A DNA stretch of 64,000 nt from Methanobacteriota archaeon (lineage in GTDB: Archaea; Thermoplasmatota; Poseidoniia; Poseidoniales; Poseidoniaceae), in NCBI GenBank assembly GCA_038141355.1, contig JAYQHX010000009.1, positions 377,978-441,977 of the forward strand, in the 5' to 3' direction. Made by a program: the position numbers and the translations under genes. The notes under the pieces are model-generated. The model did no database searches and had not been told where the DNA came from. It saw nothing but the letters and a program-made list of their open reading frames with translations. Shown here piece after piece: positions 1 to 64,000 of the stretch. Position 1 is the stretch's first letter; each line of letters begins with the position of its first letter.

Positions 1-95
1 TGCGAATCGGCCTTCGTCCCCTGGTGGAACTGGAGATCCGGTACTTTACGAAGATGAAGATTGAATCCCTTCAACTACTTCTGAAATTCTTTGTC

Positions 96-866
96 TTAAT
101 TCGTTAATATCTGAAGCATCTTCTGTAAGAGTGCCTGTATTTCAACCCAATTAGCACCCGAATCTGCTGCTAATTTAGCCTGTTCTTTTGTTCTTATTCC
201 GCCACCTACTATCAAACACAATTGCTCAATTTTTCTAGCCGATTGTATACACTCTGCAGAAACCTGTGTTTGAGCTCCGCTGCCCGCTTCCAAATACATT
301 ATTTTGAATCCATACATCATTGCGGTAATTGCGTAAGAATGAACCAATTCTACCTGGTCGTTTTTGATTAAGTCAGCCTCTCCTACTTCACCTACTTTCC
401 CTCCGGGTGAAAATACCAAATATCCTGTTGGAATCGCTTCAACTCCAAATTTATTCAAATGGGGCGCGCCTTTGAGTTGTTCCTCGATCAAAAACCTACG
501 TGACCTAGAATTCATGAGCATCATGAAAGTTATTCCATCTGCCGCTGGAGAGAGTGCGTGGGCACCTCCTGGAAATAATAAAACGGGAATTTGCCATTTT
601 GACTCATCTGAACTTGGGTCTTGGCTTGCAGCAAAAATTTGCAATTCTAATGCTTCTTGTATCGATTTACAAGTTTCATGAACTACTCCGTTTGGAGTGT
701 CGGTCGAACCTCCTACAAATATCATCTTGGAGCCCGCTTCTATTGCTGCTATTGCGCGCTGTGTTGCGATCTCTGCGCTTTGCTTTCCGGGGTCGATTAG
801 CGTGACGTGACGGCAACCTTCCGACCTATCCAAAATATAGTTGACTAAGCCGAATTCGGGTATCAT
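96..866 (-). CDS. geranylgeranylglyceryl phosphate synthase (GGGPS/PcrB family), archaeal ether-lipid backbone synthesis
   Basis: 256-aa ORF with family-typical stretches MIFVGGST, MYLEAGSGA and LIVGGGIRT. The last ~15 aa look out of frame. One extra base at the run near 140-142 gives the family-like ending NTGTLTEDASDINELRQRISEVVEGI with a stop at 46-48. Confidence 0.85.
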   Translation of the reverse strand: MIPEFGLVNYILDRSEGCRHVTLIDPGKQSAEIATQRAIAAIEAGSKMIFVGGSTDTPNGVVHETCKSIQEALELQIFAASQDPSSDESKWQIPVLLFPGGAHALSPAADGITFMMLMNSRSRRFLIEEQLKGAPHLNKFGVEAIPTGYLVFSPGGKVGEVGEADLIKNDQVELVHSYAITAMMYGFKIMYLEAGSGAQTQVSAECIQSARKIEQLCLIVGGGIRTKEQAKLAADSGANWVEIQALLQKMLQILTN

Positions 867-867
867 G

Positions 868-1494
868 TTAACTCACCTGCTGAAGGGATTGAATGATTCT
901 TTTGGCAATATCTATGCCCTCTTGTATTGATTCGTCTGCCCAAATTTTCTCGGAATTTGAAGGGTGCTCACCTTGAATCAATTCCAACCATCCTTGTTTG
1001 GTTTCTGGAAGTTTGCCCTTAATCCAGCATTCAACCAATCCATCTGAATGCTCAAAGCAGAATTTATCTTTATCCATTGTATCGATCTTAAATTCTTCAG
1101 GCAGGTTGCTGGATATTGTTATTCCACCATTCCACACCTCTAGTGAATTATCTAAATTATCTGATGGCCAGCCGGGGCTAGATGATTTGCCCCCTTTGCA
1201 ATCAATAGCTTTGGGTGGGGCTTCGGTTTTCAAAATTATTTCTCCCCCCTTCTCTAGAACTTTAATCGCCAATTGTTTCTCAAGCCATTCTCTTCTTACA
1301 GCCCATCCGAAAGTATTCTTTTTTCCATTACAAAACTCTACAAAATCTGATTCAAGATTTTTTATAATTCCTGGAGATCTTATCGGATTACCAATTTCTT
1401 GCCTCGTTTCATAAATTACAACGTCATGTCCGTTTGATAGTAATTCTATTGCACAGCTTAGGCCGCGTACACCACCGCCTGCAATTTCTATCAA
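868..1494 (-). CDS. short FAD/NAD(P)-binding oxidoreductase, possibly geranylgeranyl-reductase-like
   Basis: 208-aa ORF with an N-terminal dinucleotide-binding loop IEIAGGGVRGLSCAIELLSNGHDVVIYE. Its TTG start overlaps the ferredoxin stop by 4 nt, and it lies between a ferredoxin and GGGPS. It is much shorter than canonical GGR (~400 aa), so the function is uncertain. Confidence 0.45.
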   Translation of the reverse strand: MIEIAGGGVRGLSCAIELLSNGHDVVIYETRQEIGNPIRSPGIIKNLESDFVEFCNGKKNTFGWAVRREWLEKQLAIKVLEKGGEIILKTEAPPKAIDCKGGKSSSPGWPSDNLDNSLEVWNGGITISSNLPEEFKIDTMDKDKFCFEHSDGLVECWIKGKLPETKQGWLELIQGEHPSNSEKIWADESIQEGIDIAKRIIQSLQQVS

Positions 1495-1718
1495 GGTTTC
1501 ACATCCTCAATAGTTAGTGCAAATACCGGACATGAAGGTATGCAATGATTGCATAGAGTGCAATCTTCTTGAGTGACAATTGCTAGCCTATCTATCAATT
1601 CAAGAGCATTAGTGGGGCATAATCCAATACATGCTCCACATCCATAACATAATTTTTCATCGACCACAAAAATTTGTGATCGCTTGTCTGCCATGATTGT
1701 TCCAGTGGATACACACAC
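1491..1718 (-). CDS. 2x[4Fe-4S] ferredoxin
   Basis: Two CxxCxxCxxxCP clusters (CYGCGACIGLCP and CTLCNHCIPSCP) in a 75-aa ORF. An alternative start is the ATG at 1694 (MADKRSQ...). Confidence 0.85.
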   Translation of the reverse strand: MCVSTGTIMADKRSQIFVVDEKLCYGCGACIGLCPTNALELIDRLAIVTQEDCTLCNHCIPSCPVFALTIEDVKP

Positions 1719-2029
1719 ATTTTATCTTCGCCGATATGACCATTGGAAAAATCAATTTTGATAATTGATAATTGATTTCGAATTGAAAAAAATTCGACAT
1801 GAAAAAATTTTTATTAATATTTTTAATATACCCACAAATGGTGATAGACCCCTTAATTTCCATTGGAACTAATAATACATAAAGAGTGTCGAAGAGAGTA
1901 ATTGTGGTATGTAATCGTGACGAAGTAAGACCCGTTTGTGTTTGTCGCGTCTAGTTAATAATCATCTGCAAACCAATTTTTTTTCTAGATCTAAAAAATA
2001 TACTCCAGTGGAAACAGAGGGGATACGGT

Positions 2030-3376
2030 ATGTTCTTGGCATTCAACCTCTTGGATAGTTTCATGGTGATGTATTCTCCAGGAAGAACTTCAAATTATCC
2101 TGATACACCACCGGATAAAGGAATTAGATATCATTACCTTGGTGGAGGAAATGAAGTAGGAAATGTCGGATGTGTTTTCGAAGATAAAAATGGAACAAAA
2201 ATGCTTCTTGATTATGGAATTGCACCAACAGATCCTCCAAAATATCCTAATGAAGCTCCACACATAAAAAATGCAGTTATTACTCATTCTCACATTGACC
2301 ATTTGGGTATGGCTCCTTGGTTATGCTCTAATTATCGAACAAATTTACATGGAACAAAATTAACTGCAGAAATCAGTAGAATGATGTGGAATGATTGTTA
2401 CAAAGTAAGTCGTCTTGAAGGATATCCACTTGCTTGGGATAAAAGAGATATTGACGAAGCAGTCGCTTCATGGAAAATCCATTCTTTTGATGAAAAATGG
2501 GAAGAAGAAAATTGGAAGTTAAAACTAAAAAGAGCAGGACATATCCCTGGTGCAGCCATGCTCAATGTAGAAACAGAAACTCACAAACTACTTTTTACAG
2601 GCGATTTTGATACTAGAGATTCACCATTAACCATTGGCGCTAAACCCGAAAAATGCGACGTCCTATTTGTAGAAGGAACCTATGGTGGAAGAGATCATGA
2701 AAACAAATCAGAAACAATAGATGGGTTTGTTCAAAAAATTGTCGAAATAACAGATAAAGGAGGCACAGCACTAATTCCAGCATTTGCAAATGGTAGAACT
2801 CAGGATGTAGTAATGATGCTTCACGAGAGATTGCCCGAGTTAGACGTACATGTAGATGGAATGGGAAAGGCAGTAGCGAAAATCCAATTGGATAATCCAG
2901 AAGCTCTAAGAGACCCGAAAAAACTAGAGGAAGCCTGGAAATGGTGTAAAAAAGTTTCATCTAAATCTGATAAGAAGAAAGCACTGAATGCCGATTGTAT
3001 CGTATCTACATCTGGAATGCTCGACGGCGGACCATCTATCTGGTACCTAAATAGATTAAGAAGCGACCCAAGAAATGCGGTTTTGTTAACCGGATATCAA
3101 GCAAGAGGGTCTGGCGGGAGAATGTTGTTAGAAGACAGACATGTTCCAATCTGGGACAAAAGAACACCAATAGATCTCGATGTTCATCAATATTCATTTT
3201 CAACACACGCAGGTCACTCAGAAATCGTAAAATTTGCACAAGAATGTGAAGCTGAAACTGTAGTCGTATACCACACAGACCCAGACCATGCAAGACCACC
3301 TCTGGTGAAAGAATTAGAAGAAAACGGTCACACCGTACACACTCCAATCAACGGCGAATCTAGGATTATAATTTGA
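2030..3376 (+). CDS. metallo-beta-lactamase fold beta-CASP ribonuclease (aCPSF2 / RNase J-like)
   Basis: 448-aa ORF with MBL motif VITHSHIDHLG, GHIPGAAM and FTGDF. The C-terminal beta-CASP-like FSTHAGHSEIVKF...VVVYHTDPDH is present, and there is no KH domain. Confidence 0.75.
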   Translation: MFLAFNLLDSFMVMYSPGRTSNYPDTPPDKGIRYHYLGGGNEVGNVGCVFEDKNGTKMLLDYGIAPTDPPKYPNEAPHIKNAVITHSHIDHLGMAPWLCSNYRTNLHGTKLTAEISRMMWNDCYKVSRLEGYPLAWDKRDIDEAVASWKIHSFDEKWEEENWKLKLKRAGHIPGAAMLNVETETHKLLFTGDFDTRDSPLTIGAKPEKCDVLFVEGTYGGRDHENKSETIDGFVQKIVEITDKGGTALIPAFANGRTQDVVMMLHERLPELDVHVDGMGKAVAKIQLDNPEALRDPKKLEEAWKWCKKVSSKSDKKKALNADCIVSTSGMLDGGPSIWYLNRLRSDPRNAVLLTGYQARGSGGRMLLEDRHVPIWDKRTPIDLDVHQYSFSTHAGHSEIVKFAQECEAETVVVYHTDPDHARPPLVKELEENGHTVHTPINGESRIII

Positions 3377-3422
3377 AGAATCCAGCCGAAGTGGTTGAAT
3401 ACAGTGACATCAAGGCGTTCGC

Positions 3423-3704
3423 ATGGCGACTAAAGCACCCCCCGGCAAACGTCGTAAGAAGAAGAAGAAGATTCGACTATCTTTGAAGAGTTCAAAGATT
3501 AAGAAAACCGATTCATACAGCGATTCACTTGGATGGTCAACAGACCTTGGACGAACATTGAATGAGCCGGATAAGCCAAAAGAACCAGACACCATCAAAC
3601 ACCAATGTGAGATGTGTGGTAGCATAATGGTAGTTCCAAAACCAAAGAAGTCTAGATACACTATCACTTGTCCACATTGTGAAAACGAAGAACAATTTAA
3701 CTGA
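3423..3704 (+). CDS. small basic zinc-ribbon protein (hypothetical)
   Basis: 93-aa ORF with a lysine-rich N-terminus (KRRKKKKKIRLSLKSSKIKK) and a C-terminal CxxC...CxxC pair (CEMCGS ... CPHCEN). Confidence 0.5.
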   Translation: MATKAPPGKRRKKKKKIRLSLKSSKIKKTDSYSDSLGWSTDLGRTLNEPDKPKEPDTIKHQCEMCGSIMVVPKPKKSRYTITCPHCENEEQFN

Positions 3705-3735
3705 ATTGAAGTTTGAGTGCAAATAATGAAATTTT

Positions 3736-4572
3736 TTGGGCATCAAAAGAAGGTTTGATAGTTTGGAATTGATGACGTTTTTAGCAATTCTAAGCCTTTT
3801 CACTATAGCAACGGTATTCAGCCCCTTGGGCTTAGGTGGAGGAATTTTATTCGTTCCTATTCTACACTATATGTTAGGTTGGCATATCTTAGAAGCGGTT
3901 CTAGGTTCCCTTACCATGATTTTCATGGTAGCTTCAGGGAGTAGTCTCGCACATTCAAAATCTGGACATGCAGATAACAATGTTGCTAACGCTGCAAGAA
4001 TTGTAGCCATTCCTATGGCTGTTATTGGCACCTTAATGGCATCATGGTTGATCGACTTAGTTGGCGACATAGGTATCAAAATCATAGCTGCGTTGGTAAT
4101 CGCCCTGGTTTTTATCAAAACTATATCAATTTACAAAAACCAAAAAGACACCACCCCTGAAGAAATCCCCCTCTCAGAAAAAAAGGTCCCTTATCAAATC
4201 GGTGCAGGTATGGCAGGAACTCTGTCAGGAATATTAGGCATAGGTGGAGGCGCAATTCTAGTTACATTAAACAGGACAGTCCTCCAAATGGATGCTAAGA
4301 AAGCAGCAGGAACTAGTTTTTTGGTTGGAGCAACAATAGTCCCAGTGGCTCTAATTAGTCACATTATTTATGATGGAATGACAGGGGCCCTAATCGAAAG
4401 AATCGGAATTCTTCCGATTGTAATTATCCCAATACTCATCTTCATTTGTTCTTATACCGGCGCAAAATATTCAATAAAATATGTATCTAGAAACCTAGTC
4501 ACAATATTATTCCTAGGTGCGATTTCTTTGAGTTTGATACGTTATGCAATTGATTTTGCTAGTTATCTTTGA
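3736..4572 (+). CDS. TauE/SafE (DUF81) family anion exporter membrane protein
   Basis: 278-aa polytopic ORF with the duplicated family signature LGLGGGILFVPIL and LGIGGGAILV. Confidence 0.75.
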   Translation: MGIKRRFDSLELMTFLAILSLFTIATVFSPLGLGGGILFVPILHYMLGWHILEAVLGSLTMIFMVASGSSLAHSKSGHADNNVANAARIVAIPMAVIGTLMASWLIDLVGDIGIKIIAALVIALVFIKTISIYKNQKDTTPEEIPLSEKKVPYQIGAGMAGTLSGILGIGGGAILVTLNRTVLQMDAKKAAGTSFLVGATIVPVALISHIIYDGMTGALIERIGILPIVIIPILIFICSYTGAKYSIKYVSRNLVTILFLGAISLSLIRYAIDFASYL

Positions 4573-4581
4573 GGTGAAAAA

Positions 4582-5787
4582 ATGTCCGAAGCTCCATATT
4601 TCGTTCAATTCGAAGAAGCATTAGAGATTAGTCAAAGAAGGAAAATATCTGTAGATATTGAAGAATTAGATTTAGATTCATGCCATAATAGAATTATTGC
4701 TGTAGACCTCGTTTCAAAAGTCGACGATCCCCCGTTTGATAATTCTGCTATGGATGGTTTTGCTATGCGGAATCAAGATACTCTTTCCCCACCAACGACT
4801 TTGGATATTATTGGAACAATACAGGCAGCCGGACAGGAAGACGATATTATCGTTGGCAAAAACCAGGCTGTAAGGATAATGACGGGAGCACCAATGCCAA
4901 AAGGTGCAGACTCTATTTTACAAATAGAGATGACAGAAGTTGATGGCAACAAAGTCACTTTGTTGAAAGAATCCATGAAAGACTTCGTCAGATTCAAGGG
5001 AGAAAATTTGACAAAGGGCCAAGTCGCAATTTCTGCAGGCACGTTGCTAACCCCTTCTCAAATTGGAATGTGTGCCACTATGGGATATGGAACACTTCCA
5101 GTTTTCAAGCCTCTAAAAATAGCAATAATCTCTACTGGTGATGAACTTATTCAGCCGGGACAAGAATTGTTGAGGGGCCAAATTTACGAATCCAATTCAT
5201 TTGGAATAGCGGGCCTAGTTAGAAGGCTGGGGCACATACCAATTCGCATGCAATGCGTAGGCGATACGTTGGAAGATCTACGTAAGACACTGAACGAAGC
5301 ATCAGAATCCTGCGATTTGATTTTGACGAGCGGTGGTGTTTCAATGGGCGAATGGGATTTAGTTCGAAAGATAATGGAAAACGAAGGAACAATTGATTTT
5401 TGGAGAGTAAAACTCAGACCAGGAAGCCCACCTTTGTTTGGATTATGGGGCGACACTCCAATTTTCGGCCTGCCAGGAAATCCAGTTAGCTCCCATGTTG
5501 TTTTCAGGATGATAGTTGCCCCATGGATTAGGAAACTAACAGGCGCCGATGGCCCGGTTGAAAATAGAGCATTCGCACGTTTAGCGACAGTGGTTAAACC
5601 CACCAAAGATTGTCTAACTCTAAGAAGGGTGACAATCGAAAAAGGAGAAAATGAATTGATAGCTTCGCAAAAAATTCACCAAGGATCTGGAAATATAGCG
5701 AGCATGGCACATAGTGAAGCATTGGTCATCCTACAGCCCGGAGAAGACTACCCTATCGGGAAAGTAGTCGAAATAATATATCTTTGA
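4582..5787 (+). CDS. moeA: molybdopterin molybdenumtransferase MoeA
   Basis: 401-aa ORF with MoeA hallmarks PFDNSAMDGFA, RIMTGAPMP, ISTGDEL, TSGGVSMGEWD and GLPGNPVSS. Confidence 0.85.
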   Translation: MSEAPYFVQFEEALEISQRRKISVDIEELDLDSCHNRIIAVDLVSKVDDPPFDNSAMDGFAMRNQDTLSPPTTLDIIGTIQAAGQEDDIIVGKNQAVRIMTGAPMPKGADSILQIEMTEVDGNKVTLLKESMKDFVRFKGENLTKGQVAISAGTLLTPSQIGMCATMGYGTLPVFKPLKIAIISTGDELIQPGQELLRGQIYESNSFGIAGLVRRLGHIPIRMQCVGDTLEDLRKTLNEASESCDLILTSGGVSMGEWDLVRKIMENEGTIDFWRVKLRPGSPPLFGLWGDTPIFGLPGNPVSSHVVFRMIVAPWIRKLTGADGPVENRAFARLATVVKPTKDCLTLRRVTIEKGENELIASQKIHQGSGNIASMAHSEALVILQPGEDYPIGKVVEIIYL

Positions 5788-5796
5788 GGGGAAATT

Positions 5797-6666
5797 ATGA
5801 TTGCAGACTCCGAGCAAGAATTGTTAGCTATTTTGCAACACATGTTCCCCGATTCTAAAACAAATAAACTGCGTAAGATGCTTACTGAAGGCCGAGTAGA
5901 AGTGGATGGCAAAATAGTACACAAAGCCAAACAAATCATTTCAAAAGGAAGTCAAATCACCATTCTTGACCGTCAGAAAGCGGAGGAAAAAAGCGAAATA
6001 CCTGCGAAGAAAAAGAAAAACTTCAGAATTAAAATTCTGCACGAAGATGATGATATTATTGTGGTGAATAAACAGGCGGGTCTATTATCGGTTGCAACCG
6101 ATAAAATGGAGCCAGATACACTACATTCCAGAGTCTTAGAATATGTTCAAGATTCTGATAAAAAGGGTTGGGCGTATATTGTCCACAGGCTGGATAGAGA
6201 AACATCTGGCGTTATGATTTTTGCAAAGGATAAACACTCCAAAGATTACCTACAAGAGCAGTTTGCGGACAGATCTGTTCACAGGGTATATCATGCTCTA
6301 GTTGAGGGAAAGCCCGAACAAAAATCTGGAACAATTAGAGAGTGGTTATTGGAAGATAAATTCCTGAAAGTAAAGGCGGTTAACAAAAAACACCCTAATG
6401 CTAAAGAGGCAATAACCCACTGGAGTATAGAGGATTATGATGGCACAGCGAGCCTAATTGCGCTTACAATTGAAACCGGAAGAAGGCATCAAATCAGAGT
6501 AGGGTTGGCAAATTTAGGATGTCCAGTAGTTGGCGACAATCAACACGGTGCTGAAGGAAACCCAATTGGTAGAATTGCTTTACATGCAACATCCTTGGAA
6601 CTACTGCACCCTGCCACTGATGACCCATTAAGATTCGAAGCGCCGATACCCTTTGGGCCCGAGTAA
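5797..6666 (+). CDS. RluA-family pseudouridine synthase with N-terminal S4-like domain
   Basis: 289-aa ORF with the catalytic motif HRLDRETSGVMIFAK, a downstream GRRHQIRV motif and LHA...L. Confidence 0.85.
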   Translation: MIADSEQELLAILQHMFPDSKTNKLRKMLTEGRVEVDGKIVHKAKQIISKGSQITILDRQKAEEKSEIPAKKKKNFRIKILHEDDDIIVVNKQAGLLSVATDKMEPDTLHSRVLEYVQDSDKKGWAYIVHRLDRETSGVMIFAKDKHSKDYLQEQFADRSVHRVYHALVEGKPEQKSGTIREWLLEDKFLKVKAVNKKHPNAKEAITHWSIEDYDGTASLIALTIETGRRHQIRVGLANLGCPVVGDNQHGAEGNPIGRIALHATSLELLHPATDDPLRFEAPIPFGPE

Positions 6667-6706
6667 TAAGCAAGCACTCAAGAACTCTTGACTTACGACA
6701 GGTGAT

Positions 6707-8641
6707 ATGGGCAAAATTGCCGGCGACTCATGGATTGAGGTTCGCGGTGCCCGAACACACAATTTACAAGACATAGATGTAAAATTACCAAGAGGAAAAT
6801 TCGTCGTTATATCCGGCGTTTCCGGTTCTGGAAAATCATCTTTAGCGTTTGATACACTCTATGCAGAGGGTCAAAGACGCTATGTCGAGAGCCTGTCTTC
6901 GTATGCAAGACAATTCATCGGCCAGATGAAAAAAGCAGACTGCGATAGCATCGAAGGCTTATCACCAGCGATTTCAATCGACCAAAAACAAGGCAGCCAC
7001 AACCCCAGGTCAACAGTTGCAACGGTGACAGAAATAATGGATTATCTTCGATTAATGTGGGCAAGAATAGGAAAACCACACTGTCCAACTTGCGGAATTG
7101 AAGTTGCGAGAAGAACGGTTCAGGAAATAGTCGACGACATTATTTGGCATATGGAAGGCCATGCAATAGCTGTTTGGAGTCCAGCGATAAGAAACCGTAA
7201 AGGAACCCATGTTGATTTGTTTAGACATCTTGTTGAACAGGGTTGGACCGAGGGAAAAATTAACGGAAGAGAGGCATCTTTTGAGGATGCACACAACTTA
7301 GACAAAAATCTTAGACATGATATCGATGTCCGGATTGACAGAATCCGTTGCACAAAAGACCGCAGGCAACGCCTAACCGAAGCAGTAGAATCCTCACTTC
7401 GAATCGGCGGCGGTACAGTCGCCATCGAGAGCATCAAGTCACCAGAAGAAGGATTTGTTTTGGATGAGGGCTCCAAGTCTGAGTTAACAAATCAAGGCGA
7501 TATCATGGCATGGTCAGAAGAATTCGCATGCCCTGAACACGGCGCATTTATGCCTGAAATGAGCCCAAGAGTGTTCTCTTTTAATTCACCACTCGGTGCT
7601 TGCCCTTCCTGCCAAGGACTTGGAGTCCAGAGGAGATTTAGCGAGGACCTCCTTGTCGATAGACATGCAACAATTTCAGAGGGTTGCATAATTCCCTGGC
7701 GACAATCAATGTCGCCGCATTGGTATAGGAAGCTGATGGAGCAAACTGCTGAACACTATGGGATTCCAACAAACATCCCGTTCTCAGACCTCGATGAAGA
7801 TTCTAAAGACATCATGTTAAACGGCTCAGGATCGACAATAATCCACTTCGAATTTCAATCTGAAACCGGCTCTTTATATCAATACAGCAAACCATGGGAA
7901 GGAGTTTATGGCAGACTGCAAAAAACGTATACAGAAACCTCATCTGACCGTACTCGAAATAGATTAATCGCTTGTATGAACGATGAGGATTGTACAGCGT
8001 GTAATGGTGAGAAATTAAACGACGCTGCCCGAATGGTGACAGTTGGAAATAAGAGATTACCAGAAATAGGAAACGCCAGCGTTTTCGATGCACTTCAAAT
8101 CATCCGCTCATTCAGAGGCGAGGGAAAAGCCGCAGAAACACTGGATGAAAGGAGCGCATTCATCGGCAAAGAAATCATCAAAGAAATCGAAAATAGATTG
8201 GGATTCTTGAACGATGTTGGGTTGGACTATCTAACCCTAGACCGAAGAGCAAATACCCTATCAGGGGGCGAATCTCAACGAATTAGGCTTGCAACCCAAA
8301 TTGGTAGTAGGCTGACTGGGGTAATGTATGTCTTAGACGAGCCCTCTATCGGACTACATCAAAGAGACAACGAAAGATTACTTTCAACTCTTAGAGAATT
8401 ATCTGATTTAGGAAATACATTACTCGTTGTAGAGCACGACGAAGAAACACTTCGCCAAGCAGACTGGCTCTGTGATTTGGGACCAGGGGCTGGACTTGAA
8501 GGAGGAAAAATCGTGGCTAACGGACCTCCTAAAGATGTAATGAAGGCGAAGGAGTCTATCACAGGAGCTTACCTTTCCGGTAAGAAAGCGATTGAAACGC
8601 CTGCGAACAGAGTCAAGCCGAAAAAAGATTTTTGGAAATAA
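6707..8641 (+). CDS. uvrA: excinuclease ABC subunit UvrA, N-terminal part (first ABC module, zinc modules, first signature)
   Basis: N-terminus [52 protein letters not shown]; [12 protein letters not shown] and Walker [11 protein letters not shown] are present. The ORF ends at a frame change in the A6/T5 run at 8621-8635. Confidence 0.9.
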
Positions 8642-9621
8642 TAGGGGCTAGACAAAACAATCTTGACGACATAACTGCAAAAATTCCTCTTGGTTGTTTA
8701 ACTGCAATAACCGGTGTTTCTGGTTCAGGAAAGTCATCTCTCGTCTCTGGAATTTTAGCCCCTGCTTTGCAGAGAACGATTAACAGAACAGACGCTCAAC
8801 CAGGCATCCATGATAGAATCGAGGGAATAGAAAATGTGGACAAGGTCATTGTAATAGATCAATCACCAATCGGAAGAACCCCTCGGTCCAATCCCGCAAC
8901 ATACACGAAAGCCTTCGATGAGATAAGGAAATTATTTTCAGAGACAAAACTATCCAAAGAAAGAGGATATACTCCAGGCCATTTTTCCTTCAACGTAAAG
9001 GGCGGAAGATGTGAAGCATGTAGTGGAGGAGGCTCAATAAAACTCGAAATGAACTTCCTTCCTGATGTTTGGATTACATGCGATATATGTGATGGTAAAC
9101 GCTACACAAGGGAAACCCTTGAAGTGACTTGGAAGGGTAAGAATATCCACGATATATTGGAAATGCCGGTTAAGGAAGCGGTGGACTTCTTTGCAAATCA
9201 CAAGAAATTACATCGCACACTATCAACAATCAATGATGTAGGGCTTGGATATATTCGATTAGGCCAACCTGCAACAACCCTATCGGGCGGGGAGGCACAA
9301 AGAGTGAAACTTGCAAGCGAGTTGAGAAGACCTCCCCATAAACACACGATGTACATTCTAGATGAGCCAACCACCGGCCTCTCGTTTTCAGATGTTCAGC
9401 AATTGATCGATGTTTTGCTTAGACTAAGGACTACGGGACATTCCATTGTTGTTATCGAACACCATTTAGATGTTGTAAAATCAGCAGACTGGATAATCGA
9501 TTTGGGCCCAGAAGGAGGAGATAGAGGTGGCAAAATTGTCGCTGAGGGCACTCCTGAACAAGTTGCGAAAGTAAAGAAGAGTTACACGGGACAATTCTTG
9601 TCCAGCATGTTAAATTCCTAG
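8632..9621 (+). CDS. uvrA: excinuclease ABC subunit UvrA, C-terminal part (second ABC module)
   Basis: Begins [36 protein letters not shown], followed by [12 protein letters not shown] and ILDEPTTGL. This frame is open from 8596, so it is contiguous with 6707..8641 after a 1-nt correction. Confidence 0.9.
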
Positions 9622-9705
9622 GAATGAAACATTTTGATGAAGCGCAGTATTCATGGACGGTAGTCTCTGCCGACCGTCTGCCCCCGTAGGGGGCAGGTGT
9701 GCTAA

Positions 9706-11187
9706 ATGCCCTCAAATGTAGTCAGAGTCGAAGCAACTCCAAGACTGGGGGAAGGTATGAGGGATGTCCGTGGCAACTCGGTAAAAAGGCAACTGCAAGC
9801 CGACCACGGCATTGAAATCTCAGAAGTCAGGTCCATTGTGGGATTCTTGATCGACAGCGAAATCACTTCGGCTGAAATTTCAGAAAGGGCCGATGATATT
9901 TTTGCCGACCCGATAATCGAAGTCAGTGCAACCGATACCCTTCATTTGGAAAACTCAGATTTGTTTGCCGATGCGCCAGATATCATAGTCACCATAGGTG
10001 TCAAACCAGGTGTCACAGACAATCCAGGTAAAGCCGCACTCGACGGCTTCAAAACGATATTCCCTAATGCTGGAGATGACGCTAGGGTGTCAACATACAT
10101 CACTTACACATTCAGCGGAACTCCAACCGACCTCGATGCCGAATGGCTGTCTAAACAATTACATAACGCACTTATTGAGAGAGCAATCGTATCTAAAAAA
10201 GGAGAGGAGTTTCCTCAAATTGAATACGTACCAGTCGCAACTAGTTCTTACACCGAGCCCGCAACAATCGATTTAGAAGTATCAGATGATGAACTAGTAC
10301 GCATTTCTGATGAAGGCCTATTGGCATTGAATTTAGAAGAAATGCAAACTATACAGGCCCATTACAGAGACCCACTTGTCCAAGAGCATCGAAGAATAAT
10401 GGGGTTGCCGGAATCAGCGCCTACCGATGTTGAATTAGAATGTCTAGCTCAAACCTGGTCCGAACATTGTAAACACAAAATTTTCGCAGCACACATACAC
10501 CATATCGATGAAGAAACCGGCGAAGATACAGAAATCGATTCCCTATTCAAAACACACATCATGAAGCCGACATTGGAGATGAAAGAAGAAGTAGACTGGC
10601 TTCTTTCAGTTTTCCATGATAATTCTGGAGTCATAGCATGGGACGATAATTGGTCTATGTGTATGAAAGCAGAGACTCACAATTCTCCGAGCGCATTAGA
10701 CCCCTATGGTGGTGCTATGACTGGAATAGTCGGGGTAAATCGAGATATTCTCGGAACAGGATTAGGCGCTCGACCTATAGCAAACACGGACGTATTTTGT
10801 TTCGGACCACCTGATTGGGAAGGCAACCTTCCAGACAATTTGTTCCACCCGTCAAGAGTATTGAGGGGAGTACATGCAGGAGTTAGGGTTGGAGGAAATG
10901 AAAGCGGAATCCCAACAGTAAACGGGGCGATTGTCTTTGATGACAGATATATTGGAAAGCCCTTGGTTTACTGTGGTACTATCGGAATGATGCCTAGACG
11001 TTTGGCAGATGGAAGAGAATCACACATCAAAAATCCAGAAGCGGGCGACAGAGTGTATATGGTTGGTGGAAGAGTAGGATATGATGGAATCCATGGGGCT
11101 ACATTTTCTTCATTGGAATTGACCGAGGAATCACCTTCAAGCGCTGTGCAAATCGGCGATCCCAATCACTCAGAAAAAAATGCTTGA
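9706..11187 (+). CDS. purL: phosphoribosylformylglycinamidine synthase PurL, N-terminal part with fused double PurS-like domain
   Basis: The first ~170 aa hold two PurS-like repeats (each ending ...DPIIE / ...NALIE). These are followed by PurL motifs SEHCKHKIF, ETHNSPSALDPYGGA and VQIGDP. The ORF stops at the A7 run at 11174-11180. Confidence 0.85.
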   Translation: MPSNVVRVEATPRLGEGMRDVRGNSVKRQLQADHGIEISEVRSIVGFLIDSEITSAEISERADDIFADPIIEVSATDTLHLENSDLFADAPDIIVTIGVKPGVTDNPGKAALDGFKTIFPNAGDDARVSTYITYTFSGTPTDLDAEWLSKQLHNALIERAIVSKKGEEFPQIEYVPVATSSYTEPATIDLEVSDDELVRISDEGLLALNLEEMQTIQAHYRDPLVQEHRRIMGLPESAPTDVELECLAQTWSEHCKHKIFAAHIHHIDEETGEDTEIDSLFKTHIMKPTLEMKEEVDWLLSVFHDNSGVIAWDDNWSMCMKAETHNSPSALDPYGGAMTGIVGVNRDILGTGLGARPIANTDVFCFGPPDWEGNLPDNLFHPSRVLRGVHAGVRVGGNESGIPTVNGAIVFDDRYIGKPLVYCGTIGMMPRRLADGRESHIKNPEAGDRVYMVGGRVGYDGIHGATFSSLELTEESPSSAVQIGDPNHSEKNA

Positions 11188-12724
11188 TATGATCCTCGAA
11201 GCAAGGGACTTGGGACTGATTACCTGCATCACCGATAACGGAGCAGGAGGGCTATCTTCGAGCATCGGAGAGATGGCAGAATACACAAACGGTTGCCGAA
11301 TTGATTTGGCAAAAGTCCCATTAAAACAAGCCGGATTATCTTCTTGGGAAATTTTGGTTTCAGAATCACAGGAGAGAATGACAGTCGCTGTAAGAGAACA
11401 CGATGTTGAACAATTTGAGTCATTAGCGAATTTACACGAAGTGGAGGCAACATGGGTTGCTGACTTTACCGATACCGGGGACTTCCATGTCATGCATGGA
11501 GAAAATACCGTTGCATCCTTACCAATTGAATTTCTTCACGATGGGGTTCCGCAACTGCGTCTAAAAAGTAAATGGACGCCACCCCACAACGAACCATTCA
11601 CTATCAGTGATGATGCGAACCATTCCGAATTACTAATCCAGATGTTGGCGAGGCCAAATATCGCCTCAAAAGAAACATGGGTTCGCCAATACGACCACGA
11701 AGTCATAGCACAAACCGCAGTCAAACCATTTGTTGGAGTGGAAAAAGACGGGCCCGGAGATGCAGGCGTACTTGCACCATTACACGGTTCAACCCACGGC
11801 CTAGTAGTATCGAACGGAATCTCTCCGAGGTACAGCGATATCGATGCAGGAGCGATGGCTGCAGCAGCTGTTGACGAGGCAGTAAGAAACGCAGTATGTG
11901 CGGGCGTAAATCTCGATAAAATCGCTGGGCTAGATAATTTCTGTTGGCCCGATCCAATTGAGAGTAAGAAGACGCCAGACGGGCAATTTAAGCTAGCCCA
12001 ATTAGTTAGAGCAAATAGGGAATTAGAAAGAATTTGTAGGGCGTATTTCGTACCATGTATTTCTGGTAAAGATTCGATGAAAAACGATTATGGAAGCGGA
12101 GAAAATAAGATTTCAATCCCTCCAACTCTCCTGTTCTCTTTGTTCGGAGACCAGCCCGATGTAAGATATACTACAACCTCAGATTTGAAACCAGGCGAAA
12201 GCCTGTATTTAATCGGCGAATCTAAGCAAGAATTAGGCGCAAGCGAACTAGCCTTCATGATGAAAGAAAACGGCAACGCCGCAGGCATAGGGGGGTCAGT
12301 ACCTACTCTTCCTGACCCCGAAAATAAATTACAATCTTACAAAGCCCTATCCAAAGCAATCCATGCCGGATTGGTTAGAACAGCTCACGATTGTAGTGAA
12401 GGCGGGGTTGCTGTAGCAATAGCCGAAATGTGCATCGGAGGCAGAACCGGTGCTGCAATCGACATCGATGGACCTGGAGAAGCAGACCTTTGGGGAAGGC
12501 TTTGGGGCGAATCTTTGGGACGAATTATCGTCGGTGTAAAACAATCCAAAAAAGAGGAATTCAGACAGATGATGAAAGGAAACCAAGTCACATACCTTGG
12601 CGAAACTACAGATTCTAACACATTGGCAATCTATGATGGAGACGACGTTATTATCGAAGCAAATGTAGAGGACATGACATCTTCATGGAAAGGAAAACTC
12701 GACATGACAGGAGGCGTTCAATAA
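11180..12724 (+). CDS. purL: PurL, C-terminal part
   Basis: Continues the conserved GDP...EK block (MLDMILEARDLGLITCITDNGAGGLSSSIGEM), then ESQERM and a second AIR-synthase-like repeat. It is contiguous with 9706..11187 after removing one A. Confidence 0.85.
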   Translation: MLDMILEARDLGLITCITDNGAGGLSSSIGEMAEYTNGCRIDLAKVPLKQAGLSSWEILVSESQERMTVAVREHDVEQFESLANLHEVEATWVADFTDTGDFHVMHGENTVASLPIEFLHDGVPQLRLKSKWTPPHNEPFTISDDANHSELLIQMLARPNIASKETWVRQYDHEVIAQTAVKPFVGVEKDGPGDAGVLAPLHGSTHGLVVSNGISPRYSDIDAGAMAAAAVDEAVRNAVCAGVNLDKIAGLDNFCWPDPIESKKTPDGQFKLAQLVRANRELERICRAYFVPCISGKDSMKNDYGSGENKISIPPTLLFSLFGDQPDVRYTTTSDLKPGESLYLIGESKQELGASELAFMMKENGNAAGIGGSVPTLPDPENKLQSYKALSKAIHAGLVRTAHDCSEGGVAVAIAEMCIGGRTGAAIDIDGPGEADLWGRLWGESLGRIIVGVKQSKKEEFRQMMKGNQVTYLGETTDSNTLAIYDGDDVIIEANVEDMTSSWKGKLDMTGGVQ

Positions 12725-13545
12725 TGGTTGAAACACCTAAGGTCGCAGTCTTATTCGGATTTGGAATAAATTGTGATAGAGAGACTGCAGCAGTATTCGA
12801 GATAGCCGGAGCATCAAGTGAAAGAGTTCACGTCAATCGATTTGTAAACGGTGAAAGGGATCTATCAGAATTCCACATTCTTGCAGTTCCTGGCGGATTT
12901 TCTTTTGGCGACCATTTAGGTTCGGGCAGACTTTTAGGAAATAGAATGAGGTTTGCAATGCGGGACCAATTAACTCAATTTGTAGCGGATGGAAAACCGA
13001 TTATTGGTATCTGTAATGGCTTCCAAGTACTGGTAAAAACCGGATTATTACCGGGCAAAGAAATACCCGACTTCGAACAAACTGCTAGCCTAACACTCAA
13101 CAATAGTGGAAGATATGAAGACAGATGGGTCACATTAGAATTCGACCCCGAAAGCCCGTGTATTTGGACCAAAGGAATCACCAGAATAGAGTGCCCAGTA
13201 AGGCACGGAGAGGGCAGATTCGTTATGCCCTCATCCGAAGATTTGGATACACTTGCAAGCAATAATCAACTCGTCACTAGATATGTAGACCCAACCACAG
13301 AAGAAGGAAAGGGGATTGCTGATGAGGAACTACCATTCCCAATCTGTCCTAACGGTAGTATCAGAAATATTGCAGGAATCTGTGACCCGACTGGATTGGT
13401 TTTCGGATTAATGCCTCACCCTGAAGCGGCTTATGCTACATTCCTACATCCTCATCATACACGAGGAGAGGTTAGCGAAGAAATTCTAGGCGAGGGAATG
13501 AAAATCTTCGAAAATGCTGTAAAATATGCTCAAGCAAACCTTTGA
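12724..13545 (+). CDS. purQ: phosphoribosylformylglycinamidine synthase glutaminase subunit PurQ
   Basis: The ATG overlaps the purL stop (TAATG). Class-I amidotransferase features are KVAVLFGFGINCDRE, the nucleophile elbow GICNGFQ and MPHPE. The ORF track starts it at 12685, inside purL. Confidence 0.85.
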   Translation: MVETPKVAVLFGFGINCDRETAAVFEIAGASSERVHVNRFVNGERDLSEFHILAVPGGFSFGDHLGSGRLLGNRMRFAMRDQLTQFVADGKPIIGICNGFQVLVKTGLLPGKEIPDFEQTASLTLNNSGRYEDRWVTLEFDPESPCIWTKGITRIECPVRHGEGRFVMPSSEDLDTLASNNQLVTRYVDPTTEEGKGIADEELPFPICPNGSIRNIAGICDPTGLVFGLMPHPEAAYATFLHPHHTRGEVSEEILGEGMKIFENAVKYAQANL

Positions 13546-13569
13546 GAATACCCTTCTCTTGTGCATATC

Positions 13570-14304
13570 ATGGCGACAGAGAAACTCTACATGGAAAGCA
13601 TCGATGCGTGCTACCTAAAAGAATTCGAAGCCACAGTGACATCAGTTGACGACAATTCAGTAATCTTGGACAAGACTCTGTTTTATCCGCTAGGCGGCGG
13701 TCAAAACTGGGACACAGGAGTAATTAAATGGGACAGCGGAGATGTCAAAGTCACAGAAGTTAGAGGCCGAGGCGATGTACAACATTTTGTTGGTGAAGAC
13801 CACGGGCTTGAGAAAGGCGATCAAATCGAGGGAACGATCGATTGGGACAGGCGCCACGCACACATGAGAATGCACACAGCTCAACATTTAGTGAGTGGAT
13901 TAGTTTACGAAATGTATGATGGAGCAAGGACGGTTGGAAACCAAATTCATTCTGATAGGTCTCGTATAGATTTCAATCCGATTCGGTTTACTGAGGATAT
14001 GATAGAGGAATTATTCAATAAGGCAAATGAAATGGTTGAAGAAAAAATACCCGTTGTAGATTGTATTATGACCCGTGATGAGATAAATTCCATAATGCCT
14101 CCAGAGAGGACTAATATGGATTTATTACCGATTTCTGTCAAACAGCTAAGAGTGATAAAAATTGGCGAAAACGTTGACCTGTGCCCTTGTGCTGGAACTC
14201 ATGTTCGCAATTTAGAAGAGATAGGAGTGCTGCAATTTTTAGGAACTAAAAACAAAGGAAGAGGAACAACTCGCGTGAATTACACTTTAGATGGCTGTGA
14301 GTAG
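13570..14304 (+). CDS. alaX: alanyl-tRNA editing protein AlaX (AlaX-M type)
   Basis: HTAQHL and CPCAGTHV zinc/editing motifs of the Ala/Thr-tRNA synthetase second additional domain. The ORF opens at GTG 13561; ATG 13570 (MATEKLY) is the preferred start. Confidence 0.75.
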   Translation: MATEKLYMESIDACYLKEFEATVTSVDDNSVILDKTLFYPLGGGQNWDTGVIKWDSGDVKVTEVRGRGDVQHFVGEDHGLEKGDQIEGTIDWDRRHAHMRMHTAQHLVSGLVYEMYDGARTVGNQIHSDRSRIDFNPIRFTEDMIEELFNKANEMVEEKIPVVDCIMTRDEINSIMPPERTNMDLLPISVKQLRVIKIGENVDLCPCAGTHVRNLEEIGVLQFLGTKNKGRGTTRVNYTLDGCE

Positions 14305-14369
14305 TAAAACGTAGGTAAATAAGTAAATACCTATCAATAAAGGAAACCAATAATTTCTTCTCTAGAAGA

Positions 14370-15122
14370 CTATAAGTCTAAATCATCATCCAGTAATTTA
14401 GAAATCTCGCTTTTCGCTAAATCCCATTCTTTTCGATCTCTATTTCGTTCTGAAATCGTTGCGGATTCAATGATTTCTTTTAGAGCATCAGGGGCGCTCT
14501 GTGATGCCTTTTCAGCCTCGACTCTATCCACCATCTTCCTATCTTCTCCTAATCTATCAGAGCGGTCAACTGGCTCAATTGGTTTGCTAGGAATGGTTCT
14601 TGCACCATAACCTGTTTCATCCGCATCTAGGCTTTCAGCCATCATTTCCAATACTTCCTCTGGTGGTAATTCATCTTTCCAAGGGTTTTGATTAGCTATA
14701 TTTTGGATTGGACTCGATTTGTCGATTTGGCTTTGTGCGTTGAATAGTGCCTCAATATCATCATTGGTAGCAAGTGGCTTTGCACCTACCATTGAATTCG
14801 CTAATCTTTGTTGTTCACGTAATGTAAATCCGTGTACCTCATCGTGGTCGTGCTTATGTGGCTCAGAAGCTAGGGCAAGCAATTCTCTAGCAAATTGAAA
14901 CAACTCATCTGATTGAGGTGCTTTAGCGATTAAATCTCTAACCTTTGTGTGATGTTTGATACAAGACCTGCATCTTTCTCCACCAGCGATATCAGGAGCA
15001 TCACAACGAAGGCAGCATGCTTGGAATCCCAAATCTTTCATCGCCCTCCTTGGCATCGCCATACCCTTTCCTACATACTGCAAGCCATGAATGCTTTCAC
15101 ACGAGGCTTCAAATGATACCAT
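14370..15122 (-). CDS. hypothetical protein with N-terminal Cys4 zinc-ribbon and acidic C-terminus
   Basis: 250-aa ORF with CCLRCD...CRSC near the N-terminus, followed by a long acidic, low-complexity tail ending LLDDDLDL. The true start may be the internal MAMPRR. Confidence 0.4.
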   Translation of the reverse strand: MVSFEASCESIHGLQYVGKGMAMPRRAMKDLGFQACCLRCDAPDIAGGERCRSCIKHHTKVRDLIAKAPQSDELFQFARELLALASEPHKHDHDEVHGFTLREQQRLANSMVGAKPLATNDDIEALFNAQSQIDKSSPIQNIANQNPWKDELPPEEVLEMMAESLDADETGYGARTIPSKPIEPVDRSDRLGEDRKMVDRVEAEKASQSAPDALKEIIESATISERNRDRKEWDLAKSEISKLLDDDLDL

Positions 15123-15137
15123 GATGACACTAGACTG

Positions 15138-16037
15138 ATGGCGAGAGACCCTAGAGCCGATATTTTGGAAGACGACCTATTTCCAAAATCTTCTAGGCAA
15201 ATCCATCGAATCCATGCACATAAAACAACAGATGGTACGATACATTTCAACACATCAGGTGGATTTTTTGGAGTAAACAGCAGCCAGCCTGTTGAATTAC
15301 ATCAAGGGAAATTGTGGCACTTCAGTAAAGAGGAAAAAGAGCACTTATTGTTAGCAACTGCCGCATTCACAATCGCACTAGGCCTAATGAGAGTTGGTGG
15401 CCTATTTGGTACAGGCCAATTCTCATCCACCGCATCTTGGGGAGCAATGCTGCTTCTATCGATGCCAGTTATGTTGATTGCAGTAGGGCCAGCATTCATT
15501 CTTCACGAGATTGGACACAAAATAATCGCCAAAAAATATGGTTGCTGGGCTGAGTTTAGAGCAGACCCCGGCGGTTTGAAATTCGGATTAGGATTGTCTG
15601 CAATTTTGGGAATAGTATTCATGGCTCCAGGCGCAGTTATGGTTGCTGGACTAGTCACAAGAAGACAAAATGGTCACATTGCAATAGCGGGCCCAGCTGT
15701 AAATTTCAGTTTATTTTTGATAGGAATTCCATTAGGCGGCATCATCCTTGGTCTTACCGGGTCACAGGATGCTGCAAATTTGGATTATATCTCCAACGGG
15801 GCGATCAACCTCAAAGCGATGTTGTATGATGGTGTTGTATTTTGGATCATGGCAAATCTAATCCTAGGAGCTTTCAACATGATACCAGCAGGCCCTCTTG
15901 ATGGTGTAAAGGTAAAGGATTGGAACGAAAATGTCTGGTTATTTTCCTTCCTGACATTTGTTGGATTACTCGCATTGATGTTTACAGGAACTTGGAGTGC
16001 AATAGATATCGCAATTCAAATCGCAAATCTATTCTGA
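15138..16037 (+). CDS. site-2 protease family (M50) intramembrane metalloprotease
   Basis: Polytopic 299-aa ORF with HEIGHKIIAKKYG (HExxH) and the second family motif NLILGAFNMIPAGPLDG. Confidence 0.75.
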   Translation: MARDPRADILEDDLFPKSSRQIHRIHAHKTTDGTIHFNTSGGFFGVNSSQPVELHQGKLWHFSKEEKEHLLLATAAFTIALGLMRVGGLFGTGQFSSTASWGAMLLLSMPVMLIAVGPAFILHEIGHKIIAKKYGCWAEFRADPGGLKFGLGLSAILGIVFMAPGAVMVAGLVTRRQNGHIAIAGPAVNFSLFLIGIPLGGIILGLTGSQDAANLDYISNGAINLKAMLYDGVVFWIMANLILGAFNMIPAGPLDGVKVKDWNENVWLFSFLTFVGLLALMFTGTWSAIDIAIQIANLF

Positions 16038-16604
16038 TTCAAGGTATGCATTTCTTACCGGATTTTCATCTAGATGGAAGAATGAATATGTGGCCCACCA
16101 CGTGATGGTGTCCAAAGCATCGACTAAATTGCTAGTACCTGACTGGGGATCTCCGTATTCCTTGTTTGAAGTATCCATCCACGCTTCCATCTCATCGAGA
16201 GTATCACAGGTTTGGTGATAACACCAGTATCCATCAACAAGTCCTCCGAATCCCATCGTTACAGTTCCTAGGTTATCTTGGAAAGTAGCATGGTCAGACC
16301 TTGCGGTAGTATCTTCGTAAACGATAATCTCAGGTCTATCTTTATTCAGCCAGTCATCAACTTTCCAAGTATCTGCAGGCAAGTCTGTACCAATCAAAGT
16401 GGACATTTGGTCTTCAACACCGATGGCGTCAGAACCAATCCACATTGCTAAGTTGACCATTCCTGGTTGATTCATAACATCATGGTCAAGACTTGGTCCA
16501 ATGTATACTCTCATCGGCCAAACCTCCTCATCTTTTGGATATCCATCAGGGTCGATAGCAGGGTCGGGGTCACCGTGTGGCGCTCCTCCCCTCCGCCTGG
16601 CCAA
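16029..16604 (-). CDS. M28-family peptidase, C-terminal part
   Basis: Continues the paralog alignment (QPGMVNLAMWIGSDA, TARSDH, DGYWCYHQTCDTLDEME, ITWWATYSFFHLD). It is joined to 16511..17764 by adding one base. Confidence 0.7.
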   Translation of the reverse strand: MARRRGGAPHGDPDPAIDPDGYPKDEEVWPMRVYIGPSLDHDVMNQPGMVNLAMWIGSDAIGVEDQMSTLIGTDLPADTWKVDDWLNKDRPEIIVYEDTTARSDHATFQDNLGTVTMGFGGLVDGYWCYHQTCDTLDEMEAWMDTSNKEYGDPQSGTSNLVDALDTITWWATYSFFHLDENPVRNAYLESE

Positions 16605-17764
16605 TTTACACCAGCCATGTCCAAATTTACGTAATTGGTGACTTCCACGTTAGGGTTATCTTCCTTGACCCAATAATCTGTCCAGTAATCACTACCTCGC
16701 TTTCCGCCTTCCTCACCAGACCACAGACAGAATACCATTGTGTTCCTTGTCTTGTAGCCGGCCATTGCCTCAGCGACGGTCATTACCATACTAGTTCCAG
16801 CAGTATTGTCATATGCTCCGACTCTAGTTCCATAGGTTCTCGATCCGGTTATGTGAGGGTCTAAGGCTACTGCGTTAGCCGGTGGTGCTACATCGAAGTG
16901 AGCGCCAAAAACCATCCATTTGTCAGCATCGACTTCGCCCCATCTGTAGCCACATATGTTGTATGCTTCCGGGTTTTGGACCCCGAAAATATCGGTGTAC
17001 TCGAAGCGATGCGCCATTACTTCCAAACCAAATCTCTCTAGTTCTGCTATGATGTGTAATGCTGCATCTTCGTATGCAGGATTATTCTGACCTGCCCATC
17101 TATCGAGGTATCCTACTGCGCCATCAGCAACATCTAGTGCATCTAGCGATTCATCGGTAAACATCGAGAGATAGTTGTATGTTGTTCTACCATTTACTAC
17201 ACCAGTTGAGTGTCTACCTCCTTCGTCCTCAGGATAACCGGGTTTCATTGGGCGCTCTATTGCAATTCTAGCAGCAATCACCGAACCTCCATTTGAGTCA
17301 GCGGGTAATACTGCATCGAGTGAAGAGTTTGAAGAAACCCTCATAATTCCATTATTCGATTTACTATCTTGACCATCTCTCGCATACCATGTTCTCCAAG
17401 ACTCATCCAAGTCTCTTATTGGCCAATTCTCTCGTCCATATTCTCCGATTAGGATGACGGCTGTATCTGTTCTCGGTGGTGCAAGGACTGTAATCAGTGC
17501 AGATTCACCAGCCTTGATGTCAACAACTGTTGAATTTTGAACGAATCCGGTTTCTGGATTTAGAATCAAATATGGGACAAATGCAGAAAGGTCGGTTTTA
17601 GCAGCGATTGTTAATCCTTGAAATGTCCCTCCAATCAATTTGCTCGGAGTAATAGTGGCGTCGCCCACTTTTAGGGATGAATCATCGTCCTCCCCCAAAC
17701 ATCCACTCAGCGGTGCAACACAGAACAGTATCACTAAGAACATAGCAATAGATGGTCTGTGCAT
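16511..17764 (-). CDS. M28-family exported peptidase (lipoprotein), N-terminal part
   Basis: Signal/lipobox APLSGCLGEDDDS. It aligns by eye with the intact paralog at 26925..28523 (GEYGRENWPIRD, FGAHFD, GAYDNTAGTS, MVFCLWSGEE, NLDMAG). It is broken at the C4 run at 16588-16591. Confidence 0.7.
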   Translation of the reverse strand: MHRPSIAMFLVILFCVAPLSGCLGEDDDSSLKVGDATITPSKLIGGTFQGLTIAAKTDLSAFVPYLILNPETGFVQNSTVVDIKAGESALITVLAPPRTDTAVILIGEYGRENWPIRDLDESWRTWYARDGQDSKSNNGIMRVSSNSSLDAVLPADSNGGSVIAARIAIERPMKPGYPEDEGGRHSTGVVNGRTTYNYLSMFTDESLDALDVADGAVGYLDRWAGQNNPAYEDAALHIIAELERFGLEVMAHRFEYTDIFGVQNPEAYNICGYRWGEVDADKWMVFGAHFDVAPPANAVALDPHITGSRTYGTRVGAYDNTAGTSMVMTVAEAMAGYKTRNTMVFCLWSGEEGGKRGSDYWTDYWVKEDNPNVEVTNYVNLDMAGVNWPGGGEERHTVTPTLLSTLMDIQKMRRFGR

Positions 17765-17893
17765 GGTACGCCGTACCAGTTATCCCTTCTCAATGCTACG
17801 ATTACTCGATTGCGTAAAATTTCACATTTACATTCACTTTTATCCCACCCTGTAATCAAATTTGTTTGATATTCGCAACTGCCCAAATCAAAC

Positions 17894-18624
17894 ATGGTAC
17901 GGAATTTACCAACATCTTTGTTGTCTAAAATTGATGAAGTGCAGATATTTCCTCGTAAAGGACAACTTTACCAATTACGCGGAGGGGAAGATCAGGTAAA
18001 TCGATGCGACAGTTTGCCGAAGCATGGACCGCAATGACCCTAATGAATGGCGATTACGTCCATTGGATAGACGGGTCTTGCCGCTTTAATCCAGCTCGAA
18101 TAATCAAATCTTTTCCGCATACTTTAGCGGACCCAGAGCAATTACTCCACGGTTTATTCGTCGGTAGAGGGTTTACCGTGCATCAATTTTCACATTTAAT
18201 TGATAGATTGTACAGCGAGATAAAAATCACCAGGGCTAAATTAGTTGTTGTTGATGGCCCTATTACGATGCACCTAGATTCTCAAATCAGTGATTATGAA
18301 GCAAGGTCATTACTACGCAAATCAATGAACTCATTGGCAATAATCGCAAACAAATTCAACACCAGTATAATTGTAATTACATCTCTGAAAGCATATTCCC
18401 AGCGCCACTCAAATCTATTGACGATGGTTAGTAATAGATGCCAAGCATCACTTTTAGGACGCATTCGAATTGTTCAGGGGCAGAAGAAAATGTGGCTACT
18501 TCATCTTCCAAGCGGCAATTCGGGATATAGGGAGCAGCGAATTGAACAAGAAACATTGCACGATTCAACAAGTAGAGTCATCCATAGTAGACTTAGAATT
18601 GAAGGTAGAGAAGAAATCGAATAG
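17894..18624 (+). CDS. RecA-superfamily ATPase, RadB-like (frame change near 17984-17987)
   Basis: ATG 17894 opens MVRNLPTSLLSKIDEVQIFPRKGQLYQLRGG in one frame, and the track ORF 18004..18624 is in another. Adding one G to the G4 run yields the P-loop GGGRSGKS. Downstream are VHWIDGSCRFNPARI (compare the RadA/RadB YIDTEGTFRPERI) and Walker B KLVVVDG. Confidence 0.6.
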
Positions 18625-21005
18625 GGTGAGTTTTTTCCCCCGTTAACAATTTCTTCATCAGTCCATCCAAATGGCCCCAATATCGCCCAAATAGCCCGTA
18701 TAGCCAATCCTTCATAGTATTGATAATCAACAATAAAATTCACCTTACCTCCTAATTCTTCACAGAGTATTACTCGCGATTTAGAGTCTCCCTCAACCGA
18801 TTTCACAACTACATAACGCACCTTTCTTCCCGGTAGAATATCATGTCCAATTTTCTTTGCACGAATAATTGCATCTTTGGTTGTGGTTGAAACTCTAAAA
18901 TCTTCAATTTTTTTAGTGACCCTTTTGACAACGATCAAGTCTTTGGGCGCTATCTCTCCAGAATATAATCGGTCTAATTGTTCATGAAACATTTTCAAAA
19001 TTCTATTTTGTACAGTAATAGAATCAAATTTATTTTTTGTTTCAATATTTTGCAACAATAGTTCAAGAGCATCATTCTGAATATCTCTAATCCATTGACA
19101 AGTTGAATGCTGTCTCGATTCAATGCCCCTTAATTTGAATCCATTTTGTCCATGTGCCCAGTATTTGGTCAACGATCCTGCACCATGCATTCGGCTTGGT
19201 AAGAACCCGATGAAATCGTATATGTCTTCAAATTCTAAAGGAATTCCAATTTCTTCTGAAACTCTTTTTGAGAGTTGGAGCGCCTTACCGACCTTTTCTT
19301 CTCGGGTTTTGATATTTGGATTCTCTATCCATATACAATCAACTATTGCATGCAGGACATTCCATCCTTCTTCTTCCGCTATTGATATCGTAGTTAGCAA
19401 GATATCTCGAGCCCATGCGCAAATTGCTTCATGCGCCTCAATTCGTCCAAATCTAGCATTCTTGTATCCTGTATAGCCAAAACATGTTACAAGCAACCAT
19501 TTCAGCGCATTTTGTTGTAAGTCATACGAATCACCTTTGGTTTTTCGCAGTTTTTTCAATTGCATTCTTCGCTCTATTAAGGGTGCAACAACCCTACCCA
19601 AAAATCCCTGAACTCGAGCACAGGTGTGCGTTTTTAGTCCGGGCACTTGTAATGCAAATGAATTTGAAGTTGGAAATAATCTTGAAGCAAACAGGTCTTT
19701 TCTTGACCTTTCTCTAAATTCCTTATTTGCTAAATCGGGCTTCAGTGGCACGAAATTATCCTTTGTTGGGTAATCCTCTGTTGTTTGGCAACAAGCACAA
19801 TTCAATGTTTCAGGAGAGATGTTTCGGGTTGCGATAATACTTGGAAACAAACTAGCGAAATCGAGTTCGATAACATCAGAATAAACTCCGGGTTTGCTAT
19901 CCAAATACAACCCGCCTCGGTCAGCAGCTAGTAATTCCCAAGCGGTTTTAGTGTCTTCAGCGCGATTTTTTTTCCAAGGCACCAATACTGAATCTTCCAT
20001 AGCAATTCTCATCTGTATTGCGCTGATTACAGAGCCAGGAGACAATCTTGAGATGTCCTGAGGAGACTGTCTAGAATGGCGACTTAATTCGTAAAGACCT
20101 AGAATCCCTCCCTCTCTAACAATGAAACTTGAATTGAGATCTAAATGCAATCTTCCATGTAAGGGGAAATAGGAGTCCTTGCGTATTACCTGTCCATATG
20201 AATGAACAACACGAGACATTGTTCTCGGTGCTAAAACAGCATTTTTTCTACTGAGATTGAAATCAAAACCAACCTGTTTTGCTAATTTGTCTAATGCTGC
20301 AAAATGTAAGGCGTCTCCGCCCTTTGTTATAATTACATCAGGATTTAATCGATTTATGCAATCCAATATTTCGGATAAGAACGCGCTAATAGAACCAGTT
20401 CGAATGATTTCTACAACTTCTTTCAATGTAGCGTCAAAACCCCCCCAAGTGCCAATTTTTACACATTTCATGTAGGAATCAAGAGTGTGAAAACCGTTCT
20501 TAGAATCATAATCGAACGCCAATTCAACAACCCTCATTTTAGGCCAAGAAGGAACCTCTTCCAATCGAGAAAAGAATTGGCCATCCCACTCCACAAATTC
20601 GAACGGAGAAACACTGTACTCAACAAAAAAGCGTTGTGCTAAATGGGCATCGACCGAATAGAGAGTGAATCGATGATAGTCCCCATGCGATTCAATATGC
20701 TGTGCAAGACGCCGTAAATTACGACTATTGATTACGTCAATTTCTAAGACATTATGCATTTCAAACTCATCTAATGATAGTCTTTTTTTGACAAACCTCA
20801 TTTGGCCAATAGAGAAACGACTTGATATTTCAGGAAGATTCAGCCAAATTTGCAAGCTTCGCAACTTATCGATACTTGCGTGAACATGTATGCATGGGTG
20901 CCAAGGTATTGTTATCAGATGCATTTTTTGTGTATTATCTATCATCCAAACATCCATGCATTGCCCATCGCCTCCTACTTGGACATCAACAATCCAGCCC
21001 TGCAA
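18501..21005 (-). CDS. polB: family B DNA polymerase with degenerate exonuclease motifs
   Basis: 834-aa ORF with motif A ELDFASLFPSII, motif B-like QNALKWLLVTCFGYTGY and motif C region VLHAIVDCIW. The Exo I/II positions read FDYDS and ITKGGDALHFAAL. The last ~35 aa overlap the convergent gene and follow G5/A6 runs, so they may be a frame artefact. Confidence 0.85.
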   Translation of the reverse strand: MQGWIVDVQVGGDGQCMDVWMIDNTQKMHLITIPWHPCIHVHASIDKLRSLQIWLNLPEISSRFSIGQMRFVKKRLSLDEFEMHNVLEIDVINSRNLRRLAQHIESHGDYHRFTLYSVDAHLAQRFFVEYSVSPFEFVEWDGQFFSRLEEVPSWPKMRVVELAFDYDSKNGFHTLDSYMKCVKIGTWGGFDATLKEVVEIIRTGSISAFLSEILDCINRLNPDVIITKGGDALHFAALDKLAKQVGFDFNLSRKNAVLAPRTMSRVVHSYGQVIRKDSYFPLHGRLHLDLNSSFIVREGGILGLYELSRHSRQSPQDISRLSPGSVISAIQMRIAMEDSVLVPWKKNRAEDTKTAWELLAADRGGLYLDSKPGVYSDVIELDFASLFPSIIATRNISPETLNCACCQTTEDYPTKDNFVPLKPDLANKEFRERSRKDLFASRLFPTSNSFALQVPGLKTHTCARVQGFLGRVVAPLIERRMQLKKLRKTKGDSYDLQQNALKWLLVTCFGYTGYKNARFGRIEAHEAICAWARDILLTTISIAEEEGWNVLHAIVDCIWIENPNIKTREEKVGKALQLSKRVSEEIGIPLEFEDIYDFIGFLPSRMHGAGSLTKYWAHGQNGFKLRGIESRQHSTCQWIRDIQNDALELLLQNIETKNKFDSITVQNRILKMFHEQLDRLYSGEIAPKDLIVVKRVTKKIEDFRVSTTTKDAIIRAKKIGHDILPGRKVRYVVVKSVEGDSKSRVILCEELGGKVNFIVDYQYYEGLAIRAIWAILGPFGWTDEEIVNGGKNSPYSISSLPSILSLLWMTLLVESCNVSCSIRCSLYPELPLGR

Positions 21006-21012
21006 AGAATCA

Positions 21013-21270
21013 CTACTCTTCTTCCAATTCTTCTATTCTTTTTTGCAATTGGCTAATCTTTGACTGGCATTCCAAAAGCATCGAGATTAGCATTGGCTTC
21101 CAAGCATCTATTGAAGGCAGCATTCCACCTGCAGCCCTACGGTTTCTTACACCATTCATCAACTCATCAAGGGCTTGGCGATCACTAGCATTTAGCGCAC
21201 GCTTGAAAGAGTTTAGAGAATTCAACTCCGCCTCAACTCTGTTTCTCCAGGTAGGTACTGTTCTGCCCAT
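21013..21270 (-). CDS. hypothetical small alpha-helical protein upstream of polB
   Basis: 85-aa ORF ending 7 nt before the polB start, on the same strand, with an acidic coiled-coil tail QLQKRIEELEEE. No family recognised. Confidence 0.45.
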   Translation of the reverse strand: MGRTVPTWRNRVEAELNSLNSFKRALNASDRQALDELMNGVRNRRAAGGMLPSIDAWKPMLISMLLECQSKISQLQKRIEELEEE

Positions 21271-21643
21271 TAATTGAATTGGGCCGAGGCCGGACAGTAT
21301 GTTTACTCAGAGAGACTATGATTGAAAGTAAAAATGAACAAGCCGACAAAGATAATTAATCTAGGTGATAAAATAATCCTAATCATTATATCTGAACGAC
21401 TTTGGTAATTGGCTATGCGTTTGGTTGTTAGCGAACCTGCTTCTGCGCAACCATCGAGATATGCTTTCAAAGATTACCCATCATCATTTGCTGCATCCTC
21501 ACATATAGAGTTACAAATGGCTAGATTTAATTCTTGAAATTTCAGATGAAATATTTGAAACAATCGAGATAGAAGCATCATTTGTTTCAGGAGAGGGAGG
21601 TTGCGTTGGAGGATATATTGGTTTTTGGACACCAACTAGTGAT

Positions 21644-22624
21644 ATGCTTGCCAAGAATATGCCAGAAAAATCATTTCAATACTTGTATAACGAAACAGAC
21701 AATCTATTTGTAGATTGTAAAACTTGGACTTTTGGAAAAAATGCTAAATTAAATCTTAAGCACAAGGGGTCTGAAAAGCAAATTGAAACAATTCATTTTT
21801 CAATATTAGCAAGGCCAATATTTATGGTAAAAAATGAATCTTTTAAAATAAAATTTAACATTAATGTTGACGATAAAACAACTAATACTCAAGAATTTGA
21901 ATTTAGTAGAGGTGAAAAGATTATACCGGGCGATAAAGTTTCGTTGATGAAGACAGAATACGAGAGATTTGAAAGATATGATGCAATAAAATTAACCGGC
22001 AATGGTAACATTGTTCATCCAAAACAGTATTTTACATTGAGGGGAATCGAATATATTATGGAAAATTATTTACCGGAAAAAGAAGAGTTGAAATTAGGAT
22101 ATGTTGGTACAGACACGACAGAAAATCTCCGCTCATTGATAAGATGGCTAATTACCTCCGATTTACAGGAAAGAATTTCAGAATTGGTCGTCTTCTACAC
22201 AACGGAATGGGACCAAGAGTTTGTATCTCATCTGGGGCTAGAAGATTATATCAAAAATCAGAACCCAAGTTTCAGATTCAAGTTTTATGAACTAAGTGAA
22301 GAGATAATCAATCTTCAGCGGAATGAAAAACAATGCAACATCATGATATCGACTTTTGTCACTCCTTGGATAGAAGGTGATGCGAAGGAACAATATGCAA
22401 ACCTTATTGAGAATTGTTTAGGTGGCGAGGAATCGTATCTTCTTTCTGTTGACCCTCAGTCAGGTGAAAATTCAGTTAGATCTGAGCTGAGCAATCAAAG
22501 TATCAACAATGATGAAATTTACAAATTACGTTTGAAAATGATTACAGCAAAAAGTACGGTTGCTAATGAAAACGAATCAGTGGAATGGTCAATTTGGAAA
22601 AAATCAAGGGGAGGTGAATATTAA
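21644..22624 (+). CDS. hypothetical protein, first gene of the AT-rich island operon (weak class-I methyltransferase-like motif order)
   Basis: 326-aa ORF whose stop overlaps the next start (TAATG at 22622-22626). The C-terminal half shows a Rossmann/MTase-like succession: LKLGYVGTDTTENL, ELVVFYTTEWD, CNIMISTFVTPWI, ESYLLSVDP. The frame stays open upstream to 21509 without a start codon. Confidence 0.55.
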   Translation: MLAKNMPEKSFQYLYNETDNLFVDCKTWTFGKNAKLNLKHKGSEKQIETIHFSILARPIFMVKNESFKIKFNINVDDKTTNTQEFEFSRGEKIIPGDKVSLMKTEYERFERYDAIKLTGNGNIVHPKQYFTLRGIEYIMENYLPEKEELKLGYVGTDTTENLRSLIRWLITSDLQERISELVVFYTTEWDQEFVSHLGLEDYIKNQNPSFRFKFYELSEEIINLQRNEKQCNIMISTFVTPWIEGDAKEQYANLIENCLGGEESYLLSVDPQSGENSVRSELSNQSINNDEIYKLRLKMITAKSTVANENESVEWSIWKKSRGGEY

Positions 22625-24300
22625 TGAAAACCACATTTCTCCAGAATGAAATAATATCCATTCAATCCCTCAAGCAAGGGATTGATATTGACCCTCTCGA
22701 ACACGATTCCGACTTAGAATTAAACCCGCTTCGAGCAAGACTTTCGTTAGAAGATAGATTTCGTGAAGCAATTTTAGAATGTATTGTAAATAGTTATTAT
22801 GTCAAGACGGGGTATTCTCGTTATAATTCAGATAAAGGTAAACTTAGAACCATTCTAGACTTACCAATATTTCAACGTGTAGCAAATAATCCATTTCCTT
22901 TGAGAGGGAATGAAAGCCGTATTCAAACAAAACGCGATATCCAAGGCATATTTCACTCAGATAACATTCTCAGTCATTTTATTGATGAAATATCTGAAAT
23001 CTACTTCGATGGAAGTAATCAAGATAGGGATTTGAGCGGTAAAAGCACCCAACCAAGGTTAACCGAAAAAAGACTGTTAATCATTACAAGATATCTTATT
23101 CAGGTAAACAAGACGGTGAACTTTTCTTTATTATGGAAATTATTCAAAATAAAGAATCAAGCCATTTCTGCCATGAACCCTCGAAAAAGGTTTCAATTGG
23201 TAGAAAAATTGTTAAAGAAAATGTTGAAGCAAAATTCTGAAACTTCACTAGTACTGATTCCCACTAACAGTAAATCTCAAGGAATAAATTTGCTAATATC
23301 AACATTAAAAACCGGTCAAATTAAGCTTAAAATTCCTGAAGCAAAAACAGTGGTATTGAGCCAAATAGATCATTCTGATAGAATTTCGAATGAAGATGGC
23401 GATAGATTTTATTCTCTCTATAAGAAATACATCTCTGGAATATGTGGAAGCTTGTCGTACACATTTTGTGCAAGTAAGCTGACCCGAGTTCAGAAACTCT
23501 ATCATAAAGAATTAATTTTCACCAGTAAACCGGATGGGACTCCTTCAAGAAACGATATAAAAACCTACATTAAATCACAAAAATATTATGGTAAAATGGT
23601 TGAAAAAAGTAATAAAACTGTCAAATATAGCAACTTTTTTAATTTTGTAAGAGAAGACCTTCAAAAATCTAAGTCATTTTTGAGCGACAAACATGACTAC
23701 AACCCGGCAAAAAAAGTGTATTACCAATGGTCATCTGAATCACCTACAGAAACCACCCAAAGAATGGACGAAATACTCAACGAAAACCAGCCAACTAAAG
23801 GCAATTTCACACACGAAGATTTCTTGAAATATAATTTGGAAATGGGCATAGGCACTAAACCACTAATCATTAGTGGAGAAGCAGGGATGGGAAAGACCGT
23901 TGCTATGACAAATTTTGCCTTAGGATATGTTTCAAGGTTGGAAGAAAAAATTTTTGAAAACAAAATAAATGAGATTGCGTCAATACCCTTGCCGATATAC
24001 TTACGAGCGAAAAGAATTATTCATGAACATTCTTTTGAAGAGGCAATTAGCCGTTCGCTTTCTCTTAGGGATAATGATCTTTTGTGCGAATATATTTTTG
24101 ATTCTCTCCCGGAAATGAGAGAACATATCTCGTCAGATGAACTTCAAGAATTAATTTCTTTTATGGAAATCAATAGAACACATTCATTCCACAAATTTGG
24201 TATATTTTATCGACGGATTAGACGAATGCAGAAATCAAAGAGAAGCCAAGGCGATTGTAGAACAATTAACAGAAAAAACAGTGCGAAGGAGAGTAGATGA
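22624..24300 (+). CDS. NACHT/STAND-class P-loop NTPase, N-terminal part (unassigned ~415-aa domain plus Walker A)
   Basis: Walker A LIISGEAGMGKTVAM at 23875-23898. The ORF tail after ~24195 (IFYRRIRRMQKSK...) is out of frame, and the true continuation is the ORF 24197..26116. Confidence 0.7.
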   Translation: MKTTFLQNEIISIQSLKQGIDIDPLEHDSDLELNPLRARLSLEDRFREAILECIVNSYYVKTGYSRYNSDKGKLRTILDLPIFQRVANNPFPLRGNESRIQTKRDIQGIFHSDNILSHFIDEISEIYFDGSNQDRDLSGKSTQPRLTEKRLLIITRYLIQVNKTVNFSLLWKLFKIKNQAISAMNPRKRFQLVEKLLKKMLKQNSETSLVLIPTNSKSQGINLLISTLKTGQIKLKIPEAKTVVLSQIDHSDRISNEDGDRFYSLYKKYISGICGSLSYTFCASKLTRVQKLYHKELIFTSKPDGTPSRNDIKTYIKSQKYYGKMVEKSNKTVKYSNFFNFVREDLQKSKSFLSDKHDYNPAKKVYYQWSSESPTETTQRMDEILNENQPTKGNFTHEDFLKYNLEMGIGTKPLIISGEAGMGKTVAMTNFALGYVSRLEEKIFENKINEIASIPLPIYLRAKRIIHEHSFEEAISRSLSLRDNDLLCEYIFDSLPEMREHISSDELQELISFMEINRTHSFHKFGIFYRRIRRMQKSKRSQGDCRTINRKNSAKESR

Positions 24301-26116
24301 GGATGGCAACACCACCATCGCCACAACAACAACTGAATTGAAACAAAAACCTACGATTGTTATTTCCACTAGGCCAACACATGAAGACATTATTATGAAT
24401 AATATACCAGATTTTGGATTACTTCAAATGAAGCCAGGAGAATACTACACTGAAGAAGAGTTATCAAATCTTATGCCAGTAAAATTATGTGACGCATGGG
24501 GAATAACAAGAGAATCAGGTAGGAAATTATCAGAAGTATTTGATAATTACAAAGAGACTCTAATACATCCATTGTATATTGGTTGGTTTTGCTTTATTAT
24601 TCAAGATGGGAAACTGGGAGAGATAGAGGCCAGCTCCAATGAGCCGGAGATATCAAGATACAATCTCATTTCTAAAATTATAGACATCGGTATTGAATCC
24701 TCTCTAAAGAGAAGAGAATCAAATTTAAGATTAAATGATAAAATAATTCACGGCAAAAATTTCAGAGATTTAATCTTCAAATTTATTTCTGTGGCTTATT
24801 ATTATGATATTTCCAATCCGAAAGAAGTTTTTAGTAAATTAAATCACATCTGGAAACTAGGAAAAAAGACGTTATCAAAAGATGTTAGAAAATCAATTCT
24901 GGAAGATTGTGGCGTTCTATTTTTGGCTGGAAATAAAATCGAATGGACGCACAGAACAACTCCGGAGATTGTATATGCAGATTTCTTCATTAAAACAAAC
25001 GAGAGTATTAAATTCGGCCCACTAAAATTGTCAGAGCCTGTATTGGATAGGATTTCTCAAATAGAATTTGAGAACTATAAGCACCCAACTTTCATGGTTT
25101 CAAAACTATACACTCGCTTCAAATATCTGCCCACCAAAGATTTTCAAGAATATTGCTTTGAATATATTTTGAATTTAACTGACGAGTTCGGAGATTACAA
25201 TTCACTAATATCAATCGATAAAGATGGGGACTTAATTCCATCATCTGGACTTACAGTCAATGAACTTTGGCTAGCAGAATTATACTTACAAAATCTTAGC
25301 TCTCCGAAAAAATTTGCACTTATTATCGAACAATTAGATAGCAAGAATCGAGACAGCATCATTTCAAAAATTTATGAGAATTCATTAGACCCCTTTGGAT
25401 TAGATCTTTTACAACCTATCTATTTTGAAAATGTTATTCCACCTGAAAAAATGATATTAGAAAAATTGGTGCCCCAAACTCGGATTGTAGATTGTATAAG
25501 GTATTATAGAAATATGATTTATTCTGCAAATGAAGCCGGCTCGATAAAAAATGGCACTAGACTACCCGTTCTTGATTTTGAAAGAGCGAAAAATTACGAT
25601 GAAATTTTCGATATTCAATATGCAAATGGAATGTGTAACTATGATGAAGAAGGAATATACAGTTGGTTTTCCGAAGAAAAAGATTGGTCATGGTTTAGCA
25701 AATATGTTTCTGATATTTATGTTAGATATGCATTTAAGAATTTGTTTGGCGAGGATAATTACGAAAAATGCATAAACTTAATTTGGGAAGAAATCGTAAA
25801 TCAAAAAATACCAATAACAGTGGGCACTGGTGATGAAATAGATGTTGTTAATCGTCGTGTAATTATTCATTTCATGCATGAATATGGATTAATTCCATTT
25901 TGGGACTCGGATTCAAGAGGACCGCCTGATTTGATTGAAAGTAAAGAATTCGATTTAGATAGTACAACTGTGAGAGGCATATTCCTCGCTCCAATAATCA
26001 ATGAATGTATTTTAACATCTTCGTTCCTGAAAGGAAAGTGTTCTACAGAAATGTCTGAATTAACTGAAAACTTTTGGCTGCCGTATGAAATGGTCAAAAA
26101 TTACCACCAAGACTAA
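24197..26116 (+). CDS. NACHT/STAND-class NTPase, C-terminal part (Walker B, NACHT core, ~600-aa unassigned C-terminal region)
   Basis: Starts with Walker B VYFIDGLDEC (24200-24229), followed by PTIVISTRP (a NACHT-typical TSRP-like motif). This frame is open from 24155, so it fuses to 22624.. after removing one base. Confidence 0.7.
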   Translation: MVYFIDGLDECRNQREAKAIVEQLTEKTVRRRVDEDGNTTIATTTTELKQKPTIVISTRPTHEDIIMNNIPDFGLLQMKPGEYYTEEELSNLMPVKLCDAWGITRESGRKLSEVFDNYKETLIHPLYIGWFCFIIQDGKLGEIEASSNEPEISRYNLISKIIDIGIESSLKRRESNLRLNDKIIHGKNFRDLIFKFISVAYYYDISNPKEVFSKLNHIWKLGKKTLSKDVRKSILEDCGVLFLAGNKIEWTHRTTPEIVYADFFIKTNESIKFGPLKLSEPVLDRISQIEFENYKHPTFMVSKLYTRFKYLPTKDFQEYCFEYILNLTDEFGDYNSLISIDKDGDLIPSSGLTVNELWLAELYLQNLSSPKKFALIIEQLDSKNRDSIISKIYENSLDPFGLDLLQPIYFENVIPPEKMILEKLVPQTRIVDCIRYYRNMIYSANEAGSIKNGTRLPVLDFERAKNYDEIFDIQYANGMCNYDEEGIYSWFSEEKDWSWFSKYVSDIYVRYAFKNLFGEDNYEKCINLIWEEIVNQKIPITVGTGDEIDVVNRRVIIHFMHEYGLIPFWDSDSRGPPDLIESKEFDLDSTTVRGIFLAPIINECILTSSFLKGKCSTEMSELTENFWLPYEMVKNYHQD

Positions 26117-26146
26117 AATTAAATACTAGCCACCTAATAATTTAGT

Positions 26147-26650
26147 ATGTCAGTTCTTCAGGGATGGTGTAGTAAGCCGCCTCATAATGTAAGAGAGTTA
26201 GAGATTTATTCAGATAAAACCGGCCACGAAAATCCATGCCCGGTATGTAAAGGAGTGGATACCTGCGACGTAGTATGGGTCGAACAATACATGGCTGATT
26301 GGGAACAAAACTCAGCAATCGAACAATCCGGTTGGTCTGGCTCATGTAATACCTTTCCTTCTGGAACACCAGGTGTATTTCAACCAAATCTGATAATTTT
26401 CATTGACAATTATAAATTCAATAAATCGGATTTTGATAATTTCATGCGTTATAGGATAAGAAAACACCTTGGCGGCAATGAAACATATTCAATAAAAATT
26501 GTAGCTCTAAGCCGGGGTAGTTTCAATGCAAAGTTGGAGACTAGTAATTTTAGGAGGATGGTAGATGAATGGAGATTTATAGACCCTACATTTGCACCTG
26601 AAATCCGCCTTGAGGTTTTCAACAATTGGTGGAAGAGAGATTATCCATGA
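26147..26650 (+). CDS. hypothetical protein, third gene of the island operon
   Basis: 167-aa ORF 30 nt downstream of the NTPase, on the same strand, in AT-rich sequence. It has a Cys cluster NPCPVCKGVDTCD. No family recognised. Confidence 0.5.
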   Translation: MSVLQGWCSKPPHNVRELEIYSDKTGHENPCPVCKGVDTCDVVWVEQYMADWEQNSAIEQSGWSGSCNTFPSGTPGVFQPNLIIFIDNYKFNKSDFDNFMRYRIRKHLGGNETYSIKIVALSRGSFNAKLETSNFRRMVDEWRFIDPTFAPEIRLEVFNNWWKRDYP

Positions 26651-26924
26651 TTAATAATTGAGAAATTTTATCGCAACCCAAATACCAAAGGTTTGATAAT
26701 CTTCTAAGTACAATATATTACTGAGGATAATGGTATTAACAGCACCTCTAATACATGAATTACTAAGAAAGAAAAGATGTTCAAAAGGAGTTTGTCGTCC
26801 ACAAAGAACAACTTATCTTTGGGCCAAAATGGTCCGTACAGACGAAGAAGACAAAACCCCAGTAATCGAAGGTTGAGAATTTTAGTAAAGCAAAACGGTC
26901 CTCAATACGGCGTAAAGTTTGACC

Positions 26925-28523
26925 CTAGAGTTCGTTAGGCACTGGAGTTTGGTCCATGTGCAAGAATGCATAAACAGCCCACCATGTAACAATGTCCCAT
27001 GAATGAACGAGGTTCGCTTCTCCTGTTGCGGTATCTGTTAACATGTATTCTTCCATAGTCTCTAACTTGTCACAGGTTTTATGATAACATGGATATCCAT
27101 CTACAACGCCATTCCAACCCAAAGTAGCGACTCCGATTTCTTGGAATGGTTGGTGATCACTTCTTGCAGTAGGAGATTCATAAATTGCGACAACGTCCTC
27201 ATATTGGTTATTCCACAACGGACTCTCTCCACCTTGTGCCCACTCTGCAGCCCCTCTTTCCATTTGGTAAGCTAAGTTCAGGGCGTCTGAACCAATCCAT
27301 TCGGTAAGAAGGAACATTCCAGGTTGGTCAATCTCTTCTCCAGTGCCGTCAGGACCAAGGTATACAGATAGTGCATAATCACCAGGATAGTTTATTCCAG
27401 CCATATCGAGGTTGAGATAATTCGAAATTGTGACTCCGGGAGGAACATCATTTGCAAATCCGGAAGAGCCCCAAAGGCCTTCTTCTTCGCTAGACCATAG
27501 GCAGAAAACCATTGTTCTGCGAGCATCGAATTCAGCTAGAACACTTGCTGTAGTTAGGACCATGCTGGTTCCAGCAGTATTGTCATAAGCACCGGTTCTG
27601 GTACCGTATCCAACTTGCTCAGTTCCCGGAATAATTTCTCCATAGGGAACTCCAGTTGGGTATGCGGCGATATCAAAGTGGGCTCCGAATACGAGCCATT
27701 CATCAGGGAAGGTTGTTCCAACTTTGTAGCCGCAGATATTTGTCACCCACAAAGTACCAGATTGGAATTTGTGTTTTTGGACATCTAGTCCGTATCCATT
27801 CAATACGCCTTCAAAGTAAGTAATCGCATCTCTGTATCCAGGGCTTTCTTCACTGACCCACCTGTCAAGATAACCAACGGATTGGTCGTTTGGGTCAGAA
27901 AAATCTGCTGTTTGGTCTGTGATGAAAGCGACCCATTCATACACATCTCGACCATTTACCCATCCATCGCTTGCACCAACTCCGTTTTCTACACCCAAGT
28001 CTGCTCTTTCTGCTCTGTTGGTTTGAAGGATCTTGACTTTTACATCCCCTCCAGTGTCATTTGCAGGAATAATCCAAGGCCACTCTCCGTTAGGGTCTTG
28101 GTTCTCGATAATCTGTATAGAAGAGCCGCCGGTTGTATCATCTATCCAATCCATCCTAGATTCATTTGGAGCCCTAATTGGCCAATTTTCTCTTCCATAC
28201 TCTCCAATCAAAAACACTACGTCAGAATTCCTTGGTGGAAGTAAGATGTTTATTTTTACAACCTCTCCATCTCTTAAGTTGAAAACAGTACCATTTTGTG
28301 CTCTCAAGGAACCAGGGTCTTGAAGGAAGTAGGGCACGAAGACACTCATATCTACATCAGCCAATAACTCGATAGTTGTCCATTCTCCACCGGGTACCAT
28401 TTCAGGTGAAACCTTCAAATTTTTTCCATTCGGAGGACCTGAATCGCCATCCTCGCCAAAGCATCCAGATAAGGTGGCAAGCCCCATTATCATGACCATC
28501 AACAGCGCTCTGGCTACATCCAT
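26925..28523 (-). CDS. M28-family exported peptidase (lipoprotein), intact paralog
   Basis: 532-aa ORF with signal/lipobox LATLSGCFGEDGDS and M28-like blocks FGAHFD, GAYDNTAGTS, MVFCLWSSEEEG, NLDMAG, TARSDHQPF and YPCYHKTCD. Confidence 0.75.
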   Translation of the reverse strand: MDVARALLMVMIMGLATLSGCFGEDGDSGPPNGKNLKVSPEMVPGGEWTTIELLADVDMSVFVPYFLQDPGSLRAQNGTVFNLRDGEVVKINILLPPRNSDVVFLIGEYGRENWPIRAPNESRMDWIDDTTGGSSIQIIENQDPNGEWPWIIPANDTGGDVKVKILQTNRAERADLGVENGVGASDGWVNGRDVYEWVAFITDQTADFSDPNDQSVGYLDRWVSEESPGYRDAITYFEGVLNGYGLDVQKHKFQSGTLWVTNICGYKVGTTFPDEWLVFGAHFDIAAYPTGVPYGEIIPGTEQVGYGTRTGAYDNTAGTSMVLTTASVLAEFDARRTMVFCLWSSEEEGLWGSSGFANDVPPGVTISNYLNLDMAGINYPGDYALSVYLGPDGTGEEIDQPGMFLLTEWIGSDALNLAYQMERGAAEWAQGGESPLWNNQYEDVVAIYESPTARSDHQPFQEIGVATLGWNGVVDGYPCYHKTCDKLETMEEYMLTDTATGEANLVHSWDIVTWWAVYAFLHMDQTPVPNEL

Positions 28524-28606
28524 GAATACGCGACAAGCATCTTATTGTTGAATTATATGGTGAATTGGATTTCCGCACAATGGAACCTACTTTCCGGTAA
28601 TGGGAT

Positions 28607-29449
28607 ATGGTTATACATGGCACTACAGCCGGACGCATGATGGCAACTGTGCGCCTGGACCAAAAAACACGGGCATTGGTCAGGTGCGTATCTCCTGGTT
28701 TCATCAATGCCCTTGCTAAATATTTTGGAACTGGTCCAACCGATATCGAGTTGGCAAGATTACAACACACAAATTATGTTTCAGCCCTCGCAGATAGCGG
28801 CTTAATGGTGACAATTCTTCCTGCAGATCCGAAGCATCCAGATTGTGTATTTGTTGAAGACCAAGCAGTTGTAATTGATGGCCATGTTTTGCTTCCAGTA
28901 CCTGGTCATGAGAGCCGAAGAGGCGAGCAACCACCAATTGCCGATTTCCTAATCAACGCATTACAAGGCCATCAGGTTTGCAAAATGATGGCTCCTGCGA
29001 TGATGGATGGAGGAGATATCCTAAGATTAGGCGACCTGTTCTTTGTGGGCCGTTCAACTAGGACTAACGATGCTGGGATTGAAGAATTAAAACGTCTTTT
29101 AGACCATCTAAATTACGAATTGAGAGTTATCGATATACCATTAACTGCACTCCATTTGACAAGTATTTCTTCAACCCCTTCCGACAATATCATCCTTACA
29201 GCTGAAGGGTATTTGACAGCAGAAGATTTCGGAGAATTACCAGAGGGATGTGAATTGATTATGGTACCAGAAGAAGAAGTATACGGCTGCAATACAATCG
29301 GATTACCAAATGGCAAGATAATCGTGGCAGAAGGCTATCCCACTGTGGTCGCAGAATTAGAAAAGAGAGGATTTGAAATCGTTCTAGTTGAGATGAGCGA
29401 AATCCGTGCTGCAGATGGTTCCCTTACATGTTGCTCAATTTTCTATTGA
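28607..29449 (+). CDS. dimethylarginine dimethylaminohydrolase-like amidinotransferase (DDAH family)
   Basis: Resembles DDAH along its whole length (PDCVFVEDQAVV, MMDGGDIL, FVGRSTRTN, LHL), with a C-terminal catalytic-Cys context GSLTCCSIF. The start is possibly at the internal MMATV (28637). Confidence 0.75.
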   Translation: MVIHGTTAGRMMATVRLDQKTRALVRCVSPGFINALAKYFGTGPTDIELARLQHTNYVSALADSGLMVTILPADPKHPDCVFVEDQAVVIDGHVLLPVPGHESRRGEQPPIADFLINALQGHQVCKMMAPAMMDGGDILRLGDLFFVGRSTRTNDAGIEELKRLLDHLNYELRVIDIPLTALHLTSISSTPSDNIILTAEGYLTAEDFGELPEGCELIMVPEEEVYGCNTIGLPNGKIIVAEGYPTVVAELEKRGFEIVLVEMSEIRAADGSLTCCSIFY

Positions 29450-29492
29450 AGAAAATACGCACGTTGTTATACTCGTGTCAATTCCATGAAAT

Positions 29493-29738
29493 GTGAGAAA
29501 TCGTTGGACTGAAGAAAGGAGACAAAACCGCTTGGAAGCGGAGTGGATAGTTTCTTGGTTAAGGGATAACAGCCCAGCAACAGTCCGCGAAATCATAGAT
29601 GCTCTGGAATCGAATGGTAAGGAAGTAAAGCCCCATGTTATTCGAAGGGCACTATTCAAGTCGCAATTTGTTGAAATGGTCGGAGAGAAAGAAATTGATG
29701 GAGAAAGACATACATTATGGTCATTTACAAGCGATTAA
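29493..29738 (+). CDS. small putative winged-helix DNA-binding protein
   Basis: 81-aa ORF with a GTG start. The stretch WIVSWLRDNSPATVREIIDALESNG looks like a wHTH recognition unit. Weak call. Confidence 0.4.
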   Translation: MRNRWTEERRQNRLEAEWIVSWLRDNSPATVREIIDALESNGKEVKPHVIRRALFKSQFVEMVGEKEIDGERHTLWSFTSD

Positions 29739-30293
29739 TCACTCTTCTTCAGAACTCTCTTCATCCAAAATTTGAGCCAGTAAAATTACAATTACGATTA
29801 GAGAAATCATTGCTAAAATTAGTGCATAATCCTTAGCCGTTAGATGTTCACCATGACTATCACTTGCTCCGTGATGGTCCTCTTCGATATCAACAGAACC
29901 CGACGAAGTCTTATTCAATTCACCATCGACATAGGTTTTGAAATCGATATCCCAAACTCCAGCAGCATATGATTGATTGAAATAAAAGTCATATCGATTT
30001 TCGCAATCTTCGTTTACCTTAGTTCCATTTTCATCCAACTCGCACTCATAGTACAATATTGGTGAAGTATGGACGTTATCTCCTTTTGAAAGCTCGATGA
30101 TTAAGGTCGCATTTTCGGTTGAATCTTTCATCCAAAACCACGCAGCATCGCCTTCTTTCAATGTCCCATTGGGAATATCTCCTGGTTGCGGCCCTTCAGA
30201 GTTAACAATCACAGTATAAACTGCCAATTCATGTCCAACGACCGGACAGGCGAGCATTATTATTCCAAGGAATGCAAAAATCGCTCGCATCAT
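29739..30293 (-). CDS. exported, C-terminally membrane-anchored protein with His-rich segment (hypothetical)
   Basis: N-terminal signal MMRAIFAFLGIIMLACPVVG, His/Asp-rich EEDHHGASDSHGEH, C-terminal TM YALILAMISLIVIVILLAQIL and an acidic tail. Confidence 0.5.
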   Translation of the reverse strand: MMRAIFAFLGIIMLACPVVGHELAVYTVIVNSEGPQPGDIPNGTLKEGDAAWFWMKDSTENATLIIELSKGDNVHTSPILYYECELDENGTKVNEDCENRYDFYFNQSYAAGVWDIDFKTYVDGELNKTSSGSVDIEEDHHGASDSHGEHLTAKDYALILAMISLIVIVILLAQILDEESSEEE

Positions 30294-30349
30294 TTGTCGC
30301 TAACCGTATTTAGAATAAATACAATACCCACGAACGCAGCGCATGGAGC

Positions 30350-32143
30350 ATGGACGCTAAGATAGGTGCACTCACCCTGTTCTGTGTAATCTTTGCATCA
30401 TCGATGGCGGTTGTTGTTTTTACAGAGGATGAATCACAATCCGGCTCAGACAAAAACGAGATGATTTTTCAGGCTGGTGACCCGCTTTTCCAAGGAGAAG
30501 GTCACGACCACATGAATGCAAGTCAGCATAGAGCTGGAACAGCCAATATCGAACAATTGGCATTCAATCCACTCACTTCTCCCGGAAATGCAGAAGTTTC
30601 TGTTGCACGTTCCCCCGACGGTCGAGTTTACACCTATCAAGCAGGTTGGAATGACATGCATATTGTAGATGTCACAAATTCATCAGACCCTCAAGTTGTT
30701 GGAGTTTACAACGATCCAAACACGCAGGTATTAGATGTAAAATATCTTGAATACAATGGAAACGAATACATTATTTTGCAAAACCAATTGGTAGATTCTG
30801 GGTATGCAGACCCCAATGTAGGAGAATGGAGCGACCCGATTCAAGTATCTGTAACTTTGATTGATGTGACTGACAAAAGCAATCCGACATACGTCGATTC
30901 TTGGTATGATGCAGACCATCCGAGCGGGCCTCACAATCTCTATCCTCACATGATTGACAACGAATGGTATATTTTCGTTGCAAATCCAGATTATGAGCAG
31001 TGCGATTCAGCAATAGGAGAAGCTTGTGGAGGCGTCACAATCGCTCACCTGAATCTTCAGGGAAGTGCAGCCCAAGTCGCCCCAGGAGTCCCCGGGTCTG
31101 GACACGGTCATACAATCATCAAGGTAGGCGAATACGAGGTAGCATGGGAAACTACCAGGGGTGGATGGATTTACATTCACGACATGACTGTTCAAAAGTG
31201 GCCAGGAGAAGACCCGAATGACCCAAGATATGGACGAACCTTCGTTTATGGATCATATTGGGAAGCTGGATTAAGGATTGGCGATGTGACAGACGTCCCT
31301 CATCCAGTGAATTCCCCAGAATTGTATACTTTGATGGCGTCAACATGCAAAGCAGGACAAGGCAATCCCGTCATGTGTAGATGGAGGGCGCCCGAGGTCG
31401 GTTCTTGGATGGATTTCCTAGACCTAGATGGAGACGGCCAACCAGATAGTGGAACTACCGGAAATGAAAATGGTGGAAGAGTATCTTATATCCACTATGC
31501 AGAACCATTCCCAGCAATGCTTGATGTCTCTCATCTTGGCTTAGGAGAAGAACCTAGACATTATGTCACTGCGGCGGTAGAATGCCTAGACCTGTACGAA
31601 GGAACCGGCATCATCTATCTCTTAGATACAACAGAATATTCGATGGAAAATGGAAACTTTAGATTTGAAATAACAATGACGAGAGATTGGGAAATCCCAT
31701 ACGCCGAGGACCATTGTTTTGGCTCAAGTTGTGAATTAGATCCACAAGCAGATCAATGGTTATTGTTCAGCCCACATAATTTGGACAGCGGATACTTCGA
31801 GACAACTCCAGAAACAGACACCTCCCATGGGGGAACGTGGGATGGCAGGCTGTACATTTCTCATTACCACGCTGGATTGTGGATTGTTGATGTTGAAACA
31901 CTAATTTCACCCGAATCGACAGATAGAATTGATATCCATTTCGAAGCCACAGTCGGATATTACCTGCCATCTGGTCACTTAGATGGAACGCCTCTTGATA
32001 GCCAATTCTATGATTTTGGCTGGGTGCCTTTCCTTTGGGCAGTTGAATTCCATGAAGGTGTAATATATGCCTCATGTATCTCGACAGGGTTGTATATTTT
32101 GCAATTGGATATCGATGAGCCATTCCTCGGTCAGCCGGTGTAA
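30350..32143 (+). CDS. exported LVIVD-repeat beta-propeller protein
   Basis: N-terminal hydrophobic signal. Strand motifs of the LVIVD type recur: MHIVDVTNSSDPQVV, VTLIDVTDKSNPTYV, LWIVDVETL, LYILQLD. Confidence 0.6.
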   Translation: MDAKIGALTLFCVIFASSMAVVVFTEDESQSGSDKNEMIFQAGDPLFQGEGHDHMNASQHRAGTANIEQLAFNPLTSPGNAEVSVARSPDGRVYTYQAGWNDMHIVDVTNSSDPQVVGVYNDPNTQVLDVKYLEYNGNEYIILQNQLVDSGYADPNVGEWSDPIQVSVTLIDVTDKSNPTYVDSWYDADHPSGPHNLYPHMIDNEWYIFVANPDYEQCDSAIGEACGGVTIAHLNLQGSAAQVAPGVPGSGHGHTIIKVGEYEVAWETTRGGWIYIHDMTVQKWPGEDPNDPRYGRTFVYGSYWEAGLRIGDVTDVPHPVNSPELYTLMASTCKAGQGNPVMCRWRAPEVGSWMDFLDLDGDGQPDSGTTGNENGGRVSYIHYAEPFPAMLDVSHLGLGEEPRHYVTAAVECLDLYEGTGIIYLLDTTEYSMENGNFRFEITMTRDWEIPYAEDHCFGSSCELDPQADQWLLFSPHNLDSGYFETTPETDTSHGGTWDGRLYISHYHAGLWIVDVETLISPESTDRIDIHFEATVGYYLPSGHLDGTPLDSQFYDFGWVPFLWAVEFHEGVIYASCISTGLYILQLDIDEPFLGQPV

Positions 32144-32191
32144 TTTCTCACGCGAGTCGTTGATATATTCGTTGAATGTGGGTAATTTCAA

Positions 32192-32275
32192 GCAGGAGTT
32201 GCCAAGCTTGGTCAACGGCGCTGGGATGAGGTCCCAGTCCTCAACGGTTCGCAGGTTCAAATCCTGCCTCCTGCA
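32192..32275 (+). tRNA. tRNA-Leu (anticodon GAG), class II with long variable arm
   Basis: Cloverleaf folded by hand. Acceptor GCAGGAG/CTCCTGC plus discriminator A; anticodon stem CTGGG/CCCAG with loop AT-GAG-GT (U33, G37); 13-nt variable arm; T arm GCAGG-TTCAAAT-CCTGC. No encoded CCA. Confidence 0.85.
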
Positions 32276-32540
32276 TTGAAATCACCATTTCGTCCAAACC
32301 TTGCTCCAAAAATCTACTATATGCGGCTCACTCATTGCAATTCATGTGGAGCGATGAACAATTACTTGAACAAGGATGGACCCACGACCAAATTAAACAA
32401 TGGAGATTGGAGCAACAACCTTCAGTAGAATCTGTATCGAAGGTATCTGATCAACTAATGAAATCGCGGATGTAAAACCCGACTCCTTACAAGGGTTAGG
32501 CTCCATCTTTTCACAAGATAAAACTCAGATTTTCGTAATT

Positions 32541-34436
32541 GTGTGTATGCTGATAATTGCTCCTCTTTCAATCTACACTTCTCTATTTGACGAAGGCCCA
32601 GAGGGGCCGAGTGGGAATACAGGCGCACCAGGAGAAAACGGAACTGATGGGTCAAGTTTCCATCTAGTGATGACTTCTGATGATTTACCAAATTGTGACC
32701 AATCGATAGAAAATCAGATTTTCTTTGTAGCGGAGGTTTCAGGATTCGAAGTCTGTCAATCCAATATGTGGTCTACCATCGATTTGACTGGACCTAAGGG
32801 AGATTCAGGAGCGGATGGAATCAACGGCACAGATGGCGAAGATGGTGCCGATGGATTAAATGGAACAGATGGTAGTGATGGAGCGAATGGCGCTGATGGA
32901 AACGATGGCCAAGACGGGTCCAACGGAACAGATGGTTCTGACGGTGTTAATGGTTTGAGTTCGCTGATTGTATCACGAATCGAAAATCCAGGTGTTAATT
33001 GCGTAAATGGAGGAACACTCATTGAAACTGGAATCGACGAGAATGGCGATGGTATTCTATCATTGCCAGAAGTGGATGATTTCGTATTCGTTTGTAACGG
33101 CGTTGACGGTTCTGATGGTACTGATGGGGCTAACGGCAGCTCAACAACGACGATGTTGGTTGCTAGACTAGGGCCTGCACCATCCTACCTTGGTTGTAAT
33201 GGAACTGGCCAATTACTACAGCAGGGTATGGATGATGGTTCTGGAGGAGGAATCGCACAAAATGGAATTCTTGAAGCCGGAGAAGTCATCACAAGTTCAC
33301 TGATTTGTACAACATTTTCAGTTGGGCTAGTCGAGGACATCAACCTCGGTTCAACAGGCAGTAATCCGTCAGAATTTGTCACAATCAATTCGACAATATA
33401 TTTCACAGCCAATAACGGAAGCGCCTCTGGAATATGGTCATTGGACGTTAACGACACATTATCTCTTGAATATTCAGGTTCTGCTTTTGGATTAAGAGCA
33501 ATAGGTGACCAAATATTCTTCCTTGGCGCTAGTATAGCACACGGAAATGAGCCATGGATCTACGACCCTTCAAACGGATCTGATTGGATGATTTCTGATA
33601 TAAATTCAGGCACTTCAGGAAGTTTTGCTGGAGAATTTACTCTTGTTGGAACGACTGTATATTTCGGAGCTCGAGACAACATCAACAGCGTGTTTGACCT
33701 TTGGGCCTATGAAACTGTTAATTTCAGTGTGTGGAAAGTTGAAACAGATATCCAACCTACTTCGTTGATTGCCTTTAATTCAGACCTCTATTTCTCTGCA
33801 GGGCCGAACAACGGAAATGTCGAATTGTGGAAACATGAGACCGCTACAAATACCACCTTCATGGTACAGGACATCAACCCCGGCACCCTCTCTTCTTCAC
33901 CGCAAAATCTTGTTTTGATGGGAACAACATTGTACATGTCTGCAAATGCTGGAACAACCCACGGAACAGAATTATACGCATATGATATAGTGAGTAATTC
34001 TACATCACTGGCCGCAGACATTAGACCAGGATTTGCAGGAAGTGGCCTTTCAGAACTGGCAGTACTTGGAACTCGAGTTTACTTTCAGGCAACCTCAGGT
34101 TCATTTTTTGAAATGTGGGTCTACGATTCCAGTAATAATTCGTTTTGGGAGATTACTAATTTCCAATCAACCTCTGGCGCAGGAGGGCCCCATGAATTTA
34201 CAGTGAACGGAAACCTCGTATTTTTCGCAGCAGATGATGGCTTAACCGGTGAAGAATTATGGGCACATAGTTCGATCAACGAAACAATTTGGCAAGTTAT
34301 TGATTTAGACCCGTCAGGCGGACGAATTGGAGATATCCATCTTCAAGAGGGCAACATCTACTTCACTGGTGAAGATAATCTAAACGATTCAGAAGTCTGG
34401 CGGTTAATTTTTTCAAGAGAAGTTTCCTTTGTTTGA
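32541..34436 (+). CDS. surface protein with collagen-like Gly-X-Y repeats and C-terminal ELWxxDGT-type repeats
   Basis: 631-aa ORF with an N-terminal hydrophobic segment and two Gly-X-Y tracts (7 and 18 triplets). At least seven repeats follow, of the type GNEPWIYD, FDLWAYE, VELWKHE, TELYAYD, FEMWVYD, GEELWAHS, SEVWRL. Confidence 0.65.
   Translation: MCMLIIAPLSIYTSLFDEGPEGPSGNTGAPGENGTDGSSFHLVMTSDDLPNCDQSIENQIFFVAEVSGFEVCQSNMWSTIDLTGPKGDSGADGINGTDGEDGADGLNGTDGSDGANGADGNDGQDGSNGTDGSDGVNGLSSLIVSRIENPGVNCVNGGTLIETGIDENGDGILSLPEVDDFVFVCNGVDGSDGTDGANGSSTTTMLVARLGPAPSYLGCNGTGQLLQQGMDDGSGGGIAQNGILEAGEVITSSLICTTFSVGLVEDINLGSTGSNPSEFVTINSTIYFTANNGSASGIWSLDVNDTLSLEYSGSAFGLRAIGDQIFFLGASIAHGNEPWIYDPSNGSDWMISDINSGTSGSFAGEFTLVGTTVYFGARDNINSVFDLWAYETVNFSVWKVETDIQPTSLIAFNSDLYFSAGPNNGNVELWKHETATNTTFMVQDINPGTLSSSPQNLVLMGTTLYMSANAGTTHGTELYAYDIVSNSTSLAADIRPGFAGSGLSELAVLGTRVYFQATSGSFFEMWVYDSSNNSFWEITNFQSTSGAGGPHEFTVNGNLVFFAADDGLTGEELWAHSSINETIWQVIDLDPSGGRIGDIHLQEGNIYFTGEDNLNDSEVWRLIFSREVSFV
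32790..32954 (+). repeat. collagen-like coding tandem repeat (18 Gly-X-Y triplets, 9-nt GGN-NNN-GAY periodicity)
   Basis: Translates as GPKGDSGADGINGTDGEDGADGLNGTDGSDGANGADGNDGQDGSNGTDGSDGVNG. A shorter tract lies at 32595-32651. Confidence 0.85.
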
Positions 34437-34540
34437 ATCCGTTCCCTTATCCACGTTTATGCATAAGAGTTGTAATTTTTGACTAACAGCCTATATTTAT
34501 TGGAGGAGAATTTATTTTTAAATTCAGACCGAATGTAAAT

Positions 34541-35056
34541 GTGGAAGCCTTCTGGGAAGATGAGGACTTCGAATCGAAGTTGAAAGATGGGATTCTTGCT
34601 CGAAAAAGGTTCAAGATTCTCTACAGAATCCTCCTCTTTGCTTCTGGAACCCTTTTCTTCCTCGTCGGGTGGCTAACGTGGAATCTACCCCTTGAATCTG
34701 AAGATGGAACACACAACAGTTTGTTTGTTAGAATGAATGAGGTAGTAGGTTATGATTTGGCCTGGCCATTATTCCTAAGTGGCGTGTTTATGCAATTTAT
34801 TATTGCGCCCTGGTTTGTATATTCCGGTATTTCGAGGACAGGACGGCTTTCTATGTTGGTGCCAAAAGAGATTCGAGAATATAGTGACTTGAAGCGTGAA
34901 ATTGAGTTCAGGCAAAATCACGGGGCGAGAAACCCTAGCAAAGAAATTGAAGACCTTTATTGGGAGGCGTTGAACGACCCGAATCATCGCTATCACAACG
35001 ATATTGTCAGATACAAGTGGATGGACAAAGTCAAATGGAAGCACCGCCCTAAGTGA
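34541..35056 (+). CDS. hypothetical membrane protein
   Basis: 171-aa ORF (GTG start) with two predicted TM segments (ILLFASGTLFFLVGWLTW, WPLFLSGVFMQFIIAPWFVY). No family recognised. Confidence 0.4.
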   Translation: MEAFWEDEDFESKLKDGILARKRFKILYRILLFASGTLFFLVGWLTWNLPLESEDGTHNSLFVRMNEVVGYDLAWPLFLSGVFMQFIIAPWFVYSGISRTGRLSMLVPKEIREYSDLKREIEFRQNHGARNPSKEIEDLYWEALNDPNHRYHNDIVRYKWMDKVKWKHRPK

Positions 35057-35225
35057 TTTCTTTGGGCATGTAAAATTCACAAAAGGGACGGGAGAAGAAA
35101 CCTTGGGGCCGTCGTTCCGAAAACATCCGATGCTTACCGAAACTCAATGTTACATTCGATGAAAATGATAACGTAAATGGAATCTCTAACCCAGCCATAC
35201 ATCCCCTTAAGCGACTTTTCCTCCG

Positions 35226-36206
35226 TTGGTCTTGTTTTTCATGACATCTTTGTTGTCGGTTCTAAATTTATTGGTTATCATTCAATCTGGAGTATCTAAC
35301 TTACTCAAATCTGAAATACTCGAATTATTTGTTGGTCCGTGTTTTTTTGCTTGGTTTATCGTTAAAAGAAATACCGACTTGCTGCCCAGCCGCAAACGTA
35401 AACGTGAACAACAAATCAGTAATTTAAGCGATGATGCTTTGCATGAAAGGATGAATCTATTACGCGAAAAATATCTTTCAGTTCAGGAACATGAAGAAAG
35501 GATAGAGGCCTATAATATCCGAAACATATTACGCAATAGAGAAAATAAAACATCCACTACTGCTTCAATTTTCTTCATTGTTTCAATTATTACATTATGG
35601 ATAGGACTTGATTCAAACCCGCTGGATTTCACATTGACGTTTGGGTTTTCGTTATTGGCGATTTGTTTGCTAGCGGCCAAACATACTAGGTTGACACAAA
35701 TCGCTCTCAGTTTCAAAGGCTATCGCCTGACTCAAGACAATATCTATCTTCTGGATGGAATTTACAGTAAAAAATTGAAGCGAAATGAAATTCCCGAGCA
35801 CTCCTGCATACGAATTGTTGACTTATACCCCACGAATACGATGAAGTACCACGTTGGCCCAAACGTTTGCCTTCACCTCATCCGCCTGCTTAGAGAAGAA
35901 CCCCATGTTTTTGCTAGAATGGGCCAACAAATGATCAAACCCGGTTATATGCTAAACGGCTATAAGAGGACTTTTTTTGATGGGTTAGGCCCACGCAACG
36001 AGGGTGTAGAATGCTGGGTTGAAGACCTTAAAATTCGGTTTGAATTCAAAACTAAAGCCGAGCAACGCGAGTTCGCAGAAATGCTTGCCAATGAACTATC
36101 CCTTCCCATTCGAGAGCATTGGAGATGGAGTGATGATAAGAAATCAAACCTGTTTTGGCTTGGATCCGATTGGGATTCAATTCCTAATAAACTGAAGGAA
36201 AAATGA
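35226..36206 (+). CDS. hypothetical membrane protein
   Basis: 326-aa ORF (TTG start; ATG alternative at 35241) with N-terminal and central TM segments. No family recognised. Confidence 0.4.
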   Translation: MVLFFMTSLLSVLNLLVIIQSGVSNLLKSEILELFVGPCFFAWFIVKRNTDLLPSRKRKREQQISNLSDDALHERMNLLREKYLSVQEHEERIEAYNIRNILRNRENKTSTTASIFFIVSIITLWIGLDSNPLDFTLTFGFSLLAICLLAAKHTRLTQIALSFKGYRLTQDNIYLLDGIYSKKLKRNEIPEHSCIRIVDLYPTNTMKYHVGPNVCLHLIRLLREEPHVFARMGQQMIKPGYMLNGYKRTFFDGLGPRNEGVECWVEDLKIRFEFKTKAEQREFAEMLANELSLPIREHWRWSDDKKSNLFWLGSDWDSIPNKLKEK

Positions 36207-36215
36207 AAACTTGAA

Positions 36216-36779
36216 TTATTTTGTTAAGTCCATTCTCGCAGTTTCGAAAACCTTTCTTCCTCGAGAAGTTATTTTAATCATCCATTCAGGGTCGTTGGGA
36301 CAAAATGTCCTAAGCATATTTTTTCTCGACCAATGACGTTTTGCATCATTTTCATCGAAGTATTTACCCCATTGTGTCCACCTGTTTTCAGCCCTGCTTG
36401 CCTTCAGTACATCAACGGGTTTGAAGGTGCCAAACTCTTGAGTTATCGAGGTCCATTTCAGGTTTGAATATCTATCTTCCAAGCCTTGGTGCAAATCTCC
36501 AACTATCTCATAACCAACACCATCATTTGGGTCAAGACTTTCAATGTGTCCGGGAAATAATTCTTGCAAATGTCCTCGCTGTTCAGCACTCATTTTTGCA
36601 GATACTAGCAAGGTATCATGGCCGCTAGGTCCCAGTCCAGTGTGAAGGTCAATTGCCCAAATTTCCTTTGTGTTTTGCAATTTTTTATCCAACCATTCTA
36701 GAAGCAACTTCGGGCCCTGGCTGTAGTTCAAAACCACCAAATTGGATTGCTTTAGAATCTTCATATTGCCCTTCCGCAA
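36216..36779 (-). CDS. M14-like/DUF2817-like protein, C-terminal part
   Basis: Removing one T gives the continuous ...AIQFGGLNYSQGPKLLLEWLDKKL..., followed by WAIDLHTGLGPSGHDTLL (the third zinc-ligand His context). Confidence 0.6.
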   Translation of the reverse strand: MRKGNMKILKQSNLVVLNYSQGPKLLLEWLDKKLQNTKEIWAIDLHTGLGPSGHDTLLVSAKMSAEQRGHLQELFPGHIESLDPNDGVGYEIVGDLHQGLEDRYSNLKWTSITQEFGTFKPVDVLKASRAENRWTQWGKYFDENDAKRHWSRKNMLRTFCPNDPEWMIKITSRGRKVFETARMDLTK

Positions 36780-37332
36780 CCCACTGTTTCAGATTGTTAA
36801 AGCCGTGCTTCATAATCAATCTTAGAGCCTTTAATTTGAATCCTCTTTCTTTTTCTTTGGGAGGAGTTTTTGGATTGATGAAATCCTTGATGTGATGATA
36901 GCCTTTTGGAACACCTTTGTATTCTTGTTCTTTTGTCAAAAAATTGCGATTCAAGTCAACGTTATTTTCGTTGAATCTTCGCCACCAAGCCATGCCGTAT
37001 GGATTGATTGTATGAATGAAAATTATTGCATGATCTTTGAAAATTTCTTGCTTAGATAAATCATCCATAACCGCTAATTGAATTGCACTACCAGGATAGC
37101 CTTCAACTCCGTGAATTCCGCTTGAGGAGAGTAGTACCTTTCCTGAATTGATATTCCCAACAATCGCAACATCGATGCACAAAGGCTCTCCTTCAGGGCC
37201 TTTCATCTCTAACTCTAATCTTTCACTTTCGACCTTGTGCCCAGACTCTCGCAAATCATCACAGGCAATCAAAAACCTGCCAGCGGCTTCAGCATACGAA
37301 TTTGCAAACCAAAACCGCCCTTCCATATTCAA
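36685..37332 (-). CDS. M14-like zinc carboxypeptidase fold protein (DUF2817-like), N-terminal part
   Basis: SSGIHGVEGYPGS (HxxE zinc motif) and HTINPYGMAWWRRFNENNVDLNRNF. Broken at the A4 run at 36730-36733 (plus-strand coordinates). Confidence 0.6.
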   Translation of the reverse strand: MNMEGRFWFANSYAEAAGRFLIACDDLRESGHKVESERLELEMKGPEGEPLCIDVAIVGNINSGKVLLSSSGIHGVEGYPGSAIQLAVMDDLSKQEIFKDHAIIFIHTINPYGMAWWRRFNENNVDLNRNFLTKEQEYKGVPKGYHHIKDFINPKTPPKEKERGFKLKALRLIMKHGFNNLKQWVAEGQYEDSKAIQFGGFELQPGPEVASRMVG

Positions 37333-37381
37333 TCTACAACAATCGATTGTTTCAAATTATGGTTGTAAGCAATTGACATAA

Positions 37382-37798
37382 TTGAGTGCATTATTTGTAA
37401 TCCATCAAATAGCACAATGTATGGACGAGACCCCATTGTTGACAATGACAAAGTCTCGCATCATCGACGAAATACCAGAGCTGGACGACAAATCTACGAA
37501 GTTGTTTCAAACATTGTCGACCCTATGCTCTTTTCACACCTGTGAAGATTTAGCAAGCTTCCTGTTTTCTGATATGTTTAGGGATTTAGTTGCAGCAGAA
37601 AGCCCGTGGATAGTTTTCGAAATAGGAGTCTATCGAGACCACACTATAACCATGGAAGCAATACCAACAGTTGATGGAATAAAGTTTGCAGATGCATCGA
37701 TGAAAGGAGTAATTCCTGACAACCTAGTTGATGTAAAAACAGAAAAAGACGCCAGCACTATTTTGACCTCTTGGTTTGAAGGAAACACAAACGAGTAA
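37382..37798 (+). CDS. hypothetical protein
   Basis: 138-aa ORF with a TTG start (internal ATG at MDETPLL). No motif recognised. Confidence 0.35.
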   Translation: MSALFVIHQIAQCMDETPLLTMTKSRIIDEIPELDDKSTKLFQTLSTLCSFHTCEDLASFLFSDMFRDLVAAESPWIVFEIGVYRDHTITMEAIPTVDGIKFADASMKGVIPDNLVDVKTEKDASTILTSWFEGNTNE

Positions 37799-37848
37799 AA
37801 CGATTGCTTGAAGTGTGGAGGACGCTCGGAATTAACCAAGGGGATGTC

Positions 37849-38318
37849 ATGAAAGGCAAGAAACTCCGCGATGTTTTGCCTGACCCAGACCCAGAGCAAA
37901 CATTGGAATGGCAAGAAGCAATTCGTGCCGTCAGTGATGCACTTGGACCTGAAAGAGCTCACAGATTGTTGCTAGAAACCATTGGAGCAGCACAAGCGGA
38001 AGGCATTGAAATCGATGTTGTCAACACCCCTATCTAAACACAATTCATCCTTCAGAAGAGCCAACTTATCCCGGTGATTTGGAAATCGAAAAGAGGATTC
38101 ACGGAGTCATTTCATGGAACGCAATGATGATGGTAACAAGAGCAAATAAGGCAAGTGACGGCATTGGCGGGCACATATCGACCTTCGCCTCTAACTCACA
38201 TCTTTGGGAAGTTGGGCAAAAAACCACTACTATCGAGGAAAAGACTTGGATGGTTGGGGAGACCACGTTTATTGGCAAGGCCATGCAAGTCCTGGAGTCT
38301 ACTCACGAGCTTGGCTAG
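37849..38318 (+). CDS. aceE: pyruvate dehydrogenase E1 component (homodimeric AceE type), N-terminal segments with two frame changes
   Basis: The sequence runs parallel to E. coli AceE through three frames. It reads DPDPEQTLEWQEAIRAV...; then, after the C4 run at 38027-38030, PYLNTIHPSEEPTYPGDLEIEKRIHGVISWNAMMMVTRANK...GGHISTFASNSHLWEVGQK; then, after the A6 run at 38218-38223, NHYYRG... Confidence 0.8.
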
Positions 38319-40525
38319 AAGGCCGCCTTACTAGAGAAAACATCGACAATTTCAGAATCGAATGCGATGGCAACGGATTATCTTCTTACCCACACCCAAG
38401 ATTGATGCCGGAGTTCTGGGAGTATCCTAGCGTTTCAATGGGTCTAGGTGGTATGACGGCTATTCATACAGCACGATTCAATCGCTATCTCTCAAATCGC
38501 GGATTAGCAGATACCTCAAACTCAAGAGTTTGGTATACCATGGGCGATGGTGAATCAGATGAGCCGGAATCCCTTTCTCAATTATCTTTAGCAGGTCGAG
38601 AAGATCTGAACAATGTGATTATGATAATGAATTGTAATCTTCAAAGGCTCGATGGACCGGTTCGCGGTAACTCGAAAATCGTTCAAGAATTAGAAGGAAG
38701 ATTCAGAGGTTCAGGCTGGAACGTAATCAAGATTCTTTGGGGTTCAATGTGGGACGATTTGTTTGCAAGGGATTCTGAAGGCAACCTCGCAAACAGGCTT
38801 AGCGAGTTAGTTGATGGAGACGAACAGAGAATCTTCACAAGCGATGCTGTTACTTTCAGGAACGAACTGTTCAACACACCACAATTGAAGGCGATGGTAT
38901 CTCACCTAAGCGATGAGGATTTAGAAGCCTTGGCTGCAAATCTTGGTGGCCACGATATGGTGAAGATTAACGCAGCAGCATATGCTGCTGCGGAAGCAAG
39001 CGATAAGCCAACGGTAATCATTGCTAGAACAATCAAGGGATATGGGCTTGGTCCGGCGTTTGCAGGTAGAAATTCTACCCACGGTAAAAAGAAAGCCGAT
39101 GAAGATTCAATCAAGTGGATGAGAGATGATTTGGGTCTAAAATTCACCGATGAAGAATTGAAAGAATACCCATTCGTAGACCCATCAACAGTTCCAGAGC
39201 TAGTTGAGTACGCCAAACAGAGAAGAGCCGCACTTGGAGGATTCTGTCCAGAAAGGCGTTCACCAAAATCTGAATTGTCACCACCAGGGGAAGATGGCTA
39301 CTCGACATTTGATGAAGGCACAAAAGGAGACATGCAAGTTTCAACAACCATGGCATTTGTCCGGCTCTTGAGAAACCTGATGAAGGATAAAGAGGTTGGA
39401 AAGAGAGTAGTTCCAATCGTTCCAGACGAGGCTAGAACCTTCGGTATGGACCCATTGTTCGCAGAATTTGGGATATATCACCCAGAAGGTCAACTTTACA
39501 CTCCTGTCGACCACAAGATGCTGATGAAATACAAAGAAAGCGAAAAGGGACAAGTCTTCGAAGAAGGAATTTCAGAAGCAGGTGCTCTATCCACCTTCAT
39601 AGCAAGTGCAACATCATATTCAACACAAGGTTGCCCAACAATTCCATTCTACATCTTTTACAGCATGTTTGGATTCCAGAGAGTTGCAGATTTGATTTGG
39701 TCTGCAGCAGACCAAAGAGCGCGTGGTTTCATGATTGGTGCAACCAGCGGAAGAACAACCCTCAACGGCGAAGGATTGCAACATCAAGACGGCCACAGTT
39801 TATTGATGGCACACACAAACCCTGCAGTAAGGGCTTATGACCCTGCGTTTGCATACGAACTAGCAACCATAATTCGGACAGGTATTGATGAAATGTACCT
39901 CCAAGATACGGATGTTATGTATTACATTGCAGTATACAACGAAAACCATCCGATGCCACCTAAACCAAAAGGTGTCGACGAAGGCATAATCAAAGGGATA
40001 TACAAATTGCGCAGCGCACCGGAAAAAGATGGACCAGTAGTCAGATTAATCGGATCAGGTCCAATAATGCTGCAACTTTTAGCAGCGGTCGAGATTCTAG
40101 AAAAGTACGGTGTAAATTCAGAGATTTGGTCAGCAACATCTTATGGCGAACTTCGAAGAGAAGGCCTAGAGTGTGAAAGAGAGAACAGGTTGAATCCTTC
40201 TAAAGATAGGAAGCAACCGTATGTTGAGCAGGTTCTAGGCGACGGAACACATCCAACAATCGCTGTAAGCGATAATCAAATCGCAGTTCCAGACATGATT
40301 AGACAATGGGTTGGTGGAGATTATACTGTTCTAGGAACAGATGGCTTTGGCCGCTCAGACACAAGGCCCGCACTTAGAAGACATTTCGAAATTGATTCTC
40401 AACACATTACCTTAGCAGCATTATCAGCGCTTGTAAGAAGTAAAGAAATCGATTCTAAGGTCTATGATAAGGCACTATCAGAATTAGGCGTAGACCTAGA
40501 AAGAACCGATATTACAGCACTTTGA
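38204..40525 (+). CDS. aceE: pyruvate dehydrogenase E1 component (AceE type), main body
   Basis: Long collinear similarity to AceE: YWQGHASPGVYSRAWLEGRLT, LSSYPHPRLMPEFWEYPSVSMGLG, GDGESDEPES, NCNLQRLDGPVRGN, IPFYIFYSMFGFQR, GRTTLNGEGLQHQDGHS, LGTDGFGRSDTR. Confidence 0.9.
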   Translation: MGSWAKNHYYRGKDLDGWGDHVYWQGHASPGVYSRAWLEGRLTRENIDNFRIECDGNGLSSYPHPRLMPEFWEYPSVSMGLGGMTAIHTARFNRYLSNRGLADTSNSRVWYTMGDGESDEPESLSQLSLAGREDLNNVIMIMNCNLQRLDGPVRGNSKIVQELEGRFRGSGWNVIKILWGSMWDDLFARDSEGNLANRLSELVDGDEQRIFTSDAVTFRNELFNTPQLKAMVSHLSDEDLEALAANLGGHDMVKINAAAYAAAEASDKPTVIIARTIKGYGLGPAFAGRNSTHGKKKADEDSIKWMRDDLGLKFTDEELKEYPFVDPSTVPELVEYAKQRRAALGGFCPERRSPKSELSPPGEDGYSTFDEGTKGDMQVSTTMAFVRLLRNLMKDKEVGKRVVPIVPDEARTFGMDPLFAEFGIYHPEGQLYTPVDHKMLMKYKESEKGQVFEEGISEAGALSTFIASATSYSTQGCPTIPFYIFYSMFGFQRVADLIWSAADQRARGFMIGATSGRTTLNGEGLQHQDGHSLLMAHTNPAVRAYDPAFAYELATIIRTGIDEMYLQDTDVMYYIAVYNENHPMPPKPKGVDEGIIKGIYKLRSAPEKDGPVVRLIGSGPIMLQLLAAVEILEKYGVNSEIWSATSYGELRREGLECERENRLNPSKDRKQPYVEQVLGDGTHPTIAVSDNQIAVPDMIRQWVGGDYTVLGTDGFGRSDTRPALRRHFEIDSQHITLAALSALVRSKEIDSKVYDKALSELGVDLERTDITAL

Positions 40526-40526
40526 T

Positions 40527-41195
40527 TCATTCGATAAATTCGCTAACTTCTTCCAAAGATTTCCTAGAAATATTTGGCACTTCTGCATTCTCTGCAGGGT
40601 ATCCAACCGGCAAAACGAGCATAGCATGTTCATGGTCAGGCCTGTTCAAAATTTTTCTGAGGAACCCCATCGGGGATGGCGTATGAGTTAATGTCACAAG
40701 CCCCATATTGTGTATTGCATGGATGAACATACCAGCAGCAATGCCGCAGGATTCCGTTGAATAATAGGTTGGCCCATCTTCTCCATTTGGCCTGATTCTC
40801 TTGGTTTGTCTGAATAAGACAACCACCCAAGGGGCATCCGTCATGTGTTCTTTGACAGCATCTGTGCCAAGCGGGTCTAGAACTTCTTTCCAGGCCTCAG
40901 GCATTCTTTGCTCGTAGGTTTTCCTCTCTTCCTCTTCGGCCGCCTCGCGCATTTTTTGCTTCAATTCTTGATTGCTCACAGCAATGAATTTCCACGGTTG
41001 AAGATGCGCGCCACTAGGAGCGGTAGAGGCTGATTTAATTGCCAATTCAATCAATTCACGAGGAACATCACGGTTTGAGAAATGCCTTGTCGTTCTTCTA
41101 GCATCCATCTGCTGAAAGAGTTGTTTAGCCCTAGAAATCATCTCTTCATTTGATAATTCATTCCACTCTAAAGGGATGAATCCATTTCCACTCAA
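40527..41195 (-). CDS. nitroreductase-family flavoprotein (iodotyrosine-deiodinase/BluB-like subgroup)
   Basis: 222-aa ORF with RRTTRHFSNRDVP...AIKSASTAPSGAHLQPWKF, typical of the FMN nitroreductase fold. Confidence 0.8.
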   Translation of the reverse strand: MSGNGFIPLEWNELSNEEMISRAKQLFQQMDARRTTRHFSNRDVPRELIELAIKSASTAPSGAHLQPWKFIAVSNQELKQKMREAAEEEERKTYEQRMPEAWKEVLDPLGTDAVKEHMTDAPWVVVLFRQTKRIRPNGEDGPTYYSTESCGIAAGMFIHAIHNMGLVTLTHTPSPMGFLRKILNRPDHEHAMLVLPVGYPAENAEVPNISRKSLEEVSEFIE

Positions 41196-42445
41196 ACCTT
41201 CACCTCAGGCAGTCTTCCACGTAGGCGCAACCAGGTTTCAGAACCGAAGGTTAGTGCGTATAGTGAAGCGATCCAAAGTGTGATTCTGTCACTGTTTTCG
41301 ATAGGTTCGTTGACCAGAATAACACATAACCAAGATAGCGTAATCAAATCTAATATCCATCTAAGTCCAGCCATAATTTGTTTGGAATTCGATTGCATAT
41401 CCGTTAGTTGAGTGTCGGTTAAAACCGCCGTCAAGCCCTTCAATTTGGACAATGCATTCCCTCCATTCCACTTTATTTTCCCTAATTTGAAACGGTTCCA
41501 TAAATCGATTATCAAGAATAGAGATACCCAAACAACAACTACTTCCAGTAAAGGCTCAGCACCCCGTAAATCAAGTCCATTAAACGACCAGTATAGCAGT
41601 CCAAACAACCACGCTACAATCACGATTTGTGACCATCTTGCAAATTTTGATAATTTGAGCAATAAAACTCCGTCATGAGATAGCAACATCTCTAGAGAAA
41701 TTACCAATCCGACACTTGCGGTTAGAACAAAACTACCAGCTAACCACCACCAATCGAGTGTTGAATCTCTCCATGCTAACATAAGCGCAATTAGCGTCCA
41801 AGCCATTACCAGCGAGGTGGTTGCATTCACCGTTGCTTGCATAACATAGAGAGGGTCTCTACCATCTTTGAGGACGGATAATCCGCCCATTAATTTCACC
41901 TCAAATGCAGAATCATCGACAATACCATGAGCAGCAGCAGTCATTCCTCCAATCGATTTCATTCTTGCCGCTTCAACAATTCCAATCGAATCTTCTTCAT
42001 CTTCACCTTTCCATCTAGAACCTTTTGCTGCTGCAGATGCTGCGCCTTTACCTCTTGAACGACCAACACCGCTGCTACGAGCCTTAGCCCAAGCTCTAAT
42101 TTCAGGAGTAGTTACCTCCTCAACCTGTTCTTCGTTAAGGGGCGCCCCGTGGTCGGTATACAACCATCTACACTGGATAGGAATTGGAGCAGGGTCTACA
42201 TCTGGTGCGACCATTTGGAATTGACCAGGGCCTAATGTTGGTAATTCCTTGACCAAACTTTGGTCGCCACCGCTTTCTTGCAATAAGTGACGGACCTTTT
42301 CAACATCTTGTGGTTGGGTAAATCTTCCAATGAATGTTGTATTGGCTTGGGCGAGAATTTTGTAATCAACATCTGAAACGTTTTGGGTTGCTAAAACACA
42401 GGCTACTCCGTATTTTCTTGCCTGTTTGAATATGAGTTTAATCAA
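41192..42445 (-). CDS. DUF853-like ATPase C-terminal part fused to a polytopic membrane domain
   Basis: With one base added, the protein continues PPHPRNPPAKDLIKLIFKQARKYGVACVLATQNVSDVD (the family RKYGV...ATQ motif). About 230 aa follow, with six or more hydrophobic helices. Confidence 0.65.
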   Translation of the reverse strand: MIKLIFKQARKYGVACVLATQNVSDVDYKILAQANTTFIGRFTQPQDVEKVRHLLQESGGDQSLVKELPTLGPGQFQMVAPDVDPAPIPIQCRWLYTDHGAPLNEEQVEEVTTPEIRAWAKARSSGVGRSRGKGAASAAAKGSRWKGEDEEDSIGIVEAARMKSIGGMTAAAHGIVDDSAFEVKLMGGLSVLKDGRDPLYVMQATVNATTSLVMAWTLIALMLAWRDSTLDWWWLAGSFVLTASVGLVISLEMLLSHDGVLLLKLSKFARWSQIVIVAWLFGLLYWSFNGLDLRGAEPLLEVVVVWVSLFLIIDLWNRFKLGKIKWNGGNALSKLKGLTAVLTDTQLTDMQSNSKQIMAGLRWILDLITLSWLCVILVNEPIENSDRITLWIASLYALTFGSETWLRLRGRLPEVKV

Positions 42446-43539
42446 GTCTTTTGCTGGAGGATTTCTTGGATGAGGGGAAGATAAGGCGCCACTTCATCCA
42501 TGAAGAATAGAAGTTTCAATTCGCCTTCTGCTGGTTGCTGCGTGAGCATCCAATCGTACAATTCTCTAGATAATTCTTGAACGAAATACTGCTTTTGTGC
42601 CTCATCTTGAATAGTGTTTAGGTAAACGATATTCAGTGGAATTTTATCGGGCATAGCCGGTTCACAAAACGAATCAATATCGATTGGCACACCGTTTGAA
42701 AACAGTAATTGATTGACTCCACTGCTAAATGCAGCCAATCTTCTTGCGAGGTCATTCCTCGTTGATTTTGGTAACATTTCGTCATAGTCTCTCAGCCCAT
42801 GCTCGAACATTATCTCGTCCCAAGCGGGTAATTCAGGTGCTTCACCATCCTCTATGTCGATGAAACATTCAGGATATAGCGCTCTTGTGAAGTTCTCTTG
42901 CGGCTCCTTGACAACCTTGGCTAATCCTCTAAAATCACTTACATCTAGACCGAGTCTAGTTCCATGAACCAAGATCTCATAGAGGAATGGTTTGACGACC
43001 TTTCCCTGCGTTTTTTCAACATCAAAACCAGCTAGATTGCTAAATCCAGCAGCCACCATGTCCCAAGCAGTAATCGCTTCTTCCGGGTCTAAATCGGCTG
43101 GAGGTGAACGAAATGGATCGATACATAATGGAAGTCCTTTAGAACGTAGAGGAGTCCAGATTCGAACCTCCATTTTTGACATCAATTTTTTCATTCTATC
43201 GACTTCGCCGCCCTGATTTCTCAATTCGTCCTCATCTATTCCAAGAGCGAGTCTTGCAAGGTCTCCTTGTGGGTCTAGAATGAGAGATGGAATTCCTGCT
43301 AGTGCCGCTTCTTCAATTACAGTCTTTGCCATTACAGTCTTTCCTGAACCGGTAGAACCAAGCATTGCCGCGTGTCTTGCCAGAACCATTTTGTCGATTT
43401 GAATAATTTCGCCATTATCCCTTCTTTCACCAAGAAGCATACCTTTTGCTTTGATTTTCTTTTTCGGCTTTTCAGCGGCCGGAGTCTCAAGAATTTCATC
43501 GACGAGGTCCCTTAGATGAGTAGGACCTTCTTCCGACAT
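42442..43539 (-). CDS. HerA/FtsK-superfamily P-loop ATPase (DUF853/YjgR-like), N-terminal part
   Basis: Walker A AMLGSTGSGKTVMAK, followed by GIPSLILDPQGDL, and Walker B LLFFMDEVAPYLP. Broken at the G4 run at 42474-42477 (plus-strand coordinates). Confidence 0.7.
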   Translation of the reverse strand: MSEEGPTHLRDLVDEILETPAAEKPKKKIKAKGMLLGERRDNGEIIQIDKMVLARHAAMLGSTGSGKTVMAKTVIEEAALAGIPSLILDPQGDLARLALGIDEDELRNQGGEVDRMKKLMSKMEVRIWTPLRSKGLPLCIDPFRSPPADLDPEEAITAWDMVAAGFSNLAGFDVEKTQGKVVKPFLYEILVHGTRLGLDVSDFRGLAKVVKEPQENFTRALYPECFIDIEDGEAPELPAWDEIMFEHGLRDYDEMLPKSTRNDLARRLAAFSSGVNQLLFSNGVPIDIDSFCEPAMPDKIPLNIVYLNTIQDEAQKQYFVQELSRELYDWMLTQQPAEGELKLLFFMDEVAPYLPLIQEILQQKT

Positions 43540-43630
43540 AACCGCGCCAATCGCGCATACCCTCTTGAGGATGACTACAAATCAACCAGTAAAGAGACAC
43601 ACTCAAGGGTGGGAATTATTTCGCCGATAC

Positions 43631-44683
43631 ATGGAGCGTATTCCTCTTGCTAAACCATTTTGGGACGAGGAATGTGAATCGGCCGCTATCAAAACTCTGG
43701 CAAGCGGGAGATGGGTAAAAGGGCCACAAGGTCAAGCCTTTGGAAAGGAGTTCGCTGAGTGGTGCGGAGCTCTTGCAGCAGCACCATGTCAAAGCGGGTC
43801 TGCAGCCCTTTGGGCGGCTCTGAAATTGTTTGATATTGGGCCAGGTGATGAAGTAATAGTCCCAGGAATGACGTTTATTTCTACAGCAACATGCGTTAGT
43901 TTAGTTGGAGCGACTCCGGTTTTTGCGGATATCGAAGAAGATTACTGGTGCATATGTCCAAAAGATGTTGAATCAAAAATTACTGAAAACACCAAAGCCG
44001 TAATCGGAGTACATCTTTTCGGCCAACCCTTCTCTGAAAAGATCAGAGAAATCTGTGACAAACATGGGCTGGCATTAATCGAGGACGCTGCACAGGCTCA
44101 CGGTGCGATGTTGAATGGGAAAATGGCAGGCTCAATTGGCGATGTAGCATGTTTCTCGTTCTTCCCTTCCAAGAATATGGCAGTTGGGGGAGAAGGGGGC
44201 ATGATTTGTACCACAAGGGCAGATTTGGCAGATAAGTTGGATAGAATCGTAAATCATGGCCGCAACGAGAATCTGGAATCAATTGAGTTAGGAACTAACA
44301 TGCGTATGAGCGAAGTAAATGCCGCAATAGGTAGAGTTCAACTCAAACACGTCGATGAATGGGTAAAGAAGCGCAATGAAAACGCTTTGAAAATAAATCA
44401 TTTTACATCAGTTAGAGAAAACTGTGTACATGGTTGGCACCAATTATGCGTTTTCTCAGATGAGCCTGAAGAATTGATTTCTCGAATGAATGAAAACGAA
44501 ATAGATGCAAGAGTGCACTATCCATTAATTTTGAACAAGCATGCCGTTTACAATGAACATTTCCAACATGGAACCGACCTTCTTATAAGCGAAAGAGTCT
44601 CAAAAAAATTAGTTGCAATACCGGTTCATCCAAGTTTGTCTGACACAGATATCGAAAGAATCAATTTAGTTTTGAATACTTGA
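43631..44683 (+). CDS. DegT/DnrJ/EryC1/StrS-family PLP-dependent sugar aminotransferase
   Basis: Family pattern IPLAKPFWDEEC...GRWVKGPQGQAFGKEF, DEVIVPGMTFIST and FSFFPSKNM (PLP lysine context). The ORF track opens at TTG 43565; ATG 43631 (MERIPL) fits the family N-terminus. Confidence 0.8.
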   Translation: MERIPLAKPFWDEECESAAIKTLASGRWVKGPQGQAFGKEFAEWCGALAAAPCQSGSAALWAALKLFDIGPGDEVIVPGMTFISTATCVSLVGATPVFADIEEDYWCICPKDVESKITENTKAVIGVHLFGQPFSEKIREICDKHGLALIEDAAQAHGAMLNGKMAGSIGDVACFSFFPSKNMAVGGEGGMICTTRADLADKLDRIVNHGRNENLESIELGTNMRMSEVNAAIGRVQLKHVDEWVKKRNENALKINHFTSVRENCVHGWHQLCVFSDEPEELISRMNENEIDARVHYPLILNKHAVYNEHFQHGTDLLISERVSKKLVAIPVHPSLSDTDIERINLVLNT

Positions 44684-45199
44684 TCATTTTTGACAATGAA
44701 GCATTTGACCATCCAGGTAAATGTGTCAATTCAAGATTGGTCCAATTTGGGATAATGACCTCTTGGCCCTCATCCTCTAACTCTACTTCCGCAATAATTA
44801 GGCCCCCAAGAACTCCTTCAAACTCATCGATTTCCCACAATAAATCATCCACTCCTCGCCAATAATATCTGGTTTTAGAAACGCAGGGCAATCCGGTTAA
44901 ATCAAGAGTCCCCCATGTTTCCGAATCGATTTCCCATTCGTATTCAATCGCTGATGCACCTAATCTTTCGCCTTTTGCAGTCAGAATATATCCTCCACCG
45001 TAATCTCTCAATCGCCAAGTGGTAATTTGTGTTAAATCAACATCAGATGAGGCAAGTTTATTGCCGTTGAAGAAAACTTGGCCATCATCAACATTAACAT
45101 CATGTAGGTAAAATTGAACAATCTGGTCAAATTATCGCCTCTCCAAGGCTTATCTGACCGGCCATCGACGAGAAATCTTCTTTCAATTTCCATTCTCAT
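44661..45199 (-). CDS. CYTH-domain protein (CyaB/thiamine-triphosphatase-like), frame change near 45129-45131
   Basis: The upstream frame gives M(R)MEIERRFLVDG (the CYTH EIERKFLV signature). Adding one base links it to IVQFYLHD...YILTAKG...EYEWEID...WEIDEFEGVLGGLIIAEVE in the track ORF 44661..45011. Confidence 0.65.
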
Positions 45200-45250
45200 T
45201 AGTTCTCATCCTCAATTTTTTGAGTACGAGCTTTGGACATCAAATCTTCA

Positions 45251-45794
45251 TCAACAAACCAAAATGTTGGAGTTTTCCCTGATGTGCTTGTCCCAATGTT
45301 GAACTGTTCTAGCCCACATTTCAGTATCAGCATTGGATTTACAATAATCTAGAATCCAATCCATTTGCTCTTGCATTTCTTTATCTTCAGGGCAGTTTCG
45401 TTTTAGATTCTCGGCGGTTAATGCCATGTTCATCATGAACATTGGCGATAGAGCATAAGTCCAAAATGGATTTCTTTTCAAAATCAACACTTCTTTGCGC
45501 AGTCCATAAGAGAAAACACGGTCATACAGATATCCAATGCACAACACAATCAAAACAAGCATTACAAAAATTCCAATCAAGACCGAAATAGGTCGCTGAA
45601 ATTCCCATAATCGAGTTTCCAAAACATAACCCTTCGTCACATTGTCCAGAAAATCTCCAACTCACATATGGCCATAATAATAGTGTCAAAGATGAGCCCA
45701 ATAGGCCCATTGAAATAATTGATTGGGATTGCTGCATTCTCCAATATTGACGCATTACCCATTTCTTGACAGGATTGATTTCAGAACTTGTCAT
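45251..45794 (-). CDS. hypothetical membrane protein (frame change near 45650-45653)
   Basis: Track ORFs 45522..45818 and 45251..45640 fuse if one base of the run is removed (...LLWPYVSWRFLDNVTKGYVLETRLWEF...). There are two TM segments. Confidence 0.4.
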
Positions 45795-45892
45795 CGGACT
45801 ACACACGACACCGCTCATTCATATTATCATGGGTTGAATTGTCTAAGAAATATACCAATGTTGCATTATATGACAACATCCAACGACTGTAC

Positions 45893-48214
45893 ATGGCGCA
45901 AAGGGACTCGAGATTGAAAATTCCAGTAATTTCAATGTTCATGGTGTTGTTAATGACTTTATCTGGCTGTTTGAATTTGGCTGCTGATGACAATGATGAT
46001 GCGGAACCAATTTATCTAAATCCATATTTGGGAGAGGAGGTAAAAAGAGTGTTTGGATCTCCAGATTTACAGTCGTTTGATGATTGTGATACCTTAGAAA
46101 CTGCATTGAAAAGAACAATCGAAGAAGAGACAAGAACTTCTCTAATGCAGGCCGTAGAAGAGCAATATTACCACTGGGGTGGCGGTTGGTTAGAAGATGA
46201 TGCTGAAATGGCAATGGATGCATCATCGGAGTCTTCAGGGTCTAGCCCTCCAGCTCAAACTAGAAACGAAGGAACTGATTATTCCGGTACAAATAATCAG
46301 GAACAAGGAGTAGACGAGGCAGATTTTGTCAAGACTGATGGTTTCCACATCTATTTCCTTGATAGTGGAGTTTTACAAATACTAGATGTTCCTGAATTTG
46401 GAGAGATTGAATTTGCTTCTTCAACATCTATTGAAGGAAGCCCGACTGCAATGATGTTAGATGGAGATAATCTCGTAGTGATTTCATCAGTGTATTCTTG
46501 GAGCCTAAATTCAAATGACCCGTTAGCAGATAGAATGGGTTGGGGGGATGATTGGTATGGCTGGAGGACTAGCACGTTAACCAAATTCACAGTATTCGAT
46601 GTATCCAACTCTTCTGACCCGCAAATCAGCAGAGAATTGTACATTGAAGGATATTACATGACTGCTCGAGAAGTCGCATCAACTGTTAGGACTGTCACAC
46701 ACACATGGATGGACATCCCCGACCTACAAACCTGGCTCCAATATCCAGATGGGTATTGGAACTTGGATTATGATGACCCAAATAGAAGGGTCTTGAGAGA
46801 ACAGGCAGCCGCAGCAGCAATCTCTCACAATAAAGAAGTTCTACGTTCAATCACTCTCGAAGATATTCTTCCTCAAGTACACGAGAGAGTAGGTGACCAA
46901 ATCATTACACACCACATGAGCGGTGAGGATTGTTCTGATTTCGCAGCACCTCAATATTCGTTTAACAGAGGTTTCACCAGTATTTTCACAATCGATCTAA
47001 TGTCCGAACAATTGGATTTTGAGGCAGACCACATCGTTGGAAACTGGCCCATGGTCTATGCATCTCAAGACGTCTTGGTAATCACCGAAAACTCCTGGGA
47101 TTGGTGGTGGTTCTGGGGCAATGATGACCTTAATGAAGCAACCAACATTCACACATTTGACATTAGCCAATCTGGAACTACCAGTTATACTGGTTCAGGA
47201 AGAGTTGATGGAACTATCAACGACCAATTCTCAATTTCAGAATTTGAAGGTGTTGTCCGAGTAGCTACAACAACCGGACAATGGGCTCGTTGGTGGATGG
47301 AAGACCCTGAGCCAATGCAAAGTCATGTTGTCACCTTTGGGCATTCTATGGATTTGGAAACTGGTCAACACACCCTTACAGAGTTAGGCAGAGTTGACGG
47401 CATCGCCTACAATGAATCGATTTGGTCAGCAAGATTTGTTGGTGACAGAGCATATATTGTGACCTTTGAAAACATGGACCCATTGTGGACAATTGACCTT
47501 TCAGACCCTACAGAACCTCGAATTATGGGAGAATTGGAGGTGCCGGGAGTTTCAACATACATTCATCCACTTTCCGATGATACAATTCTTACTATTGGAT
47601 TAGGTCCTGCCGATGAAGAGACAGGATTGGGATTAGATTGGAGCCACACCAGACTATCATTGTTTGATGTATCCAATTTCTCCGACCCACAATTGAGTGA
47701 AGTCTTGTCCCTTTCTCCGGTCGAAGACCCAGAAAACGGGTGGTCTTGGGCTTATTCGGAAGCGACATGGGAACACAAAGCATTCCAGTATTGGGAGCCT
47801 AAAGGAATGCTTGCAATACCAATGAACACATATCGTTATGATTACTTCTATGATAGTGCAGGAAAATATCACTATGATTATGATTGGGTAAGCAAATTAA
47901 TGATCGTAAATATCTCTGAAGACGGTATGGAAATTCACGGAGAAGTAGACCATTCAGAATTTTATGAATCCGACGAAAACAGGTGGTGGAATTCCTATAA
48001 TATCCGCAGGTCAATTTTCATGGGCGATTACATCTATGCTATTTCCCACGGGGGAATTACAGTCACACATCTTGATAGTTTGAATCAAACCGACTCTCAC
48101 CAATTCGAATATCCTGCTTACGAGGATTATTGGTATGGTGAAGAAGTAGAATCCTCTGCAGAAGATGATACCGCATCAGAAGATGGTAGCGTTGAAAGCG
48201 AAGATTCTCGATGA
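45893..48214 (+). CDS. exported lipoprotein with beta-propeller domain (PF09826/COG4880-like)
   Basis: The start at MAQRDSRLKIPVISMFMVLLMTLSGC gives a signal plus lipobox. QGVDEADFVKTDGFHIYFL and the repeated strand pattern are typical of that family. The C-terminus is acidic. Confidence 0.6.
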   Translation: MAQRDSRLKIPVISMFMVLLMTLSGCLNLAADDNDDAEPIYLNPYLGEEVKRVFGSPDLQSFDDCDTLETALKRTIEEETRTSLMQAVEEQYYHWGGGWLEDDAEMAMDASSESSGSSPPAQTRNEGTDYSGTNNQEQGVDEADFVKTDGFHIYFLDSGVLQILDVPEFGEIEFASSTSIEGSPTAMMLDGDNLVVISSVYSWSLNSNDPLADRMGWGDDWYGWRTSTLTKFTVFDVSNSSDPQISRELYIEGYYMTAREVASTVRTVTHTWMDIPDLQTWLQYPDGYWNLDYDDPNRRVLREQAAAAAISHNKEVLRSITLEDILPQVHERVGDQIITHHMSGEDCSDFAAPQYSFNRGFTSIFTIDLMSEQLDFEADHIVGNWPMVYASQDVLVITENSWDWWWFWGNDDLNEATNIHTFDISQSGTTSYTGSGRVDGTINDQFSISEFEGVVRVATTTGQWARWWMEDPEPMQSHVVTFGHSMDLETGQHTLTELGRVDGIAYNESIWSARFVGDRAYIVTFENMDPLWTIDLSDPTEPRIMGELEVPGVSTYIHPLSDDTILTIGLGPADEETGLGLDWSHTRLSLFDVSNFSDPQLSEVLSLSPVEDPENGWSWAYSEATWEHKAFQYWEPKGMLAIPMNTYRYDYFYDSAGKYHYDYDWVSKLMIVNISEDGMEIHGEVDHSEFYESDENRWWNSYNIRRSIFMGDYIYAISHGGITVTHLDSLNQTDSHQFEYPAYEDYWYGEEVESSAEDDTASEDGSVESEDSR

Positions 48215-48260
48215 CCCTCTTTTGAGGTAATATCAAAGACATCCTACATTTGGCCAGTTT

Positions 48261-49184
48261 ATGGTAAATGTAGCCCTTCTCGGATGTGGGCGCTGGGGCA
48301 GCAACCATTTGCGAACCCTGGCAAGGCTACGCGACTCCGGAATTGTAGGGAAAATCTCAGTTGTAGACATCTCTGAAGATGTGAGGAATCAAGCGGAATT
48401 AGCGGATTTTACGACCGCTAATATCGACGATGTAGACGCCGATTTAGTGATTATTGCGACTCCATCAAATTTACATTCTAAACAAGCGATAGAAATGATT
48501 CGCAAAGGGAAACATGTGCTGGTGGAAAAACCACTAGGCAAGTCAGAATACGAAGCGGCGGAAGTGATTTCCACAGCCCAAGAAAATGGAAAAATACTCA
48601 CTGTTGGACTATTATTGAGATTTCATCCTGCCCTAAGTATTGTTCAGAACTTGATTTCCACAGGTAAATTGGGCAGAATCGAATCGATGCGATTCGTTCG
48701 CAGATCAACCAGAACACCTGCGTCCCGAAACAATGTCATTGAAGCTCTAGGCGTACATGGAATAGACATGGTTTGCCATTTGATGGGCGAGGTCGAACCT
48801 AGTGCAATCAACGTGGAAGGCGATGAAATCGAATCGCGAATCGCTTTGGAATTCCCTCATGGAATTGAAGCATTAATCGATGTGGCATGGAATGCATCCG
48901 TGGAGAGCAGCTCTGTGTCAATAGTAGGCTCAAATGCGAAAATTGTATTCGATTTGAACAATCATGAATCAGCGACATTGTACAAGGACGGAGAGGAGTT
49001 TATTCTACAATGCGAAAGTAATTACTCACCATTAGAAGCAGAAATTAGGCATATAATACAAGGGATAATTGCTCAAGAAGAAGAGAAAAATTGGACCCCA
49101 AACCCTTCTTTTGGCGCAGTCCTAAGAGGAGTTAGATGGACAGAAAAAGCTCTAGCATCAATGCCCCACATACGGCCACATTGA
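48261..49184 (+). CDS. Gfo/Idh/MocA-family NAD(P)-dependent oxidoreductase
   Basis: N-terminal Rossmann VNVALLGCGRWGSNHL, ATPSNLHSKQAIEMIRKGKHVLVEKPL (the family EKP motif). Confidence 0.8.
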   Translation: MVNVALLGCGRWGSNHLRTLARLRDSGIVGKISVVDISEDVRNQAELADFTTANIDDVDADLVIIATPSNLHSKQAIEMIRKGKHVLVEKPLGKSEYEAAEVISTAQENGKILTVGLLLRFHPALSIVQNLISTGKLGRIESMRFVRRSTRTPASRNNVIEALGVHGIDMVCHLMGEVEPSAINVEGDEIESRIALEFPHGIEALIDVAWNASVESSSVSIVGSNAKIVFDLNNHESATLYKDGEEFILQCESNYSPLEAEIRHIIQGIIAQEEEKNWTPNPSFGAVLRGVRWTEKALASMPHIRPH

Positions 49185-49203
49185 AGAATCAAAAGTTTCT
49201 CGG

Positions 49204-49698
49204 ATGGGTATGGCCGCAGCACCATCAGGCGAATCCGAACCTCTATTCGTCCTAGAACCTCTTCCAGAACTATCGAACGTGATAGGCTCCTTCTCTGAAA
49301 CAAACATGTTTGTGTTAGCCGGCGGATTGATTTTAATGGCTTATTTCATCATAAGATTCGAAGACCCATTCCAGAAAATGTGGACAGCCGGTCTTACTTT
49401 CACTCTGTTGAACTATTATGTCACAGACTCCCTATTCTATTCGATGATTTTCACAAGCGTTTTTGTCTTAGTTTTCGTAATGGTATGGACGGCTATGCGC
49501 TGGGAAGATGTAAAGCGCGCATTAGGTATTGATAGAGCGAGGACTCTATCAGCAATCTCATTTGTTGTCTGCACTTGGATTTTGGTGGTGCTTGGACACG
49601 CTATCGGTATGCCAACAGGATCTGGCATTGTGATTTGTTCAATGGTCACCGCTTACCTTTGGTGGACATATTATTCCCTTGAACCAGCACGCGTTTAA
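49204..49698 (+). CDS. hypothetical membrane protein
   Basis: 164-aa ORF with four predicted TM helices. No family recognised. Confidence 0.4.
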   Translation: MGMAAAPSGESEPLFVLEPLPELSNVIGSFSETNMFVLAGGLILMAYFIIRFEDPFQKMWTAGLTFTLLNYYVTDSLFYSMIFTSVFVLVFVMVWTAMRWEDVKRALGIDRARTLSAISFVVCTWILVVLGHAIGMPTGSGIVICSMVTAYLWWTYYSLEPARV

Positions 49699-49736
49699 TT
49701 GCGAAGGGTCAAGGACTGCGAGCGAATCGAAATATC

Positions 49737-51083
49737 ATGGCGACTTTTGCTAGCCACCCGGAATTACCTGAGATTTTGGAAGGCCTATTAGCGCCGGATG
49801 TCCACACACTATTCTTGAAAGCAGATTGCCCTCCAAGAACCAAAGCCGGCGGAATTGGTGAGTTGAGACTATCTGAAGTAGATGGGGCAGATGATGGTGG
49901 GTGGAACAATTTAAGGCTTGAATCACTACAGGAAGAGTTAATCACTATTGTAGAGGAGAATCAGGACAGGTCAGATTGTTTCCTTGAAATAGATAGGAAA
50001 GGATGCCAAGTTATACAACTTGGAGATTTGCGAATTTCTTGCGCTTGGCCACCATTTGCAGATGCGAGAGAAATCACGATTGTAAGGCCTGTAGCCAAAT
50101 TATCTCTTTCGGATTATGAGATCGACCCTAAACTAATCAGCAGATTATCCGACCACCATCGAGGAGTATTCATTTGTGGCCGGCCAGGTTCAGGTAAAAC
50201 AACACTTGCTCAAGCGATTGCCGAATATCTTGATGATGACGTAGGCGCAATGGTCAAGACAATGGAGGCCCCGAGAGACTTACAATTGCCTACAAGAATA
50301 ACTCAATATGCACCTCTAGAGGGAGACTTAGAAAAAACTGCAGAAATTATTTTCCTTGTAAGGCCCGATTTCGTAATTTTTGACGAAGTAAGAAGAGCCA
50401 GAGATTTTGAGATATTCGCTGATGTAAGATTGGCTGGTGTTGGCCTTTTGGGAGTCACCCACGCAAATTCCGCATTAGAGGCGATTCAACGCTTGATAGG
50501 TAAGGTAGAACTTGGATTGGTAAGCCAGGTCTTAGATACGATTCTTCACGTAGAATCGGGAAAAATCCAACAGGTATTGGAATTGAGAATGACTGTTAAA
50601 CCTCCAAGCGGTATGCAGGAAGAGTTAGCTAGGCCGGTTATCGAAATAGTCGAATTCCCAAGCGGAAGAATAACACACGAGATGTTCGCATTTGGCTCGG
50701 AGATTGCTGTAGTCCCAATTAGTGGTTCTGCGTCTAGGGGGTCAGCGATTAACAGTCTTGCAAGGGAACAACTGGTTCTGAAAATTAAACAATGGGTTGG
50801 AGTTCAATGCGGTGTAAAAATCACCGGTCCAAATTCAGCAGAGATTTACGCTCCGAAAGGAATGGTTGCAACACTGATCGGAAAGGGTGGCGAAAACATC
50901 CAATCCTTGCAGGAAGAGTTGGGCGGAATGAAACTTTCAGTATCTTCCTTTGCAGAAATGCCTGATGATGTTTACGTTGATATCGAAGACCCATATGAAA
51001 CACTGGAACAAAGAGCCAGACATTCCAAATCATGGGATTATTCGAAAAAGGGTGGCAAGAAGTCAAAGAAAAGGCGAAGATGA
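49737..51083 (+). CDS. PilT/VirB11-like P-loop ATPase with C-terminal KH domain (archaeal COG1855-like)
   Basis: Walker A FICGRPGSGKTTLAQA, Walker B FVIFDEVR, a KH-type GxxG loop ATLIGKGGENIQSLQEELG, and a basic tail KKGGKKSKKRRR. Confidence 0.7.
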   Translation: MATFASHPELPEILEGLLAPDVHTLFLKADCPPRTKAGGIGELRLSEVDGADDGGWNNLRLESLQEELITIVEENQDRSDCFLEIDRKGCQVIQLGDLRISCAWPPFADAREITIVRPVAKLSLSDYEIDPKLISRLSDHHRGVFICGRPGSGKTTLAQAIAEYLDDDVGAMVKTMEAPRDLQLPTRITQYAPLEGDLEKTAEIIFLVRPDFVIFDEVRRARDFEIFADVRLAGVGLLGVTHANSALEAIQRLIGKVELGLVSQVLDTILHVESGKIQQVLELRMTVKPPSGMQEELARPVIEIVEFPSGRITHEMFAFGSEIAVVPISGSASRGSAINSLAREQLVLKIKQWVGVQCGVKITGPNSAEIYAPKGMVATLIGKGGENIQSLQEELGGMKLSVSSFAEMPDDVYVDIEDPYETLEQRARHSKSWDYSKKGGKKSKKRRR

Positions 51084-51104
51084 TTCGAATTTTCCGACAA
51101 TCTA

Positions 51105-51578
51105 TTGAATACCCACTTGCATCGAGAAGACATGCCCAGCGCGTTGGCCTTGACCATTTTAGCAAGCAGCCTAACCACGGTTGCTGACTGGGCGGGTTGG
51201 CATTATGTGTGGCGGCATGAAAAAATAGGTGATGAACCAACACCCAGAAAACATAGCCCATCGAGTATTTTTATTTCCTATTACTTGCCATTCATGCCAA
51301 CATTAGCAATTATTCTTGGCCCCTCTTTATTGGGTTTATACAATTACGGATTCGAAAAGGTTGCCACAACTGTGCTATATGCAGTTTTAGCAATAATTAC
51401 TGCTGGAGTATCAGCAAGCGGATTGGCTGTAAAGAGAAGCCAATTAGAAGAGAAAGGCTCTAGAGAACTGATTGGCAAAGAAGACTCATTACCTGATTTT
51501 GCTTTTGAACATCTTAATTGGACAATTTCATTGCTCGTAATATCATCATTATTCTGGTTTTATCTCCTACTTGCATGA
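51105..51578 (+). CDS. hypothetical membrane protein
   Basis: 157-aa ORF (TTG start; ATG alternative at 51132) with four TM segments. Confidence 0.4.
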   Translation: MNTHLHREDMPSALALTILASSLTTVADWAGWHYVWRHEKIGDEPTPRKHSPSSIFISYYLPFMPTLAIILGPSLLGLYNYGFEKVATTVLYAVLAIITAGVSASGLAVKRSQLEEKGSRELIGKEDSLPDFAFEHLNWTISLLVISSLFWFYLLLA

Positions 51579-51614
51579 AAGATGGTTTCATGAATAGGCG
51601 TGTGTAGGAGGCAT

Positions 51615-53180
51615 ATGATGGCCCAAGCACCGGATGGTAGTGGAACCGCACCGGTTCGAATCACTCGCCAGTCCACATCGATTACCAGCGGGGCTTCTGT
51701 TAGCCAAAAATTAATTTCAGCATCAGTAGCATTTGGTAATGTAATCAAAGGAACATTCGGGCCAAACGGTCTTGACAAAATGCTCTACAAAACCAACGGC
51801 GAGGCAGCAGTCACAAATGATGGGGCGAAAATAATTGCAGAATTATTGGTCAAGCATCCCGCAGCAAAAGCATTCGTAAGTCTTGCAGAAAGCCAAGAAA
51901 ATGCTTGTGGTGACGGAGTCACAGGTTGTGTAATATTCGCTAGTGAACTAATGAGTGAGGCAGGTCGTTTATTGGAAAGAGGCATTCATCCGTTGGTCGT
52001 TGTAAAAGGGTACCAATTAGCACTTGAGATAGTATTAGATTTGATTTCAGAAAGGTCGGTCACTGGTAAAGATAAGTTGACCAGCGTAGCAAAGACAGCA
52101 TTGGTTGGTCGCTCGACAGAAGGTGCATCTGAACAACTTTCAGAATTAATCGCCAATGCTGTAAATATTATTCCAGATTCAGATTATGAAAGAGTACGGA
52201 TGGCAAAAGATGGAAGAGGAACAGCTGCAAATTCCTACTTAATCGAGGGCTTGTTAATTGAGAAAAGGCAAGCACTCGATAGGATGCCAAAAGAGGTTTC
52301 AGATTGTAAAGTCTCGATTCTGTCATGTCCTTTAGAAATCGAGAAATCTACCGTAGCATCTGAAATTGAAATCACTACTCCAGAACAATACGAAGCGTTC
52401 ATCGATGCTGAAGAAAAAATAATCCGAGAAATAGCTCAAAAGGTGATAAGTTCAGGTGCAGGAATTGTAATCTGTACTGAAGCCATAGATTCTCGGATTT
52501 TACACATCCTTGCAGATGAGGGAATTTATGCTCTTTCAAATCTTGAAAAAGACATTGCTGAAGATATAGTCGAATCTTCTAATGGTATGTTATGTGATCA
52601 TCTTGATGACATTGATTCGTCACTTGGCGATGTCAGGCATCTAGTTCATGAACGTCTAGAAGGGCACGAAGGAGTCAAAGAAAGGGTAGTCATTGAATCT
52701 AAAGAAAAATCAGGGATTGTCACGATTGTGGTCGGAGGAACCGATGGGATTTCAACCGAGGAAACAATCAGAGGCCTTTACGATTCTCTACGCTCATGCT
52801 GCATAGCAAAAGAGGATGACTCGGTGCTACTAGGCGGGGGAAGCCTACACGCAGCAGCGGCATTAAAGATCAAAGAAATCGCAGAAACGAATTCTGGCAG
52901 GGAGAGGTTGGCTATGGAGGCTTTTGCTAGAGCATTGGAATCTATTCCCGCTACACTGGCTGCAAATAACGGACGAGACAGAATAGACACGCTTCTGGAG
53001 TTGAGGTCTATGCATAGAAATGGTAATTCTGGGGCTGGAGTTTCACAATCCGGCTTACCTGTTGAAATCAAAGATGTTTACATTCCAACCTATACAATCG
53101 AGCATTCGATTTCGGCTGCATGCGAGACAGCGTGCGGCTTATTGCGTGTCGACCAGGTAATTTCAGCCAGAGGCGATTGA
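51615..53180 (+). CDS. ths: thermosome subunit (group II chaperonin)
   Basis: GPNGLDKMLY, TNDGAKII, HPAAKAF, a nucleotide loop variant CGDGVTG, VVGGTDG and GGGSLHAAAA. The ATG at 51615 follows AGGAGG; the ORF track starts at GTG 51600. Confidence 0.85.
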   Translation: MMAQAPDGSGTAPVRITRQSTSITSGASVSQKLISASVAFGNVIKGTFGPNGLDKMLYKTNGEAAVTNDGAKIIAELLVKHPAAKAFVSLAESQENACGDGVTGCVIFASELMSEAGRLLERGIHPLVVVKGYQLALEIVLDLISERSVTGKDKLTSVAKTALVGRSTEGASEQLSELIANAVNIIPDSDYERVRMAKDGRGTAANSYLIEGLLIEKRQALDRMPKEVSDCKVSILSCPLEIEKSTVASEIEITTPEQYEAFIDAEEKIIREIAQKVISSGAGIVICTEAIDSRILHILADEGIYALSNLEKDIAEDIVESSNGMLCDHLDDIDSSLGDVRHLVHERLEGHEGVKERVVIESKEKSGIVTIVVGGTDGISTEETIRGLYDSLRSCCIAKEDDSVLLGGGSLHAAAALKIKEIAETNSGRERLAMEAFARALESIPATLAANNGRDRIDTLLELRSMHRNGNSGAGVSQSGLPVEIKDVYIPTYTIEHSISAACETACGLLRVDQVISARGD

Positions 53181-53232
53181 GTCGGCACGTTCATCTAACT
53201 AGCATTACTACCTTTCCTAACGGGTATCGAAT

Positions 53233-54855
53233 ATGCAAGAGCCAACCCGTCCCAGAGCACTACTTTCAGTGTATGATAAAACAGGAATAGTCGAATTTGC
53301 AAAAGGATTGTCAGACCTAGGATTCGAATTAGTTTCCACCGGCGGAACAGCAAGAAAATTGAGAGAAAATGGCCTGGAAGTAATTGGGGTTTCCGATGTT
53401 ACAGGGCATCCAGAAATTTTCGATGGCAGGGTCAAATCATTGCACCCAGCTATCCATGGACCTCTACTAGCAAGACTGGAAAAGGAAAGCGATGCTACAG
53501 GATTGAAAGAATTAGGGTATCCAATGATAGAAGTTGTTGCTTGCAATCTGTATCCATTCTCAGACGCTGCTGCAACAGAACCTCCTCTTGAAGACCTAGA
53601 TTTACTGGAAATGATCGATATCGGTGGTCCAACAATGGTTCGTGCTGCCGCCAAGAATCATCGAAATGTGGTGATTGTTTGCAATCCGGATGATTACAAT
53701 TCGGTAATTAGCGACCTCGAATCAAATTCGATGGGCCTTGAAAGAAGGAGAGAATTGGCCCTGAAAGCATACGAGCACACCGCATCTTACGATAGCGCAA
53801 TTTCAAATGAATTATCGAGCAGATGGAAAGGACTACCCGAAGAGTCAAACGATATCTTGGAGCAATCTGCAAGATTTCAAGATACGATGACTGTATCAAC
53901 AAATATTTCTCATAATTTACGATACGGAGAAAACTCTCACCAAGCGGCTGCATTGTATATTGACCCAACCTCTAGAGAGGGGGAAACCTTGGTCACTGCA
54001 ATGGTCGAAGGCGGCAAAGAAATGAGTTACAACAACTATTCTGATGCAGATGCAACACTGCGTTTGTGCAGATCCCTCTCCACTGATGAATGGCCAGACA
54101 CACCTCATGCTTGTGTGATTGTAAAGCATAACAATCCGTGTGGTGCAGCCTTAGGGAAAACCCAGTTGGAGGCCTATGAAGCAGCATTAGCAAGCGACCC
54201 AGAAAGCGCATTCGGCTCAATAATTTGTGTAAACGAACCAGTTACCATCGAATTTGCAAAAGCGCTAGAACCTTTGTTCTTGGAAGTACTAATGGCGCCA
54301 GACTATGAAGAAGGGGCTAAGGAAATTTTGATGGCAAAAAAGAATCGCAGAATTCTGACAATAAAATCTCCAAACAATAGGCTATCTCCATTAACAAGAA
54401 AGACGGTTAGAAAGGAAATCGAAGGCGGATGGTTAGTTCAAACCGAAGAGCCACCAATCATCGATTGGTCCAAGGCAGAAGTTGTGACACAAAAGGCTCC
54501 ATCTGAGGACGAAATAGCGTCGATGAAGTTTGCAGTTAGGGTTTGTGAACAAGTCAAATCAAATGCTATCGTTATGGTACAAGGACTGGCAACCGTAGGT
54601 ATTGGCCCAGGACAAACCAGTAGAGTAGAAGCGGTTAGAATCGCATCTCGTAGAGCAGGAGATAGAGCAAAAGGCTGTGTTTTGGCAAGCGATGCATTCT
54701 TCCCATTCAAAGATGGAATAGAGCAAGCAGCAGAAGCTGGGGCTTCATCGATTGTTCAGCCAGGGGGCTCAATTCGCGACCAAGAAGTAATAGATGAAGC
54801 AAATTCAAGGGGAATTTCAATGCTATTTACTAAACATAGATTGTTTAGGCATTGA
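53233..54855 (+). CDS. purH: bifunctional AICAR formyltransferase / IMP cyclohydrolase PurH
   Basis: ALLSVYDKTGIVEFAKGL...LVSTGGTA, GRVKSLHP, IDIGGPTMVRAAAKNH, VIVKHNNPCG, GIGPGQTSRV, the ending QPGGSIRD and FRH. Confidence 0.9.
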   Translation: MQEPTRPRALLSVYDKTGIVEFAKGLSDLGFELVSTGGTARKLRENGLEVIGVSDVTGHPEIFDGRVKSLHPAIHGPLLARLEKESDATGLKELGYPMIEVVACNLYPFSDAAATEPPLEDLDLLEMIDIGGPTMVRAAAKNHRNVVIVCNPDDYNSVISDLESNSMGLERRRELALKAYEHTASYDSAISNELSSRWKGLPEESNDILEQSARFQDTMTVSTNISHNLRYGENSHQAAALYIDPTSREGETLVTAMVEGGKEMSYNNYSDADATLRLCRSLSTDEWPDTPHACVIVKHNNPCGAALGKTQLEAYEAALASDPESAFGSIICVNEPVTIEFAKALEPLFLEVLMAPDYEEGAKEILMAKKNRRILTIKSPNNRLSPLTRKTVRKEIEGGWLVQTEEPPIIDWSKAEVVTQKAPSEDEIASMKFAVRVCEQVKSNAIVMVQGLATVGIGPGQTSRVEAVRIASRRAGDRAKGCVLASDAFFPFKDGIEQAAEAGASSIVQPGGSIRDQEVIDEANSRGISMLFTKHRLFRH

Positions 54856-55347
54856 TTACTTACGTGATTTCACCATGAAAGAAACGTATAGCATACCAAG
54901 AATTCCAACGACTAGGATTGTAATTGAACCAAATGCGTATTGGTCCGCACCAGTCCATGTTGAAGGTTTCATCAATTCACCATCGCCTTTTGTTGAAACA
55001 TACCAAACGAAGTAAGCAGAGATTGTTGCCATGAGGAAAATGAATCCAACAATAACTCCCTTGACGTGTTTTGGAAGGGTTTTACCTGTTGAATAATAAG
55101 CGAATAACGAGTTTCCAAAGTACTTGTTTGTAAGAGTCCATCGAAACAATCTCTCATTTGAAAGAGAGAAAAGAAATGCCGCAGGAACGGCCCATGAAAC
55201 GGTAGGCCAGCCTGGAATCCAAATCCCAATTATGGAGAAAACGACGAAAAGTGAGCCCAAACCGACGTAAATTTTGCTTTTGATTGGGCTACTGACAACA
55301 GCATATTTTGCGACGACCTCGTCAACAGTCTTGAGAGGTTCATCCAT
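54856..55347 (-). CDS. DUF454/YbaN-like small membrane protein
   Basis: IGIWIPGWPTVSWAVPAAFLFSLSNERLFRWTLTNKYFG resembles the YbaN family core. The start is set at the internal ATG (MDEPLK) so that the purN start is not overlapped; the track ORF extends to 55464. Confidence 0.5.
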   Translation of the reverse strand: MDEPLKTVDEVVAKYAVVSSPIKSKIYVGLGSLFVVFSIIGIWIPGWPTVSWAVPAAFLFSLSNERLFRWTLTNKYFGNSLFAYYSTGKTLPKHVKGVIVGFIFLMATISAYFVWYVSTKGDGELMKPSTWTGADQYAFGSITILVVGILGMLYVSFMVKSRK

Positions 55348-55429
55348 ATGGCTATCGAATTTGACTCCTTTTATCAAATATGGTATTGAACAAGCAAAGG
55401 CATTTTGCGGGGTACTTCTTCGTATAACC

Positions 55430-56068
55430 ATGGCAGAAGAGTGGATACTTCCTCGAAAGGGCACTCTTGAGAACCCGCTACGAATTGCTGTCCTAATATC
55501 TGGGTCCGGTTCAGGAATGGCTGCTTTGCTGAACCATCAATTAGAGGACGATTGTCTTCACAAAACCGTATTAGTAATCAGCGATAGAAATGATGCAAAG
55601 GGATTAGAAAAAGCCGAATCTCTCGGCTGCAAATCACTTGCAATCCTCCTTCCAGATATTGAAGATAAAACTCAACGAAGGCGTAAACATGAGGAATTTA
55701 TTCATCAATCTTTGATTGATAATGATATCGAATTGATAATTTTATCAGGGTATATGAGGATTCTAACTCCTGATTTTGTTAAGCCATGGGCGGGGAGAAT
55801 TTTGAATATTCATCCGTCTCTATTACCGGATTTTCCAGGAGCCCATGCTCATAGAGATGTAATTGCAGCAGGAGCAAAAACAACTGGCTGCACAGTTCAT
55901 TTTGTTGATAGCGGAATGGATACAGGCCCAATCATTGCTCAGGAAAGCCTCGCTATACTAGATGAAGATACGGAAGAAACACTTTCTGAGAGGGTAAAGG
56001 AATTAGAACACAAATTGTATCCTAAGGTTGTTGATTCAATTTCTGCAGGAGAGATTGAATCTCCTTGA
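55430..56068 (+). CDS. purN: phosphoribosylglycinamide formyltransferase PurN
   Basis: RIAVLISGSGSGMAALL, ILSGYMRIL, NIHPSLLPDFPGAHAHRD and DSGMDTGPII. The start is set at ATG 55430 (MAEEW); the ORF track starts at 55274. Confidence 0.85.
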   Translation: MAEEWILPRKGTLENPLRIAVLISGSGSGMAALLNHQLEDDCLHKTVLVISDRNDAKGLEKAESLGCKSLAILLPDIEDKTQRRRKHEEFIHQSLIDNDIELIILSGYMRILTPDFVKPWAGRILNIHPSLLPDFPGAHAHRDVIAAGAKTTGCTVHFVDSGMDTGPIIAQESLAILDEDTEETLSERVKELEHKLYPKVVDSISAGEIESP

Positions 56069-56528
56069 ATTCCTCAGGAGTGTTAAAATTCCTTGCTTTG
56101 ATTCCACCTTCGCAACTTGGAATCTGTGCAAAAACCTCAGAAATTTTGTCTGAGTGGACCAATTGCTCACCACTTTTAATTCTAGCAAGTAATGGTTGGC
56201 GATTTCCATTATCATCGCAAGGCACTCCTGTAATCCGGTGAAATAATTCTGAATCGGCCAAGTATGCATCGCATGCAACCAATTGGATTTCTCCCTCGAT
56301 TGTCGAGATTATATCCAAAAGAGATCTAGCAAGATTTTCTTTACTATCGGGCATACATTCGCCAGAGAAAAGTTCTATTCGCTCAACACTTCCACACATG
56401 GTGATTATTCGATTACAACCAAATTGTTCCAACTCAGAATTCAGCCGTTCTACGTTTGAATTTAGTAGGGACTTATCAGAACCCATTCTGGTTGAATTAC
56501 CACCAGCAATAATTATTCCAGTGACCAA
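56022..56528 (-). CDS. mobA: MobA-like nucleotidyltransferase (molybdenum cofactor guanylyl/cytidylyl-transferase family)
   Basis: N-terminal signature TGIIIAGGNSTRMGSDKSLL. 168 aa, TTG start. The 47-nt convergent overlap with purN suggests one 3' end is imprecise. Confidence 0.6.
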   Translation of the reverse strand: MVTGIIIAGGNSTRMGSDKSLLNSNVERLNSELEQFGCNRIITMCGSVERIELFSGECMPDSKENLARSLLDIISTIEGEIQLVACDAYLADSELFHRITGVPCDDNGNRQPLLARIKSGEQLVHSDKISEVFAQIPSCEGGIKARNFNTPEEFKEIQSLLQKLNQQP

Positions 56529-56780
56529 AACAAGACCTCAATGCATCTCATCTAAGCCATTTAGAGACAGTTCTACCTCGTTTAATAATTCATGAACTCG
56601 GGCAAGCAGGGCCCTTCTTTCTTTGGAAGAACGAGCGATAGGTAACTCATTCCAATAATTTCCTTATGTCTTGAGCATCTCTTTCAACAGTCCAATTGAG
56701 AACATCTTCTAAAACTGGATTGTCCGATGGTAGGAACCTGTCTGCCATATACTGTGTATAGTACTGGATGTAGTAAAGTT

Positions 56781-57356
56781 TCACTGATTTAATGCACGTG
56801 AGCGTATTCTTTCGAACAAATCCCCACCTTTCGGGGTTGATTCAACAAGTTCTATCAAATCCTCCCTCATTCCTAAGGAAGCAATCAGCATAGCATTTTG
56901 TTTCTGTATGGTGCTTTTATTATACGATTTCAAGTAATCTGCGCTTGGGATTTCTCTGCCCGAACGCTTGATTTCTTCCGCCACTTCTAAAGTCAAATCC
57001 AACGGAATTGAATCGTCAATAATCGCTAAAAATTTGCCCCATGCATCGCCTTCTGTATTTGCAATTAACAATCCGATAAGTTTGATATCTTCTCTGCCCC
57101 TCCTCTTCCATAATAATGGAATTAGAGAATCAATAGATTCCTTGTGATTAGTAAGTAGCCACGAAGCGATTCTTCGCATAGTTGGGTCATCTGTTCCAAT
57201 GTGGAATTTTAGGCCACTATTCTGTAGCAATTTATCAGTAAGTGATCGGTTTACTAAGGTCTGAGCGCCACAATCGTATGCTGTTTTTAGGAATTTGAGG
57301 GATTTTTTACCGCTAGGCATTCCTTTGTCAAATAATTCATCTAAAGAATCACTCAA
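56781..57356 (-). CDS. hypothetical alpha-helical (HEAT/armadillo-like?) protein
   Basis: 191-aa ORF, predicted all-helical by composition. No convincing motif. Confidence 0.35.
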   Translation of the reverse strand: MSDSLDELFDKGMPSGKKSLKFLKTAYDCGAQTLVNRSLTDKLLQNSGLKFHIGTDDPTMRRIASWLLTNHKESIDSLIPLLWKRRGREDIKLIGLLIANTEGDAWGKFLAIIDDSIPLDLTLEVAEEIKRSGREIPSADYLKSYNKSTIQKQNAMLIASLGMREDLIELVESTPKGGDLFERIRSRALNQ

Positions 57357-57365
57357 GATTACACC

Positions 57366-57863
57366 TCAAGCGCCTTTGGTACGAACGCTATCGAATAATC
57401 TGCCGACCAATGAAACACTATCTTTCAATGTGCCAAGCAATTTATCGACTACATTTTCATCTTCGGTTTTTTGTCTAATCATGTCTCTAAGGTCAGCCTC
57501 AATCCTTGCATGGTCATCATCATTGATATTGAATTCGTCTCTTAGGTGAGCTAGGACAGCGAACTCATCCTTTGATAGAGAGGCATTGACAATAGCAACT
57601 TCGAAAACGCTTGTGTACACCAAACGTTGTTCATTATGACTAACCTCTCGTCCAGAATCAAGGTCTCGATTTTCTCTAATTGCGCTGTAAACCAATGCCG
57701 GCTCATCATCAGAGAGGCCAAGAGCATTTGCTAATTTGATGATTAACCTCTTTTCTTCTCTTGTGAGAATACCATCTCGCAGCATCACTTCAGTCGTAGA
57801 CCTGAATACATCCAAAGCCCCGACAGATTCGCCGCCCATAAATCCCCGAGAACCGTTATGCAC
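57366..57863 (-). CDS. TerB-like domain protein (hypothetical)
   Basis: Two repeats of the pattern DGILTREEKRLIIKLANALGLSDDE / KDEFAVLAHLRDEFNINDDDHARIE resemble TerB/DjlA-N type helical repeats. Weak call. Confidence 0.4.
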   Translation of the reverse strand: MHNGSRGFMGGESVGALDVFRSTTEVMLRDGILTREEKRLIIKLANALGLSDDEPALVYSAIRENRDLDSGREVSHNEQRLVYTSVFEVAIVNASLSKDEFAVLAHLRDEFNINDDDHARIEADLRDMIRQKTEDENVVDKLLGTLKDSVSLVGRLFDSVRTKGA

Positions 57864-58051
57864 TTGAACCTCATTGTAGGAAAAACCCTATTTTAGATAG
57901 GTTTGAATTGATAGGGTTCAAAAAGTATGAGAAATTCGCAGGCACATCCCAATCCGATTCACGACCGTCTCTACGGGGATAGTCAACTTGGAAAATATGC
58001 CATCAGGCAATCGAAAAGAACAGTGATAACGAGAGGGTAGGAGAAATTCAA

Positions 58052-59257
58052 ATGGTAAAAAAACACGGCGGAGGACACTCCGGTAAAAACAAAGCAATGA
58101 AGTATCTAATCAAAGCAGAATTGAAAGTCAACGGTGTTGTTCAGAGAAAGGACATCATCGGTGCAATCATGGGCCAAACCGAGGGCTTACTTGGCGATGA
58201 CTTAGAGTTAAGAAAATTACAGAGAACAGCAAGAATTGGTCACGTAGACGTAGAAGTCAAGAGTTCTAATGGAAAGGTAAGCGGTACAATAGAAATTCCA
58301 AGCAGTATGGATAATGTAGAAACCGCAATTATCGCATCTAGTTTAGAAACAATCGACAGAATCGGGCCTTGTGAAGCAAAGATTACAGTATCTGAAATTC
58401 AAGACGTAAGGACAACTAAAGTTAACGCAGTTATTGATAGAGCAAAGGATCTATTGTTGAACATGGTTAACACAGGAGATGCAGCAACTAAGACAGTTAT
58501 TGAAGAAGTTAGAAGCGTTCTTACAGTGGGAACAGCGAAAAACTTCCACGGTCTAACCTGTGGTCCAAATGTAGAATCAAGTGATTCACTAATCATCGTT
58601 GAAGGAAGAAACGATGTCAGAAATTTGCTTAACTTCGGAGTTAAGAATGCAATTTCTTGTGATGGTGCAGGTAAAATCAAGCCTGAGCTAATTCAACTTG
58701 CTAGCGAAAAGGACGTCGTCACTTTAGCAATCGATGGCGACAGAGGCGGAGAAATGTTATTCAGACAATTGAATGAAGTTTTGAAAATAGATTTCGTTGC
58801 TCAGGCACCAGTTGGGCAAGAATGGGAATTATTGCCTCAGAAGACAGCAACAAAGTGCCTATCTCAGAAAGTAGAGGTTGGTAAATTCGCAGCATCTCTT
58901 CCAGAAGATGAAGAATCAGAAGACCCAGAAGCCTGGCTAGAAGAAGGATTCGAAGAAGAAGAAGCTCCTGCTGAAGTGCATGAATACTTTGACCACATTG
59001 AAAATCTAAAAAATAACAATGCGGTTTTCGTAAATGTTGATGGCACAATCTCAGATGCCGTCGGACCATCAAAATTAGCATCCGCAGCGGATGATGCAGA
59101 TGGCGCCGTTGCAATTATTATCAACGGTGCAATTACTGACAGAGTTCTAGATATCGCATCAAGCGCTGCTATTGAGATAGTTGTTGGAACCAAGGAAGGC
59201 AAAGGTTTCGAAGCACGAGACGATGTCAAAGCATGGCTGAAAGAAAATCATTCTTAG
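58052..59257 (+). CDS. dnaG: archaeal DnaG-type primase / exosome-associated TOPRIM protein
   Basis: MKYLIKAELKVNGVVQRKDIIGAIMGQTEGLLGDDLELRKLQRTARIG matches the conserved archaeal DnaG N-terminus. TOPRIM LIIVEGRNDVRNLLNFGVKNAISCDG and AIDGDRGGE are present. The family-typical start is ATG 58097. Confidence 0.85.
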   Translation: MVKKHGGGHSGKNKAMKYLIKAELKVNGVVQRKDIIGAIMGQTEGLLGDDLELRKLQRTARIGHVDVEVKSSNGKVSGTIEIPSSMDNVETAIIASSLETIDRIGPCEAKITVSEIQDVRTTKVNAVIDRAKDLLLNMVNTGDAATKTVIEEVRSVLTVGTAKNFHGLTCGPNVESSDSLIIVEGRNDVRNLLNFGVKNAISCDGAGKIKPELIQLASEKDVVTLAIDGDRGGEMLFRQLNEVLKIDFVAQAPVGQEWELLPQKTATKCLSQKVEVGKFAASLPEDEESEDPEAWLEEGFEEEEAPAEVHEYFDHIENLKNNNAVFVNVDGTISDAVGPSKLASAADDADGAVAIIINGAITDRVLDIASSAAIEIVVGTKEGKGFEARDDVKAWLKENHS

Positions 59258-59343
59258 ATACTAGAATGGGTCAAATTTCATCAATTAAGATGAATCAGAC
59301 GGGCCATGGGTGACTCCGAACCCCCCAAGGTTCTGGCCAAAAC

Positions 59344-61129
59344 ATGTCGCTAAACAGAAAGTCTGGAACACAATTGGCGCTAGCCTTGACAGTCCTTGCT
59401 TTGATACTATCTGCAAATTCAATAATTAATCAATCTTGGTTGCATAATAGTGCAGAATTAGATACTACGGGAATCGGGCTGGGCGTCGATTCAGTAAGCA
59501 TGGAGATGGACAGTGGCCTAACAGGGTATAACATTGAAACGTGTTTAGATGATAACTGCACATCGGAATATGAAACATATGCAAATCTATACACTAATTG
59601 TTCCAAACCTCTTAAAGACGCAAAAGCCAATTCAACTGTCATAGAGGAAGCCTGTGGCGCCACAAAGGATATGCATAACGCTGGATTTGTAGCAAAAATC
59701 ATGATAGGGGCCTCAATTGTAGTCCTGTTGTATGCAGTGATTCTACAGGTTAAAGCAATGATTGGGGAAGAGAGCAGAAAACCGAATTTCATGTCTGGAA
59801 TCGGTGCTATTTTGATTGGATTATCCGTTCTTGTATGGTATCTTATGTTGCCAGAATCAGATACCGATCCAGAGATAGGCCAAGGGGTCTACATGAATTT
59901 CATTTCAATAGGTACAGCATTTGTTGCATCTCAAAGCGGCGTTATTCAGTCATGGGTCGACGGACCTCCTAGAATGAGAGCACACGGTATCAGAGCATCG
60001 CAAAATATGGACGAATTTGTATTGAAAGAATCTTCATGCGGAGATAAGACACTTTCAATTCTTGTAGATGATGATTTACTAAGAGTAGTTAGAGTTGAGA
60101 GAGTAGGCTCGTCTCCAATGGTAAAAGATATCTTAGCGACCAGCCGCTCTTCATACACTGGATTTTCACACCAGAGGTTAGACTGGCTAGATGATTTTAG
60201 AGGCGTTTGGTGGATAGTCACGGGCGCATCAATGATTTCAATCGCAATGATAAGTTCACTATTTGCAATCCCGCTAGTGATATTCGGAGCACTAGCAATG
60301 GCGCAACTGATGGACCCAGAAAGATTTGTAATTTCCACAACTTCTGGTGACCATTCATTCATTGTAAATCGATGGCGGTCGAACAGAGAATTGACAAATC
60401 TCGCTATGGATATAGTAGACGAATCTATGATAACAGTACTAAGAGGAGAAAAATTAGACTCCTCGATGCTAGAAAGTAGAGCCAACCAAATCGCAGAAAG
60501 ATTCTCTAATTCAAGAGAATCAAAGCGTTTGAGTTTTGAAGAGTCAAACCAAGAGAAAATCGCAAAGCAAGAAGAAAAAGCAAAACTGAAAGCAGAAAAA
60601 GCCGCAGCAAAAGAGAAGATCAAGGAAGCGGAATCAAAGGCTGCTGCTGCTGAAGCAAAAGCACTTGCTGCAGAGAAAGAAGCGCAAGAAAAACTCGCCC
60701 AAATGGAAAGGGAAATGGAGGAACAGAAAGCCAAGATTTCTGAAAATGAAATTCCAAGTTCACCACCTGCTGTTGAACAGCCAGCAGAGACATCAGAACC
60801 AGCACCACTAGAAGGGCCAACTGCGACCTTACCTCCTCCGGCGGCAGAGACTCAGCCATTGCCCCCGCCTCCATTGCCGCAAGCTGACCCGGCTCCTGTA
60901 GCAATGCCACCACCTCCTCAACCGGCAGCATTTATTCCACCACCTCCAGCATTTGCCACCATTGCCGATGACTGGTATGCCACCACCTCCTCAACCGGCA
61001 GCATTTATTCCACCACCTCCTCAAGAGGCAATTTTACCTCCGCCACCGGTTATGGTTAATCCAGGTCCTAGAGAAGAAAATCTCAGTGATGACGAGAAGG
61101 ATAATCTCTTGGGCGAGTTGAATTCTTAA
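59344..61129 (+). CDS. membrane protein with Lys/Glu/Ala coiled-coil and proline-rich tail (hypothetical; frame change near 60952-60954)
   Basis: N-terminal and several internal TM segments, then a charged helix (KEAESKAAAAEAKALAAEKEAQEKLAQMEREMEEQKAK) and a Pro-rich tail. The track ORF ends at 61059 in a Ser/Thr-rich shifted frame. Removing one T gives ...LPPLPMTGMPPPPQPAAFIPPPPQEAILPPPPVMVNPGP...GELNS with a stop at 61127-61129. Confidence 0.5.
60904..61020 (+). repeat. 44-bp perfect direct repeat (copies 60904-60947 and 60977-61020, spacing 73 nt)
   Basis: ATGCCACCACCTCCTCAACCGGCAGCATTTATTCCACCACCTCC occurs twice. It encodes MPPPPQPAAFIPPPP in one frame. Confidence 0.85.
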
Positions 61130-61732
61130 TCATCTCACTCCGCCAGAAGTGGATAGGATAACTCGTTTAGACAGAACTCTAACCTCATTCGATAATCCTT
61201 CTAGGTCTGAGTTGTTAGGCAACTCGTGTTCGTCAGCAAGAAGAGGCAACGGCGTTCCAGGCCCAGGTATTCTTTCAAGAGCGACTCCCAGAGTTCTAGC
61301 GTCCTTTAGAAGGTAGCCAGTTGAACCCGAATGTCTTGCTTCCAATCTTATTCGTGTCCATTTCGATAATTCGCTAGCAAGCTCGGCTAATTTTGCGATT
61401 AGAGCCAACTTCGCATCATCATTTTCCCCATTTGGAATTAGCCACAAAGTGAGTCTCAATAATCTATCAAGCCTCATGTCTCTTGGTTCTTCTCCAACAT
61501 GTGAGGCTAAAATTCTTCGAACATTATTGATGTCTTTATCCTCTTCGAACTTGTCTGCTTCATCTCCTAAACCTAGTGAACGCAATAATTTGGAAATGTT
61601 ATTCAGGCTTTCAGAAATTTCGATTTGCTCTTGGGACCTAACCGTCTTGGTAACTGTAAATTCGGGAACTTCGTCCTTTGGAAGTACTATTTCAGGAGAA
61701 TCCAGACTCCTCATTTTTCTGAGTTTTAGCAC
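61130..61732 (-). CDS. hypothetical protein
   Basis: 200-aa ORF (GTG start; ATG alternative at 61714, MRSLDSPEIV). Acidic, helical, no family recognised. Its 5' end lies inside a tandem duplication. Confidence 0.4.
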   Translation of the reverse strand: MLKLRKMRSLDSPEIVLPKDEVPEFTVTKTVRSQEQIEISESLNNISKLLRSLGLGDEADKFEEDKDINNVRRILASHVGEEPRDMRLDRLLRLTLWLIPNGENDDAKLALIAKLAELASELSKWTRIRLEARHSGSTGYLLKDARTLGVALERIPGPGTPLPLLADEHELPNNSDLEGLSNEVRVLSKRVILSTSGGVR

Positions 61733-61807
61733 TGGCTCCGATTGCTAATCCATTTCAGGAGAATCCAGACTCTCATTTTTCCTTTTAGCACTGGCTCCTG
61801 CTAATCC
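61689..61807. repeat. imperfect tandem duplication (63 nt + 56 nt)
   Basis: ATTTCAGGAGAATCCAGACTC(C)TCATTTTT...TTTTAGCACTGGCTCC...TGCTAATCC occurs twice, head to tail (61689-61751 and 61752-61807), with a few indels. Confidence 0.85.
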
Positions 61808-61811
61808 ATAG

Positions 61812-63941
61812 TCAGTCATAACCAAGCCGGTCGGTAATTCCACCAATTGCATCACCAACAGCGCCGAATTTCCCGACACCGTCTCGACCCCCGCCACTTA
61901 TTAGATTCTTTATTCCGCCGGACTTTTTCTTTGGAGATACTTCGTCGATAATTTCCTCTTCGACGATTTCCTCCTCAACCAACAACTTATCATCTGCAAA
62001 AATTTCCTCATCAGGCAAGCCATCGTCATGAACCCGTCTTTCCATTTCCATAGATTCAAGCATTGCTTCCATCGCATCATCAGCAGCATTCTTTGCTACA
62101 GGGACCAGTACCCTCCTTACTCTTTTTTGAGGCGACCAGGGTATGAATTTGAAATGCTCATCGACAATCTCTTTTCTTGATAATTCGACAGCGATTTTTG
62201 GAATGTTTGATGCCAATGATGAAAGCCTATCCGGTTGAGACAATTCGAAATTTATCGCAACGGAAAGTTCAGGGTCTCTACGCCAATCTAGGTTTTGTAG
62301 GCGGTTTCTAAGTTGATCATGGCTTTTGATATTGTCTCTGATTGTCGATATTTTCAGGGCGACATCGGTCGGATTCGCATTCAATTGCGACCTCAGATTG
62401 TCGACATTGAACCCTAGTTGATGCCATCTTTCAATTTCATCTCTCAAGTTATCTTCCAATCTATTGATTGGAATATTCATACCTCTCCTTCCTATTCGAG
62501 AATCGGCAATTAATGTTTCAAATTCAAATAGAGATAAATTCGCAGTTGGTAAATCCTCAACCAATCCATTTCGCACCACATCAAACCATTCGATTTCAAG
62601 CATAGACCGATGCCTTGCACCTCTTCTAGCATGCTTTTCAATGAAGTCACTCATCTCTTCAAGAATAGAAGTATCTAATTCAAATTCTCTCAAAATAGCA
62701 GCACGCCTTAGGATTTCATCCTCACCATCTATCGACGCATCCAACCTCATCATTGCCTGAATCAAATCTCTTGCAAGTGTGTAATTTTCCTCTTCAATTT
62801 TCAGCCAAGCAAGAGCACTGCGGGGCTCTTCTGAAATCCTTGCTCGCCATAGGTCCATGACAAATCCAAAATCTTCCCATTTGGAAATCAACTGCATGCC
62901 TTCAAGTTCGAAGGCTCGCCATTCTTGCTCGAGAGAATCAACGATATCTAGCAAATCCTCGGTTTTTTCCAACTGCCCAATGAACTCAATATGTTCGACT
63001 TTTTCTGGCCAGACTTTTCTGAATTGATTCCATCTTTCAACAGCATTAGAATGGGATTCAACCAATTTTTCTAATTCTGGAAGATTGGCCTCCCATTCAA
63101 GTAATTCTTCAGCTGAGATTTTTGATTTATCAGAGATGTGAATACCATCCTCTTCCCATTTCTTGATTTTAGTATTCAAACTACCTAGTCTAGAGCCGAG
63201 ATTTTCGACGATGGCTGAAACCTCATCATCCAATCCTTCATTTCTTTTCGCAATTAATCGGTCTGCAAGCGATTCATCAAACGGCCTGATTTCCTTGTCA
63301 ATTCTCAACCTGGTATCGCGCATTTGTTTCGCAACACCTTGCATGGAATTGATGTAATCTAATGCATCGCTGATATCCATCATTCTCGCCGAAGAGGCAT
63401 CAACTCCTTCCTCTTGCAAAAGAGAGATCATTTCAATAATTATGTCCTTTCTTTTGTTTTCATCCTGTTCAATATCATCTATCATCGATTTTATCAAATC
63501 GATACTGCCGACATCGTCGAATAAAATGTAAATCGGTTGGCAAGCAGGATAAGAAGAAGGGTCTAGATTTTCCAATCTCTTTACAATTCGAGTTAATTCG
63601 TTTCTAATTCCCAAATCAATCCATTTCTTTTCAGATCGATTGACATAAGGCTCCCACGGACGATTCTCTCTGGAATCTGATTCCCATGCAAGCAACGTGT
63701 TTTCAGTTTGTGAAAAATCATCCAACCTTTCAAGCCAATCGGCTTTCTTTTCGTGTGAAAGCGAAGAATCGATAATTCTCTTTCTTAATGAGCGATTTAT
63801 CTTTACAAGATTCTCATAATCAATCATTAACTCGCTGGCATTGTTAGGGTCTTCATTTAATGAGGCCCTAATCGAATCGACATCGAATCCCTCATGAGAC
63901 CACGCTTCAAGGCGCTCGTCCCACCAGTTCCCTTCGTCCAA
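61812..63941 (-). CDS. large acidic coiled-coil protein with repeated W-x3-GF-x-VD modules (hypothetical)
   Basis: 709-aa ORF. The recurring module is seen four times: WSHEGFDVDSIRASLNEDP, WEEDGIHISD, WEDFGFVMDLWRARISEEP, WHQLGFNVDNLRSQLNANP. The C-terminus is Gly-rich. Confidence 0.5.
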   Translation of the reverse strand: MDEGNWWDERLEAWSHEGFDVDSIRASLNEDPNNASELMIDYENLVKINRSLRKRIIDSSLSHEKKADWLERLDDFSQTENTLLAWESDSRENRPWEPYVNRSEKKWIDLGIRNELTRIVKRLENLDPSSYPACQPIYILFDDVGSIDLIKSMIDDIEQDENKRKDIIIEMISLLQEEGVDASSARMMDISDALDYINSMQGVAKQMRDTRLRIDKEIRPFDESLADRLIAKRNEGLDDEVSAIVENLGSRLGSLNTKIKKWEEDGIHISDKSKISAEELLEWEANLPELEKLVESHSNAVERWNQFRKVWPEKVEHIEFIGQLEKTEDLLDIVDSLEQEWRAFELEGMQLISKWEDFGFVMDLWRARISEEPRSALAWLKIEEENYTLARDLIQAMMRLDASIDGEDEILRRAAILREFELDTSILEEMSDFIEKHARRGARHRSMLEIEWFDVVRNGLVEDLPTANLSLFEFETLIADSRIGRRGMNIPINRLEDNLRDEIERWHQLGFNVDNLRSQLNANPTDVALKISTIRDNIKSHDQLRNRLQNLDWRRDPELSVAINFELSQPDRLSSLASNIPKIAVELSRKEIVDEHFKFIPWSPQKRVRRVLVPVAKNAADDAMEAMLESMEMERRVHDDGLPDEEIFADDKLLVEEEIVEEEIIDEVSPKKKSGGIKNLISGGGRDGVGKFGAVGDAIGGITDRLGYD

Positions 63942-64000
63942 TCCAATTCACCTTGCTGTTGACTGTATACCGCAGGCGTTTGAACTTAACCTAATTTAAT

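What the first reader, a model, noticed from the sequence alone, without database searches (positions are those of the whole stretch)
21300..26920. AT-rich three-gene island built around a giant NACHT/STAND NTPase: candidate archaeal NLR-like defence or signalling module
Composition drops sharply here. Sampled 60-nt lines inside 21.6-26.6 kb are about 20-30% GC, against about 43% in the flanking peptidase and purine genes. Three co-directional ORFs fill the island.

- The first is a 326-aa protein of unknown family. Its stop overlaps the next start (TAATG at 22622-22626).
- The second is a ~1160-aa P-loop protein. It has Walker A GEAGMGKT (23875-23898), Walker B VYFIDGLDEC (24200-24229) and a downstream IVISTRP, the motif order of NACHT/STAND NTPases.
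- The third is a 167-aa Cys-containing protein, 30 nt further on.

None of the three partner regions matches a family I recognise. Bacterial NACHT and Avs STAND proteins are established antiphage sensors. An equivalent module with these partners in a marine planktonic archaeon is, to my knowledge, not described. There is no integrase, transposase or flanking tRNA, so the acquisition route is unclear.
Basis: partly seen in the sequence, partly recalled or inferred. Interest (0 to 1): 0.8.

Follow-up and report, generated by a model that had tools for sequence, protein, structure and literature searches.

The report
Archaeal NACHT–methyltransferase-fold gene pair island
A 5.3-kb AT-rich insert in a marine Group II archaeon (Poseidoniales) carries an immune-receptor-like NACHT ATPase that always travels with a previously unnoticed methyltransferase-shaped partner; this is probably a new two-gene variant of NLR-type antiviral systems, but its function is untested.

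Summary
The AT-rich island is real. It is about 21340-26687, 34.0% GC against 42.7% elsewhere, not the 20-30% reported. It sits in a strain-variable hotspot of Poseidoniaceae genomes that is empty or holds other cargo in 11 related genomes.

The gene model needed correcting. Gene 1 is 402 aa, not 326. The NTPase is split in this sequence by one extra T at 24159, between Walker A and Walker B. All other copies are intact. The window also has private indels in polB and a peptidase, so these are probably assembly errors.

The NTPase is a NACHT-clade STAND protein: it has GxxGxGKT, the D[GAS]hDE signature and the sensor-1 Arg, and NPHP3_N scores above its cutoff.

The core is a two-gene module. 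Gene 1 is an Ig-like beta-sandwich plus a class I SAM-methyltransferase fold with a non-canonical motif I. It is followed by a family NTPase in 35 of 35 informative loci, usually with stop/start overlap. Some contigs carry 2-3 tandem pairs. One variant carries an HNH nuclease. The NTPase C-terminus shows allelic domain swapping. Gene 3 is an orphan found only in this island.

No PADLOC model, viral contig or paper matches. Best reading: a Poseidoniales NLR-like conflict system with a new obligate partner. The defence role is inferred, not shown.

The parts
21340..26687 (.). AT-rich accessory insert (about 5.35 kb, 34.0% GC). It splits a conserved divergent intergenic region between orf85-polB and a 48-aa gene.
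   Evidence: Alignment with empty sites L005, L008 and L009; GC. The same junctions occur in metagenome contigs L044 and L030.
21415..22624 (+). Gene 1 (402 aa once the 1-nt insertion at 21509 is removed). N-terminal Ig-like beta-sandwich (about aa 1-168) plus C-terminal class I SAM-methyltransferase-fold domain (about aa 171-396), with invariant IGYIGTDTTEN in place of GxGxG.
   Evidence: repair; 32 homologues; alignment A3; AF2 pLDDT 85.8, pTM 0.89; Foldseek: TehB, SgvM, NodS, METTL9, HEN1, prob 1.00.
21509..21509 (+).
   Evidence: Absent in L001 and L044.
22624..26116 (+). NACHT-clade STAND NTPase (1163 aa once one T at about 24159 is removed). It appears in the raw sequence as ORFs 22624-24300 and 24197-26116.
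   Evidence: Pfam NPHP3_N 27.3-28.2 bits against cutoff 24.8. Family alignment A2.
24159..24159 (+). Window-private extra T (TTTCTTTTATGG against TTTC-CTTATGG) that shifts the frame between Walker A and Walker B.
   Evidence: Absent in L001, L031 and L035; P0001 reads ELISLWKSIEHIHSTNLVYFIDG.
23407..23526 (+). Conserved N-terminal motif FYSLYKKYISGICGSLSYTFCASKLTRVQKLYHKELIF (Y266, Y269, C282, T287, R288 and K291 invariant). It lies at the extreme N-terminus in the distant subfamily. Candidate adaptor or partner-binding element.
   Evidence: zero nonsynonymous changes against L001.
23527..23838 (+). Hypervariable linker (aa about 301-405): omega about 1.55, in-frame indels, 84% nt identity to L001. 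In L051 and P0098 an HNH nuclease domain lies between the conserved N-terminal motif and the NACHT domain, the region this linker occupies here.
   Evidence: HNH_5 45.7 bits in L051; P0098.
23875..23898 (+). Walker A GEAGMGKT.
   Evidence: G419, G421 and K422 invariant in the family.
24200..24229 (+). Walker B VYFIDGLDEC carrying the NACHT signature D[GAS]hDE (DGLDE).
   Evidence: signature definition from Kibby et al..
24356..24376 (+). Sensor-1 region IVISTRP (R581 invariant). Downstream family motifs: HPLYIGWFC at 24566 and IEWTH at 24938.
24995..26116 (+). NTPase C-terminal about 370 aa, with no detectable family. It is a hotspot of allelic divergence (77-88% nt identity; dS 0.31-0.39 against 0.04-0.10 elsewhere; omega 0.2-0.34). 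It is unrelated between subfamilies. Presumed sensor domain.
26147..26650 (+). Gene 3 (167 aa), an orphan. It is found only in close variants of this island and has two C-terminal alleles (1-nt indel at 26601). dN/dS is 0.33.
26730..26876 (+). Flanking host gene: a conserved 48-aa protein whose upstream region forms the right edge of the insertion hotspot. It is not part of the module.
21013..21270 (-). Flanking host gene orf85, upstream of polB, forming the left edge of the hotspot. It is not part of the module.

Best explanation
The insert carries a two-gene NLR-like conflict module, most likely antiviral, that is specific to Poseidoniales-type marine archaea.

Gene 2 is a NACHT STAND NTPase that would act as the switch. 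By analogy with characterised STAND proteins, its fast-diverging, recombining C-terminal domain recognises an invader-derived cue. Nucleotide-dependent oligomerisation through the NACHT module then activates an output.

Gene 1 is an Ig-like beta-sandwich fused to a methyltransferase-fold enzyme with an unusual, invariant ligand loop. It is an obligate, translationally coupled partner. It is probably held or recruited through the conserved N-terminal motif of the NTPase, and acts either as the constant enzymatic effector or as a co-sensor. In some relatives an HNH nuclease lies between that motif and the NACHT domain.

Gene 3 is lineage-specific cargo.

Shown here: NACHT membership motifs, the fold of gene 1, strict pairing, hotspot location, copy-number variation, purifying selection and C-terminal allelic swapping.

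Inferred: the defence role, the trigger, the interaction between the two proteins, and the output.

The two frameshifts in this copy are most likely assembly errors, not decay.
For: - **NACHT signature:** GxxGxGKT, D[GAS]hDE and the sensor-1 Arg are invariant across 34 family NTPases, using the definition. NPHP3_N is above cutoff. NACHT is above cutoff in relatives L051 and L071. The specific weak PDB profile hits are NLRC4 and NLRP3.
- **Pairing:** 35 of 35 gene 1 copies with at least 1 kb of downstream sequence are followed by a family NTPase. The reverse direction was also checked. Stop and start overlap.
- **Gene 1 fold:** AF2 pLDDT 85.8; Foldseek gives class I SAM methyltransferases at prob 1.00.
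- **Accessory status:** the module is absent from 11 syntenic genomes, whose gap is empty or holds other cargo. The same locus is occupied in other metagenomes.
- **Second hotspot:** the same flanks hold one to three tandem modules.
- **Effector-type variant:** an HNH nuclease in L051.
- **Selection:** NACHT omega 0.13-0.19; linker omega 1.55; C-terminal dS 4-9 times higher than elsewhere.
- **Rarity:** 64 hits among 1.84 billion representative proteins.
Against: - No PADLOC or NCBIfam defence model matches.
- Neighbours at both hotspots are not known defence genes, apart from a thymidylate-kinase-like protein matching candidate family PDC-M51B.
- Other cargos at this hotspot are membrane or secreted proteins, not defence genes.
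- The window NTPase has no recognisable effector or sensor domain. The N-terminal model is poor (pLDDT 55.9) with no significant fold match.
- Gene 1 lacks the canonical GxGxG SAM loop, so it may not be a methyltransferase.
- This copy is frameshifted twice.
- There is no experimental evidence, and the host is uncultured.
Confidence: 0.55

Rival explanations
1. Restriction-modification-like logic. Gene 1 methylates a self molecule (DNA, RNA or protein) as a protective mark. The NACHT NTPase is the restricting component and attacks unmodified invaders, with an HNH nuclease in some variants.
For: Gene 1 has a methyltransferase fold. The gene order puts the protective enzyme first, with translational coupling. 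L051 and P0098 carry an HNH nuclease. Pairing is obligate.
Against: Gene 1 has no DNA-methyltransferase catalytic motif (no DPPY/NPPY or PC motif) and no canonical GxGxG loop. It has a beta-sandwich rather than a target-recognition domain. The closest folds are small-molecule, protein and RNA methyltransferases. Most NTPases, including this one, have no detectable nuclease.
Confidence: 0.15
2. A non-immune STAND signalling or regulatory pair. The NTPase would be a ligand-gated regulator in the manner of MalT or AfsR, using a winged-helix segment in its N-terminal region, and would control or partner with the gene 1 enzyme in some niche-specific physiology.
For: The only moderately confident part of the N-terminal model (aa about 140-245, pLDDT 71-81) has a helix-helix-helix-hairpin pattern, and the top fold hits, though not significant, are MarR, PadR, TFE and forkhead winged helices. 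The hotspots contain non-defence cargo. No defence model hits.
Against: The fold matches are not significant (best E 0.32). Tandem arrays of diverged pairs, C-terminal allele swapping, a fast-evolving linker and an HNH-bearing variant are typical of conflict systems rather than metabolic regulators. No conserved target operon lies next to the module.
Confidence: 0.15
3. A decaying pseudogene remnant of a horizontally acquired island that no longer functions in this organism.
For: Two frame-breaking 1-nt insertions are specific to this copy, at 21509 and 24159.
Against: All other copies from at least six samples are intact. Every other indel against L001 is a multiple of 3, and dN/dS is 0.13-0.5. 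The window also has private indels that remove the conserved polB C-terminus and split an M28 peptidase. The source is a 446-kb contig. Together these point to assembly errors.
Confidence: 0.1
4. Cargo of a virus or other mobile element (provirus remnant, or an addiction module) rather than a host system.
For: Low GC. The insertion is at a hotspot. The flanking orf85 matches two PHROG families of unknown function.
Against: No relatives of gene 1 or the NTPase occur in 2.9 million viral contigs. PHROGs gives no hit for any island protein. There is no integrase, repeat or tRNA target. orf85 is a conserved host gene present in all 26 fetched loci that include the DNA directly upstream of polB.
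Confidence: 0.05

Closest known systems
Bacterial NACHT (bNACHT) NLR-related antiphage proteins (Kibby et al.; bioRxiv 10.1101/2022.07.19.500537)
   Same: Central NACHT module with Walker A, the D[GAS]hDE Walker B signature and the sensor-1 Arg. [quoted passage not shown] The C-terminal region is variable. The genes are patchily distributed accessory genes.
   Different: bNACHT systems are described mainly as single polypeptides with fused effectors. Here an obligate, translationally coupled partner gene with a methyltransferase fold precedes the NTPase in every informative locus. No PADLOC bNACHT model matches. The C-terminal domain has no recognised repeat or FGS domain. The host is a planktonic archaeon.
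Avs (antiviral STAND) pattern-recognition receptors, and the 2026 survey of 589 prokaryotic STAND clades (PMC13581612)
   Same: STAND logic: sensor, NTPase switch, effector. The sensor end diversifies. Nuclease effectors occur in some members.
   Different: This family belongs to the NACHT clade, not the Avs1-4 clades. There is no Avs model hit. The paper mentions neither operons nor methyltransferases. I could not check whether this family is one of the 589 clades.
Eukaryotic NLR gene clusters (NLRC4, NLRP3 and related)
   Same: NACHT proteins are the specific PDB hits of the family profile. The tandem arrays of diverged paralogues at one locus and the domain swapping resemble NLR cluster evolution.
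   Different: Sequence similarity is weak (E 1e-4 to 1e-2). There are no LRR, CARD or PYD domains. A separate enzymatic partner gene is present.
Class I SAM-dependent methyltransferases (TehB, NodS, SgvM, METTL9, HEN1)
   Same: The gene 1 C-terminal domain has the Rossmann-like methyltransferase fold (Foldseek prob 1.00). It has an FDxVxS-like beta-4 motif (CDIIISTYVAPW) and a conserved acidic residue after beta-2.
   Different: Identity is about 10%. No Pfam methyltransferase family matches. Motif I GxGxG is replaced by an invariant GTDTTEN. An N-terminal Ig-like beta-sandwich is fused. Activity is untested.

Membership tests
NACHT clade of STAND NTPases | Walker A P-loop GxxxxGK[ST] | tested here: met
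   GEAGMGKT at 23875-23898. G419, G421 and K422 are invariant in alignment A2, and the motif is present in all 34 family NTPases.
NACHT clade of STAND NTPases | Walker B with the NACHT-specific D[GAS]hDE signature (definition quoted from Kibby et al.) | tested here: met
   DGLDE in the window. Relatives have DGLDE, DALDE, DGMDE, DAWDE or DAYDE in all 34 cases. D528, D531 and E532 are invariant.
NACHT clade of STAND NTPases | Sensor-1 arginine after the Walker B strand (established knowledge of STAND and AAA+ proteins) | tested here: met
   IVISTRP; R581 is invariant.
NACHT clade of STAND NTPases | Score above the curated cutoff of a NACHT-type Pfam model | tested here: inconclusive
   PF05729 NACHT scores 22.1-22.8 bits against a cutoff of 26.7, so it is not reached. 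PF24883 NPHP3_N scores 27.3-28.2 against 24.8, so it is reached. NACHT passes in relatives L051 (29.5) and L071 (28.5). Across the family, 17 of 26 members hit NACHT and 21 of 26 hit NPHP3_N at E<=1e-3.
NACHT clade of STAND NTPases | Helical domain plus winged-helix extension C-terminal to the NTPase core | tested here: inconclusive
   Family-conserved motifs MPxKLxDAWGI, HPLFVGWFC and IEWTHxTxPE lie where the HD and WHD are expected. No structure of this region was modelled.
Known antiphage STAND systems (Avs, bNACHT and others, as modelled in PADLOC 2.0 and NCBIfam) | Significant match to a system model | tested here: not met
   PADLOC finds no family for any of the three proteins and nothing meaningful across 26 relatives. 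NCBIfam gives only EruA at 14.3 bits against a cutoff of 1000.
Class I SAM-dependent methyltransferases (gene 1 C-terminal domain) | Rossmann-like seven-strand methyltransferase fold | tested here: met
   AF2 pLDDT 85.8. Foldseek PDB hits TehB (7.7e-8), SgvM, NodS, METTL9 and HEN1 at prob 1.00. BFVD hits are class I methyltransferases.
Class I SAM-dependent methyltransferases (gene 1 C-terminal domain) | Motif I glycine-rich SAM-binding loop (E/D)xGxGxG | tested here: not met
   The loop after beta-1 reads IGYIGTDTTEN, with D233, T234, T235, E236 and N237 invariant in 32 sequences. No Pfam methyltransferase family hits.
Class I SAM-dependent methyltransferases (gene 1 C-terminal domain) | SAM binding and methyl transfer | not testable with these tools
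   Needs biochemistry.
Restriction-modification systems | DNA methyltransferase catalytic motif ((D/N/S)PP(Y/F/W), or PC) together with a nuclease partner | tested here: not met
   Alignment A3 has no such motif. A nuclease (HNH) is present only in the L051 and P0098 variants, not in the window protein.
Integrase-mobilised genomic island | Integrase or recombinase, flanking direct repeats, tRNA or small-RNA target | tested here: not met
   The insert holds only the three ORFs. There are no flanking repeats, no tRNA nearby and no Rfam family. The conserved flank is a 48-aa protein gene, not an RNA.

The most novel reading that the evidence does not exclude
The gene 1 protein is a new kind of NLR partner: a methyltransferase-fold enzyme with a re-engineered ligand loop (GTDTTEN), held by the NACHT N-terminal motif and switched on by NACHT oligomerisation, or serving as a guarded co-sensor through its variable Ig-like domain. 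That would define a previously unrecognised two-component immune family. The family would have expanded into NLR-like tandem arrays and would swap sensor domains in Poseidoniales, one of the most abundant uncultured archaeal groups in the surface ocean.
Probability: 0.3. Interest if true: 0.8.

Novelty: new variant of a known kind. Interest (0 to 1): 0.62.

Why it matters
[quoted passage not shown] They remain uncultured, and I found no description of NACHT or STAND systems in them. A lineage-restricted NACHT family with an obligate enzyme partner would add a new effector or co-sensor logic to NLR-type immunity. It shows hotspot insertion, tandem arrays and sensor-domain swapping. It also offers a concrete, small (about 4.7 kb) two-gene unit that can be tested heterologously, and its alleles could serve as markers of virus-host arms races in metagenomic time series. 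On the practical side, the public record of this locus carries frameshifts that hide both genes from annotation.

Tried and rejected
- **Programmed frameshift or true pseudogene.** Rejected as the leading reading. All other alleles are in frame. The window has private indels in polB and a peptidase too.
- **Integration next to a small RNA gene.** The flanking intergenic stretch is 75-88% conserved across genomes whose proteins are only about 70% identical. Rfam found nothing. The variation falls on third codon positions, which revealed a 48-aa protein gene. Rejected.
- **Flanking direct or inverted repeats.** Only chance-level short matches.
- **Known defence systems.** PADLOC, NCBIfam and PHROGs are all negative for the three proteins.
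- **Viral origin.** No relatives of gene 1 or the NTPase in viral contigs.
- **Sequence-level PDB relatives.** None for gene 1. Only weak NACHT and mS29 hits for the NTPase.
- **NTPase N-terminal structure.** A low-confidence model (pLDDT 55.9) with no significant fold match.
- **Sigma-70 promoter and terminator scan.** No enrichment, and it does not apply to archaea.
- **Gene 3.** No homologues beyond the island's own variants and no family.
- **First word-indexed search with the NTPase.** It found only one homologue. The exhaustive HMMER search was needed to see the family.

Full report
**Observation check**

The composition drop is real but milder than reported. Window 21300-26920 is 34.1% GC against 42.7% for the rest. 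It is the lowest 5.6-kb stretch in the window, about 3.3 sd below the mean of all such stretches. The 60-nt lines inside it average 34.0%, and only 30% of them are at or below 30% GC. Much of the shift lies in codon positions 1 and 2, reflecting K-, I-, S- and L-rich proteins, and not only in position 3.

Three co-directional coding regions fill the segment, and the reported motif coordinates are exact. Two points of the gene model were wrong.
- **The NTPase is not one ORF here.** Walker A (frame of 22624) and Walker B (frame of 24197) lie in different frames.
- **The first ORF is only a tail.** The 326-aa ORF is the C-terminal part of a roughly 400-aa gene that starts at 21415.

**The frameshifts**

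The closest homologous contig is L001. It is 5303 bp and 93.4% identical over window 21398-26676, and it encodes intact proteins of 402, 1171 and 167 aa. Relative to L001, the window has single-base insertions at 21509 and 24159. Every other indel is a multiple of three. Further contigs from other samples (L031, L035, L044) also lack both insertions. Removing each base restores a 402-aa gene 1 and a 1163-aa NTPase.

The window carries further private indels outside the island.
- **polB:** a 1-nt deletion at 18640 replaces the conserved C-terminus (…KKLTLFDFF…, which resembles a PIP box) with an out-of-frame read-through.
- **M28 peptidase paralogue:** there is a frame change near 16541-16595.

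The window's truncated 558-aa ORF is already in the public collection, on a 446-kb NCBI contig. I therefore read the frameshifts as assembly errors (about 75%) rather than island-specific decay.

**Where the island sits**

polB-anchored loci from 28 reference genomes identify the organism as a Poseidoniales (Marine Group II) archaeon of the Poseidoniaceae. The best polB match is 73% identical. Eleven genomes share the order orf280 – M28 peptidase – [gap] – orf85 – polB – radA-like – peptidase – orf299. The contents of the gap vary:

| Gap | Loci | Contents |
|---|---|---|
| about 289 bp | L005, L008, L009 | empty |
| about 1 kb | L003, L018, L027, L028 | a zinc-ribbon membrane protein |
| 1.9 kb | L022 | zinc-ribbon protein plus an ion-channel-like protein |
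| 4.05 kb | L006 | three unrelated genes |
| 4.66 kb | L002 | zinc-ribbon protein plus a 1159-aa secreted protein |
| 5.35 kb | the window | the NACHT island |

None of the 28 reference loci has the island genes. Alignment with the empty sites places the insert at about 21340-26687. Metagenome contigs at 95-96% identity (L044, L030 and others, from at least six samples) carry the island at the same junctions.

There are no flanking repeats, tRNA, Rfam family or integrase. The conserved right flank looked like a possible RNA gene. It turned out to be a 48-aa protein gene with third-codon-position variation, plus its promoter. The cargos of the window, L002 and L022 all begin at the same point upstream of it.

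**The NTPase**

- **Profile hits:** Pfam gives NPHP3_N above its cutoff, with NACHT and AAA_16 just below theirs.
- **Family size:** an exhaustive HMMER search of 1.84 billion representative proteins found only 64 relatives. About eight are full-length at 31-40% identity.
- **NACHT module motifs:** across the family the invariant positions are Walker A, Walker B (D528, D531, E532) and the sensor-1 Arg.
- **Downstream family motifs:** MPxKLxDAWGI, HPLFVGWFC and IEWTHxTxPE are also conserved.
- **NACHT signature:** D[GAS]hDE, as defined by Kibby et al., is present in all 34 family NTPases examined.
- **Family-wide Pfam and PDB:** 17 of 26 relatives hit NACHT and 21 of 26 hit NPHP3_N. The specific PDB profile hits are NLRC4 and NLRP3, though weak.
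- **N-terminal motif:** a 35-40-aa motif (…LYKKYIxxLxxSLSFxxCASKLTRVxKLY) is conserved. In a distant subfamily it sits at the very N-terminus. In the window's subfamily it follows a roughly 260-aa extension.
- **C-terminal region:** similarity between subfamilies ends after the winged-helix motifs, so the C-terminal 350-400 aa are unrelated between them.
- **Effector-type variants:** one relative (L051) and a fragment (P0098) carry a bona fide HNH nuclease between the N-terminal motif and the NACHT domain. Another relative (P0036) has an N-terminal TPR array.
- **No confident N-terminal fold:** the window protein's N-terminal 415 aa gave a poor model (pLDDT 55.9) with no significant fold match. 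The only moderately confident segment looks like a winged helix.

**Gene 1**

It has 32 full-length relatives at about 40% identity and no Pfam family. The C-terminal half carries invariant motifs: GNIVHPKQ, IGYIGTDTTEN, FYTTxWD, CDIxISTYVAPW, LLSVDP…SVRS and SVEWSIWKK.

AlphaFold2 on this alignment gave a confident model (pLDDT 85.8, pTM 0.89). It has an all-beta N-terminal domain (aa 1-168) and an alpha/beta C-terminal domain. Foldseek matches the C-terminal domain to class I SAM methyltransferases (TehB, SgvM, NodS, METTL9, HEN1; prob 1.00, about 10% identity). It matches the N-terminal domain to Ig-like and adhesin folds.

The canonical GxGxG SAM loop is replaced by an invariant GTDTTEN, so methyltransferase activity is not assured. 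The beta-sandwich is more variable than the enzyme-fold domain (27% against 43% mean pairwise identity).

**The module**

- **Pairing:** I fetched 42 marine metagenome loci with the gene 1 profile, plus contigs found by exact look-up. Every gene 1 copy with at least 1 kb of downstream sequence (35 of 35) is followed directly by a family NTPase. All 16 exceptions lie within about 800 bp of a contig end.
- **Coupling:** stop and start usually overlap by 1-4 nt.
- **Reverse check:** NTPases looked up independently are preceded by a gene of matching size. For L041 and L086 that gene was confirmed as gene 1 family, and for P0042 it is an overlapping 387-aa gene.
- **Tandem arrays:** several contigs carry two or three pairs (L066, L067, L070, L074, L083).
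- **Second hotspot:** L071, L074, L082 and L083 have the same flanking genes but hold one to three modules.
- **Host lineage:** the downstream short-chain dehydrogenase at that site is 63-70% identical to a gene in a Poseidoniales reference genome. L040 also has Poseidoniales-like flanks.
- **Gene 3:** it occurs only in close variants of this island.
- **Viral contigs:** neither gene 1 nor the NTPase has relatives among 2.9 million of them.

**Selection, window against L001**

| Region | Result |
|---|---|
| NACHT core | omega 0.13-0.19 |
| N-terminal motif (aa 261-300) | zero nonsynonymous changes |
| Linker aa 301-405 | omega about 1.55, with in-frame indels |
| C-terminal about 370 aa | dS 0.31-0.39 (0.04-0.10 elsewhere), omega 0.2-0.34 |
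| Gene 1 | omega 0.49 overall, 0.35 downstream of the first 76 codons |
| Gene 3 | omega 0.33 |

The C-terminal pattern indicates allelic recombination of the domain under continued purifying selection.

**Interpretation**

The evidence supports a NACHT-clade STAND NTPase in an accessory, hotspot-borne, copy-number-variable, diversifying two-gene module. These are the evolutionary hallmarks of NLR-like conflict systems, and an HNH-bearing variant points the same way.

The evidence does not show defence.
- PADLOC and NCBIfam defence models are silent.
- The neighbourhoods are not classical defence islands. The only hint is a thymidylate-kinase-like neighbour matching PADLOC candidate family PDC-M51B.
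- The window protein has no recognisable effector.

My best mechanism, at 0.55 confidence, is that the NACHT protein senses an invader cue through its variable C-terminal domain and oligomerises. Gene 1 would be its obligate effector or co-sensor, coupled through the conserved N-terminal motif. The rivals are restriction-modification-like self-marking (0.15), a non-immune STAND regulator (0.15), a true pseudogene remnant (0.10) and mobile-element cargo (0.05).

**Comparison and novelty**

NACHT proteins in bacteria and archaea are known. A 2026 survey lists 589 prokaryotic STAND clades. I found no paper linking NACHT or STAND proteins to Poseidoniales, or to a methyltransferase-fold partner. 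I therefore rate this a new variant of a known kind.

The family meets the sequence-defined NACHT features. It fails the model-based tests for known defence systems. Its partner has the methyltransferase fold but not the canonical cofactor loop.

Noticed in passing
window 18004-21270 (radA-like, polB, orf85), compared with L002 and L022: The orf85-polB-radA-like block is only 72-76% identical in protein to the two closest genomes. The genes on both sides (two M28 peptidases, orf299, orf280, orf597) are 86-92% identical. This looks like a divergent or exchanged replication-gene block within conserved flanks. orf85 also matches two PHROG families of unknown function (phrog_30126, E 2e-8).
   Followed up: no
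window 18640, 17984 and about 16541-16595: The window has private 1-nt indels outside the island. One removes the conserved polB C-terminus (the population allele ends …KKLTLFDFFSTFNSKSTMDDSTC). One lies in an intergenic G-run. A frame change splits the M28 peptidase paralogue 16029-17764. This suggests assembly indel errors in the source record.
   Followed up: partly
window 26730-26876 (+): A conserved 48-aa protein gene (MVLTAPLIHELLRKKRCSKGVCRPQRTTYLWAKMVRTDEEDKTPVIEG) is present in 13 Poseidoniaceae loci with third-codon-position variation. It has no Pfam family. Its upstream region marks the shared insertion point of three different cargos.
   Followed up: partly
L002:3309-7785, L022:4466-6204, L006:5686-9442, L003:6096-6776: The same pepB|orf85 hotspot holds other cargo in related genomes: a zinc-ribbon membrane protein of about 226 aa in six genomes, an ion-transport-like 284-aa protein, a 1159-aa secreted protein, and three unrelated genes in L006.
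   Followed up: partly
L074:2242-15000, L070:2245-12858, L066, L067, L083: These contigs carry tandem arrays of two or three diverged gene 1-NTPase pairs. L071, L074, L082 and L083 share the same flanking genes but hold different numbers of modules. A thymidylate-kinase-like neighbour matches PADLOC candidate PDC-M51B (5e-12).
   Followed up: partly
L051:2962-5295 and protein P0098: Family NTPase variants carry an HNH endonuclease domain (HNH_5 45.7 bits) between the conserved N-terminal motif and the NACHT domain. In the motif EVDQF the usual histidine is a glutamine.
   Followed up: partly
window 26601: A 1-nt indel near the 3' end of gene 3 defines two natural alleles with different last ~16 residues: 167 aa in the window and L001, and 168 aa in L030-L039.
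   Followed up: no
window 32192-32275: ARAGORN calls a tRNA-Leu(GAG) here, but the Rfam gathering-threshold scan of the whole window returned no hit at all.
   Followed up: no
L040:1-3108: A 66-kb contig carries a gene 1-NTPase pair in which the NTPase is split in two, in a pilon-polished assembly. It also encodes a 1230-aa protein with a PF00940 single-subunit RNA-polymerase hit, next to archaeal-type genes such as ribosomal L15e.
   Followed up: no
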